A stretch of 34,257 nt of DNA from an uncultured archaeon (GTDB lineage Archaea > Iainarchaeota > Iainarchaeia > Iainarchaeales > JAAZKV01), in assembly GCA_964402905.1 (NCBI GenBank), contig CAYODU010000004.1, positions 1-34,257 on the forward strand, given 5' to 3'. Both the position numbers and the translations under genes were made by a program. The notes under the pieces were generated by a model, which saw nothing but the letters and a program-made list of their open reading frames with translations, had not been told where the DNA came from and ran no database searches. This document shows, piece by piece, positions 1-34,257 of the stretch. Each line of letters starts with the position of its first letter. Within the stretch, counting starts at the first letter, position 1.

Positions 1-1098
1 TCTAATTGTTTCTTTTGTTTCTCCTTGATTTCCAAACATGAAACAACCATGAACAAGTATTTTTGCTTTTTTTGAATCTTTTACAAATCTTCTTATCCCA
101 TCCGGGGTAGTACCTTTATGAATATTATTTAATATTTCTTGATCTGCACTTTCTATCCCAACACACATTAATCTGCAATTAGCTTTCTTCATCCATTGAA
201 GTACTTCAAGTGGAACATCTGCTCTGGCATTACAGCTCCAAGTCAAAGAAACTTTTTTGTTTATTATTTCTTTGCACAAATTAATTGTTCTTTCTTTGTC
301 TTGTGTAAGGGTGTCATCTTCAACCATCACTTCTTTTACCTGTGGAAGATTTTTTTGTATCCACAAAAATTCGTCTACAACACTTTTGATGCTTCTCTTT
401 CTGTATAAATGCCCTGAAAAAGTTTGGGGCCACTTACAAAAAGCACATTTGTTTGGACAACCTCTGCCAGTAAGTATTGTAACTTCAGGGTACTGCACTG
501 ATGGATAAAAATAATTTTCTATATTCAAATATCTTTTATAAATCTCTGAAACAAATGGAAGCGAATCAAGTTCTTTTTCAGTTGGTGGTTCTCTTTCTGC
601 AGTTCTAACAATTTTTTTTCCTTTTTTGTAGGCGATTCCTTTTACTTGATTTAAACTTGTTTCATTTTTCAGCGCTAAGGCAATTTCTGGTAAAATAAAA
701 TCATATTCTCTTATTGCAACGGCATCAGCTTTGCTTTCTTTTAAACTTTGTTCTGGCAAAACACTTACATGGTCGCCCACAATAACAACAAAGGCATTTT
801 TCAATTCTTTTTTTATTAACTCAATAATTTTTTTATCATTCTCAAAGGATGGAGTAACAGTGTCAACAACCACTAATTCTGGCTCAAAGGCACTTATTTT
901 TTTCATTGTTTCGCTTAATGAGAGATTTTCTCCAGATGCATCAAGCAAAAAAGTTTCGTGTCCCTTTTTTTCTAATGCCCCGGTAGCATAGCCTAACCAA
1001 ATAGGATAATATACACAGCCGCCTTTACTTACGCCTGGACTTCTTGAAGTGCGAGAAAACTTTTTCATAAAAGGAGGGCTTAAGAGAAGTATTTTCAT
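1..1098 (-). CDS. B12-binding domain radical SAM protein, HpnJ-like (3' end runs off window)
   Basis: Not in the ORF track; translated by hand from ATG at 1098: MKILLLSPPF...SRSPGVSKGGCVYYPIWLGYA...GRGCPNKCAFCKWPQ...EDDT...GIESADQEILNNIHKG. Has the CxxxCxxC motif and an N-terminal cobalamin-binding-like domain; the frame is open to position 1. Confidence 0.85.
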   Translation of the reverse strand, partial: MKILLLSPPFMKKFSRTSRSPGVSKGGCVYYPIWLGYATGALEKKGHETFLLDASGENLSLSETMKKISAFEPELVVVDTVTPSFENDKKIIELIKKELKNAFVVIVGDHVSVLPEQSLKESKADAVAIREYDFILPEIALALKNETSLNQVKGIAYKKGKKIVRTAEREPPTEKELDSLPFVSEIYKRYLNIENYFYPSVQYPEVTILTGRGCPNKCAFCKWPQTFSGHLYRKRSIKSVVDEFLWIQKNLPQVKEVMVEDDTLTQDKERTINLCKEIINKKVSLTWSCNARADVPLEVLQWMKKANCRLMCVGIESADQEILNNIHKGTTPDGIRRFVKDSKKAKILVHGCFMFGNQGETKETIR

Positions 1099-1187
1099 TT
1101 CAATCACACATTTTTCTTGTATTAATTGAATTAAGAAAAGTTTATTTATAAATGGGCTTGGTACGAATTTTCCCTTGTTAAATGTAT

Positions 1188-2081
1188 TTAAATCAGTAAC
1201 TTTTTGTACTTAATACTGCCATACAATCGCACTAATTTTATAAGTAGGACATAAAATATTCCAAGTGCAATAATAAGTATTTTTTTTGGTAAAGAATTTC
1301 CTTTCACTAGCACTACTCCTTGTGGTGAACTAAAATCAAATTTTCCTTTCCAAAGTCCAGTAGCAACTTGAAAATCTTTCCACGGATTTCTAATAAAACC
1401 AATTTTCACATCAAAAAAATCTTTGCCACGCAAAGGATGTTTTTTGTAAAGTAGTGGATCAAATCTATGGATTTTTATTCGAGACCAACCATACTTAATT
1501 TTTTCTTTGAATGTATTTTTTCTCAATGAATGTTCGTGTTTAAATCGGGCTGTTTTATATGTGAAGATGCTTGTATATCCGTTTTCAAATGCTCTGAATG
1601 CCAAATCTGTGTCATCCCTAAAACCAGTCCCCTTTTCATTGAAATCCTCATCAAAACCTTTTAATCCCGCCAGAATATTTTTTCTCCAAACGGTTGCATT
1701 TCCTCCGGTATCGGAGAAAGGAGAAACAAAAGCAATTTTTTTATCTGTGAAATAAGAGAGAATTGTTTTAACAAAATCTTTTTCAAAAAATATATCACCT
1801 GCCGAAAGGCACACAAATTCATTTTGTGAACTAAAGATAGCTTTGTTCAGGCCCTTGACTCTTCCTTTTCCAAGTGTCTCAATTAATTTTACATTCTTAT
1901 TTTTTTCCATGAAATTTTCTATAATGCTTTTAGTATTATCTGTACTACCATCATCAACAAGAATAACTTCTATTTTTCCGCTAAAATCTTGTTTCAAACA
2001 CTTTTCTATTACGGAGATTATTTCGTTTCCCTGATTTTTTGATGCAACAATAATGCTTATTCCAGTTTTAGTCTCATTCAT
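1188..2081 (-). CDS. Glycosyltransferase family 2
   Basis: ISIIVAS..N, EVILVDDGSTDNT, GFDEDF, DDTDLAFR motifs; C-terminal hydrophobic segment. Confidence 0.9.
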   Translation of the reverse strand: MNETKTGISIIVASKNQGNEIISVIEKCLKQDFSGKIEVILVDDGSTDNTKSIIENFMEKNKNVKLIETLGKGRVKGLNKAIFSSQNEFVCLSAGDIFFEKDFVKTILSYFTDKKIAFVSPFSDTGGNATVWRKNILAGLKGFDEDFNEKGTGFRDDTDLAFRAFENGYTSIFTYKTARFKHEHSLRKNTFKEKIKYGWSRIKIHRFDPLLYKKHPLRGKDFFDVKIGFIRNPWKDFQVATGLWKGKFDFSSPQGVVLVKGNSLPKKILIIALGIFYVLLIKLVRLYGSIKYKKLLI

Positions 2082-2547
2082 CTAAAAACGCCCCTATTAA
2101 TTGTATAATCTTTTCTGCGTGTAAAGTTTTATTTATTTTTAGTTTCGCGGTTTTTGATAATGCCTTTTCAATTTCTTTTTCACTTTCAATAACAATTGCC
2201 TGTTTTTCTTTTTTTATGGCGCTTGCTAGTTCGAGTTGATGATCATTAGTGTGTTCTCCGAATTTTTTTCTTCGCGAAATAACAATCATTTTTTTTTCAT
2301 ATTGCAAACCGGTTCCTATGTTGCCTTCGCCTGCGTGTGTAATAAAAACCGAACATTTTTTTATGTATTTATCAAATTCTTCAATTCCAATAAATTTTTT
2401 GTATGAGTAATTCTCCGGTTTATAATCTGAGTGTCCTACTTGAGCAAAAACAATTTCTTTAATGACTTTTTTTTCAATAAGCAAATCAATTTCTTTTAAT
2501 AGTCTATTAAATTGCTGTTTGTGTGTTCCGACGCTTACAAAAATCAT
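2074..2547 (-). CDS. Alg13/PssE-like glycosyltransferase (GT28 C-terminal half)
   Basis: MIFVSVGT, AQVG, ITHAGEGNI, EHTNDHQLELA motifs; ATG at 2547 preceded by GGTGA. Confidence 0.85.
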   Translation of the reverse strand: MIFVSVGTHKQQFNRLLKEIDLLIEKKVIKEIVFAQVGHSDYKPENYSYKKFIGIEEFDKYIKKCSVFITHAGEGNIGTGLQYEKKMIVISRRKKFGEHTNDHQLELASAIKKEKQAIVIESEKEIEKALSKTAKLKINKTLHAEKIIQLIGAFLDE

Positions 2548-2556
2548 ATCTCTCAC

Positions 2557-3018
2557 CTAAAAAATACTCCCGCCGAATTTTCCTTTTGGATAATATTTTT
2601 CCATTTCTTTCCATTGATAAATAAATAAATCTGCAATTGGGTAAACAAGTTTGCCGGTTATGCTTGGTTTTGTGGGTCTGCAAAAGCTTTCAATATAAAT
2701 AATTTTTTTACCAAATAGCTTTGCAATAAAAATAGTGCAAACTGTTGTGTCCGCACCCGTGGATATTATAATATCGGGCTTTTCTTTCAAAAAGATTTTC
2801 AAACTTTGAAAAAAATTTATTACTAGATTAATTGGATTTCTTGACGGACATCTGACAAAATAAGTTTTTTCTTTTTTTGCTAGGCTTTTTCCATCTTCAC
2901 GAGCAAGTGTAACAAAATAGTGTTCATATTTTTTGTAGAATTTTTCCAATTGAATAATTTCTTTTAAGTGCCCTCCGGCACTTGCTGTTAAACAAATCTT
3001 TTTCAGTTTTATCACCAT
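2557..3018 (-). CDS. Alg14/PssD-like glycosyltransferase (GT28 N-terminal half)
   Basis: ICLTASAGGHL, KPDIIISTGA, IYIESFCR...PSITGKLVY...QW motifs; start near 3006-3018. Confidence 0.85.
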   Translation of the reverse strand: MVIKLKKICLTASAGGHLKEIIQLEKFYKKYEHYFVTLAREDGKSLAKKEKTYFVRCPSRNPINLVINFFQSLKIFLKEKPDIIISTGADTTVCTIFIAKLFGKKIIYIESFCRPTKPSITGKLVYPIADLFIYQWKEMEKYYPKGKFGGSIF

Positions 3019-4019
3019 GGAATAAGAATAACTTTTGCAAAATTCAGGTAAAAAATGGTAAATGCAACTGCACAAATAACTATCTGTATTAGGAAGATTC
3101 TAACAACAACTCCCTTTTCTGTATATTTTCCTTTGCCTAAATTAAGAATAAATTGGGTTATGGAACCACCTTTTGGATTCGCTTTTAGTGTTCCATTTTT
3201 TTGTGGAATACCATAGCACTCGCTTTGCATTCTGTGTTTTGTTTTAATGAATAGTTCAACAAAGAATAGTGCCAAAACAATTACACCAAATGTTTCCATG
3301 TTTCCGATTATTGACATGACTGCAATATTTGCTCCCACCATTAGTGTTAGCGCATCTCCACCAAATATTTTTGCAGGGAACCAATTGAATTTCAAAAAAC
3401 CAATTAGCGCACCAATCATTGCTATTCCAAGAATCATTGCTGTTGTGTGCCCAGATAAAAAAGCAATTATTGTTAGTGTTGATGTGAGAATAATTCCTTG
3501 TCCGGCTTCAAGTCCATTGTATCCTGCAAGCATATTGAATGCGTTGCTTGCCCCAGTAATCCCGATTGGAATTATTATTAGTGAATAAAATATTCCAAAA
3601 TTAATTGCCCCAAAAAAAGGAAGTGTCATTGAAGTATTTCCTGCACTTATTGCCATTAGTGGCAATGCAGCAAGTATTGGAAACAAAGCGTGTTGCCATT
3701 GTCGAATGCCTTTTTTCCATCCGATGATATCGTCAATTAATCCAATGAAAGCAATCATGGCAATTGTTGAGAAACCTCCAAGAAGCAAACCTAGTTCTAT
3801 TGAGAATGCATTTAGATAAGTGGCTAAAAAAATTGCTGCAAAAACAGCAAAACTAAAACCTAGAAAAACAATTACTCCACCAAGTTCAGCAACTTGGGGC
3901 TTTGAATACTTGTTCAAATCTTTGCCCACAAATTTTTGTTTTCGCATTGTCTTGATGTAGTTAGGCATTATGAACAATATTGCTGCTACTCCAACAATAA
4001 ATGGAACGAATTCAAGCAT
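3012..4019 (-). CDS. aglH: UDP-GlcNAc:polyprenyl/dolichyl-phosphate GlcNAc-1-phosphate transferase (Alg7/AglH, MraY family)
   Basis: Multi-TM protein with GKDLNK..VAELGG, GLIDD, NAFNMLAGYNGLE, FNWFPAKIFGGD motifs. Confidence 0.85.
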   Translation of the reverse strand: MLEFVPFIVGVAAILFIMPNYIKTMRKQKFVGKDLNKYSKPQVAELGGVIVFLGFSFAVFAAIFLATYLNAFSIELGLLLGGFSTIAMIAFIGLIDDIIGWKKGIRQWQHALFPILAALPLMAISAGNTSMTLPFFGAINFGIFYSLIIIPIGITGASNAFNMLAGYNGLEAGQGIILTSTLTIIAFLSGHTTAMILGIAMIGALIGFLKFNWFPAKIFGGDALTLMVGANIAVMSIIGNMETFGVIVLALFFVELFIKTKHRMQSECYGIPQKNGTLKANPKGGSITQFILNLGKGKYTEKGVVVRIFLIQIVICAVAFTIFYLNFAKVILIPW

Positions 4020-4081
4020 ATAAGAAAAAAGCTTCTTTTACTTTTAAATATAACTGGTACAACAATTTGATTACTTAAAAA

Positions 4082-6205
4082 TTAGTCATTATGATAAATT
4101 ACTTTGAATATTTTTATTCCATTATCAGAAAAAACTTCTTGGTAGTACTGTGTAGTTTCCGGAGAATTAAACCAAACCTTTGCTATATTTGTGTTGTTTA
4201 GTACTTGATTTAGAAGATACAATCCATTTGATTCTGCGTAATAGAATAATGGGTATGTTCCGTTGTAGAATGTGTCTGGCGTATTTTTCCAGGTTGTGGA
4301 AATCTTATCATATTCTGATTGTGAAATTAATTGTCCGTTGCAATTCTTTCCTTCTGTGGTTGCTGAACAAGGTATTTGCTTTGCTGGACCACTATTATTG
4401 TATTTTTGAACTAAACTAGAGTTAACTTCTCCTGCAAAGTAAAACTCATATGTTCCTGCGCTAAAAATCATATCTGAACTTACAAGAATATATTCTGCAC
4501 CAATATCTTTTGAAACAATTTCATAACCTCTTTTGGTATCAGTAGTAACAACAAATTCTGCAAACAGTTGGTTTGTGGCATCAGATGCATTTCTGTTATC
4601 GCTTGAAAACTTTCTCTCTGTTAAAAATGCGTACATGTGTCCATCGCTCCACCAATTAAAAAATTTGGCATTTGGTTGTGTGTTTGAATTTATCCAGTTT
4701 GCAGTATCAATTATTCGTGTGTCTGAATTAGCAAATGGTTTGTAATCGGGAATGAATAATGCTGCTGCACCAACTCCGAGTAGTACTAAGAAGAACAAAG
4801 CAACAACCGTTGTCTTTGCTTCAATTCCTTTTCCCAGCTCAAATTTTTTTAATAATTCAAATATCAAGTAAGCAGTTATTGCTCCGCCAGTTACAATACC
4901 TAACCCGAAAACAAAAGTGAATTTTAATGTGTACCACGCCATAAAAAGCGTTATTATCGTCCAAAGCCAAAAAATAATTTGTGTGTGTGAATCAGATCTC
5001 TTGAAAAAATATAATCCTATTGGTAAGAAGATTAATCCTATCCATGGAAATACAATCAATGAATTATACTTTGAACCAAAAAAATTGTTCCCAACACTTT
5101 CTTCACCAACAAGCGTGTGAATATTTGTTCTATCCTGTACATCTTGGACAACGATAAATGACATTGATACTGCTAGTAAAGCAACATACAATAGGCCTAT
5201 GACAACCCATGGAAAAATCTTTTTTGTTTCTGAGTTTGCTTTTTGTATAAAATAATTAACGACAAATACTGCTAATACTAAAATAGCTCCGCCAATAACA
5301 GTTAAGATTGGACTTAACTTAACAATGTTGCCCGCATAATTTCCAACTCCATCAAGCCAGTAATTTCCGGTTAGATAACATATTATTGAAAAGATGACAA
5401 ATGCTATCACAAATTTTATTGTGAAGTAAAAACTTTCACTTTTTATGAAAGTTTCTTTGTTCTCAGATTTGCTTGAAATTAGTGTTAGCCCAAATAAGAA
5501 ATATGGTATTGCGATTAGCGGAATCAATAGGTATAGTTCCCAAGTCATTGCCATTATCCCAAAAAATATTCCGGCTAAAATAACATTCATTAAGTCTTGT
5601 TTTGTAAGAGTTTTGCTTTTTACTGCGCGTACAAAGAAAATAAATCCAATTGCCATCCACAAGAATCCAAGAGAGTTATCTCCCTGTGCACCTGCCATTG
5701 TTCTGTAAACAAATGCCGGAGTAACTGCAGCAAGGAAAGCAGTTATTGCACCGATTTTTTTACTATTAAAAATTTCTTTTCCAAGAAAGTACATTGAGAT
5801 TGTTATTAGTGCCCCAAATATTGCGGGCATTACTTGTACACTATATAATAATAGTTCTTTGTTGAATGCTCCGCCGAATGCAAGTAAAATGTAAACAAAA
5901 GCGCTTATTATATGATAAATGGATAATGGGGCAGCCGGAACTCCTTCAGGCACCTGATAATAAATATTTGGATCAGGGCTGATTATATTTCCAGTTGTAA
6001 CTATTTGCTCTACTAATCTTGCATGGTAATATGCATCGGGTTCAAATAAATAGTCTCCTTGATACTGAACAAGATTGACCCTTAAACTTACTGCAAAAAT
6101 AAACATTACCAATAGGAAAAAAATGACTTTTTTGTTATCCAAAATCTTTTGCTTGAGAAAATTTGTGCCAGCAACTTCTTTTTTTTCTTTTTTTCTGTGT
6201 AACAT
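4082..6205 (-). CDS. aglB: Oligosaccharyltransferase (STT3/AglB family)
   Basis: EPDAYYHAR, many TM helices, FVYRTMAG, LVGEE (SVSE/TIXE-like), FNWWSDG at the WWDYG position, followed by a soluble domain; likely ATG at 6205. Confidence 0.9.
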   Translation of the reverse strand: MLHRKKEKKEVAGTNFLKQKILDNKKVIFFLLVMFIFAVSLRVNLVQYQGDYLFEPDAYYHARLVEQIVTTGNIISPDPNIYYQVPEGVPAAPLSIYHIISAFVYILLAFGGAFNKELLLYSVQVMPAIFGALITISMYFLGKEIFNSKKIGAITAFLAAVTPAFVYRTMAGAQGDNSLGFLWMAIGFIFFVRAVKSKTLTKQDLMNVILAGIFFGIMAMTWELYLLIPLIAIPYFLFGLTLISSKSENKETFIKSESFYFTIKFVIAFVIFSIICYLTGNYWLDGVGNYAGNIVKLSPILTVIGGAILVLAVFVVNYFIQKANSETKKIFPWVVIGLLYVALLAVSMSFIVVQDVQDRTNIHTLVGEESVGNNFFGSKYNSLIVFPWIGLIFLPIGLYFFKRSDSHTQIIFWLWTIITLFMAWYTLKFTFVFGLGIVTGGAITAYLIFELLKKFELGKGIEAKTTVVALFFLVLLGVGAAALFIPDYKPFANSDTRIIDTANWINSNTQPNAKFFNWWSDGHMYAFLTERKFSSDNRNASDATNQLFAEFVVTTDTKRGYEIVSKDIGAEYILVSSDMIFSAGTYEFYFAGEVNSSLVQKYNNSGPAKQIPCSATTEGKNCNGQLISQSEYDKISTTWKNTPDTFYNGTYPLFYYAESNGLYLLNQVLNNTNIAKVWFNSPETTQYYQEVFSDNGIKIFKVIYHND

Positions 6206-6358
6206 TGAATCACTCAACAAAAGTTATATTCTTGGATACAAAATTATAATTAATTGTAACAGCACAACGCTTTAAAACCAAACTATTGCTAAAGCAAAAC
6301 TTTTCTCTACAAAATTTTTTACTGTTTTATTTTTATTATCTTTTGTTCAGTGTTTAGT

Positions 6359-7189
6359 ATGTTCAAAAAGCTTTTTTTTGGAACTGCGGGCATTCCATCC
6401 TCTACTGAACCAAGAAACAATTCTAATGGAATAAAAAGAGTTAGTGAACTGGGGCTTGGGGCAATGGAAATGGCTTTTGTTCAAAGTGTTTATCTTACTA
6501 AAGAAAGTGCTTTGCAAGCAAAAAAAGTTGCGCAAGAATCAAATGTTTTTCTTACTGCTCACGGACAGTACTTCATTAATCTTAATTCAAAAGAAGATGA
6601 AAAAATTCAGGCTTCAATAAACAGAATTATTAATGCAGCAAAAATTTCTTCGCTTGCGGGAGCCTTTTCTGTTACTTTTCATGCTGGTTTCTACCAGGGT
6701 ATGTCAAGAGAAAAAACTTATTCTGTGATAAAAAAAGGGCTAGAAAAAATTCTTGAAACATTAAAGCAAGAAAAGATAAATATCAGAATAAGTCCAGAAA
6801 CAACAGGTAAAGAAACACAATTTGGTTCGCTGGATGAACTCTTACAACTTTCAACAGAAATAAATGTTAGACCTTGTATTGATTTTTCGCATTTGCATGC
6901 GCGTAGTGGTGGAAAAGAAAATTCTTATAAAGAATTTAGACAATCACTTGAAAAAACAGAGAAAGCTCTTGGCTCCGCGTTTTTGAAGGAAATGCATTGC
7001 CACGTGTCAGGAATAAATTACTCTGCGAAAGGAGAAAGAAATCATTTAATGCTTCCTGATTCAGATATGAAATACAAAGAACTTTTGCAAGCACTAAAAG
7101 ATTTTGATTGCAGGGGAATAATAATTTGTGAGAGTCCGGATCCGCAAGAAGATGCGCTTTTATTGAAAAAAAATTTTGAAGAATTATAA
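6359..7189 (+). CDS. nfo: Archaeal endonuclease IV-like TIM-barrel protein (AP endonuclease family 2)
   Basis: FGTAGIP, HGQYFINLNS, FHAGFY, PETTGK..QFG, CIDFSHLHAR, HCHVSG, ICESP metal-binding motifs. Confidence 0.85.
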   Translation: MFKKLFFGTAGIPSSTEPRNNSNGIKRVSELGLGAMEMAFVQSVYLTKESALQAKKVAQESNVFLTAHGQYFINLNSKEDEKIQASINRIINAAKISSLAGAFSVTFHAGFYQGMSREKTYSVIKKGLEKILETLKQEKINIRISPETTGKETQFGSLDELLQLSTEINVRPCIDFSHLHARSGGKENSYKEFRQSLEKTEKALGSAFLKEMHCHVSGINYSAKGERNHLMLPDSDMKYKELLQALKDFDCRGIIICESPDPQEDALLLKKNFEEL

Positions 7190-7213
7190 AAAGATTTTTT
7201 AAAAAAAGTTTTT

Positions 7214-7237
7214 GTGTGGCCTTTTTATTTGCCACAC
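7214..7237. terminator. Hairpin between convergent nfo and ferredoxin
   Basis: GTGTGGC-N10-GCCACAC flanked by T and A tracts. Confidence 0.45.
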
Positions 7238-7270
7238 CAAAAAAATTATTTTAACTTTTTTTGTTTTTCT

Positions 7271-7492
7271 TTATGCATCTTCAACTTTTATGCAACTAAC
7301 TGGACACGCATTTGCAGAATCTTTACTTTGTCCAGCATCACTTACAGTTTTGCTAAAAACGCTATTGCCCATATCTTTTCCGTCAATTAGAGTAGCTTTG
7401 TCTCCGTCCATACTCCAGTTTGTTGGGTCTAGTGCAGCACATGCTCCGCAACCAATGCACTTATCTTGTTCTTGAGTTATCTTAAACGCCAT
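7271..7492 (-). CDS. Single-cluster [4Fe-4S]/[3Fe-4S] ferredoxin
   Basis: CIGCGAC...CPVSCI motifs; GGTGA RBS. Confidence 0.9.
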   Translation of the reverse strand: MAFKITQEQDKCIGCGACAALDPTNWSMDGDKATLIDGKDMGNSVFSKTVSDAGQSKDSANACPVSCIKVEDA

Positions 7493-7613
7493 TAAATCAC
7501 CTGAAAAAAATAGGGTTGTTTTGTTTAAATAGTTTACGGAAAAAAGAATTTTTTTATTTCAAGGGCACTTTTGTCCCAAATTAATATTCTTTTAGTTGAA
7601 TTTTTTAAAAAAA

Positions 7614-7895
7614 TTATTTTTCTTTGCTCACTTCTTTTGCAAGTATTGTTGCAAGGAAATAATTCCACATAGCGTTTAGTGTAACTGCAATTGGTGTTGC
7701 TAATTGTGTTTCTATTCCATATGCATTAGGGAGAATTATTGTGAATGGGTTTAAAACAAAATTAATAAAATTTCCTATCACTTGGTAAGGTACCCAATAA
7801 ATTATTATGTATAAGTAAAGTTGTGCTATAAATAACACAAGGAAAAACCAGCCAATTTTTTTCCAACTGGGTGCAAAAAAATCTTTTAGTTTCAT
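7614..7895 (-). CDS. Small membrane protein, unknown function
   Basis: 93 aa, 2-3 hydrophobic segments; abuts the upstream ORF. Confidence 0.65.
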   Translation of the reverse strand: MKLKDFFAPSWKKIGWFFLVLFIAQLYLYIIIYWVPYQVIGNFINFVLNPFTIILPNAYGIETQLATPIAVTLNAMWNYFLATILAKEVSKEK

Positions 7896-7896
7896 T

Positions 7897-8334
7897 TTAT
7901 ATTCTTCTCCGTTGTGAAAGTTTTATTGCTGGTGAAGGAATTTTGTCCGGGAGTTGGATACCAAGTCTTATTCCAAATTTTTCTTCAATTCTTCTCCATG
8001 AATTAATTGATGAAGCTGTTCGAGCAGGGGTAGTTAATCCAATTGGGTTATGTTTTCTCGTTTCTAAAAATACAAGTTCTTCTCCCAAAGAGTGTTTTTC
8101 TGGATTGGCTTTGTTAGCTGCGAATGCAATGTTTAGTTTCTTTCGTTCTTCTGGATTTCCTCTAACATTTCTATTCCATATTTTTATTTCACTTCCAACG
8201 ATTTCATAGGTTATGTGGGCAATTCGTTCTCCATCTTTTTTTATTATGATTTGGTGAAGTCTATTGCCAGTATTTCCTTTTTTTTCCAAAAGTACGTGCT
8301 CGGCAGCATATACAGATTCAGTGTTTTTTTTCAT
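7897..8334 (-). CDS. Hypothetical protein, possibly a degenerate GNAT-like fold
   Basis: ATG at 8334 chosen because the longer track ORF overlaps the 5S rRNA. The strand-strand-helix pattern (IIIKKDGERIAHITY...KHSLGEELV...TASSINSWRR) is loosely GNAT-like. Confidence 0.55.
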   Translation of the reverse strand: MKKNTESVYAAEHVLLEKKGNTGNRLHQIIIKKDGERIAHITYEIVGSEIKIWNRNVRGNPEERKKLNIAFAANKANPEKHSLGEELVFLETRKHNPIGLTTPARTASSINSWRRIEEKFGIRLGIQLPDKIPSPAIKLSQRRRI

Positions 8335-8413
8335 GTATATACTTTCTTTTTGCTTTATTAAAAAGTTAACGTTTTGTCGAGTATTTGATGCCCTAAGAAA
8401 AAAATTACAATAA

Positions 8414-8531
8414 GTGAGGCAGCGTTTGGCAGGCTCCACCACAAAGGGCAGTGCCAAAGCCAATCCCTGCGAGACTTAACTTCCGGGTTCGGAATGGGTC
8501 CGGGTGTATCCCTCGCGGTATGGCCGCCTAC
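8414..8531 (-). rRNA. rrf: 5S rRNA
   Basis: Reverse complement reads GTAGGCGGCCATACCGCGAGGGATACACCCGGACCCATTCCGAACCCGGAAGTTAAG...GCTGCCTCAC, with the conserved CCATTCCGAAC..GAAGTTAAG core and a helix I closure. Confidence 0.95.
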
Positions 8532-8630
8532 AAATAAATATTCTTACTGGAAGGTTTAAAAAGCTTATTTTTCGGTTTTTCCCTAACAAAAGCGAACAGT
8601 TAAATAAGTGAAACAGTTATTATTGTTCTA

Positions 8631-9959
8631 ATGGTTTTATTGAAAAAAGTTGTTGTAATTTTACTAGTGCTTTTGTTTGGTATTGTTCTTCTGGGCTGTA
8701 CTACTCCATCGCCTCCAATTGGTGCTGGTTTAATGGGTTTCACACAGTTAGATGATTCAAAATCGACCACGGAAGGATTGAATGAATTAGTTTTAGCGAA
8801 TAATACTTTTGCTATTGATTATTACAATAAATTAGATTCAAATCCTACAAACTCAGGAAAAAATATTTTCTTTTCTCCTTTTAGTATTTCCTCTGCTTTA
8901 GCAATGGTCTATGAAGGAGCAGACGGGAAAACTGCAGAAGAAATGCAAAAAGTATTTTACTTTCCTGTTGATGATATAACAAGGCAATCTTCTTTTGCAA
9001 ACTTGTATAATTCTTTGAATGAAAGTGCATCAAAAGGAAATTACCAACTAAATATTGCTAATGCATTATGGAATGAAAAAACTTACACATTTGAGCAAAG
9101 TTTCTACGATATAATTGATAAATATTATTATGGAAAAAGCACTCCTGTTGATTTTAAGAATGTTCCAGAAGAACAAAGAATAATGATAAATAAATGGGTT
9201 GAAGACCAAACAAATAAAAAAATTGTTGACTTGTTGCCTGGTGGATCGATTGATTCTTACACAAAATTAGTGCTTGTTAATGCAATTTACTTTAAAGGCG
9301 ATTGGCAAACAAAATTCAAAACAGAAAGTACTAATGATTCTGATTTCTTTGTTTCTGCAGAAAAAAAAGTTACTGCAAAAATAATGAATCAAAAAGAAGA
9401 TTTTAGTTATTTGGATGACGGCACTTTTCAGTACTTAGAATTGCCTTACAAAGGAGAAGACATGTCAATGATTTTATTGCTTCCAAAAGGAATTCAAGCT
9501 GATTGCGAAGAAAACTCTGAATGCAACCCGGATAATTACAAGCCAGTTTATGACTTTACTATTCCGTCAGCAGAAGAACTTTCTAGTGCAAAAACAAAAA
9601 TGTTTAAACAAGACGTAATTGTTTTTTTGCCAAAATTCAAATTTGAAACTGAATATGATTTGATTCCTGGTTTGAAAGAACTAGGGATGCATGAAGCGTT
9701 TTTAGATTTTGCGGATTTTTCAAAAATGGATTCAACAAAATCAGTAAAAATTACTGGTGCTTTCCACAAAGCATTCGTTGAAGTGAACGAAGAAGGAACA
9801 GAAGCCGCGGCAGCAACAGGAATTGTTGTTGGGATAACCTCTGCTAGACCGCAGAATGTATTCAATGCAAATCGCCCCTTTGCGTTTTATATTCAAGACA
9901 ACAAAACAGGTGAAATATTGTTTTTAGGAAAAGTAGTTGATCCAACTCTTTCAAAATAA
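8631..9959 (+). CDS. Serpin with lipoprotein-type signal peptide
   Basis: NIFFSPFSIS, INKWVEDQT, LVNAIYFKGDW, LPKFK, EVNEEGTEAAAAT hinge, FNANRPF; N-terminal lipobox LLG-C. Confidence 0.95.
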   Translation: MVLLKKVVVILLVLLFGIVLLGCTTPSPPIGAGLMGFTQLDDSKSTTEGLNELVLANNTFAIDYYNKLDSNPTNSGKNIFFSPFSISSALAMVYEGADGKTAEEMQKVFYFPVDDITRQSSFANLYNSLNESASKGNYQLNIANALWNEKTYTFEQSFYDIIDKYYYGKSTPVDFKNVPEEQRIMINKWVEDQTNKKIVDLLPGGSIDSYTKLVLVNAIYFKGDWQTKFKTESTNDSDFFVSAEKKVTAKIMNQKEDFSYLDDGTFQYLELPYKGEDMSMILLLPKGIQADCEENSECNPDNYKPVYDFTIPSAEELSSAKTKMFKQDVIVFLPKFKFETEYDLIPGLKELGMHEAFLDFADFSKMDSTKSVKITGAFHKAFVEVNEEGTEAAAATGIVVGITSARPQNVFNANRPFAFYIQDNKTGEILFLGKVVDPTLSK

Positions 9960-9983
9960 AAAATTAAATTAAAAAAATAAGTT

Positions 9984-10009
9984 CTTGTTAGGGAAAAAAC
10001 CCTAACAAG
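9984..10009. terminator. Perfect 10-bp hairpin between convergent serpin and TBP
   Basis: CTTGTTAGGG-AAAAAA-CCCTAACAAG. Confidence 0.55.
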
Positions 10010-10022
10010 TATTAAGTTTTAG

Positions 10023-10577
10023 CTACTTTTTCTTTTTGCTTTTCTTCTTTTTTGAAACCATTTCTTCAACGATTTTCAATCCTTGTCTTAAATGAGATTC
10101 TTTCTTTGCTCCAGCACAAATCATTTTACCGTTCTTAAAAAGCAAGAAAGTTAGTTTTGGTTCATCTAAACGAAGAATTGCTCCGGGGAATTGTTCCGGC
10201 TCATATTCTACATTGTCAAGAGTCATAGCAACTTCGAACAAATCAAGATTCATATCAAGAGAAGCTGTTGCAACAAAATTAACTATTTCAAAAGTAATGT
10301 TTCTCTTTACTTTAATATCCTTTTGAACTTCGTGAATCATCTTATTTGCTTTTCTTATTCCCTGTTCTATTTGTGCTTCGCTGTTCGCACCCGAACAAAT
10401 AATTTTTCCATTTTTGAATAATAGCATTGAAACCTTTGGTTCTTTTATTTTTAGTATTGCTCCGGGGAATTGTTCCGGTTCGTATTCAATATTTGGTATG
10501 CCCACAGCCAAAGAATAAAGATCAAGCATTTGGTCAAGAGAAGCAGCTGCAACCATATTAACAACAGTATATTTCAT
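10023..10577 (-). CDS. tbp: TATA-box binding protein
   Basis: Two direct repeats of N.VA....EYEPEQFPG...LLFKNGK..C.GA. Confidence 0.97.
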   Translation of the reverse strand: MKYTVVNMVAAASLDQMLDLYSLAVGIPNIEYEPEQFPGAILKIKEPKVSMLLFKNGKIICSGANSEAQIEQGIRKANKMIHEVQKDIKVKRNITFEIVNFVATASLDMNLDLFEVAMTLDNVEYEPEQFPGAILRLDEPKLTFLLFKNGKMICAGAKKESHLRQGLKIVEEMVSKKKKSKKKK

Positions 10578-10774
10578 ACTATATCACCCACAAAATCCTG
10601 AAAAGGCCTTTAAAAAGCCCCTTCACTAAAATAAAAGGATTACACAAGGTTTAAAAAGGGGCTTTATAAATAAAAAAAGGGACTAGAATTTATCTAAAAT
10701 ATTTGTTTGGGCAAAGTAAAAGTACTTTTTTATTAATCAAATATGTTTATTAATCAATAAAGTGTTTTCTTGTA

Positions 10775-11911
10775 ATGCACTTTTATCACAATATTAAGTA
10801 TTTGATGCTCCATGATACCCTTTCAAAGTTCTATGTAATGTTTAGTTTGAGAAGTTTTGGTCTGGCAATGATTAATCTTTTCTTGCCGATTTTTATTTTT
10901 ACTATCCGTAGTTCTCTATTTGATTTAGTGAATTTTTTCTTTTTTGAATTCTTAGCAATTCTATTGTTTTTCCCGATTGCGGGAAAACTTTCTGCAAGGA
11001 TAGGTACTGCTCACACAATGCTTTTTAGTTCTCCGTTTATAATTTCATTTTTTGCTTTATTGTATTTCTTTAATCCAGTTTTAATTGGTCTATCTGCAAT
11101 TGGTTTTCTACTCGGTTTTGGTGAAGCCTTTTTCTGGATGCCTTTTCATGAAGAATTTTCTTTTATTTCAAAAACAAAGCGAGTTGGTAGAGAAGTAGGC
11201 AAATACAGAGTAATAAACATTGTTGCTGCATTACTGGGCCCATTTATTGGTGGAGCAATAATTGCTTTGTTTGGTTTTCACTGGGTTTTCTTGTTAACAA
11301 TTATACTTATATTAATTGGGCAAATTCCTTTACTATTATCCAAGGATATTAAACCCAAACAAAAATTTCACTTTAGACACATATTCAAAAAAAGGCATTT
11401 CCCTTATTTTTTCCCGTTTGTGGGGCATGGAGCTATTGGTATTGCAACTTCGTGTCTTTGGCCGATTTTTATTTTTATTTTGTTCCCAGATTTTGTTTTA
11501 ATCGGTGCAATAGCAATGGTGGTTAATTTCATAAGTATTTTTTCAACGCTTTACATTAGTAAAAAATGTGATTCTTTTGGAAAAGAACAACTAGTGAAAA
11601 CTGGTTCGGTTTTATTTTCTTTAACAGTAATGCTACGTGCATTTACAACAACTATTATTCATGCGGTTACTATGTGGTTTTTTGGTGGTCTAACTTGGGC
11701 TTTGCTTGATGTTCCATTTGAATCATTGGTTTATCAAAAGTCAAAGCATCAAAACAAACCAGAATTTTTTGTTGCAAGAGAAATGTCACTTGATGTGGGT
11801 AGATTTATTGTTCTTGCTGTTGTTTTCTTGCTTGCAACAAATATTTCTCTTGCATTATCAACAGCGATACTTGTTGGAGGAATACTTGGTTTATGGTACT
11901 GGCTGACATAA
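10775..11911 (+). CDS. MFS-type transporter
   Basis: About 12 hydrophobic segments; AGKLSARIG and ISKKCDSFGK loop motifs; GPFIGG. Confidence 0.8.
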   Translation: MHFYHNIKYLMLHDTLSKFYVMFSLRSFGLAMINLFLPIFIFTIRSSLFDLVNFFFFEFLAILLFFPIAGKLSARIGTAHTMLFSSPFIISFFALLYFFNPVLIGLSAIGFLLGFGEAFFWMPFHEEFSFISKTKRVGREVGKYRVINIVAALLGPFIGGAIIALFGFHWVFLLTIILILIGQIPLLLSKDIKPKQKFHFRHIFKKRHFPYFFPFVGHGAIGIATSCLWPIFIFILFPDFVLIGAIAMVVNFISIFSTLYISKKCDSFGKEQLVKTGSVLFSLTVMLRAFTTTIIHAVTMWFFGGLTWALLDVPFESLVYQKSKHQNKPEFFVAREMSLDVGRFIVLAVVFLLATNISLALSTAILVGGILGLWYWLT

Positions 11912-12000
11912 ATGAATTGCTGAGACAAAATGATTTTCTCAGCTCTCATAAGAGTTAAATATTACTTAATGCCTTATTCACAAATAAAGAGTTGTTTTTT

Positions 12001-12315
12001 ATGGAAAAAAATATTGATCAGCACGCTTCAAATGATAGGAAGGCTGTGTTTAACATATTGTTGATTGGAATCATCAGCGTACTTGTACCATTCATTTCAA
12101 TTCCTGTAATAACCCTTGGCGGGGCAAGTATGCTTTCAAGAATAAATGGTACGATGCTTTTAATTTTATCAGTGCTTTTAATATTATTTATCATTATAAA
12201 ATCAATTAATTTTTATAATAATGATTTGAAAAAAGGTTTTATTGTAGGGGTTATTTTTGCGTTGCTATGCATTATTTCTTTTGCGATTAATTTGAGTGTT
12301 TATATTTTGATTTAA
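12001..12315 (+). CDS. Small 3-TM membrane protein
   Basis: Hydrophobic ORF; ATG at 12001. Confidence 0.6.
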   Translation: MEKNIDQHASNDRKAVFNILLIGIISVLVPFISIPVITLGGASMLSRINGTMLLILSVLLILFIIIKSINFYNNDLKKGFIVGVIFALLCIISFAINLSVYILI

Positions 12316-12332
12316 TTTGGATGTGGAATTGA

Positions 12333-12890
12333 ATGGAAAAAAATAATAGAAAAAATAATTCAAAGTTAGTTGCATCCGCTTCAAGACAAACAAATGGTTT
12401 TGCCACTAATCCCCAAGTAAAAATAAATTGGGATAAATTACCCACATTAAAATCAAAAAAACTTTCTCGTGGACAAAAAGCAGCTGATTGGATTGCAAGG
12501 TGGGCTGGTTCCTGGACATTCATTTTATTATTTGCACTAGTAATTGTCGTGTGGACAATTCTTAATTCTTTGATAGTTTTGTTTGGAGTATGGGATGTTT
12601 ATCCATTCATTTTATTGAATTTGTTTTTATCTTGTCTTGCAGCAATACAAGCCCCGGTTATACTGATGAGTCAAAATCGTGCTGCTGAAGTGGATAGGCA
12701 GAGAGCTCAATATGATTATCTTGTTAATAGAAAGGCCGAGCGGGAGATTAAACAACTTCAGTTGGATATAGTTGAATTGAAAGAAGCTATTTTGAAACAG
12801 TCTACACGAACACAAGCAGAAAAATTGCGTAATGAACTAAAAAATATTCAGGAAGAACTTAATCGCATAGAAACAAAAATGAATCCTTAA
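12333..12890 (+). CDS. DUF1003 family membrane protein
   Basis: AADWIARWAGSWTF, DVYPFILLNLFLSCLAAIQAPVILMSQNR, DYLVNRKAEREI. Confidence 0.9.
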   Translation: MEKNNRKNNSKLVASASRQTNGFATNPQVKINWDKLPTLKSKKLSRGQKAADWIARWAGSWTFILLFALVIVVWTILNSLIVLFGVWDVYPFILLNLFLSCLAAIQAPVILMSQNRAAEVDRQRAQYDYLVNRKAEREIKQLQLDIVELKEAILKQSTRTQAEKLRNELKNIQEELNRIETKMNP

Positions 12891-13071
12891 AATTAATCTT
12901 GTTTTTATAACCTTGGTTAAAAACACTTTTTTCTAGTTTTGGGGCTTTCATTTAAAAAGAAGTACCCTAATTATGTTTAATTTTGTTGAGTGAAAGAATA
13001 ACCTTTTAAAGAATTTTATGTGAAAAATCATTAATTCGTTGGATTTAACGTTTTATTTGTGAATGGAGTGA

Positions 13072-14250
13072 ATGAGAATGGATCATATTGTAAGGAATGC
13101 TATTGCGAGAGCTCAAGCTGAATCAAAATCAAAAGCAAAGAAAAAAATAGATTTTTTTAAACCTAAATCAAATCCAAAAATATCAAAAGCTAAGAAAACA
13201 AATAGTAGAAGATCAGTTCATTCTGATGAAGAACTTGTTGATATGCTTGAAGAAAATCAGGCAAAAATAATGGTTGTTGGTTGTGGGGGTGGAGGCTGTA
13301 ATACTATTGAAAGAATGGCCGAAATAGGAATAAAAGGAGCAACTACTTTCGCAGTTAACACTGATGCGCAGGATTTACTTTCAACAAGAGCAGATAAAAA
13401 ACTTTTAATTGGAAAAAAACTTACTCGTGGACTTGGTGCTGGTTCTGATCCTCAAATAGGGGAGAGTGCAGCAAAAGAATCTATTGAAGAACTAAGAGAT
13501 GTTTTAAGCCAAAGCGATTTGGTTTTTGTTACGTGTGGACTTGGTGGAGGAACCGGAACAGGTTCTGCCCCAGTAATGGCAGAAATAGCTAAGGGACTAA
13601 AAGCACTTACAGTTGCAGTAGTAACTTTGCCATTTACAGTAGAAGGAAGAAAGAGAATGGAGAATGCAATGTTTGGTCTTGAAAGATTACAAGAACATAC
13701 TGATACAATAATTGTTATTCCAAATGATAAGATACTTGAGATTGCACCCGACTTACCTATAAATGCTGCTTTTAAAGTAGCTGATGAAGTTCTTACTAAT
13801 GCTGTTAAAGGAATAACTGAAATGGTTACAAAACCTGGTCTGATTAATCTTGACTTCGCAGATTTGAGAACAATTCTTAGCAGAGGTGGAGCAGCAATGA
13901 TTGGGCTTGGAGAATCTTCAAGAGGAGAGAGCTCGGAAGCAAGAGCACTTGAAGCAGTTGAAAATGCTTTGACTTCTCCTTTACTTGATGTTGATATTTC
14001 TAATGCAAATAGGGCACTGGTAAATGTTACTGGTGGAAGCGATATGACTCTAAGAGAAGCAGAAATGATTGTTGAAACAGTTTCATCAAAAATTCATAAT
14101 GCAAGCCATATTATATGGGGTGCAATGGTTGATGAAAATCTTCCAAAGAATCAGATACAAGCGATGGTTGTTATTGCTGGCGGAAGATTCCCTTATCTTG
14201 ACGGGGATACTGCAAGTGGAGAAGTTGACTTAGGAATAGAATTTACTTAA
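13072..14250 (+). CDS. ftsZ: Cell division protein FtsZ
   Basis: VVGCGGGGCN, AVNTDAQDL, GLGGGTGTG tubulin signature, GLINLDFAD. Confidence 0.98.
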   Translation: MRMDHIVRNAIARAQAESKSKAKKKIDFFKPKSNPKISKAKKTNSRRSVHSDEELVDMLEENQAKIMVVGCGGGGCNTIERMAEIGIKGATTFAVNTDAQDLLSTRADKKLLIGKKLTRGLGAGSDPQIGESAAKESIEELRDVLSQSDLVFVTCGLGGGTGTGSAPVMAEIAKGLKALTVAVVTLPFTVEGRKRMENAMFGLERLQEHTDTIIVIPNDKILEIAPDLPINAAFKVADEVLTNAVKGITEMVTKPGLINLDFADLRTILSRGGAAMIGLGESSRGESSEARALEAVENALTSPLLDVDISNANRALVNVTGGSDMTLREAEMIVETVSSKIHNASHIIWGAMVDENLPKNQIQAMVVIAGGRFPYLDGDTASGEVDLGIEFT

Positions 14251-14376
14251 GTCAACCCAAATTTTTTTTCGTTTCCCAATTGCTTTTTGTTCTATAAAGT
14301 TTCTTTTTTCATTTTATTTGCTTTCTCTTTTATTTTTAAATCTTTCCCTTTTAAATTATCTTAGTGGTGTAGCTTA

Positions 14377-14562
14377 ATGAACATAAAAGAAAGCATTTCA
14401 AAGTTTATTTCGGACAGTAGAAGAATTTTTATTGTTTCAAAAAAACCTACAAAAGACGAATACAAAAGAATGGCTCTAATTATTGGATTAGGGATAATAG
14501 TGATTGGAATAATTGGTTATATTATATCACTTTTATTTGCTCTAACCGGTTTAGGTTATTAA
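14377..14562 (+). CDS. secE: Protein translocase SecE/Sec61-gamma
   Basis: RIF.VSKKPTKDEY plus one TM helix; conserved position after ftsZ. Confidence 0.95.
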   Translation: MNIKESISKFISDSRRIFIVSKKPTKDEYKRMALIIGLGIIVIGIIGYIISLLFALTGLGY

Positions 14563-14613
14563 TTTGTGGTGGGTTTATAAATATTTCAAGATTGAATTTT
14601 TAGGTGAGCAAAA

Positions 14614-15051
14614 ATGATTTTCCCGATTAGAACAACAGTTGGACAAGAACAATTAGTAGTGGATATTCTTGGCTCAAAAATTGCCAAAGAAGATTTGAAT
14701 ATTTACTCTATTGCGGTTGTTCCTGGATTGAAAGGATATATTCTTCTTGAAGCGGATAATGAAATAACTGTTAGAAGAGGAATAACCGATACTCCACACA
14801 TAAGGGGTTCTGGAATAGTAAAGGGTGCAGTTAATATTGATGAATTAACAAGTTTGCTTGAATCAAAACCTTTAATGAAAAGTATTCAGGAAGGACAGAA
14901 AGTAGAAATTATTTCTGGTCCATTCAAAGGAGAAAAAGCAAAGATAACAAGGGTAAATGCTCCAAAAGAAGAGGTTACTGTTGAATTACTTGAAGCGGCA
15001 GTAAAAATACCTGTTACAATAAAAGCTGAGAATATTAAAATAATTCAATAA
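14614..15051 (+). CDS. spt5: Transcription elongation factor Spt5/NusG
   Basis: RTTVGQE, KGYILLEA (NGN domain), VEIISGPFKGEKA (KOW). Confidence 0.97.
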   Translation: MIFPIRTTVGQEQLVVDILGSKIAKEDLNIYSIAVVPGLKGYILLEADNEITVRRGITDTPHIRGSGIVKGAVNIDELTSLLESKPLMKSIQEGQKVEIISGPFKGEKAKITRVNAPKEEVTVELLEAAVKIPVTIKAENIKIIQ

Positions 15052-15085
15052 ATTATAATTAAATAAATTTTGGTGAGTGATAAAA

Positions 15086-15553
15086 ATGGGTGAAATAAAA
15101 GTAATGGTTGATGGCGGAAAAGCATCTGCCGGCGCTCCGCTTGGCCCCGCATTGGGACCTACTGGAGTAAATATAGGTGAAGTAGTTGCAAAAATAAATG
15201 AGAAAACTGCTTCTTTATCAGGAATGAAAGTTCCAGTTACAATTACAATTAATGCAAACAAAACTTTTGACATAAAAGTTGGTTTGCCCCCAACAAGTGC
15301 ACTAATAAAAAAAGAGTGTAAAGCAGCTAAAGGTGCTGCTAATCCAAAAACTGATGTTGTTGGAAATCTTTCAATTGAACAAGTAAAGAGCATTGGTCAA
15401 ATGAAAAATGACAATATTAATTCTTATCATCCAAAATCAATTGCAAAAGAAATAATTGGAGTATGTGATTCAATGGGAGTAACTGTTGAAGGCATGCGAG
15501 CAAAAAACGCAATAAAAGCAATTGACGAAGGGAAATTTGATAGTAAGTTTTAG
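15086..15553 (+). CDS. rpl11: Ribosomal protein uL11
   Basis: GGKASAGAPLGPALGP.G, VGLPPTSALIKK, IIGVCDSMGV. Confidence 0.96.
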   Translation: MGEIKVMVDGGKASAGAPLGPALGPTGVNIGEVVAKINEKTASLSGMKVPVTITINANKTFDIKVGLPPTSALIKKECKAAKGAANPKTDVVGNLSIEQVKSIGQMKNDNINSYHPKSIAKEIIGVCDSMGVTVEGMRAKNAIKAIDEGKFDSKF

Positions 15554-15643
15554 TGCCAAAGGCACAATTACTTTTCTGGAACAAAGAATTAGAAACAAAA
15601 AATAATTGTTTTTGTTTTCAAATAAAACGGCTTTGTTAAAAGA

Positions 15644-15747
15644 TTTATAAACCTTTTCCAGAGATTATTTTATTATAAAGAAGCCTTTTTAGGCCGAAGC
15701 AAAAGCGATTACTTTTGCGTTACCACTTTGGTGGTAGGTGTTAAAAA
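15644..15747 (+). promoter_or_regulatory. TATA box and structured leader of the L1-L10-L12 unit
   Basis: TTTATAAA at 15644-15651, three hairpins at 15683-15736, then the AGGTG RBS. Confidence 0.5.
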
Positions 15748-16407
15748 ATGAAGAAAGATGAAGCAGCTAGAGCTATTCAAAAAATGCGTGAGGCAACAAA
15801 GAAAAGAAACTTTTTGCAGAGCGTAGAAATGATGATTAACTTTACTGGCCTTGACATGAAGAAACCTCAGAATCAGGTTAATGTAAAAGTTATTTTACCT
15901 AATCCTACTGGAAAAGGTTCTGGTAAGATATGTGTTTTTGCAAAAACAAGTTCTTTTGTTGATACAATAAAAGGAAAAGTTGATACTATTGTAATGGAAA
16001 AAGATATTGAGGCTCTTGTAAAAAATAAAGCTAAGTTGGCTGAATTAATTAATTATGATGCTTTGTTTGCTGAAGGTTCAGTAATGCTCACCGTGGCAAA
16101 GTTTTTGGGACAGCAATTAGCTCCTAAAGGAAAAATGCCTAAACCAATTATGAATGTTGCAAATTTTGATGAAACACTTGCAAGAGCAAGGACACAAGTA
16201 ACAGTAACAAATAAGAAAGGAAGATTCATGCCAGTTGTACAATCTGTTGTTGGAAAAGAAAATATGGAAGATCAAAAAATTATTGATAATATGTTTGTTA
16301 TTTATGAAGCAGTAATGAATACTTTGCCACAGAAAAAACAAAACATCAAAAATGTTTATGTAAAAATGACTATGGGTGTTCCGATAAAAGTGGGTGATAC
16401 TCAATGA
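15748..16407 (+). CDS. rpl1: Ribosomal protein uL1
   Basis: KRNFLQSVE, LGQQLAPKGKMP, VGKENM, VYVKMTMG. Confidence 0.96.
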   Translation: MKKDEAARAIQKMREATKKRNFLQSVEMMINFTGLDMKKPQNQVNVKVILPNPTGKGSGKICVFAKTSSFVDTIKGKVDTIVMEKDIEALVKNKAKLAELINYDALFAEGSVMLTVAKFLGQQLAPKGKMPKPIMNVANFDETLARARTQVTVTNKKGRFMPVVQSVVGKENMEDQKIIDNMFVIYEAVMNTLPQKKQNIKNVYVKMTMGVPIKVGDTQ

Positions 16408-17288
16408 CTTCACACAATAGAAAATGGAAGGAAGCAAAGAAAGATGAACTTTCGTCTCTCTTGAAAGAATATCCTTTTGTTGCAATAGCAACTCTGAATC
16501 AATTACCTGCAAATATTTTATCTGTTTTAAGAAAGAGATTGCATGGCGAAGCAGAAATAAAAGTTTCTAAAACAAGAGTAGTAAGAAAAGCTTTTCAGGA
16601 CGCGGATGTTGACACAGCAAAGATTGATGGTTTGGTTGCAGAAAGTGTTGCAGTTATTTTTTCAAAGAAAAATCCTTTTGAATTATTTTCTTTTATTAAA
16701 AAGAATAAAGGAGAAACATCTGCAAAAGCCGGTGATATTGCGATATCAGATATAACAGTACAAGCAGGCGATACAGGTTTGCCTCCAGGACCAGCATTAT
16801 CAATTCTAAAAGGGGCTGGACTGAAAGTAACTGTTGCTGGACCAACTATTTCAATTGCACAAGATAAAGTAGTTGCAAAAAAAGGAGAAGAAATCTCGGC
16901 CGCAGTAGCTGATGTACTTGGAAAACTAAATATTAAACCAATGAAAGTAGGAATGAAAGTTCTTGGTGTTCTGGATAAAAAAGAAAATGATTTTTATTCA
17001 AGCGAAGCACTTGATGTTGATGAAGAAGAATTATTTGATAAATTTGTCTTAGCTTATCAACAAGCACTTAATTTATCTGTTAATGCTGAGTACTACAATG
17101 ATATAAGCACAGAAATAATTTTGATAAAAGCACAGAGAGAAGCAAAAGCAGTTAAAGAAACAGTTGACTCTGTTTCTCCAAAAGAAGAAGTTAAAGAAGA
17201 AGTTAAAGAAGAAGTAAAAGAAGAAGTAAAAGAAGAAGTAAAAGAAGAAGTAAAAGAAGAAAATAAAGAGGGAGAGAAAAAAGAGTAG
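16404..17288 (+). CDS. rpl10: Ribosomal stalk protein uL10 (P0)
   Basis: WKE start, VSKTRV, NPFEL, AGDTGLPPGP domain II; ATGA overlap with rpl1. Confidence 0.95.
   Translation: MTSHNRKWKEAKKDELSSLLKEYPFVAIATLNQLPANILSVLRKRLHGEAEIKVSKTRVVRKAFQDADVDTAKIDGLVAESVAVIFSKKNPFELFSFIKKNKGETSAKAGDIAISDITVQAGDTGLPPGPALSILKGAGLKVTVAGPTISIAQDKVVAKKGEEISAAVADVLGKLNIKPMKVGMKVLGVLDKKENDFYSSEALDVDEEELFDKFVLAYQQALNLSVNAEYYNDISTEIILIKAQREAKAVKETVDSVSPKEEVKEEVKEEVKEEVKEEVKEEVKEENKEGEKKE
17181..17261 (+). repeat. 12-bp coding tandem repeat (AAAGAAGAAGTW)x6.75 encoding (KEEV)6 in the P0 tail
   Basis: Read directly from the sequence. Confidence 0.95.
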
Positions 17289-17359
17289 TTCGCTAGAGTT
17301 AAGTAACTTTGGTACCACTACTAATATTATTTTAATATTATTTTTGTGAGGTGAAAAGG

Positions 17360-17653
17360 ATGGAATATGTATATGCAGCAATGTTGCTTCATTCAGCAAA
17401 GAAAGATGTCAATGAAGCTGGAGTAGAATCAATCCTAAAAACAGCAGGAATTGAATTCGATTCTGCAAGAGTAAAAGCTCTTGTTGCTTCAATAAAAAAC
17501 ATCAACATTGACGACGCTATTGCAAAAGCAGCGGTGGCACCAGCAGCAGCTAGTGCGGGACCAGCAAAAGAAGCAAAAGCAGAGGAACCAGAAGTTGATG
17601 CAAAGAAATCTGAAGAAGAAGCTGCAGCAGGCCTTGGAGCTCTTTTCGGGTAA
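17360..17653 (+). CDS. rpl12: Ribosomal stalk protein P1/aL12
   Basis: MEYVYAAMLLH...AAAGLGALFG; GAGGTGA RBS. Confidence 0.97.
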   Translation: MEYVYAAMLLHSAKKDVNEAGVESILKTAGIEFDSARVKALVASIKNINIDDAIAKAAVAPAAASAGPAKEAKAEEPEVDAKKSEEEAAAGLGALFG

Positions 17654-17834
17654 ATTTATTTAAGTGAAAATGATTGTGCTTTTCAGCCATCATTTTCACG
17701 AAACTTTTTCTCTTGCCAAAAGACGGCAATTGCATTAAATAAGATTAGTCAATTGCAGTAAAAATTAATATTAAATTCTTTTCAGTGAAAAAATTCTGGC
17801 ATAGTTTATATATTACAATGGAGCAGATATTATT

Positions 17835-17950
17835 GGAATTGAAAAGAGAGTTTAGTTCCGCGGTTGGGTGGAGAGACAAGTGCTCACCAACTGGAGAGGT
17901 GCCTCACGGCGTTATTATCGGTTCTCTCCACCCAGCTAATCTTTTTTTTT
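17835..17950 (+). ncRNA. Candidate structured ncRNA of unknown family
   Basis: TTTATATA box at 17805-17812; 9-bp hairpin at 17835-17859; 15-bp GC-rich stem 17862-17876/17923-17937 enclosing two small hairpins; T9 tract at 17942-17950. G-U wobbles work only on the + strand. Confidence 0.6.
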
Positions 17951-18101
17951 GAAGTATTATTATAGCTTTTTCTAATTGTTTTTACATGCCCCCTTATTTT
18001 TTCTTACACTTACTTGTTTTGGGATTCTTTTTGTTTGAAAGGATTATTTTTTTGATTGAAAAGATTAATAAATATCTTTAAAGTGTATATATTGTGCTTT
18101 T

Positions 18102-20648
18102 ATGAATAAAAGAATTCTTTTGAATTTTCTTGTTTTATTTTCCATGCTCTTGCTTGCAACAAATGCTTTTGCTATTCTTGACTCGGGGCAAATAAAAATT
18201 TTTGCAGTTACAGAAGATGAAAAAGGGATGGCTGCAGATTTATTTCTTTATAGTATTCCAGGAGATGGTGAAGTAGCTTTTATTACTTCAAATTCTCTTG
18301 TTGGAAAAGATACTCAAACAACCGGTAATATTGCACTTAAGATTGCGCAGAAAAAAACCGGCGTTGCAATAAATCAAAACAATTTTATTTTTGACATTAA
18401 AGCAAATGCTTCTGAGGTGGATGGCCCAAGTGCCGGGGCTGCAATGACTCTACTTGCATATTCGCTTTTATCAGAGAAAAAAATTCAGAGTGATATTGGT
18501 ATAACCGGAACAATTAATTCTGATGGTTCTGTGGGAATGGTTGGCGGAGTTTATGCAAAAGCACAAGCTGCTTCAGAAATAGGAATAAAATTACTTATGA
18601 TTCCAAAGGGAGAGGCGAGTCAAGTAATAAAAGAAACTGGAAAGGTAGTTTCAATAAATCTATTGGAATATGGTCCTGATAATTTGGGAATGAAAATTGT
18701 CGAAGTGGGTACGATTGATGAAGTATTAAAATTTGCATATTCAAGTATTGATTCGATAAAAGTTGATACCACAGTTACATCAAGTTATTTTGTTCCTGAA
18801 GCGATTCAATACAAGCCCGCACTAGAACCAATGAAGCAACTGTCAAAAAATTATATTGAAAGAGCGAAGAGTGCTATTAGCGATGCAAAAAAAGAGTTGG
18901 AGGTTACTACTCTTGATGATGCTACAAGAAGCACTTTTTATTCTAAAATAGGTGGAGCAGAGAGAGATATTGAATTAGCACAGATTTATCTTGACCAGAA
19001 CTACCTTTACTCTGCAGCAAATTATGCATTTAATTCGACTCTTACTGCTCTAACCATAAAAGAGATTTCAGCAAACCCGTCTTTGCTTGAAAAAGATTCT
19101 ACTATACTAAACTCAATGATAAGTTCACTAAGAGTTGATATTAAATCAACTGAAGAAAAAGCTGATTTTATTCCGTTTGATAAAATTGAATGGATTATTG
19201 GGGCACAGCAAAGAATTGCTTATGCAAAGAATGCTTTGAGCACTGCTGAGCAAGTTACTTTTTTACCCACTGATGATTCAGAAACCATAGAAGAAGGGCT
19301 AATTAAAAAAGTTTATGACTTTGTTTCTGCAGAAGCGTGGACTACTACTGCAAAAGATTTTATTATTGAAGCACAAAAAAGTAACCTAAAAAAACAACCA
19401 ATGTTCAAAGATGATTTTGTTTCGCAAGTAAAAACAAAAATTCTTTCTGTTGAACAGACACTGATTGATTCCAACATTCCTTCTGATATTGTCCGTGAAT
19501 CCCAAAGAAGAATTGATTCAGCAAAAATATCTTTTGATAACAATTTTTTCTTTGCAGCGCTTTATGATGCCTACTTTGCCGATTCTTTTGTACAAGCATA
19601 TGTAGAAAGAAAGGATTTGGATCCTACACAGCTTTTGGATGCAATGGAAAAAAAAGTTAGTGATTCTCATAATCTAAACTCTTTTTGGGCAAATGTTTAT
19701 CTTGACCATGCAAAGTTTTTTTTGCAGAATGCCATTTTTGAAAAATCAAGCGAAAGACAAAATAATATGGTAGCTAATCTTGAGACCGGTTATGACCTTG
19801 CAATATTGTCAAATTATATTGAATCTGCAAATGAGATCGTTGATAATTATCTTTCTAATAATCAATTACAGGATTATGTTTCTTCAAAACCAATAATTGA
19901 CATTCAATATACTAAAGTAGATTCAATTTCAAATTATCTTGTGATTTTATTAGTAGCTCTAATAATTTTGCTAGTTGCTTTGATTACTATTGGCATTAAA
20001 TCAAGAAAAAGAGTTTTTATTAACTATTCAAAAGCTGATAAATTAAATGCTTTACTTAATCGTCTTGATAAGGCTCTTTCACAGAAAAAGATTACTGATA
20101 CAGAATATTTTTTCATGAAGAAGAAGTATGAATCAGAATTTAGTCAAATGAAAAACTTTGCTTCCGAGAGATCAAAGATAACTCTTAATATTGATGAATC
20201 AAGAGCAAAATTAAGGGCTCTTGAGCGCGGAATGAAAGATTTGAAAAAGCATTATCGCGCAGGTTTGATTCTTCCGACAGATTATGAAAAGAGTTTGACT
20301 GAAGATGCACAAGAAATTGTTGAAATAAGAAAACAAATTTCTGATTACGAAAATGAATTAAAAAACAAACGTGGTTCTTTTAACCGACGCAAATCATTTT
20401 TGTATAGTTGTCCAAATGATTTTAAATCTTCTTTGGAAAAAAGTTCTCGTAAAAGAGCATCTAGTGCTAATAAACTTTCTTTTAGTGGAAAAGTAAGTAA
20501 ATCAAAAAAGCCCATTGGGGCAAGGCGTTTGCTTCATTCAAAAGATTCTAGTGTTAAAGGGACTAAAGAAATTGAAAAAGAACAAATTGCTGAAGAAAAA
20601 AGAGAAGAGCGGGAAAGAAAAAGATTAATTAAAAAGTCAAAAGAATAA
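18102..20648 (+). CDS. Membrane-anchored S16 (Lon-like) serine protease with cytoplasmic coiled-coil tail
   Basis: Signal peptide; VDGPSAG (catalytic Ser); ITGTI..DG.VG.VGGVYAK (catalytic Lys); TM helix near aa 610-632; no AAA+ domain. Confidence 0.85.
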   Translation: MNKRILLNFLVLFSMLLLATNAFAILDSGQIKIFAVTEDEKGMAADLFLYSIPGDGEVAFITSNSLVGKDTQTTGNIALKIAQKKTGVAINQNNFIFDIKANASEVDGPSAGAAMTLLAYSLLSEKKIQSDIGITGTINSDGSVGMVGGVYAKAQAASEIGIKLLMIPKGEASQVIKETGKVVSINLLEYGPDNLGMKIVEVGTIDEVLKFAYSSIDSIKVDTTVTSSYFVPEAIQYKPALEPMKQLSKNYIERAKSAISDAKKELEVTTLDDATRSTFYSKIGGAERDIELAQIYLDQNYLYSAANYAFNSTLTALTIKEISANPSLLEKDSTILNSMISSLRVDIKSTEEKADFIPFDKIEWIIGAQQRIAYAKNALSTAEQVTFLPTDDSETIEEGLIKKVYDFVSAEAWTTTAKDFIIEAQKSNLKKQPMFKDDFVSQVKTKILSVEQTLIDSNIPSDIVRESQRRIDSAKISFDNNFFFAALYDAYFADSFVQAYVERKDLDPTQLLDAMEKKVSDSHNLNSFWANVYLDHAKFFLQNAIFEKSSERQNNMVANLETGYDLAILSNYIESANEIVDNYLSNNQLQDYVSSKPIIDIQYTKVDSISNYLVILLVALIILLVALITIGIKSRKRVFINYSKADKLNALLNRLDKALSQKKITDTEYFFMKKKYESEFSQMKNFASERSKITLNIDESRAKLRALERGMKDLKKHYRAGLILPTDYEKSLTEDAQEIVEIRKQISDYENELKNKRGSFNRRKSFLYSCPNDFKSSLEKSSRKRASSANKLSFSGKVSKSKKPIGARRLLHSKDSSVKGTKEIEKEQIAEEKREERERKRLIKKSKE

Positions 20649-20689
20649 AAATAAGATATTGAGTGAACAAAAAATTATTTATATCGAAA

Positions 20690-23656
20690 TTATTCGTCTT
20701 GTTTGTTTTTCAGTTTCAATCCTATTACTGAACTGTTGTCTTTGTTTAGTGCCACGCCAATTATTTGTGTTGCTTTTCTTGTTATGGTATCATTGTGTGT
20801 TATTGCAATGAATTGGCTTTTCTCAGCAATCATTTCAATTAGGTTACCCATTTTCATTGAATTTTCTTTATCGAGTGCTGCATCCGCTTCATCAAATGCG
20901 TAGAATGGTGCGGGAGAATATAGTTGTATAGCAAACATAAATGCGAGTGCAGTCAAAGTTTTTTCTCCTCCGCTCATTGAATCCATATTTTGTAGTTTTA
21001 CTCCCTTTGTTTTTGCATCAATTATTAATCCACTTTCAAGAGGCTTTTCTGCATTTGACAGAGTTAGATTACCTTCTCCGTTAAAGAATTTGAAGAACAT
21101 ATTCTGGAAATTAGAGTTGACTTCGTTAAAGCACTCCATGAATACATTTGTTCTTTTAACATCAATTTTGTCTATCATATCAAGAACGGCAAGTCTTTCA
21201 TTAGCCAGTTTGTTTGATTTTTCTTGTATATCATCAACTTCTTTTTTTAGTTCATTGAAATTGTCAACTGCTTTCATATTAACTGCGCCGATATCACTAA
21301 GTCTTTTTTCCACGTGAACAATTCTCTCTTTTAATTCTTCAATTGTTTTTTCTCCAATGTGTTCTGCTCCCTCAAATTCTTTTTCTTCTTCTTTTAAATC
21401 GTTTTCTTTTACTTCAAGTCGGCTTTTCTCAATATTGAATTCGTTTATGCGAGCATCAATTTTTTTAAGTTTTATATTTTCGTTTATGATTTCTTTTTCA
21501 ATTTTCTCTATTTTTTTGTCAAGTTTATCTTTCTTTTCAATAAGTTCATTTTGTTTTTTCTTTGCTTTATCTATTTCTTTTTCAATTGATAGAACATCTT
21601 TTTCAATTTCTTCAAGCAAAGGCTTTTTCTCGTTTATATCTTTTTGATTTTTTTCTATCTCGTTTTCAAGTTCAGCATTTTCAAGTAGTGCTCCTTCTTT
21701 ATTTGAGAGGAAGGTGCTTTGTTCTACTCTTAACTTATTTATTTTTGATTCCAAAGAAGCATGGTTATGTAGCAGACTCTCTTGTTTTGTTGCTATGTTT
21801 GAGTACTCTTCAAAAATATTTTGTGCGCGCAAATCTTTTAGTTTTTCTTTTATCTTCTCTCTTTTTACAAGCATTTCTCTTAATTTTTCATCCATTTTCT
21901 TCTTTTTTTCAAGTTGCCCTGCAATGATGCGTTCATCTATCTCTTGTTTTAAAACACCACTTTTTCTTTTTATTTCAACTATCTTTTCTAAAACAGCTTT
22001 TTCTATTGCAATATCCGATTCAAGTCTGTTAATACTAAAAATCTTTTCCTTTATTTCTTCGGTAACGCGTCTTGCATTAGCAATTTTGTTCTCCCCTTCC
22101 CTCTCAATAACACGTTGTTTCTCAATAACATCCATTTTCTGTTGTATAATAAGCTTTTTTTTGCTTGATTCTAGGTTTGCATCACACACTGGGCACTTTG
22201 ATAAAGCTTTTTCCAGTTCTTTTATTGCTTTTTCTTCTTCCTCAATAATTGAGATGCATTTGCTTTTTACTTCCTGAATTTCTTCAAGTTTTCTTTCGGC
22301 TTTCTTTAATTCTGATTCTAAATTAAGCCCCTTTTGAAGAGACTCAATTTCTTTTTTCTTTTCAATTATCTCTTCTGCTTCACTTTCAAGTTCTTTTAGT
22401 TCTTCATCCAGTTCAGTTAATTTTTTTTCATTGAAAGCTTTTTGTTTTTCCCATTGTTTTACAAATACTTCTAGATCAAAAAATTCTTTTCTTTTTTCTT
22501 CAATTTCACGATTTGTTGCATCAAGCTCGTTTTCATTATGTACTATTTCATTATTTTTTGATTTAACAACTTTTTCAATTTCTTGTTTTTTATTTGAGAT
22601 AAAATCAATTTCTTTTTGTATTCCTAAAATTTCTTTTTCAATTTCTTTCATGCCTTGTGAGTTCTCTCCAAGTCTTTTACTTGCATTTTCTGCTTCATCT
22701 TTATTTGAAGAAATTTTTTTAAGATTTTTTTCAATTAGAATCTTTTTTAATTCAATTTTTTCTTTTTCCAGATTAAGTTTTGATTTCTTTTCTTCAAATT
22801 CTTTTCCTATTGTAGAATAAATTTCCTCAGAACCTTTGATTGCCTTTTTGTTTGCTTCCTTTGCTTCTTCTTTTGATTTTATTAGCTCTTCACTTGATAA
22901 AGAAACATTTTTTTCAATATCTTCTTTTTGTTTTTCAATTTCTTTTAATTCACTATCAATTTCAACAGTCCTTTTTTCGATTTTATAAAGTTCCTTTGAA
23001 ATTATTGTTGCTTTTATTTGCTTTCTCTCTTCTTCAAGTTCTTTGTATTCGCGTGCTGAATTCATCTCTTGTTCTAGTTCACTCAAAAAAGTGTTTCTCT
23101 CATTTAAAATTATTGTAGCCTCTTTTATTCTCAAATCAACTTTTTCCAGTTCTTTTATTGCTTCTTGTTTTTTCTGATCAAATTCACTTAACCCTGCAAT
23201 ATTATCAATTATTTCTCTTCGTTCTATGGCCGACATTTCAATTATTTTTGTTATATCTCCTTGGGTAACAATGTTGTGCCCGGAAATGTCTATCCCAAGT
23301 TCTATAAGAAGAGAATTAATTTCATTTAGAGTTGTTCTTTTTCCATCAAGGCGATAAACGCTTTTTCCTTGTTTATCAACCATTCTACTTACTTCAAATT
23401 CTTTTTCTCTTCCTTTTATTGTTAAATCAACTTTTGCGTAACCTTCTTTGCAAGTGTTATTTACTAAATCAGTTAGCTTTCCTGCTCGTAGTGTTTTAAG
23501 TGAAGTAATACCAAGAACAAAAAGAAGTGCATCCAAAACATTGCTTTTTCCGGAGCCGTTACTACCCACAATTGCTGTGAATCCTTTGCTTATTGGTATC
23601 TCAGCTTTTCTAAATGATTTAAAATTTTTTAGTGTCAGTTTTATTAGGCGAGTCAT
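20690..23656 (-). CDS. smc: SMC-family ATPase with Smc-type heads and a central CXXC zinc hook
   Basis: NFKSF, GSNGSGKSN, Q-loop NIVTQGDI, long coiled coils, CPVC at aa 488-491, GAVNMKAV, MSGGEK, FDEADAALD, ITH. Confidence 0.9.
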   Translation of the reverse strand: MTRLIKLTLKNFKSFRKAEIPISKGFTAIVGSNGSGKSNVLDALLFVLGITSLKTLRAGKLTDLVNNTCKEGYAKVDLTIKGREKEFEVSRMVDKQGKSVYRLDGKRTTLNEINSLLIELGIDISGHNIVTQGDITKIIEMSAIERREIIDNIAGLSEFDQKKQEAIKELEKVDLRIKEATIILNERNTFLSELEQEMNSAREYKELEEERKQIKATIISKELYKIEKRTVEIDSELKEIEKQKEDIEKNVSLSSEELIKSKEEAKEANKKAIKGSEEIYSTIGKEFEEKKSKLNLEKEKIELKKILIEKNLKKISSNKDEAENASKRLGENSQGMKEIEKEILGIQKEIDFISNKKQEIEKVVKSKNNEIVHNENELDATNREIEEKRKEFFDLEVFVKQWEKQKAFNEKKLTELDEELKELESEAEEIIEKKKEIESLQKGLNLESELKKAERKLEEIQEVKSKCISIIEEEEKAIKELEKALSKCPVCDANLESSKKKLIIQQKMDVIEKQRVIEREGENKIANARRVTEEIKEKIFSINRLESDIAIEKAVLEKIVEIKRKSGVLKQEIDERIIAGQLEKKKKMDEKLREMLVKREKIKEKLKDLRAQNIFEEYSNIATKQESLLHNHASLESKINKLRVEQSTFLSNKEGALLENAELENEIEKNQKDINEKKPLLEEIEKDVLSIEKEIDKAKKKQNELIEKKDKLDKKIEKIEKEIINENIKLKKIDARINEFNIEKSRLEVKENDLKEEEKEFEGAEHIGEKTIEELKERIVHVEKRLSDIGAVNMKAVDNFNELKKEVDDIQEKSNKLANERLAVLDMIDKIDVKRTNVFMECFNEVNSNFQNMFFKFFNGEGNLTLSNAEKPLESGLIIDAKTKGVKLQNMDSMSGGEKTLTALAFMFAIQLYSPAPFYAFDEADAALDKENSMKMGNLIEMIAEKSQFIAITHNDTITRKATQIIGVALNKDNSSVIGLKLKNKQDE

Positions 23657-23665
23657 TTAATCAAC

Positions 23666-24448
23666 CTACTTGAAATAATAATAAGAAACCGCTAAACCAA
23701 AGAAAGTGGTTGCAATAACATCTCCTAATAAGTCGAATATAATTTCTATATCCACCAGTACTCCGATATATGAAATCCAGTTCCACAAAATGTATGTTAT
23801 TATTAGCACGACTATTATTAATACAAGGTTAGAGATAAATTTTTTTTGACTGAAATCCCAGCTTTTTTGAAATGCTTTTTTAACATTGTTGTCAACAAAA
23901 GCTGGTAATACAAATGCTAATCTAACTAGCAAAATTAATCCGACTACGAAAATAATGATTGGTAACAAAATCAAAAGTAAAAAATCTGTTACTGCAACTA
24001 CTGCAACAAAATCACTTACTATGCCGAAAATAGTTGCTACAACATACCATAAAATAAATAGTAGAAAAGAAACTACTAAAACAAATATTGTAAGTCCAAG
24101 ACTTTTTTTCCATTCTAGAACAGATTCATTAATTGCTTGAACAAATTTTTTTCCGTTAGCTACTCTTGCCATTGATAAAAGCGCTATAATACTTAAAAGT
24201 AAAACAAATATTCCGCATAAAAGCATTGCAATTGTTTCAAGTGGATAATTGGTTAAGAACACTGATAGTATATCTGTTCCAGCAAATGCTTCACTGTATA
24301 AAACAAAATCAGTTATGGGTCTTTCAAGAACCCATGTTGTAAGATTTGATAATAAATAAACAACTAGTGCCACGACAATCATTGGCAAAAAAATAACCGG
24401 TTTAAAAATCATCGTTTTAACTGTTTTTTCAAGCGAAACAAAAACCAT
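23666..24448 (-). CDS. Multi-pass membrane protein, probably co-transcribed with smc
   Basis: About 6 TM helices, AFQKSWDF motif; ATG at 24448 with GGTGA RBS; 9-bp gap to smc. Confidence 0.8.
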   Translation of the reverse strand: MVFVSLEKTVKTMIFKPVIFLPMIVVALVVYLLSNLTTWVLERPITDFVLYSEAFAGTDILSVFLTNYPLETIAMLLCGIFVLLLSIIALLSMARVANGKKFVQAINESVLEWKKSLGLTIFVLVVSFLLFILWYVVATIFGIVSDFVAVVAVTDFLLLILLPIIIFVVGLILLVRLAFVLPAFVDNNVKKAFQKSWDFSQKKFISNLVLIIVVLIITYILWNWISYIGVLVDIEIIFDLLGDVIATTFFGLAVSYYYFK

Positions 24449-24666
24449 TTCAATCACCAACACAAACAAAAAAGGCTTATTAAAAACCTGCTAATATTAA
24501 GTAAAAGACATTTAAATTACTTTCTGAACTTTCCGCCTTATAAAGCCCTATTTATTTTATTGAAAAAGGGCTTTTTTGATTACTCTGTCTTTTTTGCTTC
24601 TCTTGGAAAGCCTTTAAAGAAGCTTTTAAAAGCTTTGCATCCCCTTTTTTTATAACTGGTGAGATA

Positions 24667-24945
24667 ATGAAATTTCCAAAAGAAAAGAAACTTTACTGTA
24701 AAAAGTGCAAAAAACATACTAAGCACAAGCTAAAAGAATTCAAATCTGGTAAAGGTAGAACACTTGCACAAGGGAATGTAAGACACGAAAAGAATACTGC
24801 CCATGGTTACGGCGGAAGATACAAGTACGTTGCAACAGTAAAAAAACAGAATAAAAAGCCTGTTTTTGTTGGTGAATGTACTATATGCAAGCAAAAATGC
24901 GAGTACTCACTTGGAAAAAGAATGAAGAAAGTAACTCAAGAATAA
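24667..24945 (+). CDS. rpl44e: Ribosomal protein eL42 (L44e)
   Basis: MKFPK....YCKKCKKHTKH, GYGG, ECTIC zinc finger. Confidence 0.93.
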   Translation: MKFPKEKKLYCKKCKKHTKHKLKEFKSGKGRTLAQGNVRHEKNTAHGYGGRYKYVATVKKQNKKPVFVGECTICKQKCEYSLGKRMKKVTQE

Positions 24946-25012
24946 TTTATTTAAAAAGAAATATTTTTTGTTTTAAGCTAGTTTTTTAATCATTCTTTAA
25001 CATTCTAACTTT

Positions 25013-25807
25013 ATGACTTTTAACAATTCTGTTTTGCTTATAATAAAGCAGAACACTGGACTTGACTATAATGACTTATTTGCGAGAATAGTTTCGCGTT
25101 ACAAAAATCCTTCTTCTGCAAACTCAGCGCTTAGTCGTGCACTAAAAAATCTTGTTTCTTTTGGTTTGATAAAAAAAGAAGGTAATAACTTATTTATTAC
25201 TGATAAGGGTTCTGCCTCAATAAGCATTGAAATGAAAGAAAAACTCGTTCTTAAATTAAATGAATCAATGAAAAAACCTTTACCTAATATTGAAGAAATA
25301 ATAAAACTTTTGATTGTTTTGTCTCAGCGGGCAGCACAAAGCCCGGAACTTTTGAGTAATGCAAAAGAAAATGCTTCTTTTACAATAAAAGATGTTGAAG
25401 ATGTGAGAGCTAAGATAAAGGAGAGGCGAATTTATCTTAAAAAAATGAGTTTGTTACTTAAGGTACAAGAAGAAAAGTTGAGGGAACTTGATTTTAATGA
25501 TTCTATCCAAGTGACTTTTGATGAAATGCTAGTTGAAAAAATAGTTTCTTTTTCTGTAAATGATAAGCTTGTTTTAGAAACGCGTGACAGCGAATTAGAA
25601 AGATTAATTCCGCAGATATGGAGAAAACAGAGTGAATATGTTGTTGAAAAAGAAAATATTGGACAGTTATGCAAAATTCTATTAGAAAAACAATTGTTTA
25701 AAGCGAATATTTATTTTTCCGGAATAAAAATTAATGTTAATAATACTAAAGCAAATTGCTTTGCTTCTTATAAAACACTAAAAAAGTTTTTTGGAGAAAA
25801 AAAGTAG
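25013..25807 (+). CDS. Hypothetical protein with N-terminal winged helix-turn-helix
   Basis: ALSRALKNLVSFGLIKKEGNNLFITDKG resembles a wHTH recognition helix plus wing. Confidence 0.7.
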   Translation: MTFNNSVLLIIKQNTGLDYNDLFARIVSRYKNPSSANSALSRALKNLVSFGLIKKEGNNLFITDKGSASISIEMKEKLVLKLNESMKKPLPNIEEIIKLLIVLSQRAAQSPELLSNAKENASFTIKDVEDVRAKIKERRIYLKKMSLLLKVQEEKLRELDFNDSIQVTFDEMLVEKIVSFSVNDKLVLETRDSELERLIPQIWRKQSEYVVEKENIGQLCKILLEKQLFKANIYFSGIKINVNNTKANCFASYKTLKKFFGEKK

Positions 25808-25833
25808 GGCAATGAGATAATGATTCTTTATTT

Positions 25834-28800
25834 TTAGGCTATTCTATTTCCGTTAATGCCCTCTATTATTTCTGTTCTTTCTTCACCGGTTTTTTTCTTT
25901 AGTACACCTTCCCATATTGGAATGAATAGGTGAGTAATTTCTTTTACTGTAATATTTCCCCACATTTTTTTAATAAGTTCAGCTGCTTCTTTTTCCTGGA
26001 TTTTTGGTTGTATTAGTACTGCACTCTCAACCTCAGTTATTGGGCGTCTTCCTATGCTTGGCATTATTGCATGTAACGGGCTTTTTGGTAAATCGAATTT
26101 AGCTGTAAGATAATACAAGTCATCTTCTTTTTGTTTCATTCCAACAACAATCTTTTTCTCGATTAGTTTGTCAAGAACTCTTTTTGCATTACCCTTTTCC
26201 ATTTCAAGTAACTTGGCGATTTGTTCTAGATTCATTTTCTTTTCAAGCATTTTAATTACTTTGATTTCACTTTCACTAAGTTCAAGCATCTTATCAAGCC
26301 CACGACTCTCAACGATTTTTCCGTTAATATCATGGATAAATTCTCCTGTTAAAGAATTAATGTATGCTTCTCCTAATTGGAAAGCATCTTTTTGTGAAAA
26401 ATAATTGTATTTTATTTTGTATAACACCCCGTACTTTAGTGTTAGCCTATCGAGTATTTCTTCTTCTCCAAAAAAGCCAAGCTTCTTTTTTAATCTCAAA
26501 TTCGCAAGTAATTTTCTTGCGTTTGCTTCATCAATATTTCCCTTTAGTGCAGTTAACTCTACTCTTGTTTCATAAGATGCTTCTGTTTCGCCCACTTCTT
26601 TTTTACCAACTTTAATTTCTTTTTCTCCACTTTCAATAGATTCTTCGGTTTCATCTATCGCTGTTTCCTCTTCTAATTCTTCTTTTACTCCTGGAGCATA
26701 AATTCTTTCTTCATCAATATTAATTCCTTTTTCTCTTAGCGCACTCAAAATATCTTCTAATTTAACATTCTTTTTGTAAGTGTTGTTTAGTGTTTCAAGT
26801 GTTTGTTCTAAACTCTCAATTGAAATGCTAGGATCTTTTTCTAGTTGTCTTAGAACAATACTTGCTCCAAGAACCTCAACTTGGTTTTGATCAAGTTCGT
26901 GTTTTACCTCACTTGTTTCAGCATCTCTTCCTTCGTGCTGAGACATTCTTGGGCGTATCCCCATTACAAATGCTCTTGTAGTTGTTTCTTGTCTGTCTCC
27001 GGTTAAAGCAATTCCAACTGGCATTGTCTTAATGAAATTTGGTTTCTTGTATTGTGCAGGAAGAATAGCTGGAGTTCTTTTGTAAATACTTTTTATATCA
27101 TCATCAAAAACAAGTTTGTGAACCATTATTATGTCTAGCTGGCTTAGTACTCTTGAATCAATTGCACTTGGTTGCTGTGTAGCAAAAACTAGTGAACATC
27201 CCGGTCTTCTTCCTTGTTTAACATACTCTACAAGCGCACTACTTGCCGGTGTCTTTTGATTTCCCCCAGGAATAAGTGTGTGTGCTTCATCCAAAAAAAG
27301 CCATGTTGGTGGAACATTTAATTCAACTAAATCTTCCATAGTTGTTTCAGCAAATTTTCCTGCAGCTTCTCTTCTTGTACTTAATTTTCTTGCAGCTAAT
27401 AATCTTCTTGAAAGAATTCCTATTACAAGTGCACTAACATTATCCTCTAAAAAACTAGTGTCAAGAATAGTCATTTGTCCTGCTCTTGAAAGCATACTTA
27501 GCGGAGTTCCTTTTTCATCAAATATTCCCCAGTGCTTTGCAGCATCAAATCTTGAAGCGAGGGCTCTGATTGAATCAGCTTTGTATCCTCTTTCTCTATC
27601 ATTTAATTCTGCATCATGTTCAAAACAACTTATTAGGTCTTCTAAAGAAAAAGTATTTTCTTTTCCTCTAACAGTTTTTGCGTTTTCATCAGTATAACCG
27701 GTTTTTACTTTTGCAATCCCTTTTTCCATTAAAAGTCCTGTCGGAGAAAATCTGTCAATACCAAAAGTTAGGCACCAATCCTCTGCTGTGAGCAAAGCAG
27801 GCTGAATAGAAAAAGTTGCATCATAAGTACTCTTTGGAACACTCGAACGCATTCCAACTGGAATGAATACTTTAATGTTATCAAGTCCCCTTGGCATCAA
27901 ATCCCATTTGGCCAAGAGCTCAAGTTCTTTTTCTTCTTTGTTTGGATGTTTCATTGACCAGAAAACACCTATTGGATCAACAACAACTATTCCAACATTC
28001 TTATTTTTTATTGCAAGTTCCTCGGCTATTACTCCTAGCACATAACTTTTTCCGCTTCCTCTTGCACCACAAACAAATACAACGTGTGGATTTAATCCAT
28101 CTAAATAAACATTTTTGTCTTTTAACGATTCTTCGTTAACTCTTCCAAGAAATAATCCCGCTTCTTCACCATAATTTTTCAAAACACTTTTTTTTCTTCC
28201 AATGAAAGCATTTCCTTGTTCACTCATTAAAAAGTCTAGTTTTGGTTTTACCTCACTTTCATTAAAGACTTCTTTTGTATTCTCTTCCAGAACTTTTTCT
28301 GAATTAACTTCTTCGTTTTTAATTTTTTCACTTTCAATGCGAAGCTTTTCAGTTTCTTCTTTTGAAATACCCTCTTCTTTTGTTCCATGCTCTTTCAATA
28401 AGTAATCAGCTAAATCATCATGTTCATCAACAGCAGCTTTATTTGCTTTATTTTTTATCACAGTTTTGATAATATTTTTTTCAATAGGATTAATAGTAGA
28501 AAAAGTTGGTTCCTCTTCGAATTCTTCTTCATCTTGACTAACTTTTAAATCAAGTTTTCCGCTAGTTCTTTTTTGTTTCAAACCACTTTCAATGCTTTTC
28601 TCCATGCCATCTTTTACTATTTCATTGTAATTGCTTTTCTTTTTACCAAATTTTTTATCCTTTATTTTTTCTTTAACCTTATCTTTTTTTTCTTTGTCCT
28701 CTTCACTCACTTCCAAAAATAATTCTGGTTCTTTTTCTTCACTCTCACTTTCTTCTTCGATTAATTCGTCTTCATCTTCGTCGTCTTCTTTATTTTCTTT

Positions 28801-28983
28801 TTCTACTGACTTATTTTTTTGTTTTTCTTTTAGTTCATTAGCTTTCTCTTCTAAACGTTTTCTTGCAGCCTTTTTCTCGTCATCTTCACCAAAAACGTCG
28901 TCGAACATGTCCTTGCTCGTATCGATACTAGTTTCTACCCTGTCGTTATCGTAAATTGAATCATCTTCAGCCAAAAAGCTCAC
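25834..28983 (-). CDS. Large HerA/DUF87-family P-loop ATPase with acidic N-terminus and C-terminal wHTH
   Basis: PHVVFVCGARGSGKS, VVVDPIG, LFLDEAH, KQGRRPG, FATQQPS; C-terminal MNLEQIAKLLEMEKGNAKRVLDKLIEKKIV. Confidence 0.85.
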   Translation of the reverse strand: MSFLAEDDSIYDNDRVETSIDTSKDMFDDVFGEDDEKKAARKRLEEKANELKEKQKNKSVEKENKEDDEDEDELIEEESESEEKEPELFLEVSEEDKEKKDKVKEKIKDKKFGKKKSNYNEIVKDGMEKSIESGLKQKRTSGKLDLKVSQDEEEFEEEPTFSTINPIEKNIIKTVIKNKANKAAVDEHDDLADYLLKEHGTKEEGISKEETEKLRIESEKIKNEEVNSEKVLEENTKEVFNESEVKPKLDFLMSEQGNAFIGRKKSVLKNYGEEAGLFLGRVNEESLKDKNVYLDGLNPHVVFVCGARGSGKSYVLGVIAEELAIKNKNVGIVVVDPIGVFWSMKHPNKEEKELELLAKWDLMPRGLDNIKVFIPVGMRSSVPKSTYDATFSIQPALLTAEDWCLTFGIDRFSPTGLLMEKGIAKVKTGYTDENAKTVRGKENTFSLEDLISCFEHDAELNDRERGYKADSIRALASRFDAAKHWGIFDEKGTPLSMLSRAGQMTILDTSFLEDNVSALVIGILSRRLLAARKLSTRREAAGKFAETTMEDLVELNVPPTWLFLDEAHTLIPGGNQKTPASSALVEYVKQGRRPGCSLVFATQQPSAIDSRVLSQLDIIMVHKLVFDDDIKSIYKRTPAILPAQYKKPNFIKTMPVGIALTGDRQETTTRAFVMGIRPRMSQHEGRDAETSEVKHELDQNQVEVLGASIVLRQLEKDPSISIESLEQTLETLNNTYKKNVKLEDILSALREKGINIDEERIYAPGVKEELEEETAIDETEESIESGEKEIKVGKKEVGETEASYETRVELTALKGNIDEANARKLLANLRLKKKLGFFGEEEILDRLTLKYGVLYKIKYNYFSQKDAFQLGEAYINSLTGEFIHDINGKIVESRGLDKMLELSESEIKVIKMLEKKMNLEQIAKLLEMEKGNAKRVLDKLIEKKIVVGMKQKEDDLYYLTAKFDLPKSPLHAIMPSIGRRPITEVESAVLIQPKIQEKEAAELIKKMWGNITVKEITHLFIPIWEGVLKKKTGEERTEIIEGINGNRIA

Positions 28984-29126
28984 TCTCTTCCAATGATAAA
29001 TAGAGAGTTATTTTAATATAAATAGTTATTCTTCAAGAAATTAGACTGTGATATGGTCTAATCATCATTTTCAAACAAAAAATCGTTCGAGTTAGCTTTT
29101 TAAAAAGATTGTAAAAAAATAATATC

Positions 29127-29241
29127 GTGTTGGGAGTTAACTCAATGAAGCGATGCTTTGTTGAGATTGCAAAACACATTGTTTTGCGATGGGGAGACGA
29201 GTCATACCTCATAGAGGTTCCCTGGCTTGTCTCTTCTTACA
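29127..29241 (+). ncRNA. Candidate structured ncRNA of unknown family
   Basis: Three abutting hairpins (29141-29165, 11 bp; 29166-29190, 11 bp; 29191-29236, 14 bp plus a 5-bp apical stem). Multiple G-U pairs work only on the + strand; T tract at 29251. Confidence 0.6.
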
Positions 29242-29265
29242 TTTATCTAATTTTTTAAAAAGCTT

Positions 29266-29907
29266 TTACTCAAGAACAAAGGTTTTTTCTGTGTTATAGT
29301 ATTCGTCCCAGTGTTTGATGTAATAAGCAAACATTCTTTCAAGCCTTTCTGGAGCAAGTTCTTCTAAATCAAATTCTTTTAACAAAGAATATATTTTTTC
29401 TTTTGCTTGTGGAACCTTTTCTTCTGAATCAACCATTATCTCAAATTCGGATATGTAACCATATCCAGCATTTTTGTCAATTGTTATAGCAACATTGTCT
29501 CTTCTAAATTCTTCTCTTTCTCTTGACCACTTGGCTTGGTACTCGCAACCAACAGAAAGCAGTAATTCATCTAATTCATTAATACTCAAATCAAATTTTT
29601 GTTCTATTTCGTGTCTTGTCCTACCATTTGTACTAGTAGTATCATCAATTGAAGCTTTGAGAATTAAAAAAGTGTTTTTTTCATTGTAGCGAGTACGCAC
29701 AGCTAAATCAGTACTCTGAATTATTTTATCAAATAATTCTTTGTCTTCTATAAAATCAATTAGCTTTTCCCTAAAATCTTTCCTAGACGGAACAATAAAA
29801 TAATGGTTTATTTGTTTTGATGAACTAATTGGCGCAGGAAGTTTTTTTCTTAATTTTTCTGCAAATTCCGCTTCTCCTAAAAGTGATTTAATTTCAACTT
29901 CAATCAT
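29266..29907 (-). CDS. CYTH-domain (CyaB-like triphosphate tunnel) protein
   Basis: EVEIK (ExExK), QINHYF, VRTR, R.EIE, R.REEF, ITID...GY..EFEI. Confidence 0.85.
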   Translation of the reverse strand: MIEVEIKSLLGEAEFAEKLRKKLPAPISSSKQINHYFIVPSRKDFREKLIDFIEDKELFDKIIQSTDLAVRTRYNEKNTFLILKASIDDTTSTNGRTRHEIEQKFDLSINELDELLLSVGCEYQAKWSREREEFRRDNVAITIDKNAGYGYISEFEIMVDSEEKVPQAKEKIYSLLKEFDLEELAPERLERMFAYYIKHWDEYYNTEKTFVLE

Positions 29908-30010
29908 ATAAACTGCACCCCCCAAAGAGTTTTTTATATAGGCAAGTAGTAAATGCTTTTAATAATGCTTTTTTAACCACTTATTTTTTTCTTATAACCT
30001 AGAGAAAAAC

Positions 30011-30018
30011 TTTATAAA
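30011..30018 (+). promoter_or_regulatory. TATA box of the tRNA-Ser gene
   Basis: AAAAACTTTATAAA, ending 22 nt upstream of the mature 5' end. Confidence 0.6.
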
Positions 30019-30040
30019 GACTCTCAAATCAAATATTTCT

Positions 30041-30207
30041 GCGGAGTTGGCAGAGTGGTCAAATGCGCCCGCCTTGAGGCAACCTTTTTTCTTTTGAAAA
30101 AGAAAAAGTGTTCTTATCCCAAAAAGAAAACTTTTTGTGGAAAAGAATTGTGTTGCGTGCTAGCGGGTTCCCTACCGGGAGCGGGGGTTCAAATCCCTCA
30201 CTCCGCG
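30041..30207 (+). tRNA. tRNA-Ser(UGA) with 83-nt intron at position 37/38 (30079-30161)
   Basis: Acceptor GCGGAGT/ACTCCGC, discriminator G; D-arm GCA..TGC; anticodon stem CCCGC/GCGGG with loop CT-TGA-G|A; long variable arm TCCC/GGGA; T-arm GGGGG-TTCAAAT-CCCTC; CCA not encoded. Confidence 0.92.
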
Positions 30208-30322
30208 TTTTCTTTTGGTTATATGTAGCTATAATTTCTGGACTACTTTTTCTAGTTTTGCAATGACCAAACGATTTGCTCCTGCACAATTTTCAATTGT
30301 GCTTAATGACTTTCAAATTCTT

Positions 30323-30751
30323 TTACTTTTTTTCCCATTCTTCGATAGGTCCTTTTGTTCTGTAAAAAATAGGGTTTAATTCAACTTCGCTTATCTTATT
30401 GAATTCAGAAAACTTTTTCTTGTCGCGCAAAAAAAGCTTTTTTCCAAGATGTTTTTCTTCATGTTTTATTTGACCGTAAGTAACTGTAATTTTTTGTTTT
30501 AATTTATAGTATTTGCATTTGCTTCTGTCAAAAGAATAGCCTCTTTTGTTTGCTTCTATCCAGACAAAAAACAGGTAAGTATTGATTGCTTTTAGTGGCT
30601 CTTTGCTTTCTTTGAATCTTTGTAGTTGTGGGTGTTTAGTATAACCCTTTGTTTTTCCTTGCAAAACCTTTTTTGCTAGGAGAGCTTCTCTCCACAAAGC
30701 AACTATTCCTTTTGAATCCAAGTATTTTGGATGAATGCTCCATATTCTCAT
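30323..30751 (-). CDS. Pyrimidine-dimer DNA glycosylase (T4 endonuclease V-like family)
   Basis: MRIWSIHPKYLD.KG.VALWRE.LLA, GY..HPQL.RF, EANKRGY.FD. Confidence 0.88.
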   Translation of the reverse strand: MRIWSIHPKYLDSKGIVALWREALLAKKVLQGKTKGYTKHPQLQRFKESKEPLKAINTYLFFVWIEANKRGYSFDRSKCKYYKLKQKITVTYGQIKHEEKHLGKKLFLRDKKKFSEFNKISEVELNPIFYRTKGPIEEWEKK

Positions 30752-30912
30752 ACAAAGAAATTAGAAAAAATGTTTTATATTCGTTTTCTTTTTTTTGATT
30801 CTAAAACAGTTTTTGTTGGCATTGCTAAAAGTCCTTTTTTGCCCAAAACCCCCCAAAAGCTGGTTTATAAAACTATTTATGGCATTTTATGTATATACTT
30901 GGATTTGAATAT

Positions 30913-32571
30913 ATGAAATTTAGTGAGTTTAAATTAAACGAAAAACTGCTTAAATCGGTTGAAGAAATTGGTTTTGTTGAGCCAACGGCTATACAAGCTA
31001 AGTGCATTCCACTTTTACTTGAAGGAAAAGATATTGTTGGACAATCTCTTACTGGTTCTGGGAAAACAGCTGCTTTTGGTTTACCAATAATGCAGAAAAT
31101 TGTTCCGGGTGCAGGAGTACAAGCACTAATTTTGACGCCCACAAGAGAGCTTTGTAGCCAAGTAACCGAGAGTTTGTTAAAAATGTCTAGGCACTGCCCA
31201 ATAAATATTGCAGGTGTTTTCGGCGGAGTTGGTTTCTACCAGCAAATAGAAGACATAAAGAACGCGGAAATTATTGTTGCTACTCCGGGAAGATTAATTG
31301 ATCACCTTGGGAGAAGAAATGTTTCTTTGCACAATGTAAAATTTATGGTGCTTGATGAAGCTGATAGAATGCTTGACATGGGTTTTGAAGATGATGTAGA
31401 AAAAATATTTGCACAGATTAGTAAGACTAGGCAAACAGCTTTGTTTAGTGCAACAATGCCGGCTTCTGCTAAAAGATTAATTAACAAGTACTTAACAAAC
31501 CCTGTAATGATTAAAGAACAATTACACGTGGATAAAGGTTTGTTAAAACAAGTTTTTTATTCAATTAATAGTGAATACAAATTTTCTCTACTAGTACACT
31601 TAATTAAAACCCAAAACACTTACTCTGCAATAGTTTTTTGTGCAACAAAGCGAATGGTTGACAAAATTTCCAAGAACATGCGTACACACGGAATAAAAGC
31701 AATGCCGATTCACGGAGACCTAACTCAAAGCAAAAGAACTCATGCGGTTGACTCACTAAAAAAAGGAAAAATTGATATTTTGGTCGCTACTGATGTAGCT
31801 GCTAGGGGGCTTGACATAAATAATATTACTCATATTTACAATTATGACGTTCCAAGAACCTCAGAAGAATATATTCACAGAATAGGGCGAACTGCTCGTG
31901 CAGGGAAAAAAGGCGAAGCAATTACTCTTGTTAGTGAAAAAGATCGTAAACAGTTTAGTGATGTTCTGAGAGACAAAAATCTTGATATTGTTCAAGAACC
32001 TGTTCCGGAATACGAAAAAATTGTTTTCAAAAAATATATGGAACAAAGGGATGAACATCGTAGTAGTAGTTCATTCCATTCAAGAAGAAGTTTTGGGCAT
32101 TCAGATGGATCTGCTCGCGGACGCAGAAGAGGCCTTGGAGATCACAGGCCAAGAAGTTTTTCTAAAGGTGATGACTTTAAAGCAAAGAATAATTATCGGG
32201 ATGGAAGTCACGCTCCAAAAACATTTTCAACTCCAAAAACATTTTCATCTAGAGAATCTTTCCATGGAGAAAAGAGTTTTGGTGGGGGTTATGGTGAACA
32301 CGCTAAAAGTAATTATGGGGCAAGTAAGCCGCGCGGTCCAGGAAATTATCCACATAAAAGCCCAAGCCAACATAGTCGTGGAAGTTATTCTCAAAAAAGT
32401 TCTTTTGGTGAAGACAATAAAAGTGATTTCAATAAAAGTAGTTTTTCTCATTCGAAAAAGTTTTCTCCACACAAACGCTTTGCTAATAAAAGAGGTCCTG
32501 CTCGCCCGCACACAAACAAACGCGGTTCTTTCAAACCAAAAAGTAGTGGACGAAGCAAAACAAGTTGGTAG
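30913..32571 (+). CDS. DEAD-box RNA helicase with long disordered C-terminal tail
   Basis: Q motif, TGSGKT, PTREL, TPGR, DEAD, SAT, ARGLD, HRIGRTAR; ~170-aa S/G/K/R/F-rich tail. Confidence 0.96.
   Translation: MKFSEFKLNEKLLKSVEEIGFVEPTAIQAKCIPLLLEGKDIVGQSLTGSGKTAAFGLPIMQKIVPGAGVQALILTPTRELCSQVTESLLKMSRHCPINIAGVFGGVGFYQQIEDIKNAEIIVATPGRLIDHLGRRNVSLHNVKFMVLDEADRMLDMGFEDDVEKIFAQISKTRQTALFSATMPASAKRLINKYLTNPVMIKEQLHVDKGLLKQVFYSINSEYKFSLLVHLIKTQNTYSAIVFCATKRMVDKISKNMRTHGIKAMPIHGDLTQSKRTHAVDSLKKGKIDILVATDVAARGLDINNITHIYNYDVPRTSEEYIHRIGRTARAGKKGEAITLVSEKDRKQFSDVLRDKNLDIVQEPVPEYEKIVFKKYMEQRDEHRSSSSFHSRRSFGHSDGSARGRRRGLGDHRPRSFSKGDDFKAKNNYRDGSHAPKTFSTPKTFSSRESFHGEKSFGGGYGEHAKSNYGASKPRGPGNYPHKSPSQHSRGSYSQKSSFGEDNKSDFNKSSFSHSKKFSPHKRFANKRGPARPHTNKRGSFKPKSSGRSKTSW
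32213..32247 (+). repeat. 18-bp-period tandem duplication in the helicase tail (PKTFS-T-PKTFS)
   Basis: CTCCAAAAACATTTTCA occurs twice. Confidence 0.85.
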
Positions 32572-32636
32572 AGAATTCAGTTAAGTCCAAAAATCTAATT
32601 TTGGTATTTTCTTTTTTTCATTTAGCATTTATTCTT

Positions 32637-33080
32637 TTATTGGAAGAATAAGAATATATTAAAAAAGAATAATTGTATTGTTTCTACGAAACCGTTTGGT
32701 GTTACTGTTATATTTCCTTGTTTTAATTGTTGTATTGCTTCGTTTTCTGGATTGTCTGAAACCAATAATTCTGTTAGTGCTGTTTCGTTTACACTAACAG
32801 TATAATTTGCTCCTTCTACATCTTCTCCGATAAGAACATTTGTTACGCTTCCATCTTCCACAGTCACTCCGTAGTGTATTTGTGTACTTTCATCAATAAC
32901 ATTTATTTTTGCTGTATTTAGTATTCCAAAAGCGCTAAGTAAATTAGAAATATTTGTATTGGGTAGTCCTGTTGCTTGTACATCAATATCAAGAACACTA
33001 TTTTCAAACATATCTTCTGCTACTGCAAAAGAAAAAATCATCATTAACGCAATTGCAACTAAAAAAATCTTCCCAATCAT
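32637..33080 (-). CDS. Secreted or membrane-anchored hypothetical protein (SCP2-like pattern)
   Basis: Signal peptide from ATG 33080; G.V......ANYTVSV....L......GNITV pattern; hydrophobic C-terminus. Confidence 0.6.
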   Translation of the reverse strand: MIGKIFLVAIALMMIFSFAVAEDMFENSVLDIDVQATGLPNTNISNLLSAFGILNTAKINVIDESTQIHYGVTVEDGSVTNVLIGEDVEGANYTVSVNETALTELLVSDNPENEAIQQLKQGNITVTPNGFVETIQLFFFNIFLFFQ

Positions 33081-33147
33081 GTTAATACTTTCTCCCCTCA
33101 TTATTAAAAAGCTAATTGTTTTGTTATTTCCGACAAAATTCTTTTTA

Positions 33148-34257
33148 CTAATATTTTTTTGTCCAAGCGCCATCTTTTTCATTAGAAAAAGGTCCTTTTT
33201 TCTTAAAACCTTTTTTCTTTTTCATGAAATAAACTATTCCAATTGTAGTACCCAGAACAACTATCACAAGGCATGCAACTACAATTAAACTATTCATATC
33301 AATGTCCATGCTGGAAATGCCTAAAAGAGAAGGATTATTTAATCGTTCCAAAATAAGTGAGTATTTTCCAAGCGCTTCTTTTGATTTTTCGTCTGCTAAA
33401 GCAAGATTTGTTTCAAGAAGACTTTCAGCTTCAGCGATTAATTCATCAGCGAGTTGTTTTTGCTCTGCCATTTCTGCGTTAAGAAAAGGAGTTATTTTTA
33501 TTTTTTCTTCTATCTCAGACTTTTTTTGATTTGCCTGATTAATTGTTGCAACAACGCTTTCCATTGTAACTTCACTCGAAGCGCTGGCTGTAACAATAAT
33601 ATTTATTTCTACATTTGCAGAATTTTCTGCTCCATCGAATGCAATTGCTTTTAATTTACCTGATGCTTTTCCACTTGTTTCAAAAGTATAATACCAAACG
33701 TTAGTATCTTTTTTTGCCTGCCCGATTCTTGTCCCATCCAAAAAAACAACAATTCTGTTTATTACATAATTATCCGTTACACTAAATTCAATATTTTTAT
33801 CTGAAGAGATTTCTTCTCCATCGGTTAAATTTGAAAAACTTATAGTTGGTGCTTCTGTGTCATTGTGCAAGTGAACTTCTTTTGTTATTGTTCCAAGTGT
33901 GCTGTGTGCACTGATAAAGAGATTTATGTCAGAGTAAGTAGAGCTTACAGTAATTGTTCCACTGGTGCCGGTTGTAGCATCTGTTCCATTTACTAGTGTT
34001 GCAATATTTAGGTCATCAACTTTTTTATACAAGAAAAAATCATCCACACTTTTTGAAAAAGTTATTGTGTAAGTAAAATCGTCTGCTGTTTTAAAGTAAC
34101 GTGTTTCTCTTCCAGAAGAATTTTTTATTGATACTGTTATTGTTGTAGCTGCAAGATTCTCTGGGATAGTAACTGAAACAATTGGGGCATTGATGTCATA
34201 ACTGTGGTTACCAGCCGTATCTAATGCATGTATTTTGTAGTAATAAGTTATTCCTTC
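33148..34257 (-). CDS. Cell-surface protein with FN3/Ig-like domains and C-terminal TM anchor (5' end off window)
   Basis: The frame is open to the window edge (EGITYYYKIHALDTAGN...); DTEAPTI..SVTDN..AFDGAEN Ig-like repeat; helical stalk; TM helix; basic tail. Confidence 0.8.
   Translation of the reverse strand, partial: EGITYYYKIHALDTAGNHSYDINAPIVSVTIPENLAATTITVSIKNSSGRETRYFKTADDFTYTITFSKSVDDFFLYKKVDDLNIATLVNGTDATTGTSGTITVSSTYSDINLFISAHSTLGTITKEVHLHNDTEAPTISFSNLTDGEEISSDKNIEFSVTDNYVINRIVVFLDGTRIGQAKKDTNVWYYTFETSGKASGKLKAIAFDGAENSANVEINIIVTASASSEVTMESVVATINQANQKKSEIEEKIKITPFLNAEMAEQKQLADELIAEAESLLETNLALADEKSKEALGKYSLILERLNNPSLLGISSMDIDMNSLIVVACLVIVVLGTTIGIVYFMKKKKGFKKKGPFSNEKDGAWTKKY

Follow-up and report, generated by a model that had tools for sequence, protein, structure and literature searches.

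An uncultured DPANN archaeon of the phylum Iainarchaeota encodes an Smc protein whose hinge is replaced by a predicted Rad50-type zinc hook. Its gene lies in the window, by which we mean the whole 34,257-nucleotide stretch of DNA that was analyzed (contig CAYODU010000004.1 of assembly GCA_964402905.1). The 988-amino-acid product is most probably part of an Smc-ScpAB condensin that dimerizes through this hook, as a natural counterpart of the engineered Bacillus subtilis protein Smc(Zh). An initial annotation, made from the letters of the DNA, had proposed such a hinge-to-hook chimera. The proposal stands: the heads are Smc-type, the hinge is absent, and CPxC is invariant. None of the contrary observations that it had named came up (heads grouping with Rad50 or another hook-bearing family, a hinge fold at the apex, an unconserved CPVC, or an assembly deletion in reads).

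Heads and arms of the 988-aa Smc

The coding strand of the smc ORF (20690..23656) is the minus strand, and the plus-strand reading of the same span is riddled with stops. The features are as follows, with nucleotide positions in the window.

20690..23656, minus strand: smc gene (P0001), 988 aa, stop codon included; ATG start and intact frame; TIGR02169 and Pfam SMC_N
23192..23656, minus strand: N-terminal half of the ABC ATPase head, aa 1-155; motifs, invariant residues, and beta/alpha fold in the model
nt 23543-23566, minus strand: Walker A GSNGSGKS, aa 31-38; motif inspection
aa 56-64, minus strand: LRAGKLTDL, in the head, with R57; motif inspection
nt 23252-23275, minus strand: Q-loop NIVTQGDI, aa 128-135; motif inspection
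22208..23191, minus strand: ascending strand of the coiled-coil arm, aa 156-483; AlphaFold2 helix, collinear with TIGR02169 up to position 489
22169..22207, minus strand: apex turn at the place of the hinge, aa 484-496; invariant C488, P489, and C491, and apex profile matches
nt 22184-22195, minus strand: putative zinc-hook motif CPVC, aa 488-491; motif inspection
21290..22168, minus strand: descending strand of the coiled-coil arm, aa 497-789; helical in the model, aligns to TIGR02168 from position 677
20693..21289, minus strand: C-terminal half of the ABC ATPase head, aa 790-988; motifs and invariant residues
aa 790-797, minus strand: GAVNMKAV, in the C-terminal head half; motif inspection
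nt 20960-20974, minus strand: signature SGGEK, aa 895-899; motif inspection
nt 20870-20908, minus strand: Walker B/D-loop PFYAFDEADAALD, aa 917-929; motif inspection
nt 20792-20803, minus strand: H-loop ITHN, aa 952-955; motif inspection

All of the Smc head motifs cited in the initial annotation (LRA..L.DL, NIVTQGDI, GAVNMKAV, and PFYAFDEADAALD instead of DEPT) were found, and CPVC lies exactly where it had been placed. Across 40 homologues, K37, R57, and Q132 are invariant in the N-terminal half of the head, as are S895, G897, E898, D922, E923, and H954 in the C-terminal half. The immediate neighbors of smc encode a Lon_C-domain protein, a 267-aa membrane protein, L44e, an ORF product without a Pfam family, and a HerA-like ATPase, the last two genes away. 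There is no mre11/sbcD, scpA, or scpB gene among them, which agrees with the earlier reading of this locus.

TIGR02169 (SMC_prok_A) was the best model by far, at 550.6 bits (cut-off 729.4), and TIGR02168 scored 399.4 bits (cut-off 567.35). These shortfalls are expected because the hinge block is absent. TIGR02169 aligned aa 6-488 with its positions 4-489 of 1165, and TIGR02168 aligned aa 474-972 with its positions 677-1170 of 1181. Therefore, the arms are collinear with those of Smc, and the hinge block alone is absent. Pfam SMC_N matched across aa 4-974 with 126.7 bits. Rad50 models reached at most 94.9 bits (cut-offs 700-1087), and the ASRP (ClsN/Sph) model NF045487 reached 88 bits (cut-off 300), with its best stretch (aa 659-953) in the C-terminal head only. 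An arcadin-4 model scored 38.6 bits and PF13558 (SbcC_Walker_B) 12.8 bits against a cut-off of 27; the Walker B motif is FDEAD, not DEPT. In a PDB search, the closest solved structure was the Pyrococcus Smc head 5xei (1.3e-87), compared with 2.7e-16 for Rad50. The claim that the heads are Smc-like rather than Rad50-like is thus borne out, and the scores and PDB matches separate the protein from Rad50, ClsN, and Sph in favor of Smc, a distinction that the initial annotation had called for. By motifs and model scores, the heads and arms are those of a canonical archaeal Smc.

The apex in place of the hinge

Canonical prokaryotic Smc dimerizes via a hinge, and Rad50/SbcC carries a CXXC hook at the tip of its coiled coil. 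SMC_hinge (PF06470) had no match in the 988-aa protein (Pfam), in its own genome, or in 40 homologues. The G-x6-G-x3-GG motif is absent from the protein, as had been noted, and a relaxed form of it occurs in 1 of 41 hook types versus 78 of 84 hinge types. Therefore, this is an Smc by descent whose predicted architecture falls outside the textbook one. About 185 hinge-holding model positions (about 490-676) are missing, with a 13-residue turn in a helical hairpin instead. We took the arm and hinge boundaries from HMM coordinates, since MAFFT mapping between hook and hinge types was unreliable in the coiled coil.

With 40 homologues as input, AlphaFold2 gave a model (mean pLDDT 79.4) in which a turn at 484-496 joins one helix at 156-483 to another at 497-759. 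The ascending strand of the arm is broken at 283 and 442-445, and the descending strand at 550, 574, 612, and 760-771. Modeled separately, the apex is a plain helical hairpin with CPVCD as its loop (pLDDT 91.2). Both of the earlier structural claims, almost uninterrupted coiled coil between the heads and no globular hinge of about 150 aa, match these models. A two-copy prediction of the apex (aa 400-580, with Zn) scored 0.08 against a mark of 0.42 and is given no weight for or against a dimer. When the apex model was compared with the PDB by Foldseek, nothing was returned at an E value of 0.001 or less; the list consists of generic helical hairpins, with the Rad50 rod 6zff_B ranked 26th (TM 0.62).

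No variation was seen at C488, P489, or C491 among 13 close homologues, 40 wider ones, or a set of 28 sequences, and in the 40 the invariance of C-P-x-C reaches down to 30% identity. This answers the question of conservation in orthologues that the initial annotation had raised. Among the best 150 representatives, CPxC is the sole CxxC of the protein in 37, and the other 113 have no CxxC. The spacing of the arms is also kept to within a few residues across hook Smc proteins (medians of 457 residues from Walker A to the Cys and 407 from the Cys to the signature, in 32 proteins; 17 rows, some of them fragments, did not match the Walker A or signature pattern and were left out).

The initial annotation had suggested weighing SMC_hinge against Rad50_zn_hook. 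The hinge half of this comparison came out as predicted, but the hook half fell short for the query itself: Rad50_zn_hook (PF04423) scored 20.8 bits on the apex, below its cut-off of 24.3, and the hook was not among the Pfam matches of the full protein at an E value of 1 or less. Rad50_zn_hook matched 18 of the 40 homologues (E value of 0.01 or less), and SMC_hinge matched none. We also searched 177,635 PDB sequences with a profile of the apex (A4). It matched only the Pyrococcus furiosus Rad50 hooks 1L8D (open form, 2.5e-8) and 6ZFF (rod form, 5.2e-8), with the next match at an E value of 0.13. The profile matches Rad50 frames in other genomes too, the best being those of hinge-retaining sister lineages (5.5e-15 and 3.5e-12), and none of six hinge-type Smc frames. 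The likeness to the Rad50 hook extends beyond the cysteines into the flanks. On profile and conservation evidence, a Rad50-type zinc hook stands in for the hinge in this Smc.

We suggest that two Smc chains would be linked at their arm tips by a single Zn2+ ion, to which two CPxC motifs would contribute four cysteines. ATP would engage the heads, and the kleisin ScpA and the kite protein ScpB, whose genes lie elsewhere in the genome, would close and regulate the ring. Such a complex may serve as the condensin of the cell, organizing and segregating its chromosome. Zinc binding, dimerization at the apex, complex formation, and cellular role are all predicted features here.

Partners, relatives, and ancestry

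A profile search of the organism's own genome found ScpA (G000:C6:2055-2648, 57.1 bits), ScpB (G000:C38:4767-5105, 85.7 bits), and a distinct Rad50 of 690 aa, whose hook is CPKC and whose Walker B motif is DEPT. The genome has three Metallophos matches, which sit on contigs other than that of smc. No SMC hinge was found in its 41 contigs. The search for ScpA/ScpB, Rad50, and a hinge-bearing Smc that had been recommended was therefore positive for all but the last. The organism's only Smc is this 988-aa protein, which was inherited vertically, although a second one is strictly possible because the assembly is 85.8% complete. ScpB is complete in relatives.

Among 31 related genomes, ScpA and ScpB were each found in all 31, a hinge in one, and no other Smc in 30. 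In one family (f1), two hook frames, one the size of Smc and the other that of Rad50, occur together in 16 of the 19 genomes. We extended the census to 121 Iainarchaeota genomes. A hinge was found in only 6 of them and a hook-bearing Smc in at least 77. In 72 genomes, an Smc is collinear from end to end and shows no hinge-sized gap, and 71 of these carry the hook (67 by profile, a count collated by hand from two listings, and 4 by direct CPxC). Further hook Smc proteins in this sample are five with short arms (772-831 aa) and that of G036. G031 (99% complete) and G041, each a genome in a single contig, encode a hook Smc, and neither gave a hinge match. Thirteen database homologues, encoded on contigs of up to 306 kb, share the length and motif of the query, as do the proteins of 27 further named assemblies; hinge-type relatives have about 1110-1190 aa, versus 988 aa here. 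The hinge-to-hook swap is fixed in most of the order. One source names one of the hook Smc homologues merely "AAA family ATPase."

The initial annotation had also asked for a phylogeny of the heads, and in our trees the protein nests in hinge-type Smc. Hook types and their derivatives form one clade there (SH-aLRT 98; FastTree 100), which adjoins the hinge-type Smc of its own phylum (G076). One tree used 42 of 84 hinge-type representatives (the first 20 and then every third), and the other used 58 hand-picked rows. Two bacterial Smc proteins served as the outgroup. Rad50, whose arms are unalignable, was dropped as an outgroup; both Rad50 and ASRP were excluded by model scores, outside the trees. 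Another hook-bearing Smc falls in a separate Smc clade, and by its position there the hook arose a second time. Several members of the main clade have neither hinge nor CxxC (P0030, P0034, P0038, and others, with G019, G125, G040, G119, and the collinear G116). They include proteins of 905-954 aa and the 1013-aa G116 frame, and are interleaved with the hook types. Therefore, members of this clade can do without the hook, and dimerization may involve other contacts as well. The odd apex of P0109 was compared with P0055 by BLASTP as a candidate hinge remnant, and only a C-terminal HSP was returned.

Alternative readings and comparison with known systems

It is improbable, but worth weighing, that the hingeless Smc is real and its CPxC turn is a zinc-stabilized or plain hairpin cap, with the chains joined by arm-arm contacts, head engagement, and ScpAB. 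The hookless, hingeless Smc proteins of 905-954 aa and the 1013-aa G116 protein share the clade, which suggests that an apex dimerization module is dispensable there, and a hinge-less SMC without CXXC is also reported from marine Actinobacteria (PMC12153180). However, an invariant CPxC at 30% identity, a hook that has arisen again in another Smc clade, and flanks that also resemble the intermolecular Rad50 hook all argue against a mere cap. Furthermore, as is established for the Rad50 hook, a single chain with two cysteines leaves a tetrahedral zinc site incomplete.

We also doubt a broader reading, in which the Smc apex is interchangeable in nature (the order having swapped its hinge for a Rad50-like hook, another lineage having done so independently, and sublineages having then lost the hook) and zinc additionally pairs Smc-ScpAB complexes in trans, or Smc with Rad50. 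Such pairing might occur because the cell holds two CPxC-hook proteins, Smc and Rad50. If true, pairing between these two would couple chromosome folding with break repair in a minimal genome.

It is very unlikely that this is a Rad50-like or ASRP-like (ClsN/Sph) protein of repair, compartments, or defense, with Smc-like heads, rather than a condensin. Rad50 and ASRP do have a CxxC hook (PMC9389158), and a HerA-like ATPase gene is nearby. However, the Rad50 and ASRP scores (94.9 and 88 bits) are far below the lowest cut-offs (700 and 300) and below the Smc score (550.6), Walker B is FDEAD rather than DEPT, and the genome has a distinct Rad50. In addition, all 31 related genomes encode ScpA and ScpB, 30 of them with no other Smc seen, and the trees place the protein within Smc. 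An artifact, whether the hinge-coding segment was lost in assembly or the gene is a pseudogene in decay, has a negligible chance even for a metagenome-type assembly of 41 contigs, because the frame is intact, the arm spans are conserved, the architecture recurs in 13 homologues, 27 further assemblies, and 72 of 121 phylum genomes, and contigs from public runs X2 and X3 (perhaps the source sample) span the apex codons (nt 22184-22195) with 0 differences. Contigs from run X1 did not reach across the apex.

The hook-dimerized condensin is the reading that we prefer. Whether the hinge has a role beyond dimerization (DNA binding, a DNA entry gate, or head contact) is a long-standing question. The case that the hinge fold is irrelevant rests mainly on one engineered B. 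subtilis chimera (PMC5344682). There, the Smc hinge was exchanged for the P. furiosus Rad50 zinc hook, and the resulting Smc(Zh) was functional in a manner dependent on arm length. The strain list of that paper gives the hinge module as residues 487-684, compared with the gap at about 490-676 here, and both proteins combine Smc heads and arms with a hook of Rad50 type where the hinge would be. Unlike Smc(Zh), the archaeal protein is natural and fixed in most of its order, and it has its own hook sequence (CPVCDS.L) and no transplanted Pyrococcus segment. In the main texts of the open-access papers searched, we found no zinc hook described in a natural Smc; the swap is known there only as an engineered bacterial protein. 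The supplementary sequence sets of PMC5344682, PMC8665677, and PMC9389158 could include hook Smc proteins unremarked. Searches based on the hinge and curated Smc models miss these proteins, so surveys of Smc in DPANN may undercount.

The order may represent a natural version of the hinge-swap experiment, with heads, ScpAB, and canonical arm length kept and the hook as the probable dimerization site. Its close relatives with shortened arms, no apex module, or a retained hinge form a natural series for testing what the hinge does that can be spared and how the length of the arms is adjusted. The compact Smc proteins (772-1010 aa) are also suited to structural work.

Canonical Smc-ScpAB (e.g., with Pyrococcus Smc, 5xei) shares head motifs, arm length and collinearity, ScpA and ScpB, and tree position with the hook Smc; it has a hinge, whereas here a CPxC turn replaces about 185 model positions (988 aa versus about 1110-1190). 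Rad50/SbcC works with the Mre11/SbcD nuclease, which is usually encoded next to it. Rad50/SbcC shares a CPxC hook tipping an antiparallel coiled coil, and the apex profile matches 1L8D and 6ZFF. It differs in that the heads here are Smc-type (FDEAD, not DEPT), the arms are longer (988 aa in total versus 690 aa for the organism's own Rad50), mre11 is not adjacent, and Rad50 models fall far below their cut-offs. The ASRP (ClsN and Sph1/2; NF045487) are also archaeal SMC-superfamily proteins with a zinc hook replacing the hinge (PMC9389158). However, they are a family apart from Smc and smaller (a model of 593 positions and a size of about 600-700 aa, versus 988 aa); ClsN is described as having a mass of 68 kDa and a coiled coil of about 350 aa (PMC9764264). 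The SMC of uncultured marine Actinobacteria (PMC12153180, 2025) is a natural case of hinge loss inside the SMC radiation, as here. It differs in being bacterial and, as stated there, without CXXC, whereas a conserved hook fills the site in the archaeal Smc. The hookless Iainarchaeota Smc proteins resemble the actinobacterial ones more than the hook Smc proteins do.

A hook at the apex of an Smc protein

A single long ORF with an ATG start occupies 20690..23656 on the minus strand and encodes a 988-aa protein. These coordinates in the initial annotation were right and the strand is minus; the plus-strand translation of the same interval has stops throughout. Every motif named in that annotation was present, and the G-x6-G-x3-GG motif was absent from the protein, as it had stated. 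The motif reading was as follows (all on the minus strand).

aa 31-38, Walker A
aa 56-64, LRAGKLTDL
aa 128-135, NIVTQGDI
aa 488-491 (nt 22184-22195), hook motif CPVC
aa 790-797, GAVNMKAV
aa 895-899, signature SGGEK
aa 917-929, PFYAFDEADAALD
aa 952-955, H-loop

There are five cysteines, just two of which make a CxxC.

A Pfam scan of the whole protein found SMC_N (aa 4-974, 126.7 bits), no hinge, and no listed Rad50_zn_hook. In NCBIfam, TIGR02169, the equivalog for archaeal-type Smc, was far ahead with 550.6 bits (TIGR02168, 399.4), versus 94.9 bits for the best Rad50 model (cut-off 700) and 88 bits for the model of archaea-specific SMC-related proteins (ASRPs; ClsN/Sph; cut-off 300). RecN and arcadin-4 scored 42.4 and 38.6 bits. 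The best matches in a PDB sequence search were Pyrococcus Smc heads (5xei, 1.3e-87), with Rad50 heads at 2.7e-16. Both Smc scores are below their curated cut-offs (729.4 for TIGR02169 and 567.35 for TIGR02168), a shortfall expected from the break in the match at the absent hinge block. Residues 6-488 map to positions 4-489 of 1165 in TIGR02169, stopping exactly at the first cysteine of CPVC, and residues 474-972 map to positions 677-1170 of 1181 in TIGR02168. By these models, the two strands of the arm run collinear with those of canonical Smc, and all that lacks a counterpart is the hinge block of ~185 positions. Judged by sequence comparison, the protein is an Smc, not a Rad50 or an ASRP, in agreement with the earlier view that its heads are Smc-like.

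The proposed lack of a globular hinge also held. In an AlphaFold2 model (40 homologues, mean pLDDT 79.4), a helix (156-483) leads through a turn (484-496) into a second helix (497-759), and the tip has no globular domain. Modelled alone, the apex (28 sequences, pLDDT 91.2) was a helical hairpin with CPVCD as its loop; a structure search with this model gave no significant match. We built a 130-residue apex profile from 28 sequences and searched all 177,635 distinct PDB sequences. The significant matches were the Pyrococcus furiosus Rad50 zinc-hook structures 1L8D (E 2.5e-8) and 6ZFF (5.2e-8), the third-ranked match having E 0.13. The alignment takes in the flanks (…ELKKa.SKCPVCdseL…), not the cysteines alone. 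Pfam SMC_hinge matched 0 of 40 homologues and Rad50_zn_hook matched 18 of 40 (E<=0.01). The hook half of this proposed scan was less clear for the protein itself, whose own apex scored 20.8 bits, below the 24.3 cut-off.

Conservation of the hook and condensin partners

Querying a word index with the central third of the protein gave 13 homologues (985-1008 aa) and one 789-aa fragment, on contigs of up to 306 kb. C488, P489, and C491 were invariant in 13 sequences (the query and 12 homologues) at ~60% identity, and C-P-x-C remained invariant when 40 hook types were compared, the most distant at 30% identity to the query. The CXXC is conserved in orthologues. We took the best 150 matches from a profile search over 1.84 billion representatives. 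CPxC was the only CxxC in 37, and 113 had no CxxC. Full-length hook-bearing proteins gave a single end-to-end match (564 to 1399 bits, most at least 700). The best hinge-type protein scored 595 bits in two stretches, with the break at profile positions ~482 and ~504; hinge-type proteins among these best matches were ~1110-1190 aa long.

An assembly deletion was not indicated. The same length and motif recur across assemblies, with CP[VIT]C at residue 487-488 in all 27 named assemblies from the genome collection. Contigs from two public lake-water sequencing runs, X2 (435 nt, 22060-22494) and X3 (273 nt, 21983-22255), span the hook codons with 0 differences, although these runs may be the source sample and so rule out only a local mis-join. 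The hook-for-hinge architecture is not an artefact.

We searched the genome (668 kb, 41 contigs, 85.8% complete) for partners. As had been reported, none adjoins smc. ScpA and ScpB are encoded elsewhere.

Contig C6, 2055-2648, ScpA, 57.1 bits
Contig C38, 4767-5105, ScpB, truncated by the contig end, 85.7 bits
Contig C3 (locus L011), 574-2646, minus strand, separate 690-aa Rad50 with a CPKC hook and a …LILDEPTHNLD Walker B

No SMC hinge, and hence no second hinge-bearing Smc, was found across this 85.8% complete genome. The CPKC hook of Rad50 was above the Pfam cut-off in the genome search. No phosphoesterase gene adjoins smc or the short Rad50 gene, which also has no adjacent Mre11-like gene; there are three Metallophos matches, on contigs C5, C34, and C2.

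There is an engineered precedent. In [quoted passage not shown] the B. subtilis hinge was swapped for the P. furiosus Rad50 zinc hook (PMC5344682). The hinge module in its strain list, residues 487-684, resembles the natural gap at model positions ~490-676, an approximate comparison because model positions are not residue numbers. The sequence sets described there were collected with hinge alignments as queries, so a hook-bearing Smc would be missed. ASRPs are described as the hook-bearing SMC-related family besides Rad50 (PMC9389158), hinge-less actinobacterial SMCs are described as lacking CXXC (PMC12153180), and an archaeal SMC survey does not contain the word "hook" (PMC8665677). Our search of open-access article texts gave no natural hook-bearing Smc. 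The protein is quite probably a hook-dimerised Smc of an Smc-ScpAB condensin, which would bind zinc, dimerise, and bind ScpA. The chief doubt comes from the hookless relatives, given which the hook may be useful without being essential.

Distribution and origin in the Iainarchaeota

The closest records are named Candidatus Iainarchaeum, "ainarchaeum," and Candidatus Forterrea, all within the Iainarchaeota (Diapherotrites) of the DPANN archaea. We compared the genome with 30 relatives (18 of the same family and 12 from other families of the order). An end-to-end collinear Smc match was found in 17 of the 18 same-family genomes and in G021, G024, G026, G028, and G030. ScpA and ScpB were each in 31/31 genomes and a hinge was in one (G025). 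Smc-sized and Rad50-sized frames both carried a hook in 16 of the 19 genomes of the query's own family.

We sampled 121 genomes evenly from the phylum. Of these, 116 had an Smc match, which was end to end without a hinge-sized gap in 72. By hand collation of the two match lists, the apex profile matched a frame of the same length in 67 of these 72. CPxC was read directly in four more (G024, G038, G071, and G108) and was not found in G116, which has a collinear 1013-aa Smc frame without CxxC (locus L068). Five further genomes had a short-arm hook Smc (773-831 aa), and G036 had a hook within a truncated frame. Hook-bearing Smc is in at least 77 of the 121 genomes. A hinge was in six (frames of 1139-1182 aa), all in three families outside the order. 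In hinge-bearing G033, G044, and G076, the apex profile matched Rad50 frames (DEPT Walker B) rather than a second Smc; therefore, the two Smc types were not seen in the same genome, there or in any other that was checked. Two genomes that each consist of one contig, G031 (99% complete) and G041, have a hook Smc and no hinge match. Both results support a replaced orthologue.

Trees were built after the apex columns were taken out. FastTree (102 rows) gave a support-100 clade of 32 hook types, 10 proteins without hinge or hook, and two others, nested within hinge-type Smc. IQ-TREE (LG+G4, short search, 58 rows, 831 columns) recovered the same clade (SH-aLRT 98), with the query inside hinge-type Smc in both trees. 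The clade's sister (support 90) was a hinge-type Smc from the same phylum, that of G076, and the remaining hinge-type Smc of the phylum branched nearby. The only hinge-bearing protein inside the clade in the free tree was P0047 (hinge, 96 bits). Constraining it outside was 18 lnL units better (p-AU 0.73). Because this carries no cost, the data are compatible with the hinge having been lost once, at the base of the clade. Within the representative library, no hinge-bearing protein is closer to the clade than P0047 (1012 aa, hinge at 434-548, shortened arms).

The 968-aa P0156 (CPKC at 480) fell among a different set of hinge-type Smc (support 100), and a tree that forced it into the main clade was rejected (delta lnL 169, p-AU 2e-8), although this group was named after seeing the tree. 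The position of P0156 suggests a second, independent replacement, which would bring the number of hinge-to-hook changes to at least two. The P0156 hook flank (CPKCKQK…) resembles that of the Rad50 in the query's genome. Hookless proteins were interleaved with hook types, and the starred IQ-TREE branches force at least four changes, a pattern that reads as repeated secondary loss.

Arm lengths, variant forms, and neighbouring genes

Across 32 hook proteins of full length, the median distance from Walker A to Cys was 457 residues (range, 431-460) and that from Cys to the signature 407 (range, 382-409); 17 rows were dropped because the motif patterns failed on them. Short variants were shortened almost equally on both strands (-95/-91, -93/-89, and -111/-107). 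Such spans would be expected of an antiparallel arm for which length is important. The short-arm hook Smc proteins P0043, P0052, and P0053 (772-810 aa) and those at L073-L077 (G022, G118, G060, G059, and G083; 773-831 aa) have ~90-110 residues gone per strand and form a natural arm-length series.

Closely related Smc proteins with neither hinge nor CxxC include P0030, P0034, P0038, P0039, P0040, P0046, P0050, P0051, and P0057 (905-949 aa), and others are at G019:C4:65352-68069, L070-L072 (G125, G040, and G119), and L049:5980-8772 (a Ca. Iainarchaeum record). Their arms are somewhat shorter. An apex ~100 aa longer than that of the hook type, in which Pfam found neither hinge nor hook, is present in P0109, in L063 (G020), and, within another family (f3), in about ten more frames (1083-1100 aa). 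This apex may be a degenerate hinge; the Smc type that has it is placed close to the base of the hingeless clade. The hook Smc P0032 (1548 aa) contains an intein (Intein_splicing, 103 bits) that carries a LAGLIDADG homing endonuclease and lies just beyond the Walker A region. G031, G061, G079, and G102 have frames of 1541-1576 aa that probably contain one too, since the Smc match in them begins at query residue 36-37.

The query smc lies in a conserved gene order (HerA-like, ORF264, L44e, 267-aa membrane protein, smc, Lon_C protein), with these neighbours.

18102-20648, plus strand, Lon_C protein, unusually large (848 aa), in which Pfam recognised a Lon protease C-terminal domain (aa 98-212) and nothing else
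23666-24469, minus strand, 267-aa membrane protein with a weak GPDPase_memb match below cut-off
24667-24945, plus strand, L44e
25013-25807, plus strand, ORF264
25834-28983, minus strand, HerA/DUF87-type ATPase, unusually large (1049 aa)

Of 36 related loci, 32 have the membrane-protein gene immediately upstream of smc, and in three of the remaining four a contig end cuts the locus. In the query the two genes share a strand, with 10 nt between the end of the membrane-protein gene and the smc start, and they may be co-transcribed.
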